A DNA stretch of 41,822 nucleotides from Escherichia phage vB-Eco-KMB41. Below the pieces are notes generated by a model, which was given only the letters and a program-made list of their open reading frames with translations, was not told the DNA's origin and made no database searches. How positions within the stretch are numbered: position 1 is the first letter of the stretch; each line of letters begins with the position of its first letter. A program made the position numbers and the translations under genes. The DNA lies in the sequence record OR539216.1; one strand, written 5' to 3'. Shown here in pieces: positions 1-41,822 of the stretch.

Positions 1-61
1 TATCCGATCGGGCCGGACTCGGATCTGGTTGCCCGGTTGAGCGAATATCTTTACCCGACTG

Positions 62-81
62 AATAGCACGAATTGCTAAAA
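62..81 (+). promoter_or_regulatory. Palindromic box site 1 (AATAGCACGAATTGCTAAAA; core TAGCA-N5-TGCTA)
   Basis: Perfect 5-bp inverted repeat with 5-bp spacer; about 22 bp downstream lies TATTAT, then a GC hairpin, SD and ATG of 153..401. The stop codon of the wrap-around ORF (64..66) overlaps the box. Confidence 0.5.
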
Positions 82-152
82 GCGATTTATCAAATGTTGT
101 TATTATCTTTTCACCGGGCGGCAATGGGTCGCCCACTACCGGAGACGAGACG

Positions 153-401
153 ATGGCAAACTTAACAATCATTGTAAAAGGCGATCAAGAGCGCGGGCGT
201 CAGTGGTCACGCCACTTTAAAAACCTGCTCCCGGCGTTCGTGAAAACTGGCACAGTTAAGCGCCATCTCTCATGGAAAGCGCCGGAGTTAACAGGCGAGG
301 AGCCGGAACTGGAGGAGCGCGTGGACGAGTTCACCACACGCGGCGAGTACGAACTGAATCGCCTGATCCACCGTAACAAGATCCGCGCCGACGAATATTA
401 A
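153..401 (+). CDS. hypothetical protein (82 aa)
   Basis: ORF with GGAGACGAG SD-like stretch upstream; no recognisable motif. Confidence 0.55.
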   Translation: MANLTIIVKGDQERGRQWSRHFKNLLPAFVKTGTVKRHLSWKAPELTGEEPELEERVDEFTTRGEYELNRLIHRNKIRADEY

Positions 402-406
402 CAGCC

Positions 407-422
407 TGGCCCTTCGGGGCCA
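407..422 (+). promoter_or_regulatory. Intercistronic GC hairpin with UUCG tetraloop (GGCCC-TTCG-GGGCC), immediately 5' of SD
   Basis: Stem-loop followed by CCCAGGAGC and ATG at 441; near-identical cassette recurs at about 13193..13225. Confidence 0.45.
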
Positions 423-440
423 TCCACCCAGGAGCTACTT

Positions 441-803
441 ATGGCAATTACAGTTAACACTCGTTTCCCGACATACACGGACGCTCTGATCGACTCGCAT
501 CGCGTCCAGGCGCTTCTCCGTGTGAACACATGCGCGAAGCTGGCCCCGGTATCGTGCAACGTGTACGAGCGCGAGAACAAGGGCGAAAAGCTGGGGTTCG
601 GCTACGTGCTGCGCGTCGGTCCGATCACAATCCACTGTAGAGGGATCACCCGGTACTCCGTGGACTACCACGACGAGGGGAGCGGCTGGACTTGCGACGC
701 GGTGACGGCGGAGGACGCTATACAAGAGGCTTACGAGTACCTGGCGAAGCGCCTCCAGTGTCTCCAGCTTGGGATCGCCATCCTGTCGGACGCTGCCGAA
801 TGA
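441..803 (+). CDS. hypothetical protein (120 aa)
   Basis: ORF with AGGAG SD about 7 nt upstream; ATGA stop/start overlap with the next ORF. Confidence 0.6.
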   Translation: MAITVNTRFPTYTDALIDSHRVQALLRVNTCAKLAPVSCNVYERENKGEKLGFGYVLRVGPITIHCRGITRYSVDYHDEGSGWTCDAVTAEDAIQEAYEYLAKRLQCLQLGIAILSDAAE

Positions 804-1036
804 TCCCGGAGAAGGTCCAGCGAAAAGCCGACGAGATTCTGGCCCGGTATTACGCGAAGGAGATCGCGCCTAAGAGGTTGAAGGGGTTCGGCAAGGTATC
901 AGCGTTCAACGTTGGCTATAGCTGGCGGCTCGTAACGTGGGACGAGGGGGAGACGTGGGATCTTTTGTCCCACGAGGAGTACAACAACAAAACGCGGGGC
1001 CGTCGTCAGCGGCTCCAGGTCAAAGGCAAAAGGTAA
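800..1036 (+). CDS. hypothetical basic protein (78 aa)
   Basis: Internal ATG of ORF 692..1036 chosen because it gives an ATGA overlap with 441..803; the longer upstream extension is Arg/Gly-rich and overlaps the previous gene. Confidence 0.45.
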   Translation: MIPEKVQRKADEILARYYAKEIAPKRLKGFGKVSAFNVGYSWRLVTWDEGETWDLLSHEEYNNKTRGRRQRLQVKGKR

Positions 1037-1045
1037 GAGGTATTT

Positions 1046-1357
1046 ATGGAACGTTTCGCACACATTTTTGAAGCACACGATCGCCAGGTTCTGGTCCGCC
1101 GGGGTGAGGACTCCGAGGACAATCCAGCGATCAACCTGATCACTGAGATCCAGGGCGCGGAGTTGTCGTTTAACATCGTGTTCCACCCGGACGACGAAGC
1201 GATGGACGGACAAGCGGCCTACGACGAAGCGATGGCGAAGCGCGATCAAGCCTTCGAGAAGGTGGACACGCTTAAGGAGGCGGCGGAGGGATTCGCTAAA
1301 CAGTTAGCCGGGGCGGTGTCCCCGATGGACGCCTTACGCCTTCTTTCCGGCAAATAA
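1046..1357 (+). CDS. hypothetical acidic protein (103 aa)
   Basis: ORF followed directly by an intrinsic terminator; no recognisable motif. Confidence 0.6.
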   Translation: MERFAHIFEAHDRQVLVRRGEDSEDNPAINLITEIQGAELSFNIVFHPDDEAMDGQAAYDEAMAKRDQAFEKVDTLKEAAEGFAKQLAGAVSPMDALRLLSGK

Positions 1358-1380
1358 CAATAAGTTAACAATCAATCATA

Positions 1381-1409
1381 AAAGGGCCTTTGCGGCCCTT
1401 TCTTTTTTC
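1381..1409 (+). terminator. Rho-independent terminator (AAGGGCC-loop-GGCCCTT + T-run)
   Basis: GC stem-loop followed by TCTTTTTTC directly after the 1046..1357 stop. Confidence 0.7.
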
Positions 1410-1455
1410 ATTTACCCTTTTAGCGTTCACTCACTTGTTAAAAGGGATCCCTCCA

Positions 1456-1809
1456 ATGTCTGAGCATACGACGCTATGGCAATTATTCCAGCTATACCGC
1501 GTTGAGTTGGGTTATTCATTCATCGCGGCATCGGTGGCGGTGTTCCGTCACTGGCAATTGCGCCACCCGTTCCGCGATATCGTGAGCGGCGGGGCTATCT
1601 GCGCTGCTGTCGCTTTCGGTATGAATAATATTTTATCCTTCTTCGGGGTCGATCATGGAACGTGGGGTTATCTGGCCTCCGTGTTCCTGGGCTACGTTGG
1701 CGTAGAGACTGCGCTCGACTGGGCCAGCGAAAAGATCCCATTCCTGAAAAAAATCCGCGCCACTCCGGCGCACACTGCAAACGAGGATCAGACCGATGGC
1801 AAAATTTGA
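1456..1809 (+). CDS. holin, lambda S-like
   Basis: Hydrophobic protein with predicted TM segments; C-terminal part (YLASVFLGYVGVE...KK) resembles lambda S; sits immediately upstream of and overlaps the endolysin. ATG at 1456 preferred over the TTG at 1390 that lies inside the terminator. Confidence 0.8.
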   Translation: MSEHTTLWQLFQLYRVELGYSFIAASVAVFRHWQLRHPFRDIVSGGAICAAVAFGMNNILSFFGVDHGTWGYLASVFLGYVGVETALDWASEKIPFLKKIRATPAHTANEDQTDGKI

Positions 1810-2275
1810 AGTAACGCCACAGCGTAAGGCATTCCTGGACGCGATCGCCGTGGGCGAGGGGACCGATAACGGACGCCAGCAGACCAAAAATCACGGCTAC
1901 GACGTGATCGTGGGCGGCTCCCTGTTCTCCGACTATTCGAAGCATCCGAACCGCCTCGTAAAGCTGCCGAAGCTGGGGATCAATTCAACCGCCGCCGGGC
2001 GTTACCAGCTTTTGAGCCGCTACTATGACGTGTACAAAAAACAGCTTGGACTCCCGGACTTCTCTCCAGCCAGCCAGGACCAGATCGCGCTCCAGCAGAT
2101 CAGCGAGCGTAAAGCGCTGGAGGATATCGACGCGGGCCGGATCAAAGACGCCGTGAAGAAATGCCGGACCATCTGGGCCTCCCTGCCCGGCTCCCCATAC
2201 GGTCAGCGAACGGAGACTTTCGACGACTTCCTGGGCTACTTCCGCGCCGCTGGCGGTAAGGTTGCCGACGAATGA
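1796..2275 (+). CDS. R: endolysin, lambda R-type lytic transglycosylase
   Basis: Translation aligns along its length with lambda R as recalled (QRKAFLD..EGTDNGRQ.T.NHGYDVIVGG.LF.DYS.HP...GRYQLLSR..D.Y.KQLGL.DFSP.SQD..ALQQI.ER.AL..ID.G.I..A...C...WASLPG). Confidence 0.95.
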   Translation: MAKFEVTPQRKAFLDAIAVGEGTDNGRQQTKNHGYDVIVGGSLFSDYSKHPNRLVKLPKLGINSTAAGRYQLLSRYYDVYKKQLGLPDFSPASQDQIALQQISERKALEDIDAGRIKDAVKKCRTIWASLPGSPYGQRTETFDDFLGYFRAAGGKVADE

Positions 2276-2793
2276 TCGCCGCCCTCCGGTTGTTCCTCTC
2301 GACTCACTGGCGCGTCGTGCTGCTGGCTCTTGTCGTGCTGCTGGCGCTGGGGGGATCTTTCTGGGCTGGCTCGGCGTGGACCGATCGGGGCTGGACCGCT
2401 CGCGACAATGCTCGGATCGCGAAGGAATCCACCCAGGAGGCGAACGCACAAGCCGCCGCCCGTATCATTGAACAAGGCCGGGCCATCGCCCGCGAGGAGT
2501 CCGTAAAATATGCGAACGCACAAGCCGCAAAAGCTCGCGCTGATTCTGCCGCTGCTGGCGCTGCTCTTAATCGGTTGCTCGAACGAGCCAGCAAGGAAGC
2601 CGCCAGACGCGAAGCCGCTGATCAGACCGCTTCCCTCGGAAGGGCGTCAGGGGAAAAGACCGCCCGAATGTATTCCGAGTTGCTCGAAGGGACTGGAAAG
2701 ATCGCTCGACGGTATGCTGATATAGCGGAGAAGGCGATCACCGCCGGGGAGGTGTGCGAATTGAACTACGACGCGGTAGAGCGTCAGCAATAA
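2272..2793 (+). CDS. Rz: i-spanin (Rz-like)
   Basis: N-terminal TM segment then long Ala/Arg/Glu-rich helical periplasmic domain; follows endolysin with overlapping start; contains an embedded +1-frame lipoprotein ORF. Confidence 0.8.
   Translation: MIAALRLFLSTHWRVVLLALVVLLALGGSFWAGSAWTDRGWTARDNARIAKESTQEANAQAAARIIEQGRAIAREESVKYANAQAAKARADSAAAGAALNRLLERASKEAARREAADQTASLGRASGEKTARMYSELLEGTGKIARRYADIAEKAITAGEVCELNYDAVERQQ
2510..2725 (+). CDS. Rz1: o-spanin (Rz1-like outer-membrane lipoprotein), embedded in Rz
   Basis: Signal peptide with lipobox LLIGC and Pro-rich mature part, wholly inside the Rz gene in another frame. Confidence 0.8.
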   Translation: MRTHKPQKLALILPLLALLLIGCSNEPARKPPDAKPLIRPLPSEGRQGKRPPECIPSCSKGLERSLDGMLI

Positions 2794-2795
2794 GT

Positions 2796-2820
2796 AAGGG
2801 GCCAGAAGGCCCCTTTTTTA
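2796..2820 (+). terminator. Rho-independent terminator (AAGGGGCC-AGAA-GGCCCCTT + T-run)
   Basis: Perfect 8-bp GC stem and T5 tract right after the Rz stop; also closes the convergent minus-strand gene. Confidence 0.8.
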
Positions 2821-3624
2821 TGCTGCCGGGTTGACCGTGACCGTACAGACGGCGGAGGTAACGGTGTTCGGCGCGACGGTGTTCGAACTGGTGGCAATAC
2901 AGCGGTATTGACCAGCGTCCCCGGTCGCCGGGCTGGCAACGTTCAGCGTTGCGGCGGTAGCCCCGGAGATGTTCGTCCAGGAGGTCCCGCCGTTCGTGGA
3001 CTTCTGCCACTGGTAGGAGTACGGCGCGAGGCCCGTCGTGGAGTTTACCGCGATCGACAAGCTGGCTGCGGTCCCCACGGTCCAGGTGGCGGTCGCCGGG
3101 AGGTTGGTCGAGAGAGCGATCGCTGGCTTGGTACGCTCGCGCAAGCTCTCGGCGGTCTGGCCCGCGCTGTCGGTTACGCGGCAAAAATAATCGCCGTTGT
3201 TCCCTGCTGCGTACCCGGTGATCGTATACGTCGGGGAGTTCGTCCCCACTGGGTTGTCGGTGCTGGATGCCCGGCGAAACCATGCGTAAGTATACGGCGG
3301 GACGCCACCACTCACGGCGACCGTGAACGTCTTGTTACTTCCCAGTGGGATATAACTCGCCCCGGCGTCGTTGGCGTTGTTACCCGGTAAATTTTGGGTA
3401 AACACGATCGGCGGGACCAGCGCCGGATCCAGTTCGATGTAAAACATTTTCGTGGGGTCCAGGTTGGACGGTTCACTGTCCAGCCAGATCACATCCTTTT
3501 GATGGACCTTGCTCGGATCAAGGATTCGCGTCACTTTCCAGCCCATCAGGTCGGCGCGGCGGTAACGATGCCAATAAGCCATAATTTTGTCCTCGTGAAA
3601 TTGTGCGGTATACTGCCCCGGCAT
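2818..3624 (-). CDS. Ig-like domain protein (two tandem Ig-like repeats)
   Basis: Two ~80-aa repeats sharing PPYTYAW/APYSYQW and GDYFC/GQYRC motifs typical of Ig-like folds; N-terminal ~90 aa unrelated. Alternative start at Met15 (about 3582) has a better SD (GAGGA). Confidence 0.75.
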   Translation of the reverse strand: MPGQYTAQFHEDKIMAYWHRYRRADLMGWKVTRILDPSKVHQKDVIWLDSEPSNLDPTKMFYIELDPALVPPIVFTQNLPGNNANDAGASYIPLGSNKTFTVAVSGGVPPYTYAWFRRASSTDNPVGTNSPTYTITGYAAGNNGDYFCRVTDSAGQTAESLRERTKPAIALSTNLPATATWTVGTAASLSIAVNSTTGLAPYSYQWQKSTNGGTSWTNISGATAATLNVASPATGDAGQYRCIATSSNTVAPNTVTSAVCTVTVNPAA

Positions 3625-3651
3625 TGTAGATCATCTCTGGCGTTAAAACGA

Positions 3652-3683
3652 AAGGAGCCGCTTTTTAAGCGGCCCTTTTTTTT
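3652..3683. terminator. Terminator hairpin (GCCGCTT-loop-AAGCGGC) flanked by A- and T-runs
   Basis: Stem-loop with T9 on plus side and T-rich tract on minus side; lies between two minus-strand genes. Confidence 0.6.
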
Positions 3684-3783
3684 AGAGTACCATCGACACG
3701 CCGAAACCGATTAAAGCCCACAGCGCGGCGCTGGCTGCGATTACGCCCCATATAACGTATTTACTTCCGCGTAAGTCAGTCAT
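3682..3783 (-). CDS. small hydrophobic peptide (33 aa, single predicted TM helix)
   Basis: Unlisted small ORF MTDLRGSKYVIWGVIAASAALWALIGFGVSMVL; its ATG overlaps the TGA of 3780..4172 (ATGA coupling) and it ends at the terminator. Confidence 0.35.
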   Translation of the reverse strand: MTDLRGSKYVIWGVIAASAALWALIGFGVSMVL

Positions 3784-4172
3784 GATATTTTCCCCTCTCT
3801 TTTGAATTTACCCAGGCGCCCGCGAATGGATGCCTTGCTCTTGTTCAACCACTGCCCGACCTGCTCGTGGGTCAGGTCTGCCCGCGTTACCTCATGAAGC
3901 CCGGTAGCCTGAGCGATATCAAGAACGTCGTCCGGCGTCAGTTCATCCACCCAGAAGCGGATCAGCTTCTTGTCCTCGTCAGTGGTCCACCAGCTATAGG
4001 TCCGGCGGTGAGCCAGTGAAACGCCCAGCTTGGACGCTCGGACTTGCATCTGGCGGAAGTTACGCCCGATCAGCTTCGCCAGGTCATGCGCTGGCATCGT
4101 CCCCGCCAGCTTCTCCAGTTCTAAATCTTCCTGCCCGGTCCATCCGATCCGGGTTGCGTTCTTTTTAGCCAC
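3780..4172 (-). CDS. hypothetical protein (130 aa)
   Basis: ORF with GTG start preceded by AAGGAGG SD; no recognisable motif. Confidence 0.65.
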   Translation of the reverse strand: MAKKNATRIGWTGQEDLELEKLAGTMPAHDLAKLIGRNFRQMQVRASKLGVSLAHRRTYSWWTTDEDKKLIRFWVDELTPDDVLDIAQATGLHEVTRADLTHEQVGQWLNKSKASIRGRLGKFKREGKIS

Positions 4173-4443
4173 GTTTGCCTCCTTTGAGGTGCTTCCGGTT
4201 TTTGGTGTCGGCGATCGCGTTCTTGAGATCGTTCTTTCCGCCTTTGGTCCCCGGAACGACGCGCCAGTGATGCGGGTCCGGGTTGTTCAGGTACATCTCG
4301 CCGTCCGGCGTCTCGATCGATATGTCCGCGATCGCCTCCTTGCCGAACACGCGGGAGACTGCGCTGATCATGCCGTCCAGTTCGGCGGCTTGCGCCGCCT
4401 CCCATAACTCCCGGCGCGTTGCCTTAATCGGCCCCGTAGCCAT
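4165..4443 (-). CDS. hypothetical protein (92 aa)
   Basis: ORF in co-directional array with short overlaps; basic C-terminus. Confidence 0.6.
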   Translation of the reverse strand: MATGPIKATRRELWEAAQAAELDGMISAVSRVFGKEAIADISIETPDGEMYLNNPDPHHWRVVPGTKGGKNDLKNAIADTKNRKHLKGGKRG

Positions 4444-4651
4444 AAGCCCCCCGGATAAGCTCGCGGGCGTCGCTCTCTGCCTGAGCCGCTTCGCGCTTTA
4501 AAGCTGCTGTAGCGTGAGGCCCTGCCGCGTACATCTTGAGACGGTTGCGGAGGATCATCGCCACCTCGATCAGAATGTGCGCCTGTTTGAGTAACATCCA
4601 GTTAATCACGACCGCTTTATTTGTTTTGGTCTGAATCAGTGCCTTTTCCAT
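4424..4651 (-). CDS. hypothetical protein (75 aa)
   Basis: ORF with AAGGAG SD 6 nt upstream of ATG. Confidence 0.55.
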   Translation of the reverse strand: MEKALIQTKTNKAVVINWMLLKQAHILIEVAMILRNRLKMYAAGPHATAALKREAAQAESDARELIRGAYGYGAD

Positions 4652-4652
4652 C

Positions 4653-4976
4653 TTAAGCTCCTTTGCTTTCCAGTACGTCGATCACTTTGGTGTAGAAAAC
4701 TTCTTTCGCGCTGAGGGCGGTCAGGCACTCCTCGCGGGTCCGCTTCTTCTCAATACACCAGTAGCAACGGCACAAAGCGGCGCGGAAATAATCCAGTTGC
4801 GGGTCGCTCTTATAATGCGCCTCCAGCTTCTGATTAAGCTCGGCCTCCATCATGGCCTTAAGACCTTTCAGTGACGCCTTACTGGTGCGGATCAGGGTGG
4901 CGTATTTGTGGGCGAAGGCGCGGACCTCTTTCGCTTCCGCCGGGGTGTATTTGATTGTGTTCGGTACTGTAGCCAT
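4653..4976 (-). CDS. hypothetical protein (107 aa)
   Basis: Start set at MATVPN (GAGGA SD upstream); the longer ORF form to 5039 would run through the promoter-like element. Confidence 0.65.
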   Translation of the reverse strand: MATVPNTIKYTPAEAKEVRAFAHKYATLIRTSKASLKGLKAMMEAELNQKLEAHYKSDPQLDYFRAALCRCYWCIEKKRTREECLTALSAKEVFYTKVIDVLESKGA

Positions 4977-5031
4977 TTCGTTGTCCTCGTGTTGGTGTGA
5001 AAAGATAATAACAAAGGATAAGTGAAAGCGC

Positions 5032-5050
5032 TTTAGCAAAAAGTGCTATT
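5032..5050 (-). promoter_or_regulatory. Palindromic box site 2 (TAGCA-AAAAG-TGCTA)
   Basis: Same oriented box, followed about 22 bp downstream (minus sense) by TATTAT, then SD and ATG of 4653..4976. Confidence 0.45.
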
Positions 5051-5054
5051 TGAT

Positions 5055-5076
5055 AAAAAGGCCCCGGAGGGCCTTG
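5055..5076 (-). terminator. Rho-independent terminator (minus sense: GGCCC-TCCG-GGGCC + TTTTT)
   Basis: GC hairpin followed by T5 on the minus strand, right after the stop of 5079..5819. Confidence 0.6.
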
Positions 5077-5078
5077 TG

Positions 5079-5819
5079 TCAGAATGGGGAGTTTTCGATG
5101 AATACCGCGACGGCGAAGCCTTCGGGAGTGGCGGAGCGGATGTTCTTCGTTCGTGTGCTGGATCCTCCCAGCTTCGACCAGCCCGGATTATCCTTCACCG
5201 CCGGGACGCTCTGCGCTGCTGGCATACGGAAGCCGCCACCGCACCAGATCCCCGTCTGCTTCGGGTAAGCATCGCGCGGAGGGTAGATCTCCGGGTATAG
5301 CGTATGCTGGTGGTTCTCCGGCAAGTAGCCGCCGAAGTGGTAAGGGTGGAACCAGTGATCGCAAGGTCGCCACATCGTCGAGAGCCGGGAGATCTTCGGA
5401 TTCTCCAGCATCCAGGGGACCGGGTTCCGGTCCTCATAGTCGCCCTTTTCGTACCCGGCGAACATTGCCACCTGCTCCACCATGCGGGCCAGGTTAACGG
5501 CCTTCTGTTGGAAGCGCGGATCCTTCTTGCGCTTCGCTTCCCACCATCGCGCCCCGGTACAAGTAAGATCCGTACACTCGGCGAAGGATGCAACGAAGAT
5601 CACGCCGGGGCCTACCTCGTCGGCAATGCGAAGCGCTTCCGCTTCCGTGTTCTCTGCGTCGAACATCCGGCCCACACGGATCAGGTTCGGCTCGTTCGGG
5701 TCTGGGTGGATCCCTGGCTCGTGCTGCCCGTCATACATCCAGCATTCGACGCCAGCCTCCAGCCACTTGTCCACCATGATCCGGGTCAGGTTAAAAAGGA
5801 AAATTGCCTTATGCTTCAC
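5079..5819 (-). CDS. hypothetical protein (246 aa), possible nucleic-acid-modifying enzyme
   Basis: Long well-behaved ORF upstream of the terminator; contains ECTDLTC and ENPK stretches but no canonical C5-methyltransferase motif I, so function is left open. Confidence 0.7.
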   Translation of the reverse strand: MKHKAIFLFNLTRIMVDKWLEAGVECWMYDGQHEPGIHPDPNEPNLIRVGRMFDAENTEAEALRIADEVGPGVIFVASFAECTDLTCTGARWWEAKRKKDPRFQQKAVNLARMVEQVAMFAGYEKGDYEDRNPVPWMLENPKISRLSTMWRPCDHWFHPYHFGGYLPENHQHTLYPEIYPPRDAYPKQTGIWCGGGFRMPAAQSVPAVKDNPGWSKLGGSSTRTKNIRSATPEGFAVAVFIENSPF

Positions 5820-6045
5820 GGTTCAGATCCTTCTCGTATTCGTCGGCGTCACGCTTGATCAGCGCGTCCCACTGGTCCATATGGACCGGGTTAAAATCCT
5901 GCTCAAAAGAGAGATCGAGATCCCCGGCGAACAGGAGGCCCTCGGCCTCCGTGTCCACGAGGCCCCGGCGTAGTAGCTCGGCGGCGACCTTCTCCTGGAA
6001 GATGGCCCAGCGGCTATTAGTGTGACCGTCGTTATACTTCATCAC
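5809..6045 (-). CDS. hypothetical acidic protein (78 aa)
   Basis: ORF overlapping both neighbours by a few nt. Confidence 0.55.
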   Translation of the reverse strand: MMKYNDGHTNSRWAIFQEKVAAELLRRGLVDTEAEGLLFAGDLDLSFEQDFNPVHMDQWDALIKRDADEYEKDLNREA

Positions 6046-6626
6046 TAAATCCTCGCTGGCATGATGATCAGCGTTGCGTTGCCGTCCGGCGTTTCGAAGT
6101 CCACGCGGATCGGGTTGGTGTTGCCGTTAAAGCTGAGTTTCGCGAACGGCTTCTTAATGCCGAACTTTTTCCCCAGCTTCTCGATCATTCCGAGGTAAGG
6201 GGTCGCGACGCCGATCACTTCGACGGCCTTCGAGTTCTGGCGGGCCTCGTTCAGCAGACGATCAACGTCGGGATAGTTGGCGTCCACAATGTCCACGGTC
6301 CCCACGGCTACGCGGGCTTTCTTGTGGTCAACGTCGGCGAGGTCCTTCGGCTTGTCTGCCGGAATGTCCAGCCAGTACACGATCCCCGCCTCGGTGTCGA
6401 TCACGGCGGAATAGATCCGCCCAGTCGGTGGCGCGGAGATGTTCAGGATAATCCCCTCCGCTGGAGCCTCGACCAGCTTATGGTCGCTTTCGAGGCAAAC
6501 ATGACCGTTAGACGTGCGGATCCGGCTACCGATGAAGTGGATCGCGTTCAGGTAGTAGCGGACCTCGTTCTGGGCCTTCGTCAGTTGGTGAGCGCGTAAG
6601 GCGCTTACAGGTGCATAAATAATCAT
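6045..6626 (-). CDS. hypothetical protein (193 aa)
   Basis: ORF in replication-associated array; no recognisable motif. Confidence 0.65.
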   Translation of the reverse strand: MIIYAPVSALRAHQLTKAQNEVRYYLNAIHFIGSRIRTSNGHVCLESDHKLVEAPAEGIILNISAPPTGRIYSAVIDTEAGIVYWLDIPADKPKDLADVDHKKARVAVGTVDIVDANYPDVDRLLNEARQNSKAVEVIGVATPYLGMIEKLGKKFGIKKPFAKLSFNGNTNPIRVDFETPDGNATLIIMPARI

Positions 6627-6640
6627 CTCTGGGTCCTCTG

Positions 6641-7282
6641 TTAAATCATGCTTTTGCCGTCGAACATCATTTCCGCCTGGGTCAGATATTCAGTCTTGAT
6701 CGCGCCGCGCTTCTTCGGCTTGATAACGAACATCACAGACGGCTTGCTGTTCTTCTTGCCCGCGACTCCGGTCCCGGCCTTCACGAACGCCACGCGCCCG
6801 GAGTTCTCGCCGTCGCTGGTGATGTGAATAACCAGGCTTGCCGCGTCCAGTGCCTTTTTGAACCACGCCGTAGAGGCGTCGGAGTTCAGGAGAAACACGG
6901 TCGTAACGTCGCGATCCTTCGCTTGCTGGATGGCCTTCACGATCCACGGAAGCGGCTCGGCGTATGGCGGATTACACCAGGCCAGACCGCCCTCGGCTCC
7001 CCACTCCACGCCATCCTTGAGGGCGTCCGTTTTCTCGTCCAGGTAGACGTCACAGAGGGCGTTTTCCTTCTCCGCCGCCACGTCGATCCCGAACTGCCCG
7101 AAGCGCTTCGCGGCCCAGTCGAACAGCCAGCGCGGCGTCTGCCACTTCTGGCGGATAGCGTCCGGCGTGGTGGTCTTGTTGAAGCGGCGACCGCTAACAG
7201 TGGTCACGTCTGCCGCTGCGCGTTCCGCCTCGGTCATGCCGTCCACATGGTCGATCGTGCTGGTGTCTTTCTCGTCTTTCAT
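6641..7282 (-). CDS. DNA N6-adenine methyltransferase (phage Dam type)
   Basis: Contains the catalytic (N/D)PPY motif in context WCNPPYAEP, characteristic of amino-methyltransferases. Confidence 0.8.
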   Translation of the reverse strand: MKDEKDTSTIDHVDGMTEAERAAADVTTVSGRRFNKTTTPDAIRQKWQTPRWLFDWAAKRFGQFGIDVAAEKENALCDVYLDEKTDALKDGVEWGAEGGLAWCNPPYAEPLPWIVKAIQQAKDRDVTTVFLLNSDASTAWFKKALDAASLVIHITSDGENSGRVAFVKAGTGVAGKKNSKPSVMFVIKPKKRGAIKTEYLTQAEMMFDGKSMI

Positions 7283-7338
7283 CTGCTGCCCTTCTGTTGT
7301 TGGTGGTTATTAAAGATAATTGATTAACTGTTTAGTGT

Positions 7339-7357
7339 TTTAACAAAAAGTGCTATT
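7339..7357 (-). promoter_or_regulatory. Palindromic box site 3 (TAACA-AAAAG-TGCTA, one mismatch)
   Basis: Degenerate copy of the oriented box upstream of the methylase gene. Confidence 0.35.
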
Positions 7358-7412
7358 TATGGTTTCTCACGTTTCCCTGTAGCAACATTAGCGCCGCTGG
7401 TATCGACGCTTT

Positions 7413-7438
7413 AGCCCCCGCGCCGGGGCTTTTTTTTT
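7413..7438 (+). terminator. Plus-sense intrinsic terminator-like hairpin (AGCCCC-loop-GGGGCT + T8) inside a minus-strand operon
   Basis: 6-bp GC stem followed by T8 on the plus strand only; abuts the primase stop codon. Confidence 0.45.
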
Positions 7439-8255
7439 ACCCGAACGCGCCAGCCAGATCTCCCCCTATGCAAGCCCTCCCCGTCCTGTCGTAGCCGTAC
7501 AGGAAAACCTCGTCCGGGTCAGTGTAAACGAACCGGATCTCCCGATCGCCGTCGTAGATCGCCGAAGCCTGGACGGCGTTCATAGGCCGGAACGTCAGCC
7601 AGACCTCCGCCTCCCCTCGCGCCGCCACGTTCACGGCATGAGCCGGATCCGCCACGAGATACACCGGAGCGTCCGGCGCTGGGTGGATCAGTCCGACCGC
7701 GCCCCACGTTGGCCCGCCAGCGGCAAACACCACGGACCTGTCGGAGCCGATCTTCGCAACGTTGCACCACGGCCCCAGGGATCCCCCCAGTGGACGAGCG
7801 CATGGAACATACAGGAAGCCGTCCCGCATCGCGCCTTTAGCCATGACTCGCTCGACGTCCTCCGGGGAGAGTTCCCAGTCCTGCGCGGGCTTGTCCTGCT
7901 GCCGGGCATACTTGCGGGCCTCTTTGACGATCGTCTCCCGCTTCTCCGGGGTGAGTCCGCCTATCCAGTCGCCCAGGTCGTTGATCGCCTCGTTGAACGG
8001 CTGCGATCGGCTGGTCATAAACCAAAACATGCCATCACGAGCGCCACCGCACGAGCCGGAACAGTACCCGAAGCCCTCGGCCTTTTTCGTCTGCTGCTTA
8101 TGGCCCCAGCGAAAGCGATCGGTCCCGCCACAGATCGGGCATGGCTGGTGATTGCCGTTAAACGCCTTGCGGTCCCATCCACAGAGATCGAGGAGCGCCT
8201 GTTCCCATTTGCCGGGCATCGCCGCGAGAACGTCCTCTTTTTTATAAATTGCCAT
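7437..8255 (-). CDS. DNA primase (zinc-binding)
   Basis: N-terminal CPICGG...DRFRW zinc-ribbon typical of phage/plasmid primases plus a second Cys cluster; divergent from the helicase gene. Confidence 0.7.
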   Translation of the reverse strand: MAIYKKEDVLAAMPGKWEQALLDLCGWDRKAFNGNHQPCPICGGTDRFRWGHKQQTKKAEGFGYCSGSCGGARDGMFWFMTSRSQPFNEAINDLGDWIGGLTPEKRETIVKEARKYARQQDKPAQDWELSPEDVERVMAKGAMRDGFLYVPCARPLGGSLGPWCNVAKIGSDRSVVFAAGGPTWGAVGLIHPAPDAPVYLVADPAHAVNVAARGEAEVWLTFRPMNAVQASAIYDGDREIRFVYTDPDEVFLYGYDRTGRACIGGDLAGAFG

Positions 8256-8320
8256 CTTGCCCTCCGTTTCTTTCGCGGTTACTATAAATCATGCTTTAGT
8301 GATATTACAAGGGATAAACA

Positions 8321-10360
8321 ATGTTAATGACATTGGAAAAACAGATCGAGGCACTCGACCGGGACGCCATACTCCGCGCCCTCGGAGACATGCCTGTTAC
8401 ACCATACGATCACCAGTTCGTAGCATATGAGGCTTGCGCGGAGGCCATCCGTCGCTATCCTGGCCCGGTCATTGTGGACGCCGCCGTGAGTGCGGGTAAA
8501 ACCATCATGATCTCCATGCTGGCCCGCCGAATCAGGGATATGGGATTCCCCGCCATGATCCTGTCCCGTCAGGGGGAGATCATCGATCAGGACTTCGAGG
8601 AGTTGCGGAACTTCGGCGTAAACTCCTCGATCTACTGCGCCAGCCTGGGACGCAAGTCGGCACACTTCCCGATCGTCGTCGGCTCCGAGGGTACAGTGAT
8701 CGGAGGACTCCGCCCAGGTCAGGCCCTCGCCCATTACGCGCCGCTGTTCCTGCTGATCGATGAATGCCATCACGTCAACATTGAGGACCTGATCCGCTCA
8801 CAGGAGCGCATAGTCCCGGAGTACCTGCGCGACGATAAGGGGGAGATCATCCTTGACGGCTTCGGGGATCCGACCGTTATCGGAGAGCATAAGGGCGAGA
8901 CATACGAGGAGATGGTCGAGGCGGGCCGCGCCAGCTATACGATCATTATCCGCACGTTGCAGCAACGCGCCCGCGAGGTGTACGGGAAGGAACTCCGCAT
9001 TATCGGCTACACCGGGACGCCATACCGTGGCGTAGAGTCGATCATCCAGCCAGACCTCGAACAGCCCGGATTCTGGCGTAAAAAGGTCTGCGAGATCTCG
9101 ACGGAATACCTCGTAAGCGTCGGCGCTGTCGTTCCGACTCACTTCGGCCTGTCCAATCTCCACTATAACCTCGACCAGTGGCGATCGTCCGGCGAGGATG
9201 GCGTGAAGGAGTTCACGGACGCCGAAATGGACGCCATGCAAAAGGCGATCCTCAAAGAGAAAAAACTCACTCACGAGATCATGGCGGAGGTCTACGCCAT
9301 CGCACAGCACAGGAACGGCGTATTAGTGACGTGTGCGGGCGTGAGACACTGCAAACAGGCGGCGGAGGCCCTTCCCCCTGGTACGCCTTACGCCATCATC
9401 ACGGACGACACGACGGGCAAGAAGCGCATGGACATTTTGCGCCGCGCCAATACCGGGGAGATCAAGTTCATATTCCAGGTTAACGCCCTAACGACTGGCG
9501 TTAACGTCCCGTTCTGGGACACGTCGGTGATCCTGCGGAAGATAGGCTCCCTCACGCTCCTAACCCAGCTTTTAGGCCGTGGGATGCGAATCCTTAAGCC
9601 GTTCCATATCGCCGCCGGGGTGACGAAAGAGGATCACCTGGTGCTCGACTATGCCGGGACGCTGGACGAACTCGGATCCCTGTATTTCTCTCCGCTGCTG
9701 GAGGCATATCAGCACAGCGCCGACGAGAGCAAGGGGGAATTAGAGTTAGACTGTCCGAAGTGTCGCAAGGCGGGCCACCCTACGCTAAACGGCAAACACG
9801 CGCGACGCTGCCGCTACGTGGATCCAGACACTGGCGAACGCTGCGAACACTTTTTCCAGTTCATCACCTGCGACGACTGGAAGGACGCCAGCGGGCGGAA
9901 AGTGGTCCAGAAGGGATGCGGCGCACAAAACGACATCGTAGCGCGGATCTGTCGCTGCTGCGGGAACTCACTCGTAGATCCGAACAAGAACTTAAGCCGG
10001 ACGACCTACTCGCGGGACGACTACTACAACGTGAGGGACTTCCGCATGGAATTAGCGCGAGGGACTGGGGGGATCGCCTTCCGGTACGAACTGGAGAAGG
10101 ACGGGGACCAGTTTGTGGCGTGGCAAGTATTCTGGCCCGGTAGCGATAGCCCACAGGCGAAAAAGGAATGGCTCCATAATGGCATCCTTAAGCACGTACT
10201 GGACGGCAAGAAGCGGGCGGACATTAAGAAGCTACGGACGCCCCAGGAGGTCCTCGCGTATGCGCCTTACTTCATGGCTCCACTGAAAGTTACCCACCGG
10301 AAGATCGGCAAGGGTAAAGACGTTATATCAAACAAAATCTTTATGAATGAGGGTTTCTAA
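8321..10360 (+). CDS. superfamily-2 DNA helicase (DEAH-type) with C-terminal Cys-rich zinc-finger domain
   Basis: Walker A SAGKT, DEAH-like LLIDECHH, helicase C-terminal motifs (TGVNVP, LLGRGMR); C-terminal CPKC...CRCC clusters. Confidence 0.85.
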   Translation: MLMTLEKQIEALDRDAILRALGDMPVTPYDHQFVAYEACAEAIRRYPGPVIVDAAVSAGKTIMISMLARRIRDMGFPAMILSRQGEIIDQDFEELRNFGVNSSIYCASLGRKSAHFPIVVGSEGTVIGGLRPGQALAHYAPLFLLIDECHHVNIEDLIRSQERIVPEYLRDDKGEIILDGFGDPTVIGEHKGETYEEMVEAGRASYTIIIRTLQQRAREVYGKELRIIGYTGTPYRGVESIIQPDLEQPGFWRKKVCEISTEYLVSVGAVVPTHFGLSNLHYNLDQWRSSGEDGVKEFTDAEMDAMQKAILKEKKLTHEIMAEVYAIAQHRNGVLVTCAGVRHCKQAAEALPPGTPYAIITDDTTGKKRMDILRRANTGEIKFIFQVNALTTGVNVPFWDTSVILRKIGSLTLLTQLLGRGMRILKPFHIAAGVTKEDHLVLDYAGTLDELGSLYFSPLLEAYQHSADESKGELELDCPKCRKAGHPTLNGKHARRCRYVDPDTGERCEHFFQFITCDDWKDASGRKVVQKGCGAQNDIVARICRCCGNSLVDPNKNLSRTTYSRDDYYNVRDFRMELARGTGGIAFRYELEKDGDQFVAWQVFWPGSDSPQAKKEWLHNGILKHVLDGKKRADIKKLRTPQEVLAYAPYFMAPLKVTHRKIGKGKDVISNKIFMNEGF

Positions 10361-10361
10361 C

Positions 10362-10829
10362 ATGGCGATATTGAATAAAAAGACTGATTTCTGGCGCGAG
10401 TTTTACCCGGACCACATTCCGAGCTATTGCCCCCACGAGGACGTCGAACAGCAAAACATGGCGAGCAATATCCGGGAGATCTACGGCGATCCTCTGACTG
10501 ATCCCGACGCGCTTCTGGCGTTCCACCCAGTGAACGAGAGCGGGGCCAGTGGAGATCCTCGCTACGGGGCGAAGTTAAACGCGCTCGGACGGCTCGCCGG
10601 GATCTCTGACTGGGTTTTCCTGGAGCCTCGCGGCGGCTATGGCTTCGCGCTGATCGAGTTGAAACGGAATACCCGGAGCAAGTCCCGACTGAGCGCCGAC
10701 CAGAAAGCGGTCTTAGAACGGGCGCGGGCGCGTGGTGGCTGGACTGCTGTCGCGTGGGGCTGCGAGGCTGGTCTGGCTGCACTGGAGTATTATCTTAAAT
10801 TACCTGTTGCAAACATCACGAAAGAATGA
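10362..10829 (+). CDS. VRR-NUC domain nuclease
   Basis: Conserved D...ELK...LS..Q core (SDWVFLEP...ALIELKRNT...LSADQKAV) characteristic of VRR-NUC; the ORF track start at 10347 would overlap the helicase. Confidence 0.75.
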   Translation: MAILNKKTDFWREFYPDHIPSYCPHEDVEQQNMASNIREIYGDPLTDPDALLAFHPVNESGASGDPRYGAKLNALGRLAGISDWVFLEPRGGYGFALIELKRNTRSKSRLSADQKAVLERARARGGWTAVAWGCEAGLAALEYYLKLPVANITKE

Positions 10830-10835
10830 TTTAAT

Positions 10836-10865
10836 CCCTCTCACATTCACCAGTGAGAGGGTTTT
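10836..10865 (+). terminator. Hairpin CCCTCTCAC-loop-GTGAGAGGG + TTTT (weak terminator or attenuator)
   Basis: Perfect 9-bp stem between the VRR-NUC stop and the exonuclease start. Confidence 0.45.
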
Positions 10866-10868
10866 ACA

Positions 10869-11909
10869 ATGCAAACGAACGGCCTGATCCCGGCGCTTCC
10901 ATCCTACGACATAGGGGCTTCGATGTTTATCGACGCCAGGAGCGCCGACCAGCTTACTAACGAGCAATACCACGAGGACGAGATCTACATTACCGGGTCA
11001 AGCCTCTGGACCATCTACAGCAAATGTCCCGCCGCGTGGCGCTTCCAGAAGGCACAGGAAGCCGCAACAAAAAAACTGAATGCCGCCCAGAAGCCGCTCA
11101 CGTTCGGGACGACTTCCCACACGATGTTACTTGAGCCGGAGCGCTTCGAACGCGAGTTTATGCGTCTGCCTAACCCGGACGACTTCCCCGGCCTGATCAC
11201 CTCAATGTCCGGCATGACGTCATGGTTAAAGGAGCGCGGTCAGAAGGGCTACTCCAATAAAACCGCCGCCGAACTGATCGAGATGTGTCGCGCCATTCAG
11301 GCCCCGGACGAGGTTCTCCACATCTGGCACGAGATCGAGGCGAAGGCCATCGCGGAGGCGAACGGTCGCGAGATCGTCCCGGCGAAGGACTGGGACCGCG
11401 TTCACTCAATGCGTGACGTTCTGCTGGTAAACCACAATTACCGCCGGATCATCGAAACGGGCCTCCCGGAGTTGTCGCTGTTCTGCGTGATCGATGGCGT
11501 CCCGGTTAAGGTCCGTCTGGACCGCGTGACCGATACCGGGGAGATCATCGACTACAAGACCACGCAAAGCGCGGAGCCGGAGAAGTTCGGGCGTCTGGCT
11601 CACGATTTGGGCTACTGGTGCAAAATGGCGTTACAGCATGACTGTTTTAAGCTGGCCTACCAGCAGGATCCGGCGGGGACTAAATTACTCGTTCAGGAAA
11701 AAGACGAGCCGTGGCTGGCCCTCATGAATCGCCTTACGCCGGAGCAAATTATGATCGGTCGTATGCAATACAAGACGGCGCTCCAGGTCCTCAAACACTG
11801 CCGCGAGCGCGACGTCTGGCCCGCTTATGCAAACGGTCAGGAGGAGATCCCGCTGTCCACTCCGGCCTATTTACAACAACGTTACAAAGAATATTTTAAG
11901 GAGATTTGA
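10869..11909 (+). CDS. PD-(D/E)xK recombination exonuclease (RecB/Cas4-like fold)
   Basis: Nuclease core with D...(E/D)xK pattern (LDRVTDTGEIIDYKTTQ) and position directly upstream of Erf. Confidence 0.7.
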   Translation: MQTNGLIPALPSYDIGASMFIDARSADQLTNEQYHEDEIYITGSSLWTIYSKCPAAWRFQKAQEAATKKLNAAQKPLTFGTTSHTMLLEPERFEREFMRLPNPDDFPGLITSMSGMTSWLKERGQKGYSNKTAAELIEMCRAIQAPDEVLHIWHEIEAKAIAEANGREIVPAKDWDRVHSMRDVLLVNHNYRRIIETGLPELSLFCVIDGVPVKVRLDRVTDTGEIIDYKTTQSAEPEKFGRLAHDLGYWCKMALQHDCFKLAYQQDPAGTKLLVQEKDEPWLALMNRLTPEQIMIGRMQYKTALQVLKHCRERDVWPAYANGQEEIPLSTPAYLQQRYKEYFKEI

Positions 11910-11911
11910 TC

Positions 11912-12634
11912 ATGGTATTTTCTGAATCACGCGCCGCAATTGTCCCGGCAATGGTTAAGGCCCGAATCGCTATGATGTCGGAAGCCAAAAAGAACACGCA
12001 AAATAATCACCTTAATAACTGGTATGCGGATCTTGGATCGTTCCTGTCCACAATCCGCCCGGCGCTGGAGTCGAACGGTCTGATCGTCGTTCAGACGCCT
12101 ATGCCCTGCACTGAAAAAAATAACATGCTCGTGTTACCGCTGGAGACGATGGTCCTCCACGAGTCCGGCGAGTTCATGACCGCCGTTATGGAAATGCCTC
12201 TCTCGTTCGGCAAGGGCGCGGCGGCTCACTCTGTCGGCTCGGCGATCACCTATGCCCGACGCTATCACCTGGCGGCGCTGTTCGGCATCACCCAGGCAGA
12301 CGACGACGGCAACGCGACGAAGAAAACCGCCCGCCAGTGGATCGCAGATCTCGAAGGGATCGAGGACGTGGCGAAGCTGGACGAAGCCGTGGGGAAAGTG
12401 GTCCACGCGCTGGCAGACGATCAGGCATCCGTGAAGGTTGTCCGCGACTGGCATATTTCCCGCAAAGCGGCATTGCGAGCCAGCGAGGCGAAAGGCTTTA
12501 GCCCTGCCTCGGTTGTTAAACAGAAAAAAGGCGCTGATAATGCCCCGGCAAAAGAACAGCCCGCCGCCCCGGTAGAGCCTCAAAAGGACGAAGCCCCGGC
12601 GGCGGAAGATAAACCGAATATTGAGGACTTTTAA
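11912..12634 (+). CDS. erf: Erf-family single-strand annealing protein
   Basis: Erf signature region ([15 protein letters not shown]) and acidic/Pro-rich C-terminal tail; ATG at 11912 preceded by AAGGAGA. Confidence 0.8.
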
Positions 12635-12636
12635 GC

Positions 12637-13185
12637 ATGGCATCACGCGGCGTTAACAAGGTGATTCTGGTTGGCAATTTGGGCCAGGATCCCGAAGTGC
12701 GTTATATGCCGTCGGGTGGAGCGGTGGCGAACATCACGATCGCCACCTCTGAATCCTGGCGCGACAAGCAAACGGGCGAACAGAAAGAACAGACGGAATG
12801 GCATCGCGTCGTTCTGTTCGGGAAGCTGGCGGAGGTCGCCGGGGAGTACCTGAAAAAAGGCTCACAGGTTTACATTGAGGGCCAGCTTAGGACGCGCAAG
12901 TGGACGGACCAAAGCGGCGCGGAGAAATACACGACTGAGGTCGTCGTGAACGTCGGCGGCACTATGCAAATGCTCGGCGGGAAGCGTGAAGGTGGTCAGT
13001 CTGGGGGGAACGGACCTACCCACTCCGGCGGCGGTGGCAATTCTCGCAATTCTCCGGGCCGTGGCGCGACGAACTCGCAAAATCCGGGCAAGGGTAGCGG
13101 GTCAGGGTCTGCGCCTCGTGGTGGCTCTCCTGCTGCGTCTGGTGGCGAGCCTCCCCTGGACTTTGACGACGACATACCTTTTTAA
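12637..13185 (+). CDS. ssb: single-stranded DNA-binding protein
   Basis: Canonical OB-fold SSB N-terminus ([41 protein letters not shown]), Gly-rich linker and acidic C-terminal tip DDDIPF. Confidence 0.95.
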
Positions 13186-13192
13186 CAGGTGA

Positions 13193-13206
13193 GGCCCTTC
13201 GGGGCC
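13193..13206 (+). promoter_or_regulatory. Intercistronic GC hairpin with UUCG tetraloop (GGCCC-TTCG-GGGCC), second copy
   Basis: Identical hairpin to 407..422, again followed by CCCAGGAGC SD and an ATG (13229). Confidence 0.45.
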
Positions 13207-13228
13207 GATCCTCCCAGGAGCCGACGAG

Positions 13229-13669
13229 ATGAAACAATGCGCCATCTGTCAGACGGTCAAGCCTCTGGAGGACTTCCACAGGAACAAGCGGACGAAGGAC
13301 GGGCGGGATTGCCGTTGTAAGGTCTGCAAGGGGCAAAAGTACCGCGAGTATTACCACGGCGATCCATCCCGGAAGGAGAGGATCATCGCGAACGTTAAGA
13401 CATATCAGGCGGGGCCGGGACGCGAGAAGGCGAACGCCACAAAGTCCCACTATCAGGAGCGCCACCCTAAGAAGCGAAAGGCCCATAATCTGGTCCGTAA
13501 TGCTCTGAGGCGCGGAGAACTCCACAGGGGGCCGTGTGAGGTGTGCGGAGCCGACAAGGTAGTGGGCCACCATGACGACTATGATCGCCCGTTAGCGGTC
13601 CGCTGGTTGTGCGAGAGGCATCATAAAGAGTGGCATCTGGTCCACGGTGAAGCGCTTAACCCGGATTGA
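13229..13669 (+). CDS. HNH endonuclease
   Basis: N-terminal CxxC...CxxC zinc finger and C-terminal HNH core (CEVCG...HHDDYDRP...WLCERHHKEWH). Confidence 0.8.
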   Translation: MKQCAICQTVKPLEDFHRNKRTKDGRDCRCKVCKGQKYREYYHGDPSRKERIIANVKTYQAGPGREKANATKSHYQERHPKKRKAHNLVRNALRRGELHRGPCEVCGADKVVGHHDDYDRPLAVRWLCERHHKEWHLVHGEALNPD

Positions 13670-13716
13670 TTGCTTTTAGATAACGGTTTAATGAATAATC
13701 ACGGAGACGTTAACCA

Positions 13717-13950
13717 ATGAAGGAGCCTAACATGGCAGAATTAAAGGCCGTTTGCCTCGTGAAGCAAGTCCGAGAAGCGAAAGGCATCCAGCAGAAAGAT
13801 TTAGCGGAGCGAATCGGCATGATCCCGCATCAGTTGAGCCGCTACGAAAACGGGCACGAATTGCCATCTGTAACTAACCTCTGCCGGATCGCGAAGGCGC
13901 TCGACGTCTCGATCGCGGATCTGATTGAAACAGGAGTAAACCACGATTAA
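13717..13950 (+). CDS. helix-turn-helix transcriptional regulator (XRE/Cro-like)
   Basis: HTH signature QKDLAERIGMIPHQLSRYENG and LCRIAKALDVSIADL; alternative start at 13732 has AAGGAG SD. Confidence 0.75.
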   Translation: MKEPNMAELKAVCLVKQVREAKGIQQKDLAERIGMIPHQLSRYENGHELPSVTNLCRIAKALDVSIADLIETGVNHD

Positions 13951-13982
13951 CGAATTGTTAAACTCGTATCGAGGTACAAAGA

Positions 13983-14010
13983 GAAGGGGCCAATTAAGGC
14001 CCCTTTTTTT
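13983..14010. terminator. Bidirectional rho-independent terminator (GGGGCC-AATTAA-GGCCCC + T7)
   Basis: Perfect GC stem with T-run on plus side and T-rich tract on minus side, between the convergent HTH and tailspike genes. Confidence 0.8.
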
Positions 14011-16219
14011 ATGCTGGCGTCCTGAATTGGATCGGTTTCGCCGCTGCGAGTTGCGTCCCCGCCGGGGTCGCCGTCACGATAGCGTCCGCGATATCGATCG
14101 TTACCGGGGCCGTGGAGTTGCTCGGCGGCGTCTGGTACGGTCCGCGAGTGATGCGGGTCGAGAGGTTCGCGCCACCAGCGCCAGCGCCGGGGATGATGAT
14201 CCTCGTGCCAGGGGAGAGCGGGTTCCCGAACAGCCACGGGCGGGAGGTTTCGTTCGCGATCGGGGTCACGTTACAGATCAGCTTTTTGTCGCCGACTGCG
14301 GTCGCCGCGATCTTGAAATTATCCGTCGCCGGGATGTACGCCCCGGAGGCCGTCACGGTGAAGATCTTCCCATCCTCGCGCACAATCAGATCGCCCGCCA
14401 TAAACTCCTTACCAGTCGGGAACGCGTTACCATCCCACGCTCCGCTCGATCCCTTGTTGATGTAGGTCCGGTTGGAGTTGGTCATGATGGCCCCGATGCC
14501 TCCCGCGATGCCCTGGGGAGGATATGGGGTGGCGATCACGTTGGAGCCGATGCTCTCAATGTCGGAGTAGGAACACTTACTCCACGCCTGATCGCCGTAG
14601 CCGTTCACGTCGATCGCGTTCACGTTGATCATACGGAGGCGAGAGAGGCCACGCGTCACGAAGCCGTCCGAGGTGGTCCCGCCGCTGGAGTCATCGCCGA
14701 CCGCATCGAACGAGCGGCAAGAGATATTCGACATTTCCAGCAGGGACGCCACGCCGAACAGGGAGAGCGTATAACAGTCGATGTTTTCGAATACCATCCG
14801 GTTTTCGAAGCCATTCCCCGCCGCCACGCCAGCGTAAACGCGTCCGTATTTGGTGTGGACGTTACGGACCGTCATATCAAAGCAAGGGTTAGACGGTGCG
14901 CCAGCAGTCACGCCCCACTCCAGCATAACCATGCGGAGAGAGTGGACGTCGGTCGATCCGGTTGCCACTGGCTCGCCGCTCACGCCGTCGATCGTGATGC
15001 GTTTGCAGCCATAACAGACCACTCCCCCCACGGTCAGGCCGGAGCCGACGCCGTAGCCCATATCCGGGTTTACATCGACATTGGTCACGGTACAGTCGCG
15101 CGCGACTTCCAGGTGGACACATTGGCGGCAACGGACGGCGGTCACGTTGGTGATCGTAACGTTCTTCGCGTATTGGCTGTCCGGGATATCCCAGCCATAC
15201 GGGCCTTGTCCGGCGATACCGATCCCGATGCCCCACGAAGGGTTAGCGGAGCCGATGGTGTCCAGTTGGATCCCGTCAATCAAACAGCCTTCATCGTAGT
15301 GCTTCTGGACCACGTTAAGCTCGATCCCGTCGCCGTCCATTTTGTAGAACGAAAGGTTACGATAAACGCCGCGCGTTACTGGCTCCCCGGTCCCCTGCTG
15401 CAAGATGCCGTAAAGGCCATTTTTGAACTCGCACTCCGTGACCTCGATCGTCCCGGTTTTCGGGTTAGCCTGGAGAACAATCGATCCCACTTTGGACGCG
15501 GTAGGCTTGCCGTCAAACAGGCAGTCACGGATCCGCACATCACCGCCCCAGAAGCGAACGCGCAAATTATTGATCGTCGCGCCCTTGAGGATTGAGCCAT
15601 CCAGGAAAAAGTCCGCCGTCCCTTTCCACGTACCGCCCATGATCAGGATGTTCTCGGCGGTCACATTGCCGTCGAGGGTCCCGGTCCAGCCCACCGCGTT
15701 AACCGCGAGTTTCTGGGCCTCTGCCGTGTCAAACATCGTCTGAATCGCTGCGGACACGCTGGTGAATGGCGCTTTACCCACGAACTGGAAAGGCGTCAGC
15801 CAGCCCTGGATCGACTCCTTCACGTTGCCGTAAGTGGTCCCGACGTACTCCCACCCAGTCGGCGAGGTGAGAAGGTTCCACATCTGCACAGGGTCATACT
15901 TGAACAGGTTCGCAAAATAGAACTGCTCGACGTCGTTCCGGTCTAAAACCTTCATGGACGATTCGATCTTGGTGATCAGCTTGACTACTTGACCGTTCCA
16001 GACCGGATAGCCGGAGACGTTGGTCCTGATCGGCTGAGGGATCGGCGTCAGAGTTCCGTCCTCGTCCTCGACAAAGACCTGAGTCTGGTTAGCCGGGTTT
16101 AATGGGTCGGTGTCCTTCACGCCGATATAAATTTTCCCATCCACCAGCGCCGCGAAACGGTCCAGGCGGAGGAAAGGCGTCGAAGGCATACCAATATCAG
16201 CGTATACGTCGCGGGCCAT
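14009..16219 (-). CDS. tailspike protein (P22 gp9-like N-terminal head-binding domain + distinct beta-helix receptor-binding body)
   Basis: N-terminus matches P22 tailspike as recalled (DGKIYIGVKDTDPLNPANQ...YDP); remainder is Gly/Asn/Thr-rich like parallel beta-helix enzymes. Start set at second ATG (GGAGA SD); ORF track start is 16231. Confidence 0.85.
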   Translation of the reverse strand: MARDVYADIGMPSTPFLRLDRFAALVDGKIYIGVKDTDPLNPANQTQVFVEDEDGTLTPIPQPIRTNVSGYPVWNGQVVKLITKIESSMKVLDRNDVEQFYFANLFKYDPVQMWNLLTSPTGWEYVGTTYGNVKESIQGWLTPFQFVGKAPFTSVSAAIQTMFDTAEAQKLAVNAVGWTGTLDGNVTAENILIMGGTWKGTADFFLDGSILKGATINNLRVRFWGGDVRIRDCLFDGKPTASKVGSIVLQANPKTGTIEVTECEFKNGLYGILQQGTGEPVTRGVYRNLSFYKMDGDGIELNVVQKHYDEGCLIDGIQLDTIGSANPSWGIGIGIAGQGPYGWDIPDSQYAKNVTITNVTAVRCRQCVHLEVARDCTVTNVDVNPDMGYGVGSGLTVGGVVCYGCKRITIDGVSGEPVATGSTDVHSLRMVMLEWGVTAGAPSNPCFDMTVRNVHTKYGRVYAGVAAGNGFENRMVFENIDCYTLSLFGVASLLEMSNISCRSFDAVGDDSSGGTTSDGFVTRGLSRLRMINVNAIDVNGYGDQAWSKCSYSDIESIGSNVIATPYPPQGIAGGIGAIMTNSNRTYINKGSSGAWDGNAFPTGKEFMAGDLIVREDGKIFTVTASGAYIPATDNFKIAATAVGDKKLICNVTPIANETSRPWLFGNPLSPGTRIIIPGAGAGGANLSTRITRGPYQTPPSNSTAPVTIDIADAIVTATPAGTQLAAAKPIQFRTPA

Positions 16220-16231
16220 TGTGATCTCCAT

Positions 16232-16258
16232 GAGAAAGGGGGCTTATCGCCCCCGTTG
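16232..16258 (-). promoter_or_regulatory. Intergenic hairpin GGGGGC-loop-GCCCCC upstream of tailspike
   Basis: GC stem-loop between the ejection-protein stop and tailspike start, followed (minus sense) by TTTCTC. Confidence 0.35.
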
Positions 16259-19200
16259 TTATTGTTGCTGCTGCTGTTCGGTTGCTGCCGCCCTGCCACC
16301 TGCGCCGGAAAAGAATCCGACGATCCCGGCTCGGTTAACGGCTGCTTTCTCCTCCGGGCTGAATGCCTCATACAAGGCCCGCCACTCCGGGGAGTTCGCC
16401 GCCGCTTGCTCGGCCTCTCGGACGAACGTCCGGCCCGCTGGGGTCAGCTTCCCGGAACTCTGCGCGGCTGCGGCTTGCATAAGTTTGGAGAAGTCCGGGG
16501 ACGAAAGCAAGTTGTCCGCCAGTACCGAACGAGGCACACGAGCGCCCCGCGCCGCCTGAGCCGCCGACAATGCCGCGTTACCTGCCGGACCTGCCGCCAG
16601 ATAAGCCGCCGTGTGCTTCGCCAGCCAGCCCCCCGCGCCGTACAGCTTGGACAAGACGCCGCCCGCGTTCGGGTCGTCGAAGCGCTTCACGAAGTCGGAG
16701 ATCGATCCGGTCGTGGTGGTAAAGCGTTTCGCCCGGTCGATGCCATTCGCCACGCGGTAGATCTGCATGAGGCGCACACGCTGATCGCGCGGTAGGTGCT
16801 TCATGACATTGCCTAACGTCCCGTTTGCCTGGGCGGTCTTGTACCAGTCCACGAAGCCGGGGATCGCGAAGGTATCGCGGGCGCTACGGTTCCCCAGGGT
16901 CCGCTCCAGCGCGTTAGCCACTACGTCGCCTTTGAGGCTCTCCGGGGTTGCAGCCATCAGGCGGTCCCAGTCCTTCGCGCTGCCGCCTTTCTTGCCCAGG
17001 TTTAAGATCGCGTTCTGCACTTTCCCGGTGATCGAGTCGGTGAGGTTCTTTCCGAGTGCGTCCTGGGCGATCGTCTCCAGATCCTTACGGCGTTTAACGA
17101 GTTGTTTCGCCACGTTCCAGTCGTCCGCCGCGCCGTACTGAGCCGCGACTTTCTCCTGGTCGTCAGTCAGGCGGGCGTAAAGCTGTTTAAGTGCGCCCGT
17201 CTCCTCGTCCTTGAACGGACCAGATTTTTTGTTGAGCGCCTGGCCCACCTGCTTACGGAGCGTGTCGATCCGCGAGTAGGTCGGAATGGTCGCTACGTCC
17301 TGATCCGGGAGGCCCGTCGCCGGGTCCACCTTGCCAGGCTTCGGAGCCATCCAGTCGAGCGCCTTACGTTCTGCGCTGGAGAGATACGCCTCGCCGCCTA
17401 ACTCGTCAGCCTTCGCCGTCAGATAGTCCACGGTGCTGTCCGGCCTTACTTGCGCGTTACGCGGGATCTTCGCCGCGATCGCGTTATAAGCCTTCTCCGC
17501 CTCGTCGCCCAGACCGTCGATCACCGCACGAGTGCGGGCCGTGAACGCCTGATCAATGGTCTGCGCGTTCATGCTTGACATGCTATCGATCAGCTCGTCC
17601 GCCTTCTCGCCTAAGCGGGAGATCCCGTTTAACTGCTGCGTCTCCAGCGCGGAGCCTTTACGGCTCACAAGCTGCTGGATCGTGCTGCGGAAATTCGTGT
17701 CTCGCGCGTAAGCCGCCGGGGTCAGTTGATCCTCCAGCCCCAGATCGCGGGCCGTCTTGATCAGCTTCTTGTCCACGTCCGCCATGTTCGCCAGGTCGAT
17801 CGCGTCGTCAGAAGCGCGGAGGGCCTCCCCGTTCGCGCCCTGGACGTTACGGTCTGGCGTCAGTCGGAACTTGCTCGCGTCACGAGCCACAGCGTCGGAA
17901 ATGCCCGCCTCGGTCGCCTGGGTGGATCGGGTTGCGTCTGCTGCGGCGTCAGCGGCCCCACCTGCGGCCCCCTCCGGCGCTCTGAGCGCGTTCCACAGTT
18001 TACCCGCGCCACCGATAACAGCACGACCGATCGCCTCTCCTGCGGGCGCTAGTGCGATATTCGTCAGCGTCTCCTCCGGGTCGCCTCGACCAGCGGCCAC
18101 CGCGCCGGGGACGGCACGAGCCGCCGGGGCTGCGATCCAGTTCTGGGTCATATCGGCGAGACGGGTCGCGAAGCTGGTCGCGTCCGGCGCTTCACGGACC
18201 AGTCCGAGGAGTTCGGTCGCCGCCTGAGCCTTACGCGGGCCAGGCAGTGGCGCGAGCATATCCCCGATCAGGGTCCCGATCTGCGCGTATTTGTCCGTGG
18301 GAGCCAGACCAGGGATCCCCCCAGGCGTGATAGTCGGCGCTTGGGTGTTCTGGTCCACCAGCCCGACGCCCTTCCCGGCATCGGTCACGGCTTGGGAGAT
18401 CATGTTCGCCAGCGAGATCGGCGTGTTCAGCAGGTCGATCCCCGTCTGAGCCACGCCGCGAGCGCCCTGATCCAGTGAATGGAGGACGGTCTGGCCTAAC
18501 TGTTCCCAGTTTCGGGCGGCTTCTTCGTTTGGATCGGTTTGTCCGGGCTGATTAGCTCCGCTCTGGACTCCGTTACTGTTCGGCGCTGCCGCCCCTTGTG
18601 CGCCATCAGATCCCGCTTGATTAGGTGCATTGCCAGCGGCGACGGCTGCGACTTGTTGATCGGCTCCGGGTGCTCCGGCTCCGTCTGCGGCTGCTGCTGG
18701 GGGTTGGTAGTCCCCGAACTGGTCGAAAACATTACCGCCAGCGCTCGGAGATCGTGCGCTGGTTGCGTATTGAGTAGGTTCGCCGCTGCCATCGCTGCCA
18801 GCGCCTCGCCCAGTCCATTGATTAAACCGATCATCCACATATTGACGCCCCTCCGGGCCAGGGGTTGCCTGTCCCGCCAGTTGTTTGTCTACATTGCCGG
18901 GGCCGTCATGGTAAGCCTGGAGGGCGGTCCCCCAGTCTCCATAGCGCTGATACATGCGGGAAAGGTACTGCGCCCCCGCGTCCGCTTGCATTGCTGGATC
19001 CTGCGCCAGCGCGTCCGGGTCGTAGCCCATTTCGCGGGCCGTGTCCGGCATCACTTGCGTAAGTCCCATTGCGCCTTTTTTCGATCGCGCCGCTGGGTTG
19101 CCGCTGGACTCTTTTCCCATTAACTGGGTCATGAGTCCGGCGGGGATCCCCCATTTAGCCCCGGCGCTCTCTACCACATCAGCATAACCCGAACCGGACG

Positions 19201-19285
19201 ATCCGGGCTGAGTTGGGACCTGATTAGGGAGCGCCGTCGCATTTTCCGGCATATTCTGATCGAACTGGTCAAAGATGTTAGCCAT
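16259..19285 (-). CDS. ejection/internal virion protein with N-terminal lytic transglycosylase (SLT) domain (1008 aa)
   Basis: SLT signature near N-terminus (LMGKESSGNPAA...GAMGLTQVMPDTA...AQYLSRMYQRYGDW), long Gly/Ala/Gln-rich linker, large C-terminal body; occupies the position of P22 gp16. Confidence 0.75.
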   Translation of the reverse strand: MANIFDQFDQNMPENATALPNQVPTQPGSSGSGYADVVESAGAKWGIPAGLMTQLMGKESSGNPAARSKKGAMGLTQVMPDTAREMGYDPDALAQDPAMQADAGAQYLSRMYQRYGDWGTALQAYHDGPGNVDKQLAGQATPGPEGRQYVDDRFNQWTGRGAGSDGSGEPTQYATSARSPSAGGNVFDQFGDYQPPAAAADGAGAPGADQQVAAVAAGNAPNQAGSDGAQGAAAPNSNGVQSGANQPGQTDPNEEAARNWEQLGQTVLHSLDQGARGVAQTGIDLLNTPISLANMISQAVTDAGKGVGLVDQNTQAPTITPGGIPGLAPTDKYAQIGTLIGDMLAPLPGPRKAQAATELLGLVREAPDATSFATRLADMTQNWIAAPAARAVPGAVAAGRGDPEETLTNIALAPAGEAIGRAVIGGAGKLWNALRAPEGAAGGAADAAADATRSTQATEAGISDAVARDASKFRLTPDRNVQGANGEALRASDDAIDLANMADVDKKLIKTARDLGLEDQLTPAAYARDTNFRSTIQQLVSRKGSALETQQLNGISRLGEKADELIDSMSSMNAQTIDQAFTARTRAVIDGLGDEAEKAYNAIAAKIPRNAQVRPDSTVDYLTAKADELGGEAYLSSAERKALDWMAPKPGKVDPATGLPDQDVATIPTYSRIDTLRKQVGQALNKKSGPFKDEETGALKQLYARLTDDQEKVAAQYGAADDWNVAKQLVKRRKDLETIAQDALGKNLTDSITGKVQNAILNLGKKGGSAKDWDRLMAATPESLKGDVVANALERTLGNRSARDTFAIPGFVDWYKTAQANGTLGNVMKHLPRDQRVRLMQIYRVANGIDRAKRFTTTTGSISDFVKRFDDPNAGGVLSKLYGAGGWLAKHTAAYLAAGPAGNAALSAAQAARGARVPRSVLADNLLSSPDFSKLMQAAAAQSSGKLTPAGRTFVREAEQAAANSPEWRALYEAFSPEEKAAVNRAGIVGFFSGAGGRAAATEQQQQQ

Positions 19286-20610
19286 TAAAGCCCCTCCGGT
19301 AAGAATCCGTATTTTGCTTTAAATTGCTCTTTGACGCTAGGCGTAGGATTTTGCATCAGGTAATTAAGCGCCGCCTGGGCGTTCTGCTGCGGGATCCCCC
19401 CAGCGGTCAGTTGCCCGATTGCCTCCTGTTTCGCGTCGTCCAGTTGGATCTCGCGACGGTAGGACTCCACGCGCCCGCCCTGGTTCTTCTCCAGCGCCGC
19501 CTTGCCCTTCTCCAGACTGGTGACATAACGCTGGATCACGGCCTTAAGCTGGTCCTCGCTCATTTGTCCGGGGTTGGCGTTCAGCAGGGCATTAGCCGCC
19601 GCCTCGCCTTCCTTCTCCGTGACCGAACCAGTCCCGCGTAAGGACTCCATCCCGGCGAGTCGCGCCTGGCTCTTAAGCTGGTCCAGGGTCTGGACGATCT
19701 CCGCCGTGTTATCGCCGCCACCAGTCGCCGCCGACCAGAAGCGGTTTCCGTAGCCGTTGATCCCGGTAACGTAGCCCAGGTCCTTACGCGCTAAAAGCTG
19801 TTTAGCCAGATCCAGCGACGTGTCGATCGGGGCCAGCGTCTTGTCGAACGTCTGGAGAAAATCGCGTTTCGTGTTGAGGCTGTCGGCCTGTAGCTTCGCT
19901 TGCTGCTGGGCGTACTTGCCGCGCTCAATGTCGTTTTTCTCCTGCGCGATCCGGGTGTTCAGTCGCTCGTTTTGTAGCCCGATGTAACGGAGGTTACGGT
20001 CCGCCGCCTGGCTGGCTGCGTTAAGGTCCTGCCCCCTGATCGTGGTCGTGTTCTTCATGACCTCTTTCGCGTAGTCCAGTTGGTCCTTGCTGGTGTTGCT
20101 GGCAAGGTGGAGCGCCTGGACGGAACGGCGGAACGCGTCCGGGTCGTTCTGCGCGGCCTGTAGTGCTGCGTTCGGGTCAATCCCCATAGCCTGGAGCGCC
20201 GGGGCGTTCTGCTGGACGAACTGCGCCGCCGCCTCTGGTCCTTGCGCGATCGCGACGTCCGCCTGGCTGGCTAACTGGGATCCCTGCTGCTGGCGAATCT
20301 GGTCCGTCAGTCCGAGACGTTTCTGGAGCGCCTCGATCTGGTTCGGGTACTTGTACGCCAGCGCCTGGATCGCGGAAGGGTCGCCCGCTGCCGCTTGCCA
20401 GTCTTTATTGAACTGGGCCATTTGCTCCTGATTCACCTGCGCGGCTTTCATCGCCATTCCCTGCTGTCGGTTCTGGATCTGCTGCGCGGTGTTGTTCTGG
20501 ATCAGGCCGATATTCTGGAGCGTGTTCGTCCCCGCCGCCTGGATGTTCTGGAGGTTGTTCCACAGGTCGCCCGGATCCGCGCCGCCGCCACCGCCTAATA
20601 ATTGAGCCAT
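19285..20610 (-). CDS. ejection protein (P22 gp20-like, positional)
   Basis: 441-aa Gln/Ala-rich protein between gp7-like and gp16-like genes, with ATGA-type overlaps. Confidence 0.65.
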   Translation of the reverse strand: MAQLLGGGGGADPGDLWNNLQNIQAAGTNTLQNIGLIQNNTAQQIQNRQQGMAMKAAQVNQEQMAQFNKDWQAAAGDPSAIQALAYKYPNQIEALQKRLGLTDQIRQQQGSQLASQADVAIAQGPEAAAQFVQQNAPALQAMGIDPNAALQAAQNDPDAFRRSVQALHLASNTSKDQLDYAKEVMKNTTTIRGQDLNAASQAADRNLRYIGLQNERLNTRIAQEKNDIERGKYAQQQAKLQADSLNTKRDFLQTFDKTLAPIDTSLDLAKQLLARKDLGYVTGINGYGNRFWSAATGGGDNTAEIVQTLDQLKSQARLAGMESLRGTGSVTEKEGEAAANALLNANPGQMSEDQLKAVIQRYVTSLEKGKAALEKNQGGRVESYRREIQLDDAKQEAIGQLTAGGIPQQNAQAALNYLMQNPTPSVKEQFKAKYGFLPEGL

Positions 20611-21272
20611 TAGATCATACCTCCGAACATGCCGCCGAACATGGACGTAAAGCTGTTCGCGTCCTGCGCCGCGCCTTGTGACATTTGATTATTAGCCGTT
20701 GCTGCGGTGTTCCACGGCAAGGCCGCTTTTTGGCCCAGGATCTGGCCCTTCTGTCCTGCGAGAGCGGTCAGGGCGTTAGTCGTCCCGGTAGCCGCTGCGG
20801 ACTGAGCGCCAGCGCCAGATAAGCCGACGTTAGTCAGGCCCAGAAGCTGGTTAAACATATCTTGCTGCTGCGCTTGCATCGCGTTCAGGTAGTTCTGGCC
20901 CAGCGTAGGCGCGATCGCCGCGAGTCCGTTCTGGGTAGCCGTCGATCCGAGGCCCCCGGTCGCTTCCGCGCTGGCGAGTTGCGTCCGACGCGCCGCGTCC
21001 TCGTTCATGGCGAACTCTTTCCCGCCGTAGTAGTCGGAAAGAAGCTGCTCACGATCGATCGGCTGGCCCGCGATCGCCGTCAGTTGTGGGAGTGCATTCG
21101 TCCCGGCCTCACGGAAGGGGCTTAACCATTCCGCCTGTTGCGCCTGTAGCTCGCGCTGATAGTCCATCTGTTTATCGGTGGCTTTCTGCTGCTGCTTAAG
21201 GGCCTTATTCGTCCCGATGCCGCCTAAAACGGATGATACAGCGCCGCCGATCCCGCTAATTGCTCCGCCCAT
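20610..21272 (-). CDS. ejection protein (P22 gp7-like)
   Basis: Gly-rich N-terminus, PFREAGT motif as recalled in P22 gp7, Gln/Ala-rich body, C-terminal FGGMFGGM. Confidence 0.7.
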   Translation of the reverse strand: MGGAISGIGGAVSSVLGGIGTNKALKQQQKATDKQMDYQRELQAQQAEWLSPFREAGTNALPQLTAIAGQPIDREQLLSDYYGGKEFAMNEDAARRTQLASAEATGGLGSTATQNGLAAIAPTLGQNYLNAMQAQQQDMFNQLLGLTNVGLSGAGAQSAAATGTTNALTALAGQKGQILGQKAALPWNTAATANNQMSQGAAQDANSFTSMFGGMFGGMI

Positions 21273-21715
21273 TTGGTCCTCTCCTCAAAAAAATTACTTC
21301 CGCCATGTTACCGTCCGCCAATTGTACAAGCTGCGGGGCGCTTTCAACAAATCCCACCTTTCGGACCACGTTCCGCGCGTGTCGGTGTGACATGAGAACA
21401 GGGACGCGGATCGCATAATGGCCCCAGTGAGCCAGAAAAGCCTCGCAAGCCTCGCGTGACCGTCTGCGTCTGGGTGGATCCATCGCCATATGACCATCGA
21501 TCCCGCCTTCGTCGTTTGCCATGATGGCGAACACGCAACGCCATATGACCATCGATCCCGCCTTCGTCGTTTGCCATGATGGCGAACACGCAACATTTTT
21601 CCCACAGAAAATATTTTGCCTCGACGTGGCGAGGCCATTCCGGCAAGCCCCAGGCGTGGAGGAGGTCCACGCCGGAGTCTGGCACGAGTTCGATCATCTC
21701 TCCATAGTCCATCAT
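21256..21715 (-). pseudogene. virion gene at the P22 gene-14 position, frameshifted by an exact 55-bp tandem duplication
   Basis: Three overlapping minus-strand ORFs in different frames; peptide CVFAIMANDEGGIDGHMA is encoded twice, once per repeat copy; removing one copy would give a single ~134-aa ORF. Confidence 0.55.
21484..21593. repeat. Exact tandem direct repeat, 2 x 55 bp (GCCATATGACCATCGATCCCGCCTTCGTCGTTTGCCATGATGGCGAACACGCAAC)
   Basis: Two identical adjacent copies read directly in the sequence; 55 is not a multiple of 3. Confidence 0.85.
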
Positions 21716-22287
21716 TACGTCCCGATAAAGCCCTGGCTGATACCCATAGCCACCAGCGCGGCTACGACCTGCCGGATCTCCATCAGCCCGGCGTTTAGCG
21801 TTGCTACGTCCGAGTAGGTCGCGTCAGCGTTAAAGCCGCCTTTCTGCTGGGTTCCGGTTGCTGCCGTCCATCCGGTGTTACGCCCGCCCATTACCTTGAC
21901 GTTGTTCACGCGGATCTCCGTCCCGATGGATAACGGGCCTTGCATCACCTGGAGCGCCGTCAGCGCCTTTTTAATCACCTCCCCGTCCAGATCGCTAACG
22001 GTCTGTTCCAGCGTGTCAAAATTGCCCTGGAGGGTGTTAAAATCGACCTCGATCGTGTTCATGCGACCGTTAAGGCTGGAGATCTCCCCGTCCTGCTGGT
22101 CGTTTCGGATTCGCTGCTGGTCGGCGATTTGGAACGCGTCAGACGCCGCTCCCTCGGCGTTGTTCGCGGTGTCCCCGGTTCCCTGCGAGAAGGCCCCCAG
22201 TCGGATCAGCCAGTCCTTGAACGCCGGAGGAGTACCCGGCGGGAAGCTCTGGACGTTTAGCTGTTGAAGCGTGTTAACAGTAGCCAT
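21715..22287 (-). CDS. tail needle protein (P22 gp26-like)
   Basis: Heptad-rich coiled-coil region and C-terminal motif TGWTAATGTQQKGGFNAD matching P22 gp26 as recalled. Confidence 0.85.
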   Translation of the reverse strand: MATVNTLQQLNVQSFPPGTPPAFKDWLIRLGAFSQGTGDTANNAEGAASDAFQIADQQRIRNDQQDGEISSLNGRMNTIEVDFNTLQGNFDTLEQTVSDLDGEVIKKALTALQVMQGPLSIGTEIRVNNVKVMGGRNTGWTAATGTQQKGGFNADATYSDVATLNAGLMEIRQVVAALVAMGISQGFIGT

Positions 22288-22300
22288 GATCCCCCCAGAA

Positions 22301-23752
22301 TCAGGTCACACGGACACGCGCCCGCGAGAGAGTCGCCGGGGTTGCGCCTACGGTGCGAATTTTGAAGCCAATAGCGGACCGGACTCGGCCCACGACGCGT
22401 AAGATAACGTTCTGGAGCCAGTGGAAAGGCTTGTTATAGTCGATGCTTTTCTCCTGCCCGTACACGATCCCGTCCTCGGTAGCGGAGAGCCAGATCCGGC
22501 TCGCCACGGAGTCGCCCCCGGTGCTGGCGTCCATGCGGAAGTCAGCAAGGATCGCATTCTCGGCCCACAGCAAAGGCGTATACAGGACGATCTCCTGGTC
22601 CTCGCCATATTGAGCGCTGGTCGTGTGGTCAAGCTGGCCCAGCCACGGCTCCACCTTGTCGCCACAGGTGATCACCTTGCCCTCGTTCACGTAGTCGATC
22701 GCGCGGTGCGGCTTGATGCCGTTAATACCCGTTTTGATGTACGACCAGACCGGGACGCCCTGCGCCTGGCTAACCGGGTGATCGTAAACCAGCGTGTAGT
22801 CCGGGAGGTGGACAATAAGCAATTTGTGCGTTTCAAAGGTCAGTGACTCCAGTCGGACGTCCGCCAGTTCCTCCACGGTGTAACCCATGAGGATCTTCTT
22901 AACTTCCACGCTCGCCAGTTCGGACCACGATCCGCCGCCGGGGTTCATGAGGCCGATCGAGAGGTCGCCGGAGAACGGGGAGACGAGGAACGCGAAGGAC
23001 TCCAGATACTCGCACACGCTTTCACGCCCGATCGTCCCGGCGTCGATGGTGTAGGAGGGCTGGTTCGCGTAGACGTTCTGATCGTCACCAGTCAGGCCGA
23101 AGAACTCGATCGAGGCGCTACCGAAGCAAACGACATAATCACGCCACGAGCGGATCGCCACGATGCCGTCCGGCATGGACTCGGCACGATACGCCGGGGC
23201 CGTCTTGTCCGGGTGCGTCTCGTCGTCCAGGTCGGAGATCCAAAAGGTGTCCGTCCCCTTCGTGGAGAAAATAAAGCGCTGGCGGAGGTGGCACACGTCG
23301 TTAATGTCGCCCCAGTTGTATTGTGCGATCGGGTCGTCGTCCGACGTGGGCCAGTTGGAGAACGCCGTCCGGCTCCCGTCGTAGCCGATCATGATCATCC
23401 TGTTCTCGGTCACGATCGCCACGCGGTCCCGGCTATGCGCCATCGGGGTACGGTCTACGCCCGTGATATCCGTCACCACTTCGCCGTCCAGATAAAGGGA
23501 CTGGCCCATGACGCGGTAAGTCTGGCCTTTGACCGTGTTCCAGTCAGCGCCACGGCTTACGCCCGCCACGTCGTCCCCGCGCTTCGTAATGCCCGGCATG
23601 ATGCGCATATAGCCGTTGCCGCCCTTGATGTTGCGGCTCACGGCGAGCATGTTCTCCGGTAGCCGCGTTGACCAGTCGAGCGTGTTGGAGCGACGTCCGT
23701 CGCCATAGAGCAAGGGGATCGTGATCTCCTGCCCGCGTTCTGGGTTCCTCAT
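22301..23752 (-). CDS. tail hub protein (P22 gp10-like)
   Basis: Multiple blocks match P22 gp10 as recalled (PGITKR, GVSRG, SNWP, DLDDETHPD, YRAESMPDGI, WRDYVVCFGS, ITCGDK, LSATEDGI.YG.E, IGFK.R). Confidence 0.9.
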   Translation of the reverse strand: MRNPERGQEITIPLLYGDGRRSNTLDWSTRLPENMLAVSRNIKGGNGYMRIMPGITKRGDDVAGVSRGADWNTVKGQTYRVMGQSLYLDGEVVTDITGVDRTPMAHSRDRVAIVTENRMIMIGYDGSRTAFSNWPTSDDDPIAQYNWGDINDVCHLRQRFIFSTKGTDTFWISDLDDETHPDKTAPAYRAESMPDGIVAIRSWRDYVVCFGSASIEFFGLTGDDQNVYANQPSYTIDAGTIGRESVCEYLESFAFLVSPFSGDLSIGLMNPGGGSWSELASVEVKKILMGYTVEELADVRLESLTFETHKLLIVHLPDYTLVYDHPVSQAQGVPVWSYIKTGINGIKPHRAIDYVNEGKVITCGDKVEPWLGQLDHTTSAQYGEDQEIVLYTPLLWAENAILADFRMDASTGGDSVASRIWLSATEDGIVYGQEKSIDYNKPFHWLQNVILRVVGRVRSAIGFKIRTVGATPATLSRARVRVT

Positions 23753-24204
23753 TTCGCCGTCCCGTCATAGTAGAATCGATCTTGTGGGAAATATGGGTTA
23801 TTCCCCTGCCCGGTTGGCATATCGTTACGCTGTTTGAGGCTCGGCACTTCGTAGAACTGGATCTTAATGATGTCCCATTGTTCCTTTAGTACCGCGTTCA
23901 TTTCCGGCGTTAAATCGCGCTGCATATCCAGGAGGATCCGCTGGGCCAGCTTGAGGGCGATCCCCTCTTTGGTCCACAGGTCCAGCCCGGAGTCCTCGTT
24001 CCCGTCCGGTACGCCGTCGGCGTTGGTCGTGAAGATATAGGGCAAGGCTACGCCGTCTTTGATCACCGTAGCCATTAAGCCCTCCAGATCCTCCAGCGCG
24101 TCGTTGATTTGCTGGGGATCTGGCATCATGAGAACAGCAGACGACGCCAGCCCGCCACGGCGTAACGCCAGGTTAACGATCTGGATCTTCTGCAAAGTTG
24201 CCAT
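23749..24204 (-). CDS. tail adaptor protein (P22 gp4-like)
   Basis: N-terminal block (VNLALRRGGLASSAVL...INDALEDLEGLMA) and C-terminal MPTGQGN match P22 gp4 as recalled. Confidence 0.85.
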   Translation of the reverse strand: MATLQKIQIVNLALRRGGLASSAVLMMPDPQQINDALEDLEGLMATVIKDGVALPYIFTTNADGVPDGNEDSGLDLWTKEGIALKLAQRILLDMQRDLTPEMNAVLKEQWDIIKIQFYEVPSLKQRNDMPTGQGNNPYFPQDRFYYDGTAK

Positions 24205-24206
24205 AA

Positions 24207-24716
24207 TTATTTTTTCGCCTTCTTGTCAGTCGGGACTTTCGCGCCGTCTACCTTCTCGCCGTCTTTCGGCTTGGATTCGTCGGCCTTCGCTTCCTGGGTG
24301 GATTCCTGAGCCTCTGCGCCGCTCTCTGGCGCTTTCTCGGCTTCGGCGTCCTTCGGTGCGTATTTAGGCTCGGAGGCCGTAGCGGTCGATTCTGGGGCCT
24401 TCTCGTCCACCTTCTTGTCCTGCTCTTTCTTGAGGTTCTCGGCTTCCTGCTCGTCCTGCTCCTGTTTGTCGGCCTTCGCCTCCTTCTCGGCGGCTTCCTT
24501 GATCGCTTCGTCCAGTTCGGCGAGGCGGTTCGGATGATCCACCCAGAAGCCAGACGCCAGACGCTCGGCGGCTTCTTCTTCGGCAAAGATGGCGTAATGG
24601 CCTTCGATATTGCCGGAACGGAACGGCGTCAGACGGATGCCCTCGGCGGCTACGATAGCCGGGCGGGTGTACAACATTACGGTGATAGCTGCTGCGAGTG
24701 CGGTTTTACGCGTCAT
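24207..24716 (-). CDS. secreted low-complexity Lys/Glu/Ala-rich protein with N-terminal signal peptide (169 aa)
   Basis: N-terminus MTRKTALAAAITVMLYTRPAIVAA has signal-peptide character; the rest is highly charged low-complexity sequence. No P22 gene sits between coat and gp4. Confidence 0.6.
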   Translation of the reverse strand: MTRKTALAAAITVMLYTRPAIVAAEGIRLTPFRSGNIEGHYAIFAEEEAAERLASGFWVDHPNRLAELDEAIKEAAEKEAKADKQEQDEQEAENLKKEQDKKVDEKAPESTATASEPKYAPKDAEAEKAPESGAEAQESTQEAKADESKPKDGEKVDGAKVPTDKKAKK

Positions 24717-24761
24717 GGTAGATCCTCGTTATTGGGTGATGTTCGGGGAACAGTATAAGCG

Positions 24762-24790
24762 ATAAAAAAAGGGGAGCCAATGGCTCCCCC
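24762..24790 (-). terminator. Rho-independent terminator after coat gene (minus sense: GGGGGAGCC-loop-GGCTCCCC + T7)
   Basis: Long GC stem followed by TTTTTTT on the minus strand just downstream of the coat stop. Confidence 0.75.
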
Positions 24791-24812
24791 TTCTGCGAGT
24801 GCTTTCGCGCTC

Positions 24813-26072
24813 TTACGACTGCTTAGGCAGTACCAGGCCGACATATTCCGGCACGAGGACGGAGGTCCCGTACAGGGTAGTGAATCGGCAAGTGGTCACG
24901 CCCGCGATGTGATCGAACGCGTAGGACATGATCAGCGTCGCGCCCTGTTTGGTGGTGGCTCGCATTACCTGCGGACCTTGACCAGTAGGGAACGCCAGAT
25001 TACCGAACATCAGTTCCACGGAGCCGTCGGCCCACAGGAGGTTAGCGTTAGCCGCTGCCTTGTTGATCACGGTCAGCGCTGCGCCGGAGGCCGCGTTCGC
25101 GTCCACGTTCGCGTAAGGGCGAGATGGCACGTCGGCATTGTTCGGCGGCAGGATCTGAGGGGTGATCGTGATGTTGTTGCCGGAAACATCCAGGACGCGG
25201 AACACTTGAGGGGTGTCCGTGGTGTCCTTGCTGATCATGTGAACCATGTTCACGCCCGCGATGGTGAACGCGTCGCCAGCTTCCAGGCCGTGACCAGCGG
25301 AAACGGAGATGATGCCCTGGCGGTTATCGACCGGGAGATCGTTCGCGTCTTTCGCTACGACTTTGTGAGCCGGAGCGGAGGCCAGCGTGATCGCGCCAGT
25401 CGGGCCAGCGCCCAGTCGTGCGGAGATGTCGGTCTGGTACGAGTCAAAGCCCGCAACGTCCGGGATCTTCGCCTTTTCGTAGGCGGTCTGGGTCAGACCT
25501 GCGGCGTATTGACGTCCGCCCAGTTCTTTAGCCAGATCTTTGTAAGAGAACGCGTTCCAGAAGGAGCGCTTATTCACGCCCTGCGGGATGCCGATCGAGG
25601 TGAACTGAGCGCCCACTTGTGCGGCTGCGTCCCACAGATCGAGGCCCAGGGTCCCCTGAGAGTTATCGCCTACCGGGATCACATGGGTAGCGTAACGCGC
25701 TGCGGTAGCGATCAGGTCGGAGTCGATCTTCGCTGCTACACGCTGGCCCGCTGCTCGGCCCATTTCTTTCTTGTGCTCCGGGTCGCGCATCTCGCGAGCG
25801 TCCAATTTCCACAGGACGTTCTGAGGCTCTTTAAAAGCCGACGGGACGAGACGCTGGACGATATCGGTCCCGGTTTTCCCGGTCAGGTCCAGACCTTCGA
25901 TGATATCCGCGTGATAACGCTGCGGACGGTATTCAACGTCCCCGGCGCGTTGCATCGCGGTATCGCTTGGGCGGTATTTCGCGGCGTTCTGCGATACCAC
26001 GCAAGACGCTTCGAAGCTCTCCACATACTCCTCGAAAGCGATTTCGAGGTCCTTCGCTAACTGGTTAGCCAT
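24813..26072 (-). CDS. major capsid (coat) protein, P22 gp5-like
   Basis: Blocks match P22 coat as recalled (AKYRPSDTAMQR, RPYANVDANAASGAALTVIN, LLWADGSVEL); 419 aa; followed by a strong terminator. Confidence 0.9.
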   Translation of the reverse strand: MANQLAKDLEIAFEEYVESFEASCVVSQNAAKYRPSDTAMQRAGDVEYRPQRYHADIIEGLDLTGKTGTDIVQRLVPSAFKEPQNVLWKLDAREMRDPEHKKEMGRAAGQRVAAKIDSDLIATAARYATHVIPVGDNSQGTLGLDLWDAAAQVGAQFTSIGIPQGVNKRSFWNAFSYKDLAKELGGRQYAAGLTQTAYEKAKIPDVAGFDSYQTDISARLGAGPTGAITLASAPAHKVVAKDANDLPVDNRQGIISVSAGHGLEAGDAFTIAGVNMVHMISKDTTDTPQVFRVLDVSGNNITITPQILPPNNADVPSRPYANVDANAASGAALTVINKAAANANLLWADGSVELMFGNLAFPTGQGPQVMRATTKQGATLIMSYAFDHIAGVTTCRFTTLYGTSVLVPEYVGLVLPKQS

Positions 26073-26108
26073 TTATCCTTTCTCCACCGATGGTTAATCG
26101 AATTTAGT

Positions 26109-27107
26109 TTACTTCTTCCGGTTCTTCGCTGCCAGGTAATCCGTATAATCTCCGGTTGCTTCGGCGCGTTTGCGGAGGGCTTCGAGTTGCCCCACGTTCG
26201 CGACGCCGTTCTGGCCTTTGACTTCTGGCGTTTTGTTTACTTCTTTCTTGGCCTTTGGTGCGCGTCCTGCGCGGCTCTCAATATCGCGGATAAGGTAGCC
26301 CAGCCCGATATGGTCCGTATTGTAGGCTTCCTCGACCTGTTTACGCAAATCCGCGTTACGACCGATCGCCATTACGACGCCCGCCGGGTCGTTCTTGCTA
26401 TGGATCATCATTGCCGCCTGGAGTGGTTCCGGCAGTTCTGCGATCACGGCTTCCGCCTTCTCATAGCCCGCAAAGCGTTTTAACGCCTTCGCGCGTTCCG
26501 TCTGGTAGCGCTGCTGGCCTTCGCTGAATTGTTTGCCGAAAACCTCCATGCGCTGGGCTTGCTTTTCCTGGTGCTGCTGCCATGCGGCCTTATCTTCGGT
26601 CCACTTGTCCAGCGCCTCGGCGTACTTCTCCGGGTCCCAGTCGATCCCTTCGTCGCCCATTTCCGGCTTACGCGGCATATCGGCGGGGATGTTCGCTGGA
26701 TCCTTCTTCTGGGTGGATTCCTTGAACTGTTTCTTTTGCTCGCGGAGTTGGGCGCGAAGATGCTTAACCAGATCGGTGTCGCCTTCCTGATCGTCCTCGT
26801 CGGAGGCTTCCACGGTCACAGGCTTGCCGTCGAACAAAAACTCCTCTTGCTCGTCGTCGTCGCCGCCGTTCTCGCCGTTCTCGCCTTCCTTCGCCTTCGG
26901 CTTGCCGTTTTCGTCCAGGTCCTGCTCGTCCGTGTCAGTGTCCGCATTGTCGCGATCCTGCTCGTCCGGGTCGGTGTCCGGGGTGTCGTCGGCGTTGTCG
27001 TTCTGGTCCGCGTTCTCGCTGTTCTGCATAGCTTCATACGCCGCCGCGCCGCCGTCGTTCTCGGTGTGCGGTGCGTAATATTTCAAAAACATTTCACGGA
27101 ATTTCAT
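26109..27107 (-). CDS. scaffolding protein
   Basis: Highly acidic N-terminal half, helical Lys/Glu/Gln-rich body; positioned immediately upstream of coat as in P22 gene 8. Confidence 0.75.
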   Translation of the reverse strand: MKFREMFLKYYAPHTENDGGAAAYEAMQNSENADQNDNADDTPDTDPDEQDRDNADTDTDEQDLDENGKPKAKEGENGENGGDDDEQEEFLFDGKPVTVEASDEDDQEGDTDLVKHLRAQLREQKKQFKESTQKKDPANIPADMPRKPEMGDEGIDWDPEKYAEALDKWTEDKAAWQQHQEKQAQRMEVFGKQFSEGQQRYQTERAKALKRFAGYEKAEAVIAELPEPLQAAMMIHSKNDPAGVVMAIGRNADLRKQVEEAYNTDHIGLGYLIRDIESRAGRAPKAKKEVNKTPEVKGQNGVANVGQLEALRKRAEATGDYTDYLAAKNRKK

Positions 27108-27235
27108 CGTAGATCCTCACTTTGTTACATACGCGATGTATTTCGCCCATCGGTGGCGGGAGTAAGTTTAAGCGAGGGCGGCGGGAAAATGCAAATAGGG
27201 GAGATCGCGATTAACGATCCCCCCAGTGTGGCGGG

Positions 27236-27505
27236 TTATTTCGTGGCGGCTTTTACGAGGGCCTGAGAGAGATAGAGCGCCTCGTGGTGCGGTGGAACCG
27301 AAGCGGGGATCACGTAGTACAGCGCGACGTCCGGGCCTTCTTCGGCGTGGATCCTCTCACTGGCGACGATCCTCCACTTCTCCCCCTCCTCCGGTCCTTC
27401 CAGTATGCCGTCCAGGTCGTGGCGTTCTTCGAGTGTCTGGCCCAGCTTGCGGAGGGCGGACACTCCCCCGCCCGGAAAGGCGAGGTAGTGATGGATTATG
27501 CTCAA
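27236..27505 (-). CDS. hypothetical protein (89 aa)
   Basis: ORF with balanced composition between the 158-aa ORF and scaffold; overlaps upstream gene by 4 nt. Confidence 0.55.
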   Translation of the reverse strand: MSIIHHYLAFPGGGVSALRKLGQTLEERHDLDGILEGPEEGEKWRIVASERIHAEEGPDVALYYVIPASVPPHHEALYLSQALVKAATK

Positions 27506-27978
27506 AATGGAATGTCCAGTGGTTTGTCGTTGTTGTTTGGCGGAAGGATCTCGGCGTCCTCCACCTCCTCGTCCTTGCGTGGGTTAACTTCGCGAGCGCT
27601 GTCCGCCGCTGCCACGTAGTCGCCTTCGATCGGTCCTTTGTAGGTAAGCTGGCGAATGCTGGCAATGTCCGCCAGGAAGCGAGTCTCCGCCACCATGAAG
27701 TCGGCGCGGAGTTTCTGTAGTCCGGCCTCCATGATCGGGAGGGTGATCTCCGCCAGTTCCTCCGGGGATGGCATCACGTAATTCACGACGATCTCCTGTT
27801 TTGAGAGAGTGATCATCGCCGGGACGTCGTTCCGTGACTGGTATTTCTCCACGCTGTAGAGGTCGCCCAGGTCGTGGTCGCTGAGTGTTACGGTCCCGCG
27901 TTTATAATGCGAGTAGCCGCTGTCTTTCTGTTCTGCGACGCAAAGGCAAACGTATTGAGTTTTGGTTACTGTAGGCAT
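27502..27978 (-). CDS. hypothetical protein (158 aa)
   Basis: First ORF downstream of palindromic box site 4 and its hairpin; no recognisable motif. Confidence 0.65.
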   Translation of the reverse strand: MPTVTKTQYVCLCVAEQKDSGYSHYKRGTVTLSDHDLGDLYSVEKYQSRNDVPAMITLSKQEIVVNYVMPSPEELAEITLPIMEAGLQKLRADFMVAETRFLADIASIRQLTYKGPIEGDYVAAADSAREVNPRKDEEVEDAEILPPNNNDKPLDIPF

Positions 27979-28052
27979 TGTCTCGATCTCTCTGGTTTGG
28001 CGGGGCCGTTCCCCGCCGTTGAAATAACTATAACATTTGATAAAAGACGCGT

Positions 28053-28071
28053 TTTAGCAATTCGTGCTCTT
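28053..28071 (-). promoter_or_regulatory. Palindromic box site 4 (TAGCA-ATTCG-TGCTC, one mismatch)
   Basis: Oriented box followed about 22 bp downstream (minus sense) by TATAGT and a GGCGGGG-loop-CCCCGCC hairpin, upstream of 27502..27978; overlaps the stop codon of 28054..28359. Confidence 0.5.
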
Positions 28072-28359
28072 TCTGATTTGAATCTCGTCCCACTCGCTCC
28101 AGTGCTCATACTGAGCCAGCCAGCGGCGGAGACGTTCACGGCGTCGGTAGGTTGCAGCCAGCCCGCGCCCGTCACTTTTCCGTAATTTGATCCGGTGGAG
28201 TACGCGCTCCAGCGGCTCGCCGTCAGGACGGAAACCGCGCAAAATGACCGCCGTCTCCTCCTCGTTAATGTAGATCGTGAACTTGTTACATTTGTGCTCG
28301 CGCAAGTGGGCTTTTACGATGCAAAGCCACTCAATTTTAGAGAGGCGATGTTTTTTCAT
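28054..28359 (-). CDS. hypothetical basic protein (101 aa)
   Basis: ORF visibly more AT-rich than its surroundings; 4-nt overlap with upstream 77-aa ORF; no P22 counterpart at this position. Confidence 0.6.
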   Translation of the reverse strand: MKKHRLSKIEWLCIVKAHLREHKCNKFTIYINEEETAVILRGFRPDGEPLERVLHRIKLRKSDGRGLAATYRRRERLRRWLAQYEHWSEWDEIQIRKSTNC

Positions 28360-28589
28360 GCGTAAGCCCCTTCGAAGGTGGTCAGCGATAAGCCGCTGTA
28401 GTAGTGATTCAGTTCGTACACGACGCCCAGGCCATCAGCCCCGGCGCTTACTGGTTCCAGCACGAGGATTGTTATCCGGTGCGTGTCGGTTCGCTTATCT
28501 TCTGGCAACGGCTCCACGCGCTGGATGTTCTTCGCTGCGATCAGATACTTGTCGCCCGCGCTGTCAATAACTGGAATTAAGCCTCTCAC
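28356..28589 (-). CDS. hypothetical protein (77 aa)
   Basis: ORF with GTG start preceded by AAGGAG SD; forms an overlapping pair with 28054..28359. Confidence 0.55.
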   Translation of the reverse strand: MRGLIPVIDSAGDKYLIAAKNIQRVEPLPEDKRTDTHRITILVLEPVSAGADGLGVVYELNHYYSGLSLTTFEGAYA

Positions 28590-28629
28590 GTTTTGCTCCT
28601 TGTAACTGTTTAGTGATGTGTCGAGGCAA

Positions 28630-28655
28630 AGAATAGCCCGGACTTGCCGGGCTTG
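28630..28655 (-). terminator. Terminator-like hairpin after portal gene (AGCCCGG-loop-CCGGGCT)
   Basis: 7-bp GC stem followed in minus sense by ATTCTTT, about 30 bp downstream of the portal stop. Confidence 0.45.
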
Positions 28656-28683
28656 TCTTTAGCTTTTCGTGCGGTCAGACCAG

Positions 28684-30918
28684 TTAGACGCCTTCGAGTC
28701 CCATCTGGCGGTCTGCGGTCTGCCGGGCTTGCTGCTCTGCCAGTTCCTGCGCCCGCTGGTCGCTCTGCTGGCTGTAGCCCTGGCCCTGAGCCTTGAGGAA
28801 CAGATCCGCCTGTTTGTGGGCGTCGCTGTTCTGCTGGCTCACGTACTTCTGGAGGACGGCGATCGCGTTCAATAGCTGATCCTGCGGGATTGCCGCCGCC
28901 TCTGCCATCGTCTTGACCGTCTGGGCGTTTTTCAGTTGACCGTCGGACGCGGTGCTCTGCGCTTTCAGGGTCAGATCTAAACGCTTGTTCTCCTGCTCCA
29001 TCACTGCGGCCTTGCCCTGGTCGGCTACGCCCTGCGCGGCTACCATTTCGGCGTCCGGCTGGCTCTGGGAGGCTTGCTGGGCCTGGGCGACCATCGCCTT
29101 TTCTTCGTCCGTCTGCGGCTTGATGATGCCATTCAGGAGAAGCTGGCGGCGGCTGTATTCTTTGAAGTCCTGCAAGCCTTCGCCGTCCATGTTCATGATG
29201 ATCAGGCCCATGACTACAGCGGCGTTCGGGTCGCCTGGTGCCATCGACTGGAGGAGATTCGTCAGGCTGCGAACGGTTGCGACGCGCTTCGTCTGGGAGG
29301 ATTCGCCCACGTCGGCCTCGACCTCATATTTCCCGCGCTTGAGGTCGTTAATCGCGATCGCCTCGTCAGTGTCACGGTCGATCACTTTCCCGGTCATTAA
29401 CACGAGATCGTCCGTTCCGTCCTCGTTCTTGATGCGGACATAGTTCTCCGAGCCGTAGACCTTGCGGGCCGCGCTGAGGTAAACGCGTCCGCAATGGCGG
29501 AGGGTTTTCCCCAGGTTGTCCATGTAGAGAGCGCCCTGTCCGTCCATGCGGGCGAAAATGGCCTCCACGGTTTCGGTCGCCAGGTTCGACGGTAGCGCCT
29601 CCACCTGGGACGAGCCGACGATCTGCTGGATAGTGCTCCCGGTGTACTGTAGGACCGCTGCCAGCGCCGGAGAGAGCGGAGTCGATGGCGTGTATCCTAA
29701 CGGCCCGGCTTGCTGCACGACCTCACCAGCGGCATTACGGAGCGATTTCGCGGGCAAGTATGCCGGGCGCTTCGTGTTACGTTCCCCCCAGGCGTCCGCC
29801 AGCTTGCCGGGAATCATATCAATGTCCATGATCGGGATGTTATCGCCGCCAGACTGCGCGGCCTGGTCCGCCATCATGGACACGATCAGGTTTTCCAGAC
29901 GTTGCGCGTCGAGGGCCTGGGTCGCATGACCGCTTACGCGCTCCATGTTGTCGATGAAGGAGCGGCGGGCGTTGAACACGAAGATCGGGATCCACTCGAA
30001 CGGGATCAGCTTCGGCTCCTCCAGCCATTCGCCGCCAGTCATAAGGCCGCAATAGACCTTACGGCGTTTCACCTTGCGGTCCTTCTGGCGCTCCCAGCCT
30101 CCGGCCTTAAGCTCGTCCTCGATCTGTTCGATATCGTCCTCGTCGTAGACCTCCACCTCCCCGGTGATCGGGTTCTTATAGGAGATCACGGTGGTGTCCT
30201 CGATCTTCACCTCGTAGTAGCGGGCGATGTAGATCGCGTCCTTCGTGGCCCAGTCGAATTGTTTCCCGGTATCGATCGCCATCAGGTCCTCCGGTGCGAG
30301 GGCATCGGGATAGCGCTCCTCGTACTTGTCCGGGGTCATGCTGAATAGCTCCGCCATCCACATAGCATCACTGCGATCGTACATTTTGGAGTCCTGATCG
30401 ACGAACAGGCACGAGGCCGGATCATAGATCGGATAAAACACGATATGCCGCGTCTCGTTGTCCGGGTCGAACTCGTCCTCCAGTTCGGTGTCCATGCGGA
30501 AAGCGCCCATTCCCCCGGTCACGCCGTCGTCGTAGGTGTTGTCTACGGCTTCCGGCCCGTTTGACTCCTGGAAGTCGGCGCGAAACTTGCCGTTCAGCTT
30601 GTCCGCCAGTTCCTCGGAGGCCTGGGTGTCTTTCGGGCGGAACGTCACGGAGACGCGGTTCAGGCGGTAGTCGGAAATGATGCGATCGACCTCGCGCCCG
30701 ACTTTGTTAAGTTCGAATCGAGGGTATTTCTGGAAACGCTCGTCGTCCATAGCAAAGCCGGAGTTCGTCGAGCCTTCCCACTGAGCGCCGGGGATGCGGA
30801 CGAAGCGGGCCGTCTCGATCATCTTCTTGCGGCTCTGCTCCTCGCTGCCGATCGCGGCGCTTAATTTGTTTCGGGCGCATTCCTGCCAGTTCTGCGCCTT
30901 CTTCGTGACTCGTGCCAT
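28684..30918 (-). CDS. portal protein (P22 gp1-like)
   Basis: Blocks match P22 portal as recalled (YDRSDA, ARYYEVK, NPITGEVEVY, RKVKRRKVY) with a Gln/Ala-rich helical C-terminal barrel region; 744 aa. Confidence 0.9.
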   Translation of the reverse strand: MARVTKKAQNWQECARNKLSAAIGSEEQSRKKMIETARFVRIPGAQWEGSTNSGFAMDDERFQKYPRFELNKVGREVDRIISDYRLNRVSVTFRPKDTQASEELADKLNGKFRADFQESNGPEAVDNTYDDGVTGGMGAFRMDTELEDEFDPDNETRHIVFYPIYDPASCLFVDQDSKMYDRSDAMWMAELFSMTPDKYEERYPDALAPEDLMAIDTGKQFDWATKDAIYIARYYEVKIEDTTVISYKNPITGEVEVYDEDDIEQIEDELKAGGWERQKDRKVKRRKVYCGLMTGGEWLEEPKLIPFEWIPIFVFNARRSFIDNMERVSGHATQALDAQRLENLIVSMMADQAAQSGGDNIPIMDIDMIPGKLADAWGERNTKRPAYLPAKSLRNAAGEVVQQAGPLGYTPSTPLSPALAAVLQYTGSTIQQIVGSSQVEALPSNLATETVEAIFARMDGQGALYMDNLGKTLRHCGRVYLSAARKVYGSENYVRIKNEDGTDDLVLMTGKVIDRDTDEAIAINDLKRGKYEVEADVGESSQTKRVATVRSLTNLLQSMAPGDPNAAVVMGLIIMNMDGEGLQDFKEYSRRQLLLNGIIKPQTDEEKAMVAQAQQASQSQPDAEMVAAQGVADQGKAAVMEQENKRLDLTLKAQSTASDGQLKNAQTVKTMAEAAAIPQDQLLNAIAVLQKYVSQQNSDAHKQADLFLKAQGQGYSQQSDQRAQELAEQQARQTADRQMGLEGV

Positions 30919-30933
30919 GTTAATCTCCGGGGG

Positions 30934-32556
30934 TTAGCGGTTACTCGGCACATTATAGCCGGAATAATCTTCGTCTTTCACTGCCTCCGGTGGCTGCATT
31001 AACATGCAAAGCACGTCAGCCATCCCCGGCGACTTCATTTTGAGTTTGGTCCGCATCTGCGGCTTAGGCATCCTAGCAAATTTTCCGTTGGTGTTATAAA
31101 TACGCGGAATACGGCACACTTCCGCGCGGAGTTTGGTCATATGCTCCCCGATCCCCTCGCTGTCGAGGCTGATCATCTCGTCCGGGTTGTGATATTCGCC
31201 CTTTACTACCGCCTGGTAGGTCTTTTCGAAGCGCTTCCGTAAGAGGTAGATGTCCTGGGAGCCACGGTTCGCGAACGCGTCCACGTTCTTCTGAATGTTG
31301 TCCCCGCTGGCCTTGTTGTTCAGCCAGTGATCCAGCTCCACCGGGTTGTCCGGGAACTTCACGCCGTCCCCGGCGTTGTAGCCGTCTACGAGGACCTTCG
31401 TCCCGGCGTAAGCCTCCGTGACCTGGCGACGTAAGCCAGCGCCCAGTCCCGCGCGGTCCCACACGAACGCCTCCACGCCGTGATCCTTCGCCGTGTTGAT
31501 CGCCTTGTCTACGCTGTCGTTCGCGTCCCCTTCGAACCACTCCTCCATGTGAGTGACTACGGAGCCGTAGCGCTCGCCGTAAGCCTTGTTATCCGCGCCA
31601 ACGTCCGCCGGGTCGAGTGCGCCGATACGCATCCCCGAAGGCTTCCATCCGAGTTTCTTGTGGGCGTCCACGGCTGCGTCGAACCATTCCGCCGGGATAA
31701 TGGCGTCAGGAACAGAATCGTTAAAATGGCCTTCCCATACGTGGTTAAACAGCGCTTTCGAGAGGGTTACGCGGTCGAACTCCATCTCCGATCGAAGCTC
31801 TGGGGGGAACCACGGATTATCTGACCAGTTCACGCGGATAATCAGGTGGAGATCGTCCTCGTAGATGCCGTCCCGCTGGAGATCCTCCCAGAATGGGATG
31901 AGAAAACGTTGAGAGAACGCATCCTCCGAGGATCCGGGGTTGGCGGTGAACAGCATCATGCCGCCCGTTTCGCGCATGGTCGGGGTTAACTGGCGGAGAG
32001 ACTCGGCGGAAAAGGTCTGCGCCTCCTCGCCCCAGAAGCGACGGAAGCCGAACGCGGACTTAACTCCCGCCGGGTCCCTGGCCATCCCCTTAAATCGGAT
32101 GATCGCGCCGTTGGAGTGGCGGATCTCCTTCTCCAGTACCTCGAAGCCGTCCAGCCCGTAAGCCTCGATCCGGTTGACGAGGAGCGGGTGGACTGAATCC
32201 TTGATCGATGCCTGATACTCACGGAGACACATCGCGCTCGCTGCCTCGTCGTGGGCGTCAGCGTCGATGATCCCCCCGACGGTGAGCGACTTCCCGGAGC
32301 CACGTCCGCCGACCAGGATAATAAAGCGCTTCGGACGGAGGAGGATCGGGGTCAGGACCTCGGCGATCGTGATGTCGTGCGGCTCACTGGTGTAAACCCA
32401 TTCGCCCTTTACTTTTTTCATGTTGTAGAGGTGCTTCGCGCTGGTCCCGTCCGGCTCATATACGCCGTAGATCAGCCCGCCCTCTCGCGCCACGTAAGCG
32501 GCCCGCCCCTCCAGGCGAGCCAGTCGATCGAGATTATCCTTTCTGTTTTTTGCCAT
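30934..32556 (-). CDS. terminase large subunit
   Basis: N-terminal ATPase with Walker A VGGRGSGKS, C-terminal nuclease-like region, position immediately upstream of portal. Confidence 0.9.
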   Translation of the reverse strand: MAKNRKDNLDRLARLEGRAAYVAREGGLIYGVYEPDGTSAKHLYNMKKVKGEWVYTSEPHDITIAEVLTPILLRPKRFIILVGGRGSGKSLTVGGIIDADAHDEAASAMCLREYQASIKDSVHPLLVNRIEAYGLDGFEVLEKEIRHSNGAIIRFKGMARDPAGVKSAFGFRRFWGEEAQTFSAESLRQLTPTMRETGGMMLFTANPGSSEDAFSQRFLIPFWEDLQRDGIYEDDLHLIIRVNWSDNPWFPPELRSEMEFDRVTLSKALFNHVWEGHFNDSVPDAIIPAEWFDAAVDAHKKLGWKPSGMRIGALDPADVGADNKAYGERYGSVVTHMEEWFEGDANDSVDKAINTAKDHGVEAFVWDRAGLGAGLRRQVTEAYAGTKVLVDGYNAGDGVKFPDNPVELDHWLNNKASGDNIQKNVDAFANRGSQDIYLLRKRFEKTYQAVVKGEYHNPDEMISLDSEGIGEHMTKLRAEVCRIPRIYNTNGKFARMPKPQMRTKLKMKSPGMADVLCMLMQPPEAVKDEDYSGYNVPSNR

Positions 32557-32971
32557 AGCCCAGATCCTGGAATGATCGTTCCGTCATATGGAATAAATGC
32601 CCCACCAGATACGCCTCCGGCTCGTCGTTGTTGGCGTCGTGCGTGAATCCAAGCGTGTCGGCGATGAAGTTCTTAACGTGGACCAGTTCGTGGGCGATGG
32701 TCGTCCGCCAGTGCGGCCCACGCTTTACTCCCACTAAGACCAGTTTCACGCCGTCGTCCGCGTGGTACTCCGTGGCGCTGCCCTGCGGGAAAGGATCAAG
32801 CATGGCCCACCGTGGGAAGCATTCGAGCATTTTCCCCACCATCTCCTCGTCCTGCGGGTCGTAACATACAATAAAGTAAGGGTAAGGTGAGGCGGTGAAC
32901 CATTTCAGGCCCAGCGCCTCCAGTCTGCCGTAAGTGTCCGGCGGTAGCTTATTCTTGCGGGTTCTCGCCAT
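32534..32971 (-). CDS. hypothetical protein with HExxH zinc-metallopeptidase-like motif (145 aa)
   Basis: IAHELVHV followed by EPEAY about 25 residues downstream; sits between TerS-like and TerL with 23-nt overlaps on both sides. Confidence 0.55.
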   Translation of the reverse strand: MARTRKNKLPPDTYGRLEALGLKWFTASPYPYFIVCYDPQDEEMVGKMLECFPRWAMLDPFPQGSATEYHADDGVKLVLVGVKRGPHWRTTIAHELVHVKNFIADTLGFTHDANNDEPEAYLVGHLFHMTERSFQDLGYGKKQKG

Positions 32972-33503
32972 TCAGTCGGGCCTCCAGTGCGTCCAGACGC
33001 TTGACCATCTCGGACATTTCGAACACTTCCGCGCCGTGGCGGATCATCTTCACCATTGCCTCCGCCGCGTCGAACGGTAGCTCCCCATTCGCCACCAGGT
33101 CCTCGATCTCGGTGATACGCTCGGACGGGGTGGATCCGGTCAGTTCAAAGCAATAGGTCGGGCTGGTCGGCTTCGTGTAGGGGATTAAGCGGCTCATGAT
33201 ATCGCGCATCATGGATCCGTCTACCATTGCCATCTGGATCGCTCGCTGGATGAAGATATCCTCCGTAAGTTGGATCTCCTCGTACTCGTCAACCATGATC
33301 GGCTCGCCCGTCTCCGGGTCGCGCTTCACCTCGCCAGTGTTGGGATCGACGTCCTCGACCTTGCGCCCGGTGCGCTCCTTGATGCGGACTTTTTTCAGCG
33401 CTTCGAGGAGTAACGTCCGGTTCTGCTTCGCCCGGCCCCGGCGCTCTGGCTGGTTGTCTTTGGAGAACTTCTTCCCCTTCGTTAAATTCTGTTCGTTAGC
33501 CAC
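32949..33503 (-). CDS. putative terminase small subunit
   Basis: Basic N-terminus (KGKKFSKDNQPERRGRAKQNRTLLLEALKK), acidic helical remainder, two genes upstream of TerL; assignment positional and compositional only. Confidence 0.5.
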   Translation of the reverse strand: MANEQNLTKGKKFSKDNQPERRGRAKQNRTLLLEALKKVRIKERTGRKVEDVDPNTGEVKRDPETGEPIMVDEYEEIQLTEDIFIQRAIQMAMVDGSMMRDIMSRLIPYTKPTSPTYCFELTGSTPSERITEIEDLVANGELPFDAAEAMVKMIRHGAEVFEMSEMVKRLDALEARLNGENPQE

Positions 33504-33576
33504 AAAAAAATCCTCCGTTTATCGCCTGAGTCTCACAGGGTTACGCGGAGGATTATCGGCGGTTACGGAACAGTGA

Positions 33577-33876
33577 TCAAGCCCGCTTAAACGAGAGGTC
33601 AGGGCATAGGTGCATATTCTCGGCGGTTATCGGCCAGGGGCTTACGGGGTGATTGAATGCCAGCGTGTCCCGCTTCTTCGCCACATAGCCCCGACTCTTG
33701 CCCTTCGGCTCCGCCAGGCTGGCGCACAGCACACAAGCGCCGTTTGACGTGTACCGGGTGAAGTTCCCGCCGTGGGTCTTGCACTCCGGCCCGTAGTACG
33801 TCCGGGCCTTGAGGAGACGCGCCTCCGCCTTGTTCTTCGCCGTGACCTTGTTCGGCTCCTTGCTCTGCCAGCCCAT
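33577..33876 (-). CDS. hypothetical Cys-containing basic protein (99 aa)
   Basis: Contains GPECKTHGG...ACVLC; overlapping alternative-frame ORF 33599..33991 is Arg/Ala-rich and rejected. Confidence 0.55.
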   Translation of the reverse strand: MGWQSKEPNKVTAKNKAEARLLKARTYYGPECKTHGGNFTRYTSNGACVLCASLAEPKGKSRGYVAKKRDTLAFNHPVSPWPITAENMHLCPDLSFKRA

Positions 33877-34439
33877 CAGTCACAGCCCCCCGGTGAGGTG
33901 TAGGATCCGCCGCTGTCTCCGCTGTCATAGCTCGGTGACGGGTCGTAGCTGGGCGAGTGGTGCGTGACTGGCTCGCACACGGACGGCTCACTGGAGGCGC
34001 TCGTGTGGCGGTGGCTGCTGTCGTCCCAGTCGTTCAGCGGATTGAGCGGGGAGATCGGGGAAGGCGGGTTTAACGGGTTGAGGAGGTGCATCGGGTCCGA
34101 GATCGGATCCTGCTGCGTTCCGCGCGCTGCCGGGCGTGGGTCCTGCGCCATAGCGCGGGCAAGCTGGGCCGCTCGTGGGTCGCGGTGCTGCGCTGCCTTC
34201 GCTGCCTGGCGCTGTTTGGCGATCACGCTCTGCGGTAGGTACGCCGGGCGCTGTTCCGCCAGCCTCTCCTGAGCGCGGCGTGACTGCTCCAGATGTCCCT
34301 CGCTCTGGGTGATCATATCGCGAATGGCGCGGCGGGTGTCTGCCTGGCACTCGTCACACTGATAAATGTCCGCCTCTGTCCAGCGACGCGGCTCCGTCTT
34401 GCCACATGTGCGGCACTCTTTGAAACGTTGTATTGACAT
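33876..34439 (-). CDS. zinc-ribbon protein with Pro/Ser-rich low-complexity C-terminus (187 aa)
   Basis: N-terminal CRTCG...CDEC (CxxC-N17-CxxC), then repeats NPLNPPSPISPLNPLN and SPSYDPSPSYDSGDSGGSY. Confidence 0.6.
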   Translation of the reverse strand: MSIQRFKECRTCGKTEPRRWTEADIYQCDECQADTRRAIRDMITQSEGHLEQSRRAQERLAEQRPAYLPQSVIAKQRQAAKAAQHRDPRAAQLARAMAQDPRPAARGTQQDPISDPMHLLNPLNPPSPISPLNPLNDWDDSSHRHTSASSEPSVCEPVTHHSPSYDPSPSYDSGDSGGSYTSPGGCD

Positions 34440-34504
34440 TGTTCGATCTCTCTCGTGGGTGGAAACGGCCCCAGCATATCGCCGGGGCGTACATCATGCA
34501 AGCG

Positions 34505-34687
34505 TTATCTAATGAAGGTATGGAAGAACCACAGCAGACCACAGACGCACAGGAACAGCGTCACGCCGCGCCATACCAGATCGAACCAGTCGATCGAGGT
34601 GTCCGGCTCTGCTGGTACGACTACCCAGCCCGCCGCGATCTCGCGCTTCTTCGCTTCGTGTTCTGCCAGCGTTACCGGGGGACGCAT
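34505..34687 (-). CDS. small membrane protein (about 60 aa)
   Basis: Start set at internal Met (MRPPVT...); C-terminal hydrophobic segment LFLCVCGLLWFF; the longer form overlaps the upstream gene with Arg-rich sequence. Confidence 0.45.
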   Translation of the reverse strand: MRPPVTLAEHEAKKREIAAGWVVVPAEPDTSIDWFDLVWRGVTLFLCVCGLLWFFHTFIR

Positions 34688-34728
34688 AACGAAAAAGGGG
34701 GCGTTACGATCCCCCCAGGCGCTGGCCC

Positions 34729-35673
34729 TCACTTTACGACGCGGTAGCGCTTCACGTCGGCCCATTCAACCACGGACGAGTCCAGGGTGACGCGATCGCC
34801 GCTGGTCAGTTCAAGCTCCAGCAACGTGTCGCGGTTGAGAGACTTCGGCGCGTAGCCCCATTCCCACACGGTCCAGCCTTCGTCCTGCTCGCCAGTCTGC
34901 GGACGGTCCAGCAGTACGTCCATGAGTTCGGACGCTGCCGCCACGCGGATCTCCCCGTTGTTGTTCATGCGGTGGATAAGCTGGCGGACCGCTTCGTGGC
35001 GCTTGACGTGCCAGCGGAGGCTCTGTTCCGTCTCCTGGCGCTTGCGCTCGGCGAAGTGGTTCAGGCGATCGCCGTCCGTTTCGCAGTTGGTCAGGCGCTC
35101 GGTCGCCTCTGCCGCCTGGACGGTGTGGCGGAGTGCTGCGGTCGGTAACTTGAACACGTTCCAGTTATACGGGATCCGCTTCTCGTCGCAAGCCTTCACG
35201 TAACGGCCCAGCAGGTCCACGCGGGCCTCGGCGTCCTCTGCTGCCTTGCGGTTGCGCTCGGAGTTCTCGCTGTTCGCCACCAGCGCCCGCGCCCGCTGCT
35301 CGGTGTACTGGATATGCTTCGGCTTGCCCGGCTTCGGGTTGAAGTAGTGCGGGACGTCCTGCGTCCCCAGGATCACGCGAAGGTCCACGTAGTAGCCGCC
35401 GATCCGTTCGTTGTCCTCGCGCATACGTTCCGCCAGCGCTTCCAGTTCGCGCTCGCGGGTCTTGTCGCGCCACTTCTCGGACTCGGAGAACACGCGGGCC
35501 AGCGCCTCGTCGGAGAGGAGCGGGAGGTGATGTTCCGCCAGGTCTGGCTCCGGTTTGAAGCCCTGCGCCATCGCGTCGCGAATGTCGGCGAGGTGGATCT
35601 GGCGAGTGGTAAGGCGTTGACGCTGTTCAATGGTCAGGCAAGCGTAGAGCAAGCCCTGATCGTGTGAGTTCAT
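34729..35673 (-). CDS. hypothetical protein (314 aa)
   Basis: Long ORF with balanced composition and predicted helical content; preceded by GAAA-tetraloop hairpin and CCAGAGGA SD. Confidence 0.7.
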   Translation of the reverse strand: MNSHDQGLLYACLTIEQRQRLTTRQIHLADIRDAMAQGFKPEPDLAEHHLPLLSDEALARVFSESEKWRDKTRERELEALAERMREDNERIGGYYVDLRVILGTQDVPHYFNPKPGKPKHIQYTEQRARALVANSENSERNRKAAEDAEARVDLLGRYVKACDEKRIPYNWNVFKLPTAALRHTVQAAEATERLTNCETDGDRLNHFAERKRQETEQSLRWHVKRHEAVRQLIHRMNNNGEIRVAAASELMDVLLDRPQTGEQDEGWTVWEWGYAPKSLNRDTLLELELTSGDRVTLDSSVVEWADVKRYRVVK

Positions 35674-35718
35674 GCTGTAGATCCTCTGGTTGGTTGGCCC
35701 CTTTCGGGGCCGGGTTGG

Positions 35719-36048
35719 TTAGAACTTGATAGCCGGGATGTAAACGGACTCTTTCGCGCCACCTTTCAGGCTGGACGCTGCCACACATCCCCCGGTGATC
35801 CAGTGCTCCAGGTTGATTTTGCCGCCCGCTGCGTTGATGCGCTCCAGCAGGTGCTCCGCCTGTTCGCGTGTCTCAAAGACCGCGTAATGATAAAGCTCGT
35901 CGTAATAGCTGTCGTATGTAGCGGCGAACAGCATCTTAACGCGGAAGGCCGGGAGGCGCTTCGGCATGTCGCGGCCCACGCGCTCGTCGAAGGCTTTCTC
36001 TGTTTTGCTGTAGAAAAGCGGGGATTCAATTTCGAAGTATGTAGCCAT
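35719..36048 (-). CDS. hypothetical protein (109 aa)
   Basis: Start set at MATYFE (GGAGAC SD); the ORF track's 224-aa form would run through the promoter module and the neighbouring membrane-protein gene. Confidence 0.65.
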   Translation of the reverse strand: MATYFEIESPLFYSKTEKAFDERVGRDMPKRLPAFRVKMLFAATYDSYYDELYHYAVFETREQAEHLLERINAAGGKINLEHWITGGCVAASSLKGGAKESVYIPAIKF

Positions 36049-36120
36049 TTTGTCGTCTCCAGTTGGGCGGGACCATTTCCCGCCTCTGGAAATAACTATA
36101 CAGTGATTTATCAAATGTGT

Positions 36121-36139
36121 TTTAGCAATTCGTGCTATT
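36121..36139 (-). promoter_or_regulatory. Palindromic box site 5 (TAGCA-ATTCG-TGCTA, perfect)
   Basis: Followed about 22 bp downstream (minus sense) by TATAGT, then GGCGGGA-loop-TCCCGCC hairpin, SD and ATG at 36048; overlaps the stop codon of 36135..36416. Confidence 0.55.
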
Positions 36140-36416
36140 CGTCCCAGCGCCCCGGCTTGAACAGGACGCCGCGCCGCCAGTCCTGCCACGTCCAGTAAGG
36201 CCAGCCAAACGCCATCAGCACGACGGCGCATATCAGCATAAGCGCGACGATGAAGGCCGCGAGGGGTAGGAGGGCTGGCGGGATGTGCGCCGCCTCCTTG
36301 CGCGTCAGGTTGGCGAGGTGCTTCGCCCCGCCTCCCTGGGTGAACTCGACCACGAACCAGGCTATGCCGACCAGCCACCACGCGAAGATCCAATTTAACA
36401 TTTCAATACATCCCAT
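36135..36416 (-). CDS. small integral membrane protein (93 aa)
   Basis: Two strongly hydrophobic segments (WIFAWWLVGIAWFVV and LPLAAFIVALMLICAVVLMAF). Confidence 0.6.
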   Translation of the reverse strand: MGCIEMLNWIFAWWLVGIAWFVVEFTQGGGAKHLANLTRKEAAHIPPALLPLAAFIVALMLICAVVLMAFGWPYWTWQDWRRGVLFKPGRWDE

Positions 36417-36756
36417 TAGTGAGTAAGTATAAGCGCCCGTTCCTCATGGAGCGGACCATCTGCGAGGATCCCCAGCCTCCCGGCACTCGGTACATCATGC
36501 CGTTAGCGCCCCGGCAGTAGAGGCGGTTACGGTCGCGGAAGCCGCGAAGCTGTCGCCCTGTCTGCGTCCCCTTCGGGTCCACGATGCGGCAGAATACCGG
36601 AGCGCCGCCGTATAGCTGCGTAAGGTCGTGAATGTGCTTACGCTGGGCTTGCTGGACCATCTCCTCCGCCTCTTTCCATGCGCATGACTCGCACAGGCCG
36701 GAGGCAGTACCCGCCGCGATCGGCAGGTGGCAACGTCGGCAGTAACTAAAGACCAT
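36403..36756 (-). CDS. zinc-ribbon protein (117 aa)
   Basis: N-terminal CRRCH...CESC (CxxC-N12-CxxC) motif. Confidence 0.6.
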   Translation of the reverse strand: MVFSYCRRCHLPIAAGTASGLCESCAWKEAEEMVQQAQRKHIHDLTQLYGGAPVFCRIVDPKGTQTGRQLRGFRDRNRLYCRGANGMMYRVPGGWGSSQMVRSMRNGRLYLLTNGMY

Positions 36757-37033
36757 CGGCTGGTCCCTCCTGCATGTTGTCGGCGACCTGCTGCATATAG
36801 ATCGCGTAAAGGTTCTGGCCTATCGCCAGGATATCCTCCGGGCGGAGCAATGCCCGCGCCGTGTGAGGGTTGGAGAGCGCCGCCACCAGGACGTCCCGCT
36901 GGCGATGGTTAAGCCGGACCTCGCTCCACGGTGCGGAGTTCGCCATCTGGATCACCTGCTCGATCTTGAGGTGGTCGAACCAGACAAGGATCTCCGGCTT
37001 CGGCTCCTGCTCCTGCTGCTCGTCGATCACCAT
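36746..37033 (-). CDS. hypothetical protein (95 aa)
   Basis: ORF in tightly packed co-directional array. Confidence 0.55.
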   Translation of the reverse strand: MVIDEQQEQEPKPEILVWFDHLKIEQVIQMANSAPWSEVRLNHRQRDVLVAALSNPHTARALLRPEDILAIGQNLYAIYMQQVADNMQEGPADGL

Positions 37034-37386
37034 TCGCCCGGCTCCTTCGCGTCGCGGTAGCCCATGATCAGCGCTTGCACGACGTCGAACACGTCAGCCC
37101 TGATCGACTGGTGGAGGAACAGCCCGAAGTGTCGGCGTTGCACTCCGTCCGAGAGGTTCCAGTGTTGGAGGTGGTAGTCATGTAAGACCATCGGCTCCAT
37201 CTTGGGCGGCTCGTCCCTGGTCAGGTCGATCAGCGTGTCGTCGTGCTTGAACTCAATCTCCCTGATCATCTGCGTGTCAGGTGTTACGGTGCGGCGCTTG
37301 CCGTCGAACGGCCCGCCGATCAGCAGGGCCAGCATGTACTCCGGTACGGCTGGCGGCTGGTGGTTGCGGTAATGTGTCGGGTGCAT
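37027..37386 (-). CDS. hypothetical protein (119 aa)
   Basis: ORF preceded by GC hairpin and GGGAGGA SD. Confidence 0.6.
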   Translation of the reverse strand: MHPTHYRNHQPPAVPEYMLALLIGGPFDGKRRTVTPDTQMIREIEFKHDDTLIDLTRDEPPKMEPMVLHDYHLQHWNLSDGVQRRHFGLFLHQSIRADVFDVVQALIMGYRDAKEPGEW

Positions 37387-37431
37387 GGTAGATCCTCCCA
37401 GGATGCCCGGCTCTCGACCGGGCGGTGGTTG

Positions 37432-37707
37432 TTAGATGTTCGCGGCGATGAATGCCAGGACTTCGCGGAGGTGCTTCTCGTCGCGGATAGTGGCTGGCAA
37501 TTCCTCTTTCACGCTGCTGTCGAGATAGATATTGCCATTCCATGTATAAGAGCCGTTCGGGTTGACCAGGTAGGAGAACATCCATTCACAATCGTTATCC
37601 GCTTCCCACACGCACAGCAGGATCTTATCGTCGTCCAGGTCCTCGATCGTCACATCCAGGCCGCGCTTCGCTGCGAATTTCTTGGTGGTTGCGTTGACTG
37701 CTTTCAT
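37432..37707 (-). CDS. hypothetical acidic protein (about 91 aa)
   Basis: Start set at MKAVNA (internal Met of ORF 37432..37764); lies downstream of palindromic box site 6. Confidence 0.6.
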   Translation of the reverse strand: MKAVNATTKKFAAKRGLDVTIEDLDDDKILLCVWEADNDCEWMFSYLVNPNGSYTWNGNIYLDSSVKEELPATIRDEKHLREVLAFIAANI

Positions 37708-37780
37708 GGTCTTGCCCTCTGGTTGTTGTGGGCGTCTCGTCGCCCGGTGAAAACATATTATCAATTATCACCGGGGACGT

Positions 37781-37799
37781 TTTAGCAATTCGTGCTATT
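37781..37799 (-). promoter_or_regulatory. Palindromic box site 6 (TAGCA-ATTCG-TGCTA, perfect)
   Basis: Followed about 22 bp downstream (minus sense) by TAATAT, then GGGCG-loop-CGCCC hairpin and the ATG at about 37707. Confidence 0.55.
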
Positions 37800-37977
37800 T
37801 ATCCTTTCTCATTCGTCGGAGTGATCGGACCAGATCGACGACGGCCCAGCCAGACGCCAGCAGGAACGGCGCGAGGACCGCCAGCTTTTCCCAGTTGGTC
37901 AGGATCGTGTCGGTCCCCTTCGTCATGCCGATCCAGGCTATCACCAGGACCTCGTAAGCGAACGCGAGCCAGATCAT
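37795..37977 (-). CDS. small membrane protein (60 aa)
   Basis: Two hydrophobic segments and basic C-terminus RSLRRMRKDK. Confidence 0.5.
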   Translation of the reverse strand: MIWLAFAYEVLVIAWIGMTKGTDTILTNWEKLAVLAPFLLASGWAVVDLVRSLRRMRKDK

Positions 37978-38207
37978 TTACCCAGCCTAACCTTGCGTAC
38001 GATCGTCGCTGCGGTGTCGTAGGCGTCGCGCTGCCGTGGCGAGACGCTACTTTCCCGTAGCTCCACCAGTCCACGCTCCAGGACTTCCAGCGCGGCCCAG
38101 CGCCCGGATAGGTCCATGATCACCTCCTCGGCGTCGCGGTTGATCTTGCCTGGCGGGTGTCCTTCCGCCATCAGCTTGATCTCCTCGGTGGTCATTGGCT
38201 TAAGCAT
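37974..38207 (-). CDS. hypothetical protein (77 aa)
   Basis: ORF with 4-nt overlap to downstream gene. Confidence 0.5.
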   Translation of the reverse strand: MLKPMTTEEIKLMAEGHPPGKINRDAEEVIMDLSGRWAALEVLERGLVELRESSVSPRQRDAYDTAATIVRKVRLGK

Positions 38208-38508
38208 CAGCGCCCCCTTTCGGCCCCAGTTCCTGGTCGATAAAGTCCTGGGCCATCTCGTCCGCGCTGTCGTGGCGTCCGTCCTGCTCGGCCTGGCGAA
38301 TGGCGTCGATCTGCTTCTGGCGCTGATCAGCCATGAAGCCCTCGACCGCCTGGTGTGCGAGCGCCGTCGCCTGGTTGTGGCTGTAGCCCTGTTTGCGGAA
38401 GCGGTTGAACGCGTTCTCCAGCAGTGAGGCGCGTTGGTTCGGGCCTACATACATACGCGAGATATCCGCGACGGCTGATTTCTTCTCTGCATTGTCTTTC
38501 ATCATCAT
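38200..38508 (-). CDS. hypothetical protein (102 aa)
   Basis: ORF with helical, charged composition. Confidence 0.55.
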   Translation of the reverse strand: MMMKDNAEKKSAVADISRMYVGPNQRASLLENAFNRFRKQGYSHNQATALAHQAVEGFMADQRQKQIDAIRQAEQDGRHDSADEMAQDFIDQELGPKGGADA

Positions 38509-38538
38509 CTCCTCGTTTCTTCGTCGTCGTGACGGGCC

Positions 38539-38727
38539 TCACATCAGGCCCAGCATGTTAAACAGGATCGCCGCGAGTGATATCACGATCGCGCCGATGG
38601 TTGTCGCTACCATCAGGAAGTAATTCCACAATCCGAAGCGCTCGATCCAGTCGTTCGATCGTACTGGTTGAGTGTTCCCGATCGGTGTCCGTCTGGGGAA
38701 TAAAATCACGTTGTTATTGTCGCTCAA
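38539..38727 (-). CDS. small membrane protein (62 aa)
   Basis: C-terminal TM segment (FLMVATTIGAIVISLAAILF); apparent TTG start preceded by AAAGGTGA SD. Confidence 0.45.
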   Translation of the reverse strand: MSDNNNVILFPRRTPIGNTQPVRSNDWIERFGLWNYFLMVATTIGAIVISLAAILFNMLGLM

Positions 38728-38749
38728 ACTATATCACCTTTCAATGATT

Positions 38750-38980
38750 AAATCATGGTTACGTGAGGTTTTCATTAAGCCCTCAAAAAGTGCCAGCAAA
38801 TGGCCCCGGTTACATCATTTAAAATCTGTCACCAAATGTTAGTTAAGTGATTGAATTAAATCCGGTTACATTGCAGGTTTCATTGTCTCAAAAAATGTAA
38901 CTTGCGCTTAACTCGGTTACGGTTACAGGTTACATCTCTCTCTATATAGAGAGAGTGTAACTGTCACCGATGTAACCGGG
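38750..38980. repeat. Iteron-like array: at least 8 GGTTAC/GTAACC hexamers (three in tandem at about 38915..38933), TGTCACC motifs and a perfect 20-bp palindrome CTCTCTCTATATAGAGAGAG (about 38936..38955)
   Basis: Read directly; 255-bp non-coding gap immediately downstream of the AAA_25 ATPase gene; hexamer density far above the roughly 1 per 2 kb expected by chance. Confidence 0.7.
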
Positions 38981-38982
38981 CC

Positions 38983-40638
38983 TTAAAAGTCGTTCAGATC
39001 GTCGTCCTGATCCTCCGCTTTTGAGGATGGTTTCCAGTCCGTCGGGAGTGGCTTCTGATCGCGGATTCCACCCAGGAGCGGAGCCGCTTCTTTCGTGGCG
39101 GTCAGCGTCTCGTCTCCGGCGACCTTGATGATCCCCATCGTGTTAGTGGCGTGAAGGAATGCGCGACGGAATGCCGTCTTGTCGATCTGCGGGTCCGCGC
39201 TGTTCCGCGCCCACTCACTGAGCGCCGCCTTTGTCAGCTTCGGAGTGCGGCCTCTGCGCTTGCTGTTGTACTCGTGGACGAAGTTCACCAGTCGGATCGC
39301 GTTCTCCTCCTGCTGGCTGCGCTTCGGCCCCTCGTCGGCCTTCTCCTCCTTGTCGCCAGTCGGTACAGCCTCCAGCGCGTTAATGACGACCAGCGTCCCC
39401 AGGTTGTCGCCAATCTCCCACGCTGCCGGGTTCTGCTGCGCTTCGGGGCGTACTGGCTTCATGCGGGCCATTGCCTCGCGCTTCATCTTGACCAGTTCAG
39501 GCGGGAGCGGGACGGATTGCGTCCGCATGGCGCGAGGAGGGAGGAGCGCACAGCCTTTCGCCTTCGTGTGCTCAATGACAAAAAGCTCCTTGTCCTTGCA
39601 CTTCTTCACCATGATCTCGAATCCGGCGTTTGCCCGGAGGGTTGACGCGCCACGAGCGCCGCGCTCGGTGTCCTTCCCGGTGTGGTGGATCACCATCACG
39701 GCACAGTTGAGCATTTCCGCCAGCTTCGCCGCGTTCGCCATCAGGATCGCCGCCACGTTGTTGTCGTTCTCGTTGAAGTCCTGCCCGCCTACCCATTCGA
39801 TCACCTTGCCGTCCGCGTCACGCTTCGCGGTCTGGCCCACCTTCTGGCCCGCGCTGTTGGCGCTGTAGGTATCAATGACCACGAGGGCCGGTGCGTTCTC
39901 CTCAATGCCGAAGAACGGGGAGGAGAGGACCTTCCCGGCGAAGCGCTGGAGGATCTCCGCGTTATGGAGGGGGACCTGTTCGCCGATGATAAACAGGTTA
40001 TTCAGATCCTTGTTGCCGTTGCGCTTGTACTTCCATCCCGCGTAACGTTCACGGACGCCGCTCGCATCCTCCGGCGCGAAGTACAGGACGGATCCCTGTC
40101 GGACCGGAAGCCCGGCGAAGTCGATCCCGGTGGCGACACAAATCGCCATCTGTAACGCGCAAAAAGTCTTTTTAGCGCCCGACTCGCCGACCAGGAAGCC
40201 CACGGAGCGCTCCGGGACCAGCGACTGGATCACATAGTTAACGGGGGTGATTTTGTTCCCGGCGCGTAACTTGTCCAGGAACTCGTCCGGCTGGTCTGCC
40301 AGCAGTTCGGCGATCGCCTTCTTGTCCTTCTCGCGCTGGTCCTCTGTCGTCTCGCTGCGTGGCTTCGCGACGGGCTTCTGGTTCTCGTCCAGTACGAGGT
40401 CCCACTGGTGATCGTCCTCATTGTCGCCGAACGCGTAAAGCTCCATCTCCGCCAGTGATAGGCCCTGCTCTGCTGCCTGGTCTGCCGCGATCGCCATCTG
40501 CTGGTCCATGTCCGCCTCTGTCGGCTCCGGCGCTGCGTTCAGCCATTCCGGGACGGGTTCCAGACGAGCCTCGCCTGGGAGGATCTGGTCCAGTAGTTCC
40601 TCGCGGGTCGGTTCCTGCTGTTCTTCGTCGTGCATCAT
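38983..40638 (-). CDS. RecA-fold ATPase of the AAA_25/RepA-like type (putative replication initiator or helicase), 551 aa
   Basis: Walker A GESGAKKT, Walker B LVVIDTYS, downstream VMVIHHTGKD motif typical of RepA-like ATPases; acidic N-terminal ~130 aa; flanked on both sides by GGTTAC repeat clusters. Confidence 0.75.
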   Translation of the reverse strand: MMHDEEQQEPTREELLDQILPGEARLEPVPEWLNAAPEPTEADMDQQMAIAADQAAEQGLSLAEMELYAFGDNEDDHQWDLVLDENQKPVAKPRSETTEDQREKDKKAIAELLADQPDEFLDKLRAGNKITPVNYVIQSLVPERSVGFLVGESGAKKTFCALQMAICVATGIDFAGLPVRQGSVLYFAPEDASGVRERYAGWKYKRNGNKDLNNLFIIGEQVPLHNAEILQRFAGKVLSSPFFGIEENAPALVVIDTYSANSAGQKVGQTAKRDADGKVIEWVGGQDFNENDNNVAAILMANAAKLAEMLNCAVMVIHHTGKDTERGARGASTLRANAGFEIMVKKCKDKELFVIEHTKAKGCALLPPRAMRTQSVPLPPELVKMKREAMARMKPVRPEAQQNPAAWEIGDNLGTLVVINALEAVPTGDKEEKADEGPKRSQQEENAIRLVNFVHEYNSKRRGRTPKLTKAALSEWARNSADPQIDKTAFRRAFLHATNTMGIIKVAGDETLTATKEAAPLLGGIRDQKPLPTDWKPSSKAEDQDDDLNDF

Positions 40639-40664
40639 TGTTTAATCACCTCATGGTTACATTA

Positions 40665-40701
40665 CGGGAGACAATGTAACCGCTATTTGTCACCGCGTCA
40701 A
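40665..40701 (-). promoter_or_regulatory. Sigma70-like promoter (TTGACG-17 bp-TACATT) overlapped by inverted repeat GGTTACATT-N9-AATGTAACC
   Basis: Read on minus strand: -35 TTGACG, 17-bp spacer, -10 TACATT, then AGGTGA SD and ATG of the ATPase; the 9-bp-arm palindrome covers the -10 and start region. Confidence 0.5.
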
Positions 40702-40779
40702 TTCAGCGCCAGTAAAGAAAACTCTTTACATCACGGTTACGTTACCTTAAGGTGATAGCCGAACACGACGGAGGTCATT

Positions 40780-41217
40780 ATGTCACTGTTTGACGATGAA
40801 GCGCCACGCGCCCCACTTCGGGCCAACGTAGCGCCACGTAAGACGCCACAGGAGAGACTCCTGGAGATACTGGAGAAGGTCCGCTCCACCGATCCGTCCA
40901 TCCATGACGCGATCGAACAGGGGAGAATGGATCCTTATCTGCCGACGGTCGAGACGCGGAACGCTTTTCTAACTCTGCGCCCGTCGGAGCAAATATTCGC
41001 GGCGTTCTGGGACTGCCCCGGCGTCGATCGTAAGAAGTTAATGGACCTATGCCGACACGCCGGAAAGATGGAGCGAGCCGGAAAATTACGGGACCTTAAG
41101 GTGGACCGCTCGAAGCTGGCGACCACTGAAAGCGGGATCCCCCCAGGCGTCGAGATTGGCCCGGAGTTGGCCCTCGCCGCACTACAATGCAAGCAAGCCA
41201 TGAGGAAAGAGAGATGA
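40780..41217 (+). CDS. hypothetical protein (145 aa)
   Basis: ORF with GGAGG SD 7 nt upstream, first gene of the rightward unit leaving the divergent control region; the overlapping minus-strand ORF 40935..41798 is rejected. Confidence 0.65.
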   Translation: MSLFDDEAPRAPLRANVAPRKTPQERLLEILEKVRSTDPSIHDAIEQGRMDPYLPTVETRNAFLTLRPSEQIFAAFWDCPGVDRKKLMDLCRHAGKMERAGKLRDLKVDRSKLATTESGIPPGVEIGPELALAALQCKQAMRKER

Positions 41218-41822
41218 TCAGATATATCGCAGTAACCGAAGAAGCGGACCAGGACGAGAGCATGGCGTCCCACATCCCGGAGAGTCAGATCGAGCGCATC
41301 GATCGCGCTGCTAATGGTAAGGCTATCCTGATCGTTCGTGAATATCGCGAGAAGTGCCGCGAAGATTCCGAGTGTTACGGTCGGAAGGAATGGCGGATCG
41401 ATGGCTACGAGTCGCAAGAGCGCTACAGCGTGATGAAGTTCGACGACCTGATCGCCTGGCTGAATGGCATCCCGCCGGAGCCGATGGTGGTTGACTTCGA
41501 TCGCCTGTCGCCGGAGGAGCGCGAGAACGTCATGGACAATCTGGTGGCGGCGCGTCATGCCCTGCGCAACGTGAACAGTAAGACCGTACTCCAGCCAGCG
41601 CCAGCGCATCACGTCGGCCTCGACTCGGACGTGTGGGCCGTGGTCAAACTGCTGGAGGCTCGCGAGTGGGCCGAACATTGCACGACGACCGAACTCGGCG
41701 GACGTCTGGAGTCGGAGATCACGAAGCTGGTCGGGACTGAGAACGAAACGGCGGGCAAGCTCAAACGGGCGGAGCAATTGCTGGCGGAGATCCATCACGC
41801 GGTCAATAACGACGGCGGGCTT
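41214..41822 (+). CDS. hypothetical protein, 3'-truncated at window end (203 codons here; continues in frame at 1..66 if the molecule is circular)
   Basis: ATGA overlap with 40780..41217; open to the last base; frame closes exactly at the window end and resumes at position 1 to a TAG at 64..66. Confidence 0.6.
   Translation, partial: MIRYIAVTEEADQDESMASHIPESQIERIDRAANGKAILIVREYREKCREDSECYGRKEWRIDGYESQERYSVMKFDDLIAWLNGIPPEPMVVDFDRLSPEERENVMDNLVAARHALRNVNSKTVLQPAPAHHVGLDSDVWAVVKLLEAREWAEHCTTTELGGRLESEITKLVGTENETAGKLKRAEQLLAEIHHAVNNDGGL

Follow-up and report, generated by a model that had tools for sequence, protein, structure and literature searches.

What reads the box that recurs in front of the genes of Escherichia phage vB-Eco-KMB41 (OR539216.1)? 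The window, by which we mean the whole 41,822-bp stretch of DNA that was analysed, contains six copies of TAGCA-N5-TGCTA where 0.36 are expected. A sequence-only reading had described these as a palindromic box, uniformly oriented toward the downstream gene, on which one dimeric phage regulator would act. With one mismatch allowed, TAGCANNNNNTGCTA matched exactly six times (at 64, 5034, 7341, 28055, 36123 and 37783), a number reached in none of 100 shuffles of the window (mean 0.36). All six boxes lie upstream of a gene and on the same strand as that gene. Read toward the gene, they share the form A-TAGCAC-(GAA/TTT)-TTG(C/T)TA-AAA (6/6 sites). An identical 15-nt core, GCACGAATTGCTAAA, is found in four copies (66, 28067, 36135 and 37795), not three as had been reported, and site 4 differs from the others with this core only by a flanking T. 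A degenerate seventh copy, ACCGCACGAAAAGCTAAAGA, follows the portal gene. The observation of the box is thereby confirmed as real and statistically strong.

The seven promoters are made up as follows, with coordinates in the window, strand in brackets and scores in bits from the MarA matrix described below.

Site 1, 63-82 (+): marbox-like 20-mer ATAGCACGAATTGCTAAAAG, 19.7 bits
Site 1, 98-106 (+): extended -10, TGT-TATTAT, 18 nt past the 20-mer
Site 1 (+): predicted +1 at about 113, leader hairpin at 116-134, ATG at 153
Site 1, 153-2793 (+): genes for four small ORFs, then holin, endolysin and spanin
Site 2, 5030-5049 (-): 20-mer ATAGCACTTTTTGCTAAAGC, 15/15 to the published marbox core, 19.0 bits
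Site 2, 5005-5010 (-): -10, TATTAT, with TGT before it, 19 nt past the 20-mer
Site 2 (-): predicted +1 at about 4998, unstructured leader, ATG at 4976
Site 2, 4976 down to 2818 (-): small ORFs and a Hoc-like decoration gene
Site 3, 7337-7356 (-): 20-mer ATAGCACTTTTTGTTAAAAC, 15/15 to the marbox core despite a broken palindrome, 18.8 bits
Site 3, 7313-7318 (-): -10, TATCTT, 18 nt past the 20-mer
Site 3 (-): predicted +1 at about 7306, unstructured leader, ATG at 7282
Site 3, 7282 down to 5079 (-): genes for a methylase, RusA, a small ORF and a methylase
Site 4, 28051-28070 (-): 20-mer AGAGCACGAATTGCTAAAAC, 19.7 bits
Site 4, 28027-28035 (-): extended -10, TGT-TATAGT
Site 4 (-): predicted +1 at about 28020, leader hairpin at 27999-28017 (z = -3.5), ATG at 27978
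Site 4, 27978 down to 14009 (-): scaffold, major head and tail genes
Site 5, 36119-36138 (-): 20-mer ATAGCACGAATTGCTAAAAC, the copy at the coordinates of the sequence-only reading, 19.7 bits
Site 5, 36095-36100 (-): -10, TATAGT, 18 nt past the 20-mer
Site 5 (-): predicted +1 at about 36088, leader hairpin at 36066-36084 (z = -3.3), ATG at 36048
Site 5, 36048 down to 28684 (-): small ORFs, then terminase and portal genes
Site 6, 37779-37798 (-): 20-mer ATAGCACGAATTGCTAAAAC, 19.7 bits
Site 6, 37755-37763 (-): extended -10, TGA-TAATAT, 18 nt past the 20-mer
Site 6 (-): predicted +1 at about 37748, leader hairpin at 37730-37745, ATG at 37707
Site 6, 37707 down to 36135 (-): five small ORFs
Site 7, 28656-28675 (-): degenerate 20-mer ACCGCACGAAAAGCTAAAGA, directly after the portal gene, 17.7 bits
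Site 7 (-): spacer formed by a terminator-like hairpin at 28635-28653, TATTCT at 28630-28635, GTG at 28589

Each box is followed by the elements of a promoter. At all six sites, TATTAT, TATAGT, TATCTT or TAATAT stands 22-23 nt past the 15-mer, which corresponds to 18-19 nt past the 20-mer, and these hexamers are often TG-extended. This is the -10-like element that had been proposed, at the proposed distance, with TATCTT now among its forms. Measured from the 20-mer, the distance is 18 nt at five sites, 19 nt at one and 20 nt at site 7. The -10 of site 6 (TAATAT) was read by eye in the common 18-nt register; the script preferred GATAAT, 2 nt upstream. Downstream of the -10 come a "tc(A/C)" start region, the leader and a Shine-Dalgarno sequence; the start codon lies 73-92 nt from the box. 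A GC hairpin, previously claimed for every leader, is present at sites 1, 4, 5 and 6 (4/6), while the leaders of sites 2 and 3 are unstructured.

Because of these 20-mer-to-hexamer distances, the centre of the box falls at -40.5 to -42.5 from the start predicted from the hexamers, in agreement with the earlier estimate of about -41.5 and with the position of a class II activator. The boxed promoters have no -35 element, as matches to TTGACA at 17-bp spacing extend to just 1-3 of 6 bases. The TTGCTA half of the box would not serve as an ordinary -35 either, as already argued from the sequence, since its spacer would be 22-23 bp. Thus, canonical -10 elements (TATAGT, TATTAT, TAATAT, TATCTT and TATTCT) without a recognisable -35 are combined with a box in forward orientation relative to transcription at all seven sites. 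The GCAC and TTGC blocks give the box a superficial likeness to sigma-54 promoters, whose consensus is TGGCAC-N5-TTGCW with GG and GC elements exactly 10 bp apart. We rejected this assignment, as the box reads TAGCAC-N3-TTGC, not N5, its first block has AG and not GG, and a sigma-70-type -10 follows 22 nt later.

The boxes precede genes for lysis, head decoration, DNA methylases and RusA, terminase and portal, and the head-tail operon. Replication genes (two primases, and the operon from helicase to the XRE protein) have no box, and their promoters are AT-rich regions with another palindrome, ATCAY-N6-RTGAT. As the replication genes use other promoters, "early-looking", the term first applied to most of the boxed genes, is a poor label for these promoters. 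Two further parts of that description hold: site 4 does precede the head operon, with scaffold, major head and tail genes downstream, and the boxes belong to a set of distributed promoters and not to a single late promoter.

The palindrome itself did not behave as the binding site of a dimer. Its symmetry is lopsided: C6 is invariant, and so is T10 at the mirror position. The flanks are also invariant, with A before and AAA after the box, where a dyad would need T...A. In related genomes, the variants TTGTTA, TCGCAC and GCACGAAAAGCTAAA lose the dyad yet retain GCAC...YYAAA, and at site 7 the dyad is likewise gone while GCAC...AAA is kept. This asymmetric conservation, the dyad-breaking variants and the co-orientation of all copies with transcription are inconsistent with the palindromic operator of a dimeric helix-turn-helix (HTH) regulator, and the idea of a dimer on a palindrome is not supported.

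An asymmetric site of this kind is known in the host. The marbox is an asymmetric 20-bp site bound by one monomer of the AraC-family proteins MarA, SoxS or Rob; RamA is the Salmonella and Klebsiella counterpart of these proteins. When the published marbox core, 5'-GCAHWWWWTGYYAAA-3' (PMC6900184), was searched for with at most one mismatch, it returned the six boxes and no other site, all of them on the same strand as the downstream gene (0.10 in shuffles), and sites 2 and 3 match it at 15/15 positions. We also built a weight matrix from 28 E. coli MarA ChIP-seq sites only (Sharma et al., PMC5684230 Table 1). The top seven of about 83,000 window positions in this matrix were the six boxes (18.8-19.7 bits) and site 7 (17.7 bits), and the next match scored 14.6 bits. 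For comparison, the maximum for E. coli's own MarA sites was 20.4 bits (leave-one-out). The phage cores GCACGAATTGCTAAA and GCACTTTTTGCTAAA are one substitution away from the MarA sites at yneO, yeeF and ypeC, which show strong MarA binding in vitro (PMC5684230). The marRAB marbox of MG1655, as its reverse complement ATGCCACGTTTTGCTAAATC, is identical to site 2 at 16/20 positions.

An older marbox consensus is AYnGCACnnWnnRYYAAAYn. The marbox consensus itself includes GCA...TGC, so that strong marboxes look palindromic by nature. The phage sites are far more uniform than the host's degenerate marboxes, with ATA before GCAC, TT at positions 11-12 and A at position 19, which is Y in the older consensus.

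The resemblance extends from the site to the promoter. The paradigm of class II Mar/Sox/Rob promoters is micF, and cryo-EM structures are available for RamA, SoxS and Rob. In E. coli (NC_000913.3), micF has ACAGCACTGAATGTCAAAAC, 18 nt, TAGAAT, 7 nt and then +1; the phage layout is ATAGCACGAATTGCTAAAAC, 18 nt and TATAGT. Class II marboxes are in forward orientation, overlap the -35 region, cluster near -41, and have a canonical -10 and no recognisable -35 (PMC10268841; PMC12052159; PMC8811837). The phage boxes share with these promoters the core GCAC-N7-AAA, the forward orientation, the 18-nt spacing, a predicted centre near -41, the lack of a -35 and the sigma-70-type -10. They differ in being on a virulent genome, with seven near-consensus copies in 42 kb that drive lytic genes. 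The spacing is also a general feature: in 66% of 661 distinct marbox-like sites collected across 2.07 Mb of related phage DNA, the best -10 stood exactly 18 nt downstream, and 79% had it at 17-19 nt. From these sequence comparisons, the seven boxes are best read as class II marboxes, and not as palindromic operators of a phage regulator.

The dimeric class II activators (CRP and FNR at -41.5, lambda cI at PRM) likewise overlap or replace the -35 near -41, but their sites are true dyads bound by dimers, whereas the phage box is asymmetric and its orientation is fixed. T4 MotA/AsiA middle promoters and Mu Mor/C late promoters likewise have a -10, no -35 and a conserved upstream box, which for MotA is centred near -30. 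However, these promoters use phage-encoded factors, whereas here none is detectable and the box fits the site of a host factor.

How is the box distributed among related phages? The window, a P22-like podophage genome with 59% GC, is complete and circularly permuted, and it is 84-89% identical to the Murrayvirus phages IME_EC2, ST231, sortsyn and Lumpael (from E. coli and Salmonella). Sites of at least 17 bits number 6-7 in each of the five Murrayvirus genomes (window included), 7 in Skarpretter and 17 in T1. None were found in the Sortsnevirus-like phages Sortsne, IME279, sortkaff and Kc237. Skarpretter belongs to a distant genus with 55.8% GC, yet its box sequences are identical. The orthologous promoters of Sortsnevirus have the same -10, leader and hairpin, with TTGCAT or TTGCGG at 17 bp replacing the box. 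As a -35 stands in this place in the orthologous promoters, the box is likely to be a functional substitute for the -35 hexamer.

The identical 20-mer is thus present in podophages at 59% GC, in Skarpretter and in T1-like siphophages at 46% GC. Its conservation across such divergent phages suggests a slowly evolving reader that is common to their hosts, i.e. a host protein. In T1, boxes are also found upstream of clusters of small ORFs at both ends of the genome, which we take to be early genes. If they are, then the factor that reads the box would be present before infection.

We next consider whether the phage could encode the reader. None of 40 small, unknown or unassigned phage proteins showed an AraC-type, Mor/C-type or sigma-like domain in a Pfam search, nor did the ten among them that were scanned against PHROG. 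Only one protein of the genome, XRE at 13717-13950, is recognisable as a transcription factor (HTH_3, E = 9e-17). Its counterpart is about 75% identical in box-less Sortsnevirus and only about 40% identical in box-bearing Skarpretter (both estimated by eye from the alignment), and T1 has no homolog. We rejected it as the binder of the box on the basis of this conservation in Sortsnevirus and divergence in Skarpretter; it probably has a palindrome of its own, and the ATCAY-N6-RTGAT sequences at the replication-gene promoters (8288-8303 and 38733-38748) are its likelier operator.

With MarA and SoxS as tblastn queries (the MarA sequence having been checked against PDB entry 1BL0), no consistent homolog was found in 2.07 Mb of box-bearing phage DNA. 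A match at E = 0.06 inside the "endonuclease" gene of IME_EC2 and a half-domain match in a single IMG/VR locus were judged irrelevant. Proteins shared between the window and T1 comprise only Dam methylase, primase, helicase, VRR-NUC nuclease, exonuclease VIII and Erf, and each window ORF shared with Skarpretter and T1 is also present in at least three of the four box-less Sortsnevirus-like genomes. No ORF family tracked the box, that is, occurred in Murrayvirus, Skarpretter and T1 as against the Sortsnevirus-like phages. The nearest to this pattern was a 78-aa ORF (5809-6045, minus strand), assigned to a PHROG without known function and the sole ORF that Murrayvirus and Skarpretter have and Sortsnevirus lacks; it was rejected as the box factor because it has no homolog in T1. 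The proposal of one phage regulator is therefore not borne out, as the XRE protein also occurs in box-less phages and no phage protein family is co-distributed with the box. A fast-evolving or virion-borne phage protein may nevertheless escape homology searches.

Such a protein, phage-encoded or carried in the virion and without detectable similarity to AraC, might activate from about -41 in the manner of Mu Mor/C or T4 MotA, which would make the likeness to the marbox convergent or coincidental. In favour of this are the position, which suits an activator, the missing -35, phage sites that vary less than host marboxes do, the many small phage proteins without an assigned function, and the 78-aa ORF, which does separate Murrayvirus and Skarpretter from Sortsnevirus. 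Yet that ORF is missing from T1, and the phages that use the identical 20-mer share only replication and recombination proteins, which box-less Sortsnevirus has too. The boxes before the end clusters of T1, taken as early genes, also argue against it, and scores of 17.7-19.7 bits to an independent host matrix together with the exact micF spacing make coincidence unlikely. We consider an activator of this type doubtful. A dimeric phage HTH protein (the XRE protein at 13717-13950) or a zinc-ribbon protein on a palindromic operator is very improbable. It would account for the 5-bp inverted arms, TAGCA and TGCTA, and would give a role to the only recognisable transcription factor of the genome; activation from near -42 is within the reach of small XRE and C-proteins, examples being lambda cI at PRM and the controller proteins of restriction-modification systems. 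However, GCA...TGC belongs to the marbox consensus anyway, the conservation is asymmetric with a fixed orientation, and functional-looking variants destroy the dyad. The distribution of the XRE protein, closer in box-less Sortsnevirus than in Skarpretter with its identical boxes and lacking in T1, and the separate palindrome that is its likelier operator, point the same way.

It is also improbable that the box is a factor-free UP-like or extended upstream element, a repressor-dependent stoperator or another enhancer-type site. The AT-rich A-tract at the 3' end of the box would suit an UP element, and a TG-extended -10 could suffice for initiation. UP elements, however, are located at -59 to -38, as against -50 to -31 for the box, and the invariant GCAC is foreign to them. 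The rigid 18-nt distance to the -10 and the -35 in the orthologous promoters indicate a substitute for a core promoter element, not a roadblock, and the phages are virulent, with no repressor co-distributed with the box; the box thus lacks the features of a mycobacteriophage-type stoperator, a site inside a transcription unit at which a bound phage repressor stops elongation. Stoperators, enhancer-binding sites and UP elements have all been named for the corresponding repeat in phage TLS (PMC11447400), to which we return below.

Activation of the boxed promoters by a host protein of the MarA/SoxS/Rob type is, in our judgement, fairly probable. The box would lie at about -50 to -31 of a sigma-70 promoter, in forward orientation, where a MarA-family monomer would read GCAC with one helix-turn-helix and YYAAA with the other. 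The activator would replace the -35 contact and hold RNA polymerase via sigma region 4 and alpha-CTD, as in published class II structures, and transcription would start about 7 nt past the hexamer. Seven such promoters would control the genes for lysis, head decoration, DNA modification, packaging, and head and tail. As it is constitutive, Rob would be the natural candidate for the activator in unstressed cells, and MarA, SoxS or RamA could take over under stress. On this interpretation, a host regulator probably stands behind the expression of most genes in this phage, as in more than 1,000 others.

The state of these regulators in unstressed cells is a weak point of the host-activator reading. 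MarA and SoxS are scarce in such cells, and Rob, though constitutive, is mostly sequestered and inactive without inducers (PMC2787020; PMC5684230). That these phages nevertheless form plaques on MG1655 in ordinary medium (PMC7552041) counts against this reading. The TG-extended -10 elements could provide substantial or basal activity without an activator. The uniformity of the phage sites could reflect either selection for maximal affinity or a different, more specific reader.

The element is already known, as the same repeat has been described in phage TLS. There, 21 copies of a 21-nt direct repeat, aaATAGCACnnnTTGnTAAAA, point with transcription and precede the start codons by about 76 nt (German et al. 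2024, PMC11447400). It has the subtypes AAA, TTT and GAA and also occurs in T1, Rtp and Rogue1; its authors suggest that it could act as stoperators, enhancer sites or UP elements, list its function among unanswered questions, and make no mention of marboxes (PMC11447400). The boxes in the window have the identical consensus, including the GAA/TTT/AAA subtypes, and are likewise intergenic and directed along transcription, at 73-92 nt from the start codon compared to about 76 nt in TLS. The phages themselves differ: the window is a Murrayvirus podophage at 59% GC with 7 copies, whereas the T1-like phages are Drexlerviridae siphophages with 18-25 copies. In the freely accessible literature searched, we found no link between these repeats, or any phage promoter, and marboxes or MarA/SoxS/Rob, and no usable transcriptome or start-site data for T1-like phages. 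The presence of the repeat in Murrayvirus and Skarprettervirus, and its reading as a marbox, appear to be new.

Could one host regulon serve all of these phages? A blastn search with a 30-mer found 1,065 phage records and 4,078 places, nearly all in phages of Enterobacterales hosts. That the 21-nt repeats of T1-like phages and the boxes of Murrayvirus and Skarprettervirus across these records are all class II marboxes is, judging by sequence, an evenly balanced proposition. If true, a large share of the transcription of lytic coliphages and Klebsiella phages would rely on a host regulon, Mar/Sox/Rob(/RamA), whose activity follows antibiotics, oxidative stress and bile. This would be a new type of host dependence, in which virulent phages without an RNA polymerase, a sigma factor or a recognisable activator use a stress activator of the host, in contrast to the sister Sortsnevirus phages, which use plain -35 hexamers at the same promoters. 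Replicating phage DNA could in turn titrate MarA/SoxS/Rob-type regulators. The marbox reading is a testable answer to the question left open for the T1-like repeats (PMC11447400).

There would also be consequences for therapy. Phage gene expression, and possibly phage-antibiotic synergy, would hinge on regulators of multidrug resistance, and exposure to antibiotics, salicylate or bile could alter the strength of phage promoters. Candidates for therapy commonly include weberviruses and T1-like phages, and multidrug-resistant clinical isolates frequently have mar, ramA and soxS de-repressed. Due to this de-repression, phage promoter strength could differ between susceptible and resistant hosts.

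By organism name, the matching records were dominated by Klebsiella (502) and Escherichia (354), followed by Shigella (35), Citrobacter (29), Salmonella (28), Enterobacter (28) and Cronobacter (19). Matches also occurred in 21 "Campylobacter" phage records, the one among the matches listed being a single 20-nt match (E = 0.05). Exact 18-mers were each found in more than 120 IMG/VR loci, with multiple copies per genome in genomes of 46-53 kb; the T1-like Drexlerviridae phage IME347 was one IMG/VR locus among the matches listed, and exact 18-mers are common to TLS, Rtp, T1 and IME347.

For the XRE protein (window 13717-13950), a predicted HTH_3 transcription factor, the real operator is probably a different palindrome, ATCAY-N6-RTGAT. 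Its copies in the window occur in AT-rich stretches upstream of replication and early genes, and the Sortsnevirus counterparts of these regions contain similar ATCA...TGAT repeats, as read by eye.

8288-8303, perfect ATCAY-N6-RTGAT palindrome
10815-10830, perfect palindrome
38733-38748, perfect palindrome
38752-38767, imperfect copy

A further element, the heptamer ATCACGA, is repeated in the box-less Sortsnevirus promoters, both in their spacers and upstream of them, with homologous sites in L005 and L006. In the alignment of orthologous Murrayvirus and Sortsnevirus promoters (A2), TATCACGAAATAATTAAAA lies opposite the Murrayvirus box, the marbox-like 20-mer that takes the place of a -35 hexamer. 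The heptamer may derive from a marbox that has decayed, or it may be some other regulatory site.

L004 (Sortsne) 3129-3180, ATCACGA
L004 39299-39363, ATCACGA
L004 41096-41150, ATCACGA

Four of the seven box promoters have transcripts whose predicted 5′ ends lie 3-4 nt from the start of a GC stem-loop of 5-7 bp, sites 2 and 3 in the window being without one. The same GC hairpins are conserved in the Sortsnevirus leaders, and they may act as 5′-end stabilisers. A GC hairpin that separates the primase gene from box site 3, with a run of A9 at one edge and T8 at the opposite one, looks like a bidirectional intrinsic terminator. At the post-portal promoter (site 7), an apparent overlap of terminator and promoter, a terminator-like GC hairpin (28635-28653) forms the spacer separating the degenerate box from the TATTCT hexamer. 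Sortsne has this hairpin too, as the 17-bp spacer within a TTTACA/TATTCT promoter.

116-134, leader GC stem-loop
27999-28017, leader GC stem-loop
36066-36084, leader GC stem-loop
37730-37745, leader GC stem-loop
7404-7438, putative terminator (hairpin 7413-7430, with its A9 and T8 flanks)
28589-28675, minus strand, post-portal promoter with degenerate box and TATTCT hexamer

In the box promoters of phage T1 (L208), of which three example regions are listed below, the -10 hexamers lie within short inverted repeats, such as GGGGTA..TATAGT..TACCCC. Either a hairpin formed in read-through RNA or a DNA cruciform would have the hexamer in its loop or stem.

L208 1453-1520, -10 within inverted repeat
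L208 2272-2340, -10 within inverted repeat
L208 3538-3600, -10 within inverted repeat

Among the INPHARED matches, single box copies were found in RB43- and Lw1-like myophages (~176-180 kb), and a single 20-nt match in 21 "Campylobacter phage" records (~47.6 kb). The latter is probably due to chance (E = 0.05); to our knowledge, the hosts of Campylobacter phages would be without MarA, SoxS and Rob.

Two open reading frames (ORFs) in the window were also noted.

800-1036, plus strand, 78-aa ORF with a ParE-like toxin domain (PF24732, E = 5e-18)
41260-41822, continuing at 1-40, plus strand, ORF of at least 187 aa crossing the window ends

The ParE-like ORF is part of the gene cluster that precedes the lysis genes, and no antitoxin partner was evident for it. 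The window is the whole genome, circularly permuted: the longer ORF exits at its right end and is completed at its left end, with box site 1 lying directly 3′ of it.

Follow-up and report, generated by a model that had tools for sequence, protein, structure and literature searches.

The 255-bp non-coding gap that follows the helicase gene of Escherichia phage vB-Eco-KMB41 is probably the origin of a self-loading initiator-helicase, a protein that would also repress its own promoter. One protein would both find and unwind this origin, by means of a DNA-binding domain that is built into the helicase. The window analysed is the whole genome of this complete, Murrayvirus-like podophage, 41,822 bases long. 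A preliminary description had read the gap as an iteron-type origin or, alternatively, as a master operator. The origin reading, with short iterons and an AT-centred palindrome beside an initiator ATPase, appears to be the best-supported explanation, and the comparative evidence strengthens it: the layout recurs in 17 phages, and variation of the repeat word is matched by variation of the winged helix predicted in the ATPase.

The gap is bounded by the stop codon of the AAA_25 gene (551 aa) and by the TTG codon at which a gene for a 62-aa membrane protein starts, and it lies between two gene blocks of the same orientation. Its parts are as follows.

38728-38982: non-coding gap, candidate origin, 39% G+C against 59% G+C for the genome
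38757, 38808, 38864, 38915, 38921 and 38928 (starts), plus strand: exact GGTTAC hexamers
38972 (start), minus strand: exact hexamer
38897 and 38957: GTAAC pentamers
38827 and 38962: one-mismatch copies, TGTCACC (= GGTGACA)
38915-38935, plus strand: repeat cluster on one side of the palindrome, GGTTAC GGTTAC a GGTTACAT, with start spacings of 6 and 7 bp
38936-38955: perfect 20-bp palindrome CTCTCTCTATATAGAGAGAG, composed as CTCTCTCT-ATAT-AGAGAGAG
38956-38979, minus strand: opposite-orientation cluster on the other side of the palindrome, tGTAAC, tGTCACC (one mismatch) and gATGTAACCgg
38912-38980: imperfect inverted repeat of 69 nt (repeats, palindrome, repeats), a hairpin of about 30 bp on either strand
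38757-38902: dispersed copies, GGTTAC at 38757 and GGTTACAT at 38808 and 38864, 51 and 56 bp apart
38827-38833 and 38896-38902: dispersed opposite-orientation or one-mismatch copies
38844-38856, minus strand: IHF-consensus-like element ATTCAATCACTTA, one mismatch to WATCARNNNNTTR, between two repeat copies

Along the minus strand, the repeat array begins 6 nt past the helicase stop codon. The order is helicase stop, three repeats, palindrome, three opposed repeats 6-7 bp apart, and then an AT-rich stretch in which single copies stand at about +76, +132, and +183 from the palindrome centre, together with opposite-orientation copies. The 3' end of the gap, in the same reading, holds the ribosome-binding site of the 62-aa membrane protein. 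The palindrome is built from a pyrimidine run, a TATA centre, and a purine run, and is proposed to be the melting or cruciform centre. In the source phage the IHF-like element lies at +89 from the palindrome centre, and its resemblance to the consensus suggests that it may be an IHF site.

Much of this anatomy had already been recognized. The three tandem hexamers (38915-38933), the perfect palindrome, the GTAAC copies mirrored beyond it (GTAAC at 38957, GTAACC at 38972), and the repeated TGTCACC (two copies, 38827 and 38962) are all present. The array of hexamers is likewise real, but its size had been put at eight or more; there are seven exact copies of GGTTAC/GTAACC, accompanied by the two pentamers and the two one-mismatch copies.

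The enrichment of the hexamer exceeds chance, as the preliminary description had anticipated. GGTTAC/GTAACC occurs 22 times in the genome against 11.45 expected, a count reached in none of 100 shuffles. The gap holds seven copies where the genome rate predicts 0.09, and seven copies of any hexamer appear in about 0.0005 of 2000 dinucleotide-preserving shuffles of the AT-rich gap. The extended 8-mer GGTTACAT is found six times against 0.54 expected: four times in the gap, twice at the helicase promoter (40655/40674), and nowhere else in the genome.

The least stable 200 bp of the whole genome also fall in the gap. Their nearest-neighbour dG is -250.9, compared with a mean of -304.8 (sd 11.5) for 200-bp stretches of the genome, a stability 4.7 sd lower. 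In single-stranded form, the 69-nt inverted repeat has a DNA folding energy of -20.8 kcal/mol (z = -7.3), which was equalled by none of 200 shuffles. Within the gap, the scan gave no terminator-like site, and the palindrome stem differs from the G+C-rich stem-loop and T-run of an intrinsic terminator: it is followed by ATGTAACC or TGTAACTG, and neither strand has a T-run behind it. A single sigma-70-like match (38744-38716) reaches into the gap; it is set aside as a working promoter because it overlaps the start codon of the 62-aa gene. No DnaA box (TTWTNCACA, up to one mismatch) and no match to an Rfam family was found in the gap.

Is this layout peculiar to one phage? The gap region was gathered from nine deposited phages and ten metagenome-assembled relatives, and 17 distinct sequences, the source phage and 16 others, were compared. 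Among deposited phages, the nearest are the Murrayvirus members IME_EC2, sortsyn, Lumpael, sortregn, and ST231, followed by the Sortsnevirus phages Sortsne, IME279, sortkaff, and Kc237. All 17 have the same architecture just past the helicase stop, in sequences that are otherwise unalignable. Two or three short repeats stand on each side of a palindrome in opposed orientation, and further repeats and an IHF-like site come after them. A perfect stem of 8-11 bp lies 27-40 nt past the helicase stop in every case. The arms of these stems comprise 11 different sequences, the 5' arm always pyrimidine-rich and the centre always A/T, and the pairs are Watson-Crick only, with no G-T in any of the 17. 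The IHF-like element is found with 0-1 mismatch, on the same strand and at an offset of +88 to +90, in 13 of the 17 phages, and the repeats that flank it vary. In P0003 and P0004, the closest relatives, copies recur at these offsets from the palindrome centre (+76, +132, and +183); the copy near +76 is also kept in several other relatives.

While the layout is kept, the repeat word changes between phages:

GGTTAC(AT): source phage, P0003 and P0004; P0008 with the same hexamer
CGTTAC: P0005 and P0006
GTTAAC / TTAACG: IME_EC2, sortsyn, P0023 and P0009
TAACAT: ST231 and P0021
AGTAAC / ATGTTAC: P0007
GGTAAC: Lumpael, P0016, Kc237 and IME279
GGTAAC / GGTATC: Sortsne

The sequence of the palindrome varies independently of the repeat word (P0005 and P0006 have common repeats and different stems), which points to a structural rather than a sequence-specific role for the palindrome.

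Which protein reads the repeats? The strongest candidate is encoded next to them:

38983-40638, minus strand: gene for the putative initiator-helicase, 551 aa (Pfam AAA_25, E 1.5e-25)
39097-39315, minus strand: predicted winged helix, residues 442-514, proposed reader of the repeats

The helicase consists of an acidic N-terminal region, a RepA/DnaB-type RecA-fold core, a winged helix, and an acidic tail that ends in DDDLNDF. A search of PDB sequences matched it to RSF1010 RepA, and RepA is also the best structural match of the full-length model (1g8y, E 1.2e-10, TM 0.68 on target). The next matches are DnaB, RadA, and T7 gp4, all of the RecA fold; no NCBIfam family was found for the protein. 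Residues 442-514 are predicted to form a winged helix, with helices at 442-460, 470-479, and 487-500 and strands at 504-506 and 511-514 (a hairpin, 504-514). Two AlphaFold models, built from shallow alignments of 22 and 27 sequences, agree on this fold, and the pLDDT is 82-90 in the domain-only model. The close structural matches of the domain are nearly all winged helices (MCM4 WH, DtxR/IdeR on DNA, ORC2), with weak E-values of at least 0.24, and the sequence of the C-terminal domain gave nothing significant against solved structures. By computational prediction, the protein is an initiator of the hexameric-helicase type with a C-terminal winged-helix DNA-binding domain.

The helicase alignment contains one hypervariable patch, at residues 425-506. 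Changes of the repeat word go along with changes in helicase residues 425-506/465-515 and in the promoter operator described below. Four natural swaps illustrate this: in the pairs source phage/P0005, P0008/P0007, P0021/P0023, and ST231/IME_EC2, the helicase cores are 91-97% identical, the winged helices are 49-59% identical, and the repeats are different. P0009 and IME_EC2 have only 25% identity in their N-terminal regions but a common recognition-helix motif, TDFFHAFEHATK, and common GTTAAC/TTAACG repeats. Cognate origin/promoter pairs have 6.7 6-mers in common compared with 3.6 for non-cognate pairs (permutation P ~1e-4). In matrix comparisons that all retain the phylogenetic structure of the sample, the origin repeats correlate with the winged helix at Mantel r = 0.655 (r = 0.63 with the core controlled) and with the helicase core at r = 0.41; the promoter correlates with the winged helix at r = 0.605 (0.55 with the adjacent N-terminus controlled) and with that N-terminus at r = 0.36, lower than with the distant winged helix; and origin and promoter correlate at Mantel r = 0.78. 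The co-variation of gap and winged helix is partly confounded because the two are adjacent, and one recombination could move both. For the promoter operator, which is 1.7 kb from the gap, linkage alone is inadequate to explain the match with the winged helix, because about 1.3 kb of highly conserved sequence separates the operator from the winged-helix coding region. Taken with the swaps, this pattern suggests that the winged helix of the helicase reads the repeats.

Other candidates were considered as readers and rejected. The small HTH (XRE) protein, which had been put forward in the preliminary description, is 100% identical in the source phage and ST231 despite their different repeats. The 62-aa protein (38539-38727, minus strand) is a conserved membrane protein. 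The 145-aa neighbour, which has no Pfam match, retains 89-95% identity in three of the swap pairs and 83% in the fourth.

The repeat word is also found upstream of the helicase gene:

40701-40673, minus strand: helicase promoter, TTGACG-17-TACATT
40655-40681: operator on the helicase promoter, inverted repeat GGTTACAT-N11-ATGTAACC

Hexamers 5' of the ATPase gene had been reported earlier, and they are indeed found at 40655, 40676, and 40735; they belong to the system, in which they supply an inverted-repeat operator on the ATPase promoter. The -10 element lies inside GGTTACAT, ATGTAACC follows 11 bp further on, and the pair spans the start site. In every relative the word at this promoter is the phage's own gap repeat. 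Autoregulation of the helicase by its winged helix would be the simplest reading of this arrangement.

Could regulation be the only function of the repeats? The main alternative to an origin is that the gap serves purely transcriptional control: the winged helix, or another factor, would repress or roadblock transcription that runs from the helicase gene into the early genes, and replication would start elsewhere. The repeat reader clearly has a regulatory site, because an inverted pair of the same word covers the -10 of the helicase promoter. The gap also lies between two co-oriented gene blocks, and control of read-through is conceivable because the gap has no terminator-like site and only one sigma-70-like match. 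Nevertheless, this explanation is rather unlikely. An operator needs neither 9-11 sites nor opposed triplets around a palindrome that is conserved in structure, and it has no need of an IHF-like site or of the least stable DNA in the genome. The fusion of the DNA-binding domain to a replicative helicase also speaks against a purely transcriptional role. Initiators that bind iteron origins usually regulate their own synthesis as well, and such autoregulation is a companion of these origins and not an alternative to them.

A second alternative places the function of the palindrome in RNA, as a hairpin in the read-through transcript that would act as a processing site (e.g., for RNase III), a stabiliser, or an atypical terminator. 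The changes in the stem are compensatory (each of the 11 different arms is perfectly paired), the fold of the 69-nt inverted repeat is strong, and the gap is on a probable polycistronic transcript. However, the absence of G-T pairs from all 17 stems is as expected of a DNA palindrome, and the gap has no T-run on either strand, no called terminator, and no Rfam match. An RNA hairpin also leaves unexplained the dispersed copies at set offsets (exactly common only to the closest relatives), the copies at the helicase promoter, and the co-variation with a protein domain. This explanation is therefore improbable. A packaging site (pac/cos-like) or other recombination site, at which the small terminase would bind the repeats and the palindrome would be cut, is very improbable: cos/pac regions do combine protein-binding repeats, IHF sites, and a symmetric cut site, as lambda cos does, and the GenBank records of Kc237, Sortsne, IME279, and Kc166B start in or beside the gap, but these starts look like convention rather than a mapped end because their positions differ between phages (135, 234, and ~532 nt past the helicase stop), IME_EC2 and ST231 were deposited as circular, Lumpael starts elsewhere, the terminase genes are 5-6 kb away, and the repeats co-vary with the helicase domain and with nothing near the terminase.

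How would an origin of this kind fire? RepA/DnaB-type rings normally need a separate initiator or loader. In the proposed mechanism, the C-terminal winged helix would recognize the 6-8 bp repeats, GGTTACAT in the source phage, and the opposed clusters of three repeats would set helicase subunits head to head around the palindrome. These subunits would flank the easiest-melting DNA of the genome, and the TATA centre could then open or extrude as a cruciform. One ring would be loaded on each strand, which would lead to bidirectional replication, and the zinc-ribbon primase (7437-8255) and host polymerase III would act next. The outer copies, about five helical turns apart, and the IHF-like bend site might help to wrap the origin. 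At the helicase promoter, the same winged helix would bind the inverted pair that covers the -10 and the start site, and helicase synthesis would thereby be limited. This mechanism is extrapolated across helicase classes, because the known self-loading initiator-helicases are AAA+/SF3 or MCM-like.

The asymmetry of the palindrome allows some further speculation. Characterised RepA/DnaB-type (SF4) rings move 5'-3'. Each ring leaving the centre in this direction might first travel the purine run, and the leading-strand templates might present the pyrimidine run, which could be a favourable template for the primase or an anchor for an R-loop.

The replication set of the phage comprises, besides the zinc-ribbon primase, an SF2 helicase, nucleases, an ERF recombinase, an SSB, and a clamp-like protein. 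Among the proteins scanned, a DNA polymerase was neither annotated nor detected. The virion genes in the source phage group are P22-like.

Which known origins does the gap resemble? The closest parallel in layout is found in the staphylococcal SaPI elements. There, the initiator Rep is itself the helicase and loads itself, and its C-terminal winged helix reads penta- or hexanucleotide iterons (PMC9371898, summarising Ubeda et al. 2007 and 2012). The SaPI ori has six to twelve iterons directly downstream of the rep reading frame and an AT-rich centre flanked on either side by two or more iterons, which point in opposite directions, and its specificity varies between related elements (PMC9371898). 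Likewise, the phage gap has seven hexamers, two pentamers, and two one-mismatch copies directly past the helicase frame, and three opposed copies stand on each side of the TATA-centred palindrome, in a layout found in 17 phages. The motors are different: Rep is AAA+ (SF3/MCM-like, 3'-5'), whereas the phage motor is a RecA-fold SF4 helicase. In addition, the phage centre is a conserved perfect palindrome with pyrimidine/purine asymmetry, the phage helicase promoter carries a cognate operator, and the phage is a lytic coliphage while SaPI is a satellite. The phage system is an analogue of the SaPI layout and not a homologue of Rep, because its motor has the RecA fold. By this analogy, the gap is classed here as working like a SaPI-type self-loading origin, and not as a classical iteron or IncQ origin.

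In structure, the phage helicase core has its closest relative (1g8y) in the IncQ plasmid RSF1010. The oriV of RSF1010 has initiator-binding repeats, an AT-rich stretch, and palindromes (ssiA/ssiB) that form hairpins on each strand; its iterons are direct repeats of about 20 bp, and RepA is loaded after RepC has melted oriV. RSF1010 RepA is a bare core of 279 aa that needs the separate initiator RepC, and the primase of the plasmid is a separate protein, RepB' (PMC8965321). The phage primase is also separate. Unlike in RSF1010, the recognition module appears to be fused to the phage helicase, and no RepC-like gene is evident beside the gap, where the neighbours are the small membrane protein and the 145-aa protein.

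A C-terminal winged helix that reads short origin words is known from two other multifunctional proteins. In P4 alpha it binds the origin octamer TGTTCACC, which is present in direct and inverted copies, and in the multifunctional ORF904 of pRN1 it also binds short origin words. The pRN1 origin has been placed in the 166 bp downstream of the replication gene (PMC4234260). Unlike the phage helicase, P4 alpha and pRN1 ORF904 are SF3 helicases fused to primases, and unlike the phage gap, the P4 origin is not adjacent to its gene and needs a second cis region (crr). The origins of SV40 large T antigen and papillomavirus E1 have opposed pairs of penta- or hexamers about 6 bp apart, beside a palindrome and an AT tract, and these words nucleate two head-to-head helicase hexamers. 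In contrast to the phage system, they are eukaryotic, their motors are SF3, and their origin-binding fold is not a winged helix.

Classical iteron plasmids (pSC101, R6K, P1, F, RK2) and the lambda ori have initiator-specific repeats, an AT-rich unwinding region, and an IHF site, features that are similar to those of the phage gap. Initiators of this kind repress their own synthesis by way of inverted half-repeats at the initiator promoter. Classical iterons are direct repeats of 17-22 bp in helical phase and are accompanied by DnaA boxes; the host DnaB is recruited, and the initiator is a winged-helix dimer/monomer without helicase activity. By contrast, the phage repeats are 6-8 bp long, have a cluster spacing of 6-7 bp, and occur in both orientations, and the gap is without a DnaA-box-like site.

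These comparisons bear on what ring helicases of the DnaB/RepA class can do. They are the textbook motors that cannot find or open an origin alone and that make use of DnaA/DnaC, lambda O/P, or RSF1010 RepC. To our knowledge, origin-reading helicases come only from the unrelated AAA+ class (SV40 T antigen, papillomavirus E1, P4 alpha, SaPI Rep). If the reading proposed here is true, one-protein initiation arose independently on the RecA motor fold, and the same origin grammar, opposed short repeats around an AT centre, is in use on both motor folds. A broader proposal, whose chances fall a little short of even, is that a RecA-fold helicase of the RepA/DnaB class (SF4) is its own sequence-specific initiator, reads inverted hexamer iterons by a fused winged helix, and loads itself as two opposed rings at a cruciform-prone pyrimidine-TATA-purine palindrome; the gene and about 255 bp would form a minimal replicon, and its specificity would be exchanged naturally as a cassette, with winged helix, origin, and operator moving together.

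A literature search returned nothing on the origin of the source phage group, no experiments on binding, melting, or origin function in that group, and nothing on phage KMB41. For both Murrayvirus and Sortsnevirus, the gap is the first origin candidate to be put forward. The system is a practical one, with E. coli K-12 as host and a candidate origin of 255 bp. At least six natural specificity variants on near-identical backbones lend themselves to swap experiments and to orthogonal replicons.

Where else does the hexamer occur? The recurrences named in the preliminary description, near the primase and upstream of a TerS-like gene, do exist, although their coordinates are slightly different, 8277, 33539, and 33561. 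Their membership in the system, by contrast, does not hold. These hexamers stay GGTTAC in IME_EC2, whose gap has GTTAAC, and in Lumpael, whose gap has GGTAAC, and they lack the extended GGTTACAT, with flanks that read GGTTACT and GGTTACG. The hexamer at 8277 lies in a promoter spacer, and those at 33539/33561 lie in a conserved hairpin 5' of a 184-aa gene. The idea of a genome-wide master operator is abandoned, because these hexamers belong to other conserved elements and are unchanged in relatives with other gap repeats. The expected inversion of GC skew at the gap was not seen either; the cumulative minimum is at 40903, in the divergent promoter. GC and AT skew are uninformative on the place of the origin because the cumulative skew tracks the coding strand.

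One more copy of the word lies beyond the helicase operator:

40735-40746, plus strand: GGTTACGTTACC, in the spacer of a probable rightward promoter, possible third binding place

This promoter (TTTACA at 40725-40730, TAAGGT at 40748-40753) is under the scan threshold. Its -35 is conserved in relatives and its spacer co-varies only partially, which hints weakly at a third binding place.

Among more distant helicase relatives, the arrangement is patchy. In ChibiTotoro, no gap follows the helicase gene. A palindrome of the Y-TATA-R or TAAA kind persists behind the gene in Kc166B and MED16; in MED16 the palindrome, centred on CCCTATAGGG, is present alone.

Palindromes near the helicase gene are not confined to Escherichia phage vB-Eco-KMB41. 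Pantoea phage MED16 carries one beside a fused primase-helicase gene, whose product is only 36% identical to the helicase of KMB41. The gap of Kc237 holds both its own palindrome and a second one, which is identical to that of Kc166B. Palindromes built as pyrimidine run, TATA and purine run may characterise this helicase clade more widely. In most relatives, a second hairpin with G5/C5 arms, for example AAATCGGGGGTGACCCCCGACAAAATCCCC, separates the repeats from the gene downstream; it has no counterpart in KMB41 or its closest relatives. The features in the relatives are as follows:

MED16 (L022), about 2760-2810: palindrome of ~44 bp, centre CCCTATAGGG, just 3' of the primase-helicase gene.
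Kc166B (L024), gap: palindrome CCCCCCCTCTAAAGAGGGGGGGG.
IME_EC2 (L005), 38480-38540, and a further relative (L006), 5590-5650: second G5/C5 hairpin, with equivalents in the gaps of other relatives.

The last repeat copies ahead of the gene for the 62-aa membrane protein and ahead of the helicase gene lie in a common context. Sortsnevirus genomes have a conserved block, ATCATTGAnAnGTGAT, that precedes a distinct ribosome-binding site, AGGAG; because that site lies downstream of it, the block is not simply a Shine-Dalgarno sequence. Both conserved GGTTAC copies of the 33.5-kb region sit inside a hairpin, which is directly upstream of the gene for a 184-aa protein and overlaps its ribosome-binding site. 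The hairpin recurs in IME_EC2, Lumpael, Sortsne, and IME279; its role may be to terminate transcription or to control translation. In the window, these features are:

38716-38760 and 40639-40660: shared context GTAACCATGA...(A/G)AGGTGAT.
33505-33565: conserved hairpin AATCCTCCG...CGGAGGATT, with a minus-strand T-run after it.

The helicase has an unusual Walker A motif, in which lysine takes the place of the usual glycine ahead of the catalytic lysine. This residue, 156, is lysine in all close phage homologues, and A155, K157, and T158 of the motif are invariant in 27/27 aligned relatives. The protein ends in an acidic tail, the terminal phenylalanine of which is kept in all relatives. The C-terminal end of the phage single-stranded DNA-binding protein (SSB) resembles that of E. 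coli SSB, and the SSB-like tail of the helicase may recruit partners of SSB, such as the chi subunit of polymerase III or primase. The corresponding stretches of the window are:

40162-40185, minus strand: Walker A motif GESGAKKT, residues 152-159 of the helicase.
38983-39010, minus strand: helicase C-terminus, ...EDQDDDLNDF.
12637-13185: SSB gene, encoding the C-terminal end DFDDDIPF.

The phage encodes Dam-like and Dcm-like methyltransferases. Across the 41.8-kb window there are 487 GATC sites, against ~150 predicted from simple base composition, and 69 CGATCG sites, against 32 in dinucleotide-preserving shuffles. No GATC was found within the 255-bp gap (38728-38982).

The deposited records of four phages start within or next to the gap, at differing distances after the helicase stop codon: Kc237 (MW258710) at 234 nt, Sortsne (MK651787) at 135 nt, IME279 (MF614100) at about 532 nt, and Kc166B (MW258711) at 130 nt. 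No end-mapping data were found for these four, and their linearisation at the gap is probably a convention. The helicase is labelled 'cobalt-zinc-cadmium resistance protein' in the NCBI record of vB-Eco-KMB41 (P0001), while that of IME_EC2 (38709-40396) is labelled 'DNA primase' and is entered as two coding sequences, CDS 58 and 59; a frameshift in the IME_EC2 record is the probable cause of this division. The 145-aa gene of Lumpael is annotated with an over-long start, giving 186 aa.

Follow-up and report, generated by a model that had tools for sequence, protein, structure and literature searches.

Escherichia phage vB-Eco-KMB41 (OR539216.1) belongs to the genus Murrayvirus, and the window analyzed here, 41,822 nucleotides, is its complete 41.8-kb genome. 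The context is that of a virulent-looking enterobacterial podophage. Its published description is at the genome level only (PMC11162368). A search of the Murrayvirus literature returned genome descriptions only, in which origins and promoters are not treated.

At the center of this analysis is a gap of 141 bp from which, according to the annotation of relatives, two transcription arms diverge. The leftward arm begins with the gene for a RepA-like ATPase, continues through about 15 small genes, and then reaches the terminase and the structural genes. The rightward arm begins with the gene for a 145-aa protein, followed by small genes and then by holin, endolysin and spanin. Elsewhere in the relatives are a separate putative primase, a DEAD-box helicase, a clamp-like protein, RecE/RecT-like proteins and an SSB; no DNA polymerase gene appears in their annotation. 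Over this region, the closest phages in GenBank (Lumpael, sortregn, sortsyn, IME_EC2 and ST231) are about 77-79% identical in nucleotide sequence, and no plasmid relatives were found by megablast.

Comparisons were made across 15 Murrayvirus-type loci, with ATPase identities from 58% to 96%. These were gathered by a search for homologous proteins, followed by retrieval of the contigs that encode them; a scan of viral contigs with a single protein gave one close relative only.

The larger features of the KMB41 locus are as follows.

38728-38982: origin-like array of 12 GGTTACA-type sites, between the ATPase stop and the next gene
38915-38934: array core, first three sites
38936-38955: array palindrome
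38956-38977: array core, three inverted sites
38983-40638, minus strand: RepA-like ATPase gene, 551 aa, Pfam AAA_25, a putative self-loading initiator-helicase
39097-39315, minus strand: predicted C-terminal winged helix of the ATPase (aa 442-514), the proposed site reader
40639-40779: divergent gap, 141 bp, between the ATPase gene (minus) and the 145-aa gene (plus)
40780-41217, plus strand: 145-aa gene (phrog_30497; ATG at 40780), first of the rightward operon

The ATPase matches Pfam AAA_25 over residues 127-324 (E 1.5e-25, 90.4 bits against a cut-off of 27), and this is the only family that the Pfam search returned; neither Rep_3 nor a primase family was found. The structural model has a RecA-fold core (residues 135-392), whose best matches are RSF1010 RepA, RadA/Rad51 and DnaB, all of the RecA fold. 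The best of these in the PDB is the hexameric helicase RSF1010 RepA (1g8y, E 2.6e-9, TM 0.68), which is also the sole PDB entry matched at the level of sequence (phmmer E 1e-3). The modeled layout is thus a core of the RepA/RSF1010 type, a disordered linker, and a C-terminal winged helix, one only and not a tandem, before a disordered acidic tail. The N-terminal 128 residues are modeled, with low to moderate confidence, as mainly helical, together with a small beta-hairpin. The recognition helix of the winged helix, at about aa 487-500, is DKTAFRRAFLHATN in KMB41, and this third-helix segment is the most variable stretch of an otherwise conserved protein.

The label “primase-helicase” was considered for this protein and dropped, given the Pfam result and the separate gene annotated “putative DNA primase” in the relatives. 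In annotations the protein is called “cobalt-zinc-cadmium resistance protein” or, in GenBank, “DNA primase”, or is hypothetical.

Only 6 nt beyond the ATPase stop codon begins the core of the array. Here, sites spaced 6-9 bp apart and lying in both orientations flank CTCTCTCTATATAGAGAGAG, a perfect 20-bp palindrome that is polypurine/polypyrimidine and has TATA at its center. The same layout, built from lineage-specific motifs, is present in all relatives. The array is a likely replication origin; GC skew, which follows gene orientation, was uninformative as an origin locator.

The motif GGTTACA occurs 8 times in 41.8 kb, where 1.82 copies are expected, and none of 100 shuffles reached 8. The array and the divergent gap, two clusters 1.7 kb apart, together span about 400 bp or about 1% of the genome, and contain seven of the eight copies. 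This clustering is far beyond chance. The initial annotation had assigned the sites in the gap and those of the array to one repeat family, and the relatives bear this out, since each lineage has the same motif at its promoter and in its array. The name “iteron” that it gave to the array suits it less well. The repeat family is indeed the same, but the sites are 7-9 bp long and form inverted arrays around a palindrome, as in the origins of SaPI Rep proteins, rather than direct iterons of 17-22 bp.

Within the gap, the features are these, from the ATPase side to the 145-aa side.

40652-40647, minus strand: ribosome-binding site of the ATPase gene, GAGGTG, 8 nt before the ATG at 40638
40655-40663, plus strand: site 4, GGTTACATT, the left arm of a palindrome, inverted with respect to sites 1 and 2 (in the ATPase sense it reads AATGTAACC)
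near 40666, minus strand: predicted transcription start of the leftward promoter, P_L
40667-40673, plus strand: site 3, GGAGACA, degenerate (2 mismatches), around the predicted start
40673-40681, minus strand: site 2, GGTTACATT in the ATPase sense, the right arm of the palindrome, overlapping the -10 of P_L; position kept in the alignment
40678-40673, minus strand: P_L -10, TACATT, from the promoter scan, inside site 2
40688-40694, minus strand: site 1, GGTGACA in the ATPase sense (TGTCACC on the other strand), opening the P_L spacer directly after the -35
40701-40696, minus strand: P_L -35, TTGACG, from the promoter scan
40724-40734, plus strand: invariant block CTTTACATCAC, identical in all 14 aligned phages, holding the -35 of the rightward promoter, P_R
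40725-40730, plus strand: P_R -35, TTTACA
40731-40747, plus strand: P_R spacer, 17 nt, holding GGTTACGTTACC
40735-40746, plus strand: two overlapping variant sites in the P_R spacer, GGTTACG and CGTTACC (GGTAACG on the other strand)
40748-40753, plus strand: P_R -10, TAAGGT, 17 nt after TTTACA; 3/6, below the scan threshold
40770-40774, plus strand: ribosome-binding site of the 145-aa gene, GGAGG

A sigma70-type promoter for the ATPase, TTGACG-17-TACATT, had been proposed, and it is present as quoted. Its hexamers match the sigma70 consensus at 9 of 12 positions across a spacer of 17 nt, it ends 34 nt from the ATG, and it is the sole promoter-like match of the scan over 40400-41000, where 0.2 would be expected. 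Such matches are not enriched genome-wide (16, against about 13 in shuffles). The call of P_L therefore rests on position and conservation. Here the relatives are informative. The strongest sigma70-like element of the ATPase strand occupies the homologous position in 13 of the 15; its spacer is exactly 17 nt, its -35 is TTGAC[G/C] or TTTACA, and its -10 fits TAnnnT and ends 33-43 nt from the ATG.

The -10 hexamer itself takes the forms TACATT, TAACAT, TACACT, TACAAT, TACGCT and TAAGTT. The first, second and sixth bases (T, A and T) are kept, while the inner bases vary with the sequence of the overlapping site. This is the pattern expected if the same letters were constrained both as promoter and as site.

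The sites around P_L number three or four: two direct and one or two inverted. The P_L spacer starts with the phage's own motif in every relative. Relatives also have an inverted site at the position of site 4, which in KMB41 covers approximately +5 to +13 of the predicted leader, its center 20 bp from that of site 2. Several relatives have a good inverted site in place of the degenerate site 3 of KMB41 (GGTTACAATGAAACC in P0019, ATTAACGC in P0009, for example). More generally, 12 of the 13 phages carry their own array motif, without mismatch, 2-3 times in the 75 nt that precede the ATG; the motifs of other phages are almost absent there. The proposal of an operator overlapping the ATPase promoter is thereby supported, and the further copies reported in the gap, TGTCACC as well as GGTTACG/CGTTACC, were all found.

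The initial annotation also drew attention to a palindrome with 9-bp arms that overlaps the -10 and start region. The inverted repeat is there at exact coordinates, GGTTACATT at 40655-40663 and AATGTAACC at 40673-40681, with 9-nt arms that are 100% complementary and 9 nt apart. It does not, however, appear to be the functional unit. Perfect inverted repeats with arms of at least 9 nt and loops of at most 20 nt number 6 in the genome, where simulation gives 3.7 +/- 2.0; this is near chance, so significance for the palindrome by itself was rejected. In addition, the right arm is already AACGTAACC in L006, a relative that is 96% identical. The unit that is conserved is accordingly the 7-9 bp site (c)GGTTACAT(t/c), as judged from the aligned sequences, and not the palindrome.

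On the rightward side, 13 of 15 relatives show the pattern TTTACA-16/17-[T/A]AnnnT at the corresponding place. Since position and geometry are kept in the relatives, the case for both P_L and P_R as conserved features is a good one; the start points of transcription, near 40666 for P_L and 40760 for P_R, are predictions. The sites are another matter. No phage has an exact copy of its own motif in the P_R half of the gap, where variants with 1-2 mismatches are all that is found, and the similarity of the P_R spacers, compared with ATPase windows in a Mantel analysis, gives a flat profile with no peak at the winged helix. Co-varying operators at P_R are therefore unsupported. Thus, of the operator-controlled divergent switch that had been envisaged, the P_L side is supported, where the motif co-varies with the recognition helix. 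The P_R sites are degenerate and do not co-vary, which leaves control of both transcripts unproven.

The co-variation at P_L emerges when the phages are sorted by the motif they use.

GGTTACA: KMB41, L006, P0003
CGTTACA: P0005
GGTAACA: Lumpael, P0012, P0015, P0016
AGTAACA: P0007
ATAACAT: ST231, P0021
CGTTAAC: IME_EC2
GCGTTAA: P0009
GGTTTCA: P0019, P0022

There are thus at least eight motif types, each with a distinct recognition helix, some of these on nearly identical protein backgrounds. The 7-mers repeated in an array recur in the promoter gap of the same phage far more than in the gaps of the others (the diagonal sum is 68, where permutation gives a mean of 25.8; p~5e-5). When operator identity is compared with ATPase windows of 30 aa, the Mantel correlation peaks at aa 431-500 (r 0.55-0.64) and is far lower over the core. 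The winged helix gives r=0.65 (p~5e-5), or 0.58 (same p) as a partial correlation once the adjacent N-terminus is accounted for, and the core gives r=0.24.

Individual pairs make the same point. KMB41 and P0003 have the same recognition helix and the same motif. The helix RTDFFHAFEHATK and a CGTTAA motif are common to P0009 and IME_EC2, even though their N-termini are only 28% identical. P0007 and ST231 have MK(L/M)TRAFDHATK in common, together with a motif of the TAACA type.

A natural swap is provided by IME_EC2 and ST231. Their ATPases are 97% identical in the N-terminus and 96% in the core, but in helices 2-3 of the winged helix the identity is no more than 42%; the counterpart there of KMB41 DKTAFRRAFLHATN is GMKMTRAFDHATK in ST231. 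The motif changes from CGTTAAC in IME_EC2 to ATAACAT in ST231. Sliding DNA identity falls to 43-67% in the promoter gap, 53-65% in the winged-helix codons and 42-53% in the array, against 88-100% in the flanks. The winged-helix codons, of course, adjoin the array, and the two could be inherited together by simple linkage; their association alone is weak evidence. The divergence island in the promoter gap, conversely, is 1.4 kb from those codons across near-identical sequence. Of the two clusters, therefore, only the one at the promoter gives independent evidence of co-variation. The two phages can be treated as a near-isogenic pair locally only, since about ten other segments of their genomes are mosaic. 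Another site reader could have been exchanged along with the sites in one of these, which we consider unlikely.

It follows from these sequence comparisons that the identity of the motif tracks the recognition helix of the winged helix, rather than the helicase core or the neighboring 145-aa protein. The likely reader of the sites is the ATPase's own predicted winged helix.

A distant relative repeats the design with another motif. L019 is a contig resembling Serratia phages (ChibiTotoro-like), and its ATPase is only 35% identical. The motif AGGGAT(G) has 10 copies there, where 2.9 would be expected. Four of them cover a promoter-like TTGCAA-17-TAATAT directly upstream of the ATPase gene. This element was identified by eye, matches the consensus at 8 of 12 positions and falls below the scan threshold; the scan itself reported only TTGCAA-17-TATATT on the opposite strand. 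Five copies surround a polypyrimidine/polypurine palindrome just past the ATPase gene.

Computation gave the sites and how they cluster, the geometry kept between relatives, the fold of the winged helix, and the co-variation of helix with site. From them we infer that the ATPase binds the sites, that this binding represses, and that the array serves as an origin. Because P_L is covered by copies of the site that builds the array, the helicase probably represses the gene that encodes it. Here, the ATPase would be a self-loading initiator-helicase of the RepA type that binds the origin array and represses its own promoter, an account that we consider, on balance, to be the probable one.

The course of events might then be the following. 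P_L and P_R would be read as host-type (sigma70) promoters, and early in infection P_L would be free. The winged helix would recognize the lineage-specific site of 7-9 bp, in KMB41 (c)GGTTACAT(t/c), and would dock on the inverted arrays to either side of the palindrome at 38936-38955. At this palindrome two helicase rings would be loaded and the TATA center opened. As the ATPase accumulated, it would fill the sites at P_L as well, exclude RNA polymerase, and so limit its own synthesis. The leftward arm is long, about 24 kb including early and structural genes, and full repression of P_L would require that other promoters serve it. Against the model of P_L itself stand its hexamers, at only 9/12, and consensus matches that are no commoner than in shuffles.

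Alternatively, the sites in the gap may serve replication, either by pairing or looping with the array or as a second place to load helicase, their overlap with a promoter being incidental. They belong, after all, to the same site family as the origin core and have the same converging orientation. The two clusters flank the gene much as sets of iterons flank repA and repE in P1 and F, and as ori and crr are placed in P4. This role would, moreover, be compatible with autorepression. However, all 15 loci, and the relative with 35% identity as well, keep the sites in a fixed register with the -35 and -10, as would be expected if the overlap with the promoter were selected. Nor does the promoter cluster have the polypurine/polypyrimidine palindrome with its TATA center, the mark of the origin core in every phage. 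A purely replicative role is accordingly unlikely.

A lower probability still attaches to a reader other than the ATPase, which would then be a helicase only. The candidates are a small early protein, a regulator of the XRE type, and the 145-aa product. Dedicated repressors at divergent promoters are, of course, common among phages, and IME_EC2 and ST231 differ in several small early genes as well. For the 145-aa protein, which has no Pfam family, similarity does not follow the motif (r=0.27); the Lumpael copy is, by eye, close to those of KMB41 and P0003, which have different motifs. It was therefore rejected as the reader. The XRE gene lies within a block that is 89% identical between phages of different motif. 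Conversely, the best correlate along the ATPase is the recognition region of its winged helix, in several independent pairs of lineages, and the sites adjoin the ATPase gene on both sides even at 35% identity. These observations make a separate reader distinctly improbable.

That the palindrome is instead an RNA hairpin in the leader, acting near the ribosome-binding site on translation or stability, or else a chance repeat with no function, is hardly credible: a transcribed palindrome could form a 9-bp stem and such repeats occur at near-chance frequency, but only one arm would be transcribed from the predicted start, the leader folds no more stably than shuffles (z=0.35), Rfam gives no match at E<=1 over 38400-41300 (whence an RNA element was rejected), the relatives keep the sites and not the complementarity of a stem, and the clustering and co-variation of the motif are far beyond chance.

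Autorepression by an initiator-helicase may also be part of something larger. The winged helix and the two clusters might together form an exchangeable cassette for replicon specificity, in which the promoter cluster pairs with the origin and couples transcription of the initiator to origin firing, and in which the helix/motif pairs amount to a recognition code. This is a speculative extension, possible but doubtful. If true, relatives infecting the same cell could neither titrate nor hijack each other's initiator, and the phages would diversify and exchange specificities as plasmid incompatibility groups and lambdoid immunity regions do. Further, the at least eight helix/motif pairs, set on one scaffold, would constitute a readable recognition code for winged helices.

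Replication and gene control in Murrayvirus are undescribed. The model offered here supplies a likely origin, an initiator-helicase, a domain that would read the sites, and an autoregulatory operator. The natural variants of helix and site are, in addition, material for studying how the specificity of a winged helix changes and how phage replicons avoid cross-talk.

How does this design compare with those of known replicons? By structure, the closest solved relative of the ATPase core is RSF1010 RepA (1g8y), both proteins belonging to Pfam AAA_25. RSF1010, however, has a separate initiator that binds its iterons, RepC, and a primase, RepB'; its RepA is not known to have a domain that reads sequence.

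The alpha protein of phage P4 is a multifunctional replication protein and recognizes octamer repeats, grouped in two separate clusters (ori and crr), through a winged helix at its C terminus. It differs from the KMB41 ATPase in having primase and SF3 helicase domains, the KMB41 protein having no primase domain. Further, crr is not known to be a promoter operator.

SV40 large T antigen and papillomavirus E1 are hexameric helicases with their own origin-binding domains. Short head-to-head repeats around a central palindrome direct the loading of double hexamers, and T antigen represses its own (early) promoter through sites in the origin. Their motor is, however, of the SF3 AAA+ type, and their origin-binding domain is N-terminal and of another fold. 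In SV40, moreover, origin and promoter overlap, while KMB41 has two clusters 1.7 kb apart.

For autoregulation, the nearest parallels are the initiators of iteron plasmids: RepE of mini-F, RepA of P1 (incC/incA) and RepA of pPS10. These bind the repeats of the origin and also an inverted repeat, made from part of the same sequence, that overlaps their own promoter, which they thereby repress. Clusters of repeats lie on both sides of the rep gene. Here the differences are that KMB41 has no initiator of the Rep_3 (WH1-WH2) type, the putative initiator itself being the helicase, and that its short sites in inverted arrays replace the long direct iterons of the plasmids.

For the origin, the closest likeness is to the SaPI elements, the pathogenicity islands of Staphylococcus aureus, where Rep combines helicase and initiator in one protein by means of a C-terminal winged helix (PMC9371898). 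Their origins, which have been studied experimentally, have 6-12 short repeats (5-6 nt) directly after rep, divided equally between the two flanks of an AT-rich center and oppositely oriented, with a specificity that varies between elements (PMC9371898). The array at 38728-38982 in KMB41 fits this layout, as does a helicase with a predicted C-terminal winged helix. There are also differences. A SaPI is a satellite island and KMB41 is a podophage, with a polypurine/polypyrimidine palindrome as its center. KMB41 has a second cluster of sites over its own promoter; no such cluster is mentioned in PMC9371898. The motor of SaPI Rep is AAA+ of the SF3/MCM-like kind, and that of KMB41 has the RecA fold of the AAA_25/RSF1010-RepA type; without an AAA+ motor, the ATPase is an analogue of SaPI Rep and not a member of its family. 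We know of no report that a SaPI Rep has a second cluster of sites over its own promoter. By analogy, then, the KMB41 design may be described as a SaPI-type arrangement placed on a RecA-fold motor, to which autoregulation in the style of plasmids has been joined.

The repeat sites that lie in the promoter gap of the RepA-like ATPase gene of KMB41 are also found beyond its stop codon, in an array that looks like an origin. This array and the other features considered here are as follows (window coordinates unless a relative is named).

38728-38982: origin-like array of 12 GGTTACA-type sites, in the gap that separates the ATPase stop codon from the gene that follows
Alignment A2, columns about 160-200: GC hairpin plus T-run in relatives' post-ATPase arrays (L001/L002), orientation opposed to the flanking genes
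L019 2900-3005 and 4660-4855: site clusters of a distant Serratia-phage-like contig
40648-40665 and 40728-40745: copies of an 18-nt direct repeat
8256-8320: second divergent gap, between a putative primase (minus strand, 7437-8255) and a DEAD-box helicase (plus strand, 8321-10360)
Centres near 8613, 9492, 10849 and 24780: a further four perfect inverted repeats
Rightward operon of relatives L007-L016, at about 2.1-2.8 kb: ParE_like (PF24732) gene
38986-39090, minus strand: disordered acidic tail of the ATPase (aa 516-551), ending ...DDLNDF

The core of the array runs from three sites through a perfect 20-bp palindrome, CTCTCTCTATATAGAGAGAG (38936-38955), to three inverted sites. Here, the sequence of the palindrome varies among the relatives, with both arms changing together, while its polypurine/polypyrimidine character and its TATA/TAAA centre are kept in all of them. 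In the related phages Lumpael, sortregn, IME_EC2 and sortsyn, the post-ATPase arrays also contain a GC hairpin and then a T-run, CGGGGGTG(A/G)CCCCCG ATTTTT; this element is absent from the corresponding array of KMB41.

The two-cluster design is found again in the ChibiTotoro-like L019, whose ATPase is 35% identical; there the motif is AGGGAT(G) and the Py/Pu palindrome is long. A 99-aa ORF called across the L019 array (4612-4911) is probably spurious.

The copies of the direct repeat, ACCTCATGGTTACATTAC and ACATCACGGTTACGTTAC, are spaced by 80 nt and read, on the ATPase strand, as "site + C(A/G)TGA(G/T)G". Another copy, the third, is located at about 38750-38770, upstream of the next gene beyond the ATPase, and the pattern recurs in relatives, adjoining ribosome-binding sites.

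The second divergent gap holds a promoter-like match (TTGTAA-18-TATAGT, 8310..8281) and no GGTTACA sites. Among the other inverted repeats (perfect, arms of at least 9 nt, loops of at most 20 nt), the one near 24780 coincides with a further such match, TTGGCT-17-TATACT (24780..24752). In the rightward operon, the small ParE_like gene is conserved in the relatives shortly upstream of the holin.

The database naming of the ATPase gene (38983-40638; L001 5967-7654) is misleading. The KMB41 protein is labelled "cobalt-zinc-cadmium resistance protein", and its relatives "DNA primase" or "primase/helicase", even though no primase domain is detectable in the ATPase. In the IME_EC2 record, a frameshift within the winged-helix codons divides the gene into two ORFs (IME_EC2_58/59); in the 92%-similar sortsyn, the gene is intact.

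The last Phe of the ATPase tail is invariant in 23 homologues. This tail is similar to those at the C-termini of SSB and of T7 gp4/gp2.5, which recruit proteins, and its role may be to bring in the host polymerase or a primase.

Follow-up and report, generated by a model that had tools for sequence, protein, structure and literature searches.

A conserved gene divided between the two ends of the Escherichia phage vB-Eco-KMB41 record is best explained by arbitrary opening of a circular map

The window analyzed here is the whole 41,822-nt sequence record of Escherichia phage vB-Eco-KMB41, read on one strand from its first to its last base. Its last rightward open reading frame begins at ATG 41214, which overlaps the TGA of the upstream ORF (40780..41217) in an ATGA arrangement and is immediately preceded by a purine-rich, Shine-Dalgarno-like run, GAGGAAAGAGAG. 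From this ATG, 609 nt corresponding to 203 codons are free of stop codons, and the last base of the window completes the frame, exactly as the first-pass annotation had described. From position 1, the same phase yields 21 further codons, YPIGPDSDLVARLSEYLYPTE, before a TAG at 64-66; the coordinates of this claimed continuation were likewise exact, and its codons correspond to the conserved C-terminus of a protein family. Joining the end of the window to its start and re-reading the gene, a check that had been proposed together with these claims, gave a single product of 224 aa that is homologous to its relatives from end to end. The features at the junction are as follows.

41214..41822, plus strand: 5′ part of the split gene, codons 1-203 of 224; homologue of sortsyn_28 and of Lumpael AZF88763
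1..66, plus strand: 3′ part of the split gene, codons 204-224 followed by TAG 64-66
40780..41217, plus strand: upstream gene, 145 aa, homologue of IME_EC2 gp60; phrog_30497, function unknown

The split gene is the second in a rightward operon which, after a palindromic box and a leader, runs into small genes and a lysis cassette. Its TAG was reported to overlap the box, and the three bases of this stop codon are indeed the first three of a 15-nt palindrome, TAGCACGAATTGCTA, at 64-78.

An open frame across the break carries no statistical weight on its own, as it is expected by chance over half the time. The window has a G+C content of 59.2% and stop triplets occur at 2.75% per triplet; over the whole window, 58% of plus-strand positions are followed by 21 stop-free codons, and 63% of positions sit within a stop-free stretch of 224 codons or more on one of the two strands. 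The antisense frame over the junction is also open, for 320 codons, and the prior for an arbitrary cut falling in phase is one in three. The observation goes beyond chance because the homology extends across the break and because the substitutions follow a coding-type pattern: relative to the closest relative, they fall 3, 2 and 16 times at codon positions 1, 2 and 3 of the plus frame, and the codon differences consist of 14 synonymous and 7 non-synonymous changes. A general caution follows for genomes of this composition: at 59% G+C only homology or reads can show circularity, and in-frame continuation cannot.

A search of 5.8 billion proteins identified 22 homologues of the split gene, with E values down to 1.6e-141, and all 22 were intact across the position of the break. 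The best homologue (P0001) matches all 224 residues with 97% identity, and its gene is centrally placed on an independent contig of 41,495 bp (L004), while the next one (P0002) lies on a 41,671-bp contig (L005); in both cases, the neighbors are the same genes as those found at the two ends of the window. When the last 10 kb and the first 10 kb of the window were compared with L004, one block ran through the junction with 95.3% identity over 4,051 bp, and the junction block obtained with L005 showed 97.3% identity over 816 bp. Within 100 nt on either side of the junction, 200 of 200 nt were aligned to each of these two independent contigs with 0 gaps, at 96.5% and 96.0% identity, respectively. 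Judging from these relatives, which are 95-97% identical, no base appears to have been lost or doubled at the join. The contiguity also extends to named phages whose records are opened elsewhere: a 600-nt junction query aligned as one piece to each of sortsyn, sortregn, Lumpael and ST231, and the first 8 kb of the window matched these four as well as IME_EC2. At the protein level, the residues around the break (NNDGGL before it and YPIGPDSDLV after it) are conserved between the joined protein, sortsyn_28, Lumpael AZF88763 and an ORF spanning the origin of the IME_EC2 record, and …AVNNDGGL and YPIGPDSDLVARLSEYLYP… are contiguous across the break position in the aligned relatives. The exact junction 60-mer had no match in IMG/VR, look-ups with the exact proteins of 40780..41217 and 153..401 returned nothing on record, and none of 5,426 complete E. 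coli genomes contained a match to the junction. The two ends of the window share no terminal repeat; hence the sequence bears no mark of circular assembly.

The protein encoded by the split gene is a mosaic. Its N-terminal ~130 residues are unrelated between the lineage of the window and that of IME_EC2 and sortsyn, with no DNA alignment over ~41300-41500, and its C-terminal ~95 residues are ~90% conserved between the two. An alignment with the 22 homologues contained 20 invariant columns, 18 of which were located within residues 139-190. This distribution suggests that domains have been swapped at a conserved junction around residue 135. PHROG matches to the product covered residues 136-180 only, and sequence similarity places it in the sortsyn_28-like family (phrog_20174 / phrog_19524, function unknown). 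Sortsyn gene 28 (QHR72893) and Lumpael AZF88763 belong to the same family and occupy the same site, between the gp60 homologue and the box and leader; they encode proteins of 202 and 217 aa, respectively, as compared with 224 aa here, and were annotated whole in records that open elsewhere. Pfam contained no family for the split gene or its neighbors, and in PHROGs these genes matched families of unknown function only. An AlphaFold model of P0001, based on a 22-sequence alignment led by this 97%-identical protein, was of mediocre quality (pLDDT 67.5, pTM 0.34), with a beta domain at the N-terminus and a C-terminal half that is helical, and a search of the PDB with this model gave no fold match at E <= 0.001. 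In BFVD, the model matched only the sortsyn homologue, apart from a weak resemblance of its N-terminal beta domain to small phage proteins, some of which are labelled 'flagellar and swarming motility protein'; we drew no function from these matches.

The extreme C-terminus also differs by lineage. In the window and its two closest relatives, which carry 4 extra bases, the frame stops at the TAG that opens the box, whereas in IME_EC2, sortsyn and Lumpael it extends through the box as far as the final TAA. Thus, the IME_EC2 protein ends in ...YPDSTNC, with the TAA at the far edge of the box, and the window protein in ...YPTE.

We then considered the genome as a whole. Alignment with IME_EC2 (KF591601 / NC_047742, the Murrayvirus type species) gave 11 colinear blocks with identities of 72-89%, which together cover 92% of the window. 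Coverage was likewise 92% with sortsyn and with ST231 and 86% with Lumpael, block identities over all relatives being 68-91%, and the taxonomy lines of the best matches place all five matching phages in Murrayvirus. By ICTV convention, members of a genus share nucleotide similarity of ~70% or more over the whole genome with the type species. Overall identity to IME_EC2 was ~75%, which is our own estimate and not a VIRIDIC value, and gene order was conserved; the phage thus belongs to Murrayvirus. It forms a species-level lineage separate from IME_EC2, from which it differs by a genome that is 312 bp longer and by the unrelated N-terminal half of the split gene. The two phages share their gene order, the record origin to the base, the same split gene and the same box and leader element after it. 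The virion module annotated in the relatives is P22-like and includes portal, scaffold, coat, adaptor, needle and ejection proteins and a colanidase tailspike. Two packaging genes were identified in the window.

30934..32556, minus strand: large terminase (TerL), 540 aa; Pfam Terminase_3, E 1.8e-31; closest solved structure 4idh
28684..30918, minus strand: P22-type portal, 744 aa; PF16510 (P22_portal), E 1.8e-155

The likeness to P22 and Sf6 thus comprises the portal, the terminase, the virion module of the relatives and a circular map of ~42 kb. By contrast, the early and replication genes are not lambdoid, and the relatives are described as virulent. Scans of the whole window for tRNA genes and Rfam families gave no hit, and Pfam scans of seven selected ORFs gave no integrase-type domain. 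The window does not look like an integrated prophage or a chromosomal fragment, because its junction is missing from the E. coli genomes searched, it carries no tRNA gene, and phages of ~41-42 kb account for it.

Four complete Murrayvirus records proved to share a single map in cyclically permuted form, with a separate opening point in each. Expressed in window coordinates, the openings are:

IME_EC2: position 1
sortsyn: between 18425 and 18426, inside a 1008-aa ejection-protein gene
Lumpael: ~32560, at terL
ST231: between 38372 and 38373

The first and last bases of the record map directly beside each other in both sortsyn and ST231. The sortsyn record (MN850623, 42,116 bp) offers a parallel to the split gene, as its position 1 falls in the ejection/transglycosylase gene (window 16259..19285, minus strand), and its first and last CDS (1-2125 and 41705-42116) probably represent two parts of a single gene. 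In the alignment, the first base of IME_EC2 corresponds to the first base of the window. The RefSeq entry of IME_EC2 carries the circular flag and lists no CDS beyond gp60 (40537..40980). An open frame of 209 codons nevertheless crosses the origin of that record (NC_047742.1, 40977-41510 plus 1-75) and corresponds to an unannotated homologue of the split gene, which is missing from the annotation because the origin splits it.

Taken together, the relatives in which the junction is seamless and the permuted records make it very probable that the window represents a whole genome whose map is circular and whose record was opened arbitrarily inside a gene. The first-pass annotation had proposed a circular or permuted complete genome from the open frame; the proposal holds on the evidence from relatives, and the open frame alone would have been insufficient. 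The end and the start of the window are contiguous in independent sequences, as expected if it represents the complete 41,822-bp genome of a virulent Murrayvirus podovirus. An arbitrary linearization point inside the 224-aa gene would leave its two pieces at opposite ends of the record, and the gene would be intact in replicating or concatemeric DNA and in packaged DNA. The opening point is that of IME_EC2, and the contig was most likely rotated onto this reference. A published description of vB-EcoP_KMB41 (OR539216) as a 41.8-kb Murrayvirus with 64 ORFs compared the phage with the reference EC2 and documents 'zeroing' of the genome on the reference (PMC11162368); deliberate zeroing of the window record on IME_EC2 is the most likely origin of its position 1. 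The split gene is therefore a linearization effect, in a genus that is already known and for which packaging ends are described in the literature, and does not represent new biology. It does have a practical consequence: gene callers working on linear records miss or truncate a conserved 224-aa gene, as has already happened in the IME_EC2 RefSeq record, and genomes zeroed on IME_EC2 inherit this annotation gap.

A separate matter is how the DNA is packaged. TerL aligned to PDB 4idh with an E value of 6.8e-91 (query residues 60-530 of 540; chain residues 20-480), a structure which we take to be the large terminase gp2 of the headful-packaging phage Sf6. Homology of the terminase and the portal to those of P22 and Sf6 supports 'P22-type headful' as a reasonable description. 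In P22, terminal redundancy amounts to a few per cent of the genome, and pac is located inside the small-terminase gene. The termini of IME-EC2 were previously mapped from read pile-ups (Li et al. 2014, PMC3896407; Table S4). Among the read starts published, which are the top 7 only, one dominant definite start (695 reads) varied by a few bases, and the opposite ends were slightly variable, about ten-fold weaker and located ~300 bp off, giving a redundancy of ~0.7%; the authors grouped the IME-EC2 terminase with the P22-like, SPP1 and ES18 enzymes and read their data as headful packaging (PMC3896407). We mapped the Table S4 reads to positions 37910 (forward) and 38209 (reverse) of IME_EC2, which correspond to 38170 and 38481 of the window.

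38170..38481, minus strand: predicted packaging-end region, 312 bp, from identity to the IME-EC2 terminal reads

Mapped onto the window, the dominant start read begins at 38481 and reads leftward, and the weaker opposite reads begin at ~38163-38170 and read rightward. On the strength of this sequence identity, the ends of the window phage are predicted to lie where those of IME-EC2 do, such that the terminase would make its physical ends ~3.4 kb to the left of the record end, near 38170-38481. The break at position 1 is uninformative on packaging, since it coincides with the arbitrary origin of IME_EC2 and the mapped ends are ~3.4 kb away. The start-site reads occupy 38452-38481, within an early minus-strand ORF (38200..38508); the terL start (32556) lies ~5.9 kb downstream of them, and the two ORFs that adjoin terL (32534..33503) are ~5 kb away. 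The predicted start would thus lie in an early ORF and not, as in P22, in the small-terminase gene. With its redundancy of ~0.7%, its sharp start and its very limited permutation, IME-EC2 fits the P22 definition only partly. The suggestion that a size of 41.8 kb fits headful-packaged P22-type genomes consequently stands as far as the homology of TerL and the portal is concerned, but the ends of the type phage are unlike those of classical P22.

These features leave room for another reading of packaging, in which the circular map is right and the DNA is not packaged by a processive headful mechanism but has nearly fixed ends, with a ~300-bp direct repeat and essentially no permutation. We consider this reading unlikely, yet deserving of serious attention. 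It is favored by the one sharp end of IME-EC2 and the confinement of the other to a few bases ~300 bp away, and by the spacing of the read sites, which is 300 bp in IME_EC2, 300 bp in sortsyn and 312 bp in the window. The sites also lie in a conserved island, with 82-98% identity over 37300-38700, in an early region that is otherwise divergent. The window record has no terminal repeat and the sortsyn record (42,116 bp) no terminal duplication, though assemblies collapse such repeats. In addition, the packaged length implied for IME-EC2, 41,510 + 300 = 41,810 bp, is exceeded by the unit genomes of the window phage (41,822 bp) and sortsyn (42,116 bp), so that a constant headful with ~300 bp of redundancy is impossible across the genus; either closely related phages differ in head capacity or it is the sequence that fixes the far end. 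Several observations speak against nearly fixed ends. TerL is of the Sf6/P22 type, in a clade linked to headful packaging (PMC3896407), and not of the T7 type, its closest solved structure being 4idh; the authors of the IME-EC2 study interpret their data as headful, with only the top 7 starts published; and, allowing up to 6 substitutions, neither Lumpael nor ST231 has a counterpart of the dominant-end 30-mer. The more general proposal that Murrayviruses may have an Sf6/P22-type terminase and yet nearly fixed ends, with a terminal repeat of ~300 bp determined by sequence and not by head filling, is, in our judgment, a somewhat more doubtful one. If it were true, the split gene would be irrelevant to packaging and the locus of interest would be 38170-38481. 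Nearly fixed ends are compatible with arbitrary linearization as the explanation for the split gene.

Arbitrary linearization is not compatible with a linear virion DNA that physically terminates at positions 1 and 41822, whether with fixed ends or with collapsed short terminal repeats, and with end-to-end deposition of both IME_EC2 and this phage. The start of IME_EC2 and the window at an identical base could mean a reproducible physical end, but the terminal reads of IME-EC2 lie ~3.3-3.6 kb from its record origin, that record is flagged circular, and zeroing on the reference is documented for the matching phage (PMC11162368). Moreover, a fixed end at this position would truncate a conserved gene unless it were in a repeat, and the ends share none. 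We therefore regard true ends at these positions as very improbable; because the origin is not a physical end, its sharing by two different phages is best explained by convention. Still less credible is the idea that the in-frame continuation is a coincidence and the window a fragment of a larger molecule, such as a prophage, with other flanking sequences: open frames are cheap at 59% G+C, as the 58% figure and the open antisense frame show, but the codons at 1..63 form the conserved C-terminus in 22 homologues, the junction is contiguous and gap-free in independent contigs of ~41.5 kb, 92% of the window is covered once by relatives of ~41-42 kb with the same gene order (86% for Lumpael), and neither a junction in the 5,426 E. 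coli genomes nor a tRNA gene nor, in seven ORFs, an integrase-type domain was found.

Finally, we analyzed the box that overlaps the end of the split gene. The palindrome has 7 matches in the window, as compared with 0.48 expected, and four oriented copies overlap stop codons, consistent with the earlier claim that gene ends overlap other box sites too.

64..78, plus strand: box copy 1 of 4 oriented copies, overlapping the TAG of the split gene
36123-36137, minus strand: box copy overlapping the TAG of ORF 36135..36416 (minus strand)
37783-37797, minus strand: box copy overlapping the TAG of ORF 37795..37977 (minus strand)
28055-28069, minus strand: box copy overlapping, at its other edge, the TAA of ORF 28054..28359 (minus strand)
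79..152, plus strand: conserved intergenic leader made up of 22 nt, TATTAT (-10-like), a hairpin GGGCG..CGCCC and GGAGA, followed by the ATG of gene 153..401

Each box belongs to an intergenic module, found at 64-152 (plus strand), 28069-27985 (minus strand), 36137-36050 (minus strand) and 37797-37712 (minus strand), that sits after a gene end and faces the downstream genes. The order within the module is the box, (T/G)AGCACGAATTGCTA, exactly 22 nt, a -10-like hexamer, a GC-rich hairpin and a GGAG-type ribosome-binding site. The hexamers are TATTAT, TATAGT, TATAGT and TAATAT, and the hairpin stems are 5-7 bp long and differ in sequence from copy to copy. With this spacing, the box would be centered near -42 of a putative transcription start, a position typical of class II activator sites. 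A promoter scan of 1..500 detected no canonical sigma-70 promoter, and the possibility that the box and TAnnAT form a sigma-70 promoter with TTGCTA as its -35 was rejected in view of the constant 22-nt spacing together with the empty scan. Four copies of the core GCACGAATTGCTA occur in each of IME_EC2 and sortsyn, three in Lumpael and 2-3 in ST231, and the box thus appears to be conserved in number across Murrayvirus.

Two box matches with 3 mismatches, at 5034 and 13852, were not counted among the module copies, as the downstream architecture is absent there. The latter (GGGCACGAATTGCCA, 13852-13866) falls within the gene for an XRE-like regulator (13717..13950) and encodes ...YENGHELPS... 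there; its resemblance to the box probably arose by chance from the coding sequence. Downstream of the first module, two genes past the junction (window 692-1036 region; L004 11423-11659), a 78-aa product has a precomputed Pfam assignment to ParE_like (PF24732) in the closest relatives, and appears to be a toxin-like small protein in the operon that leads to the lysis cassette.
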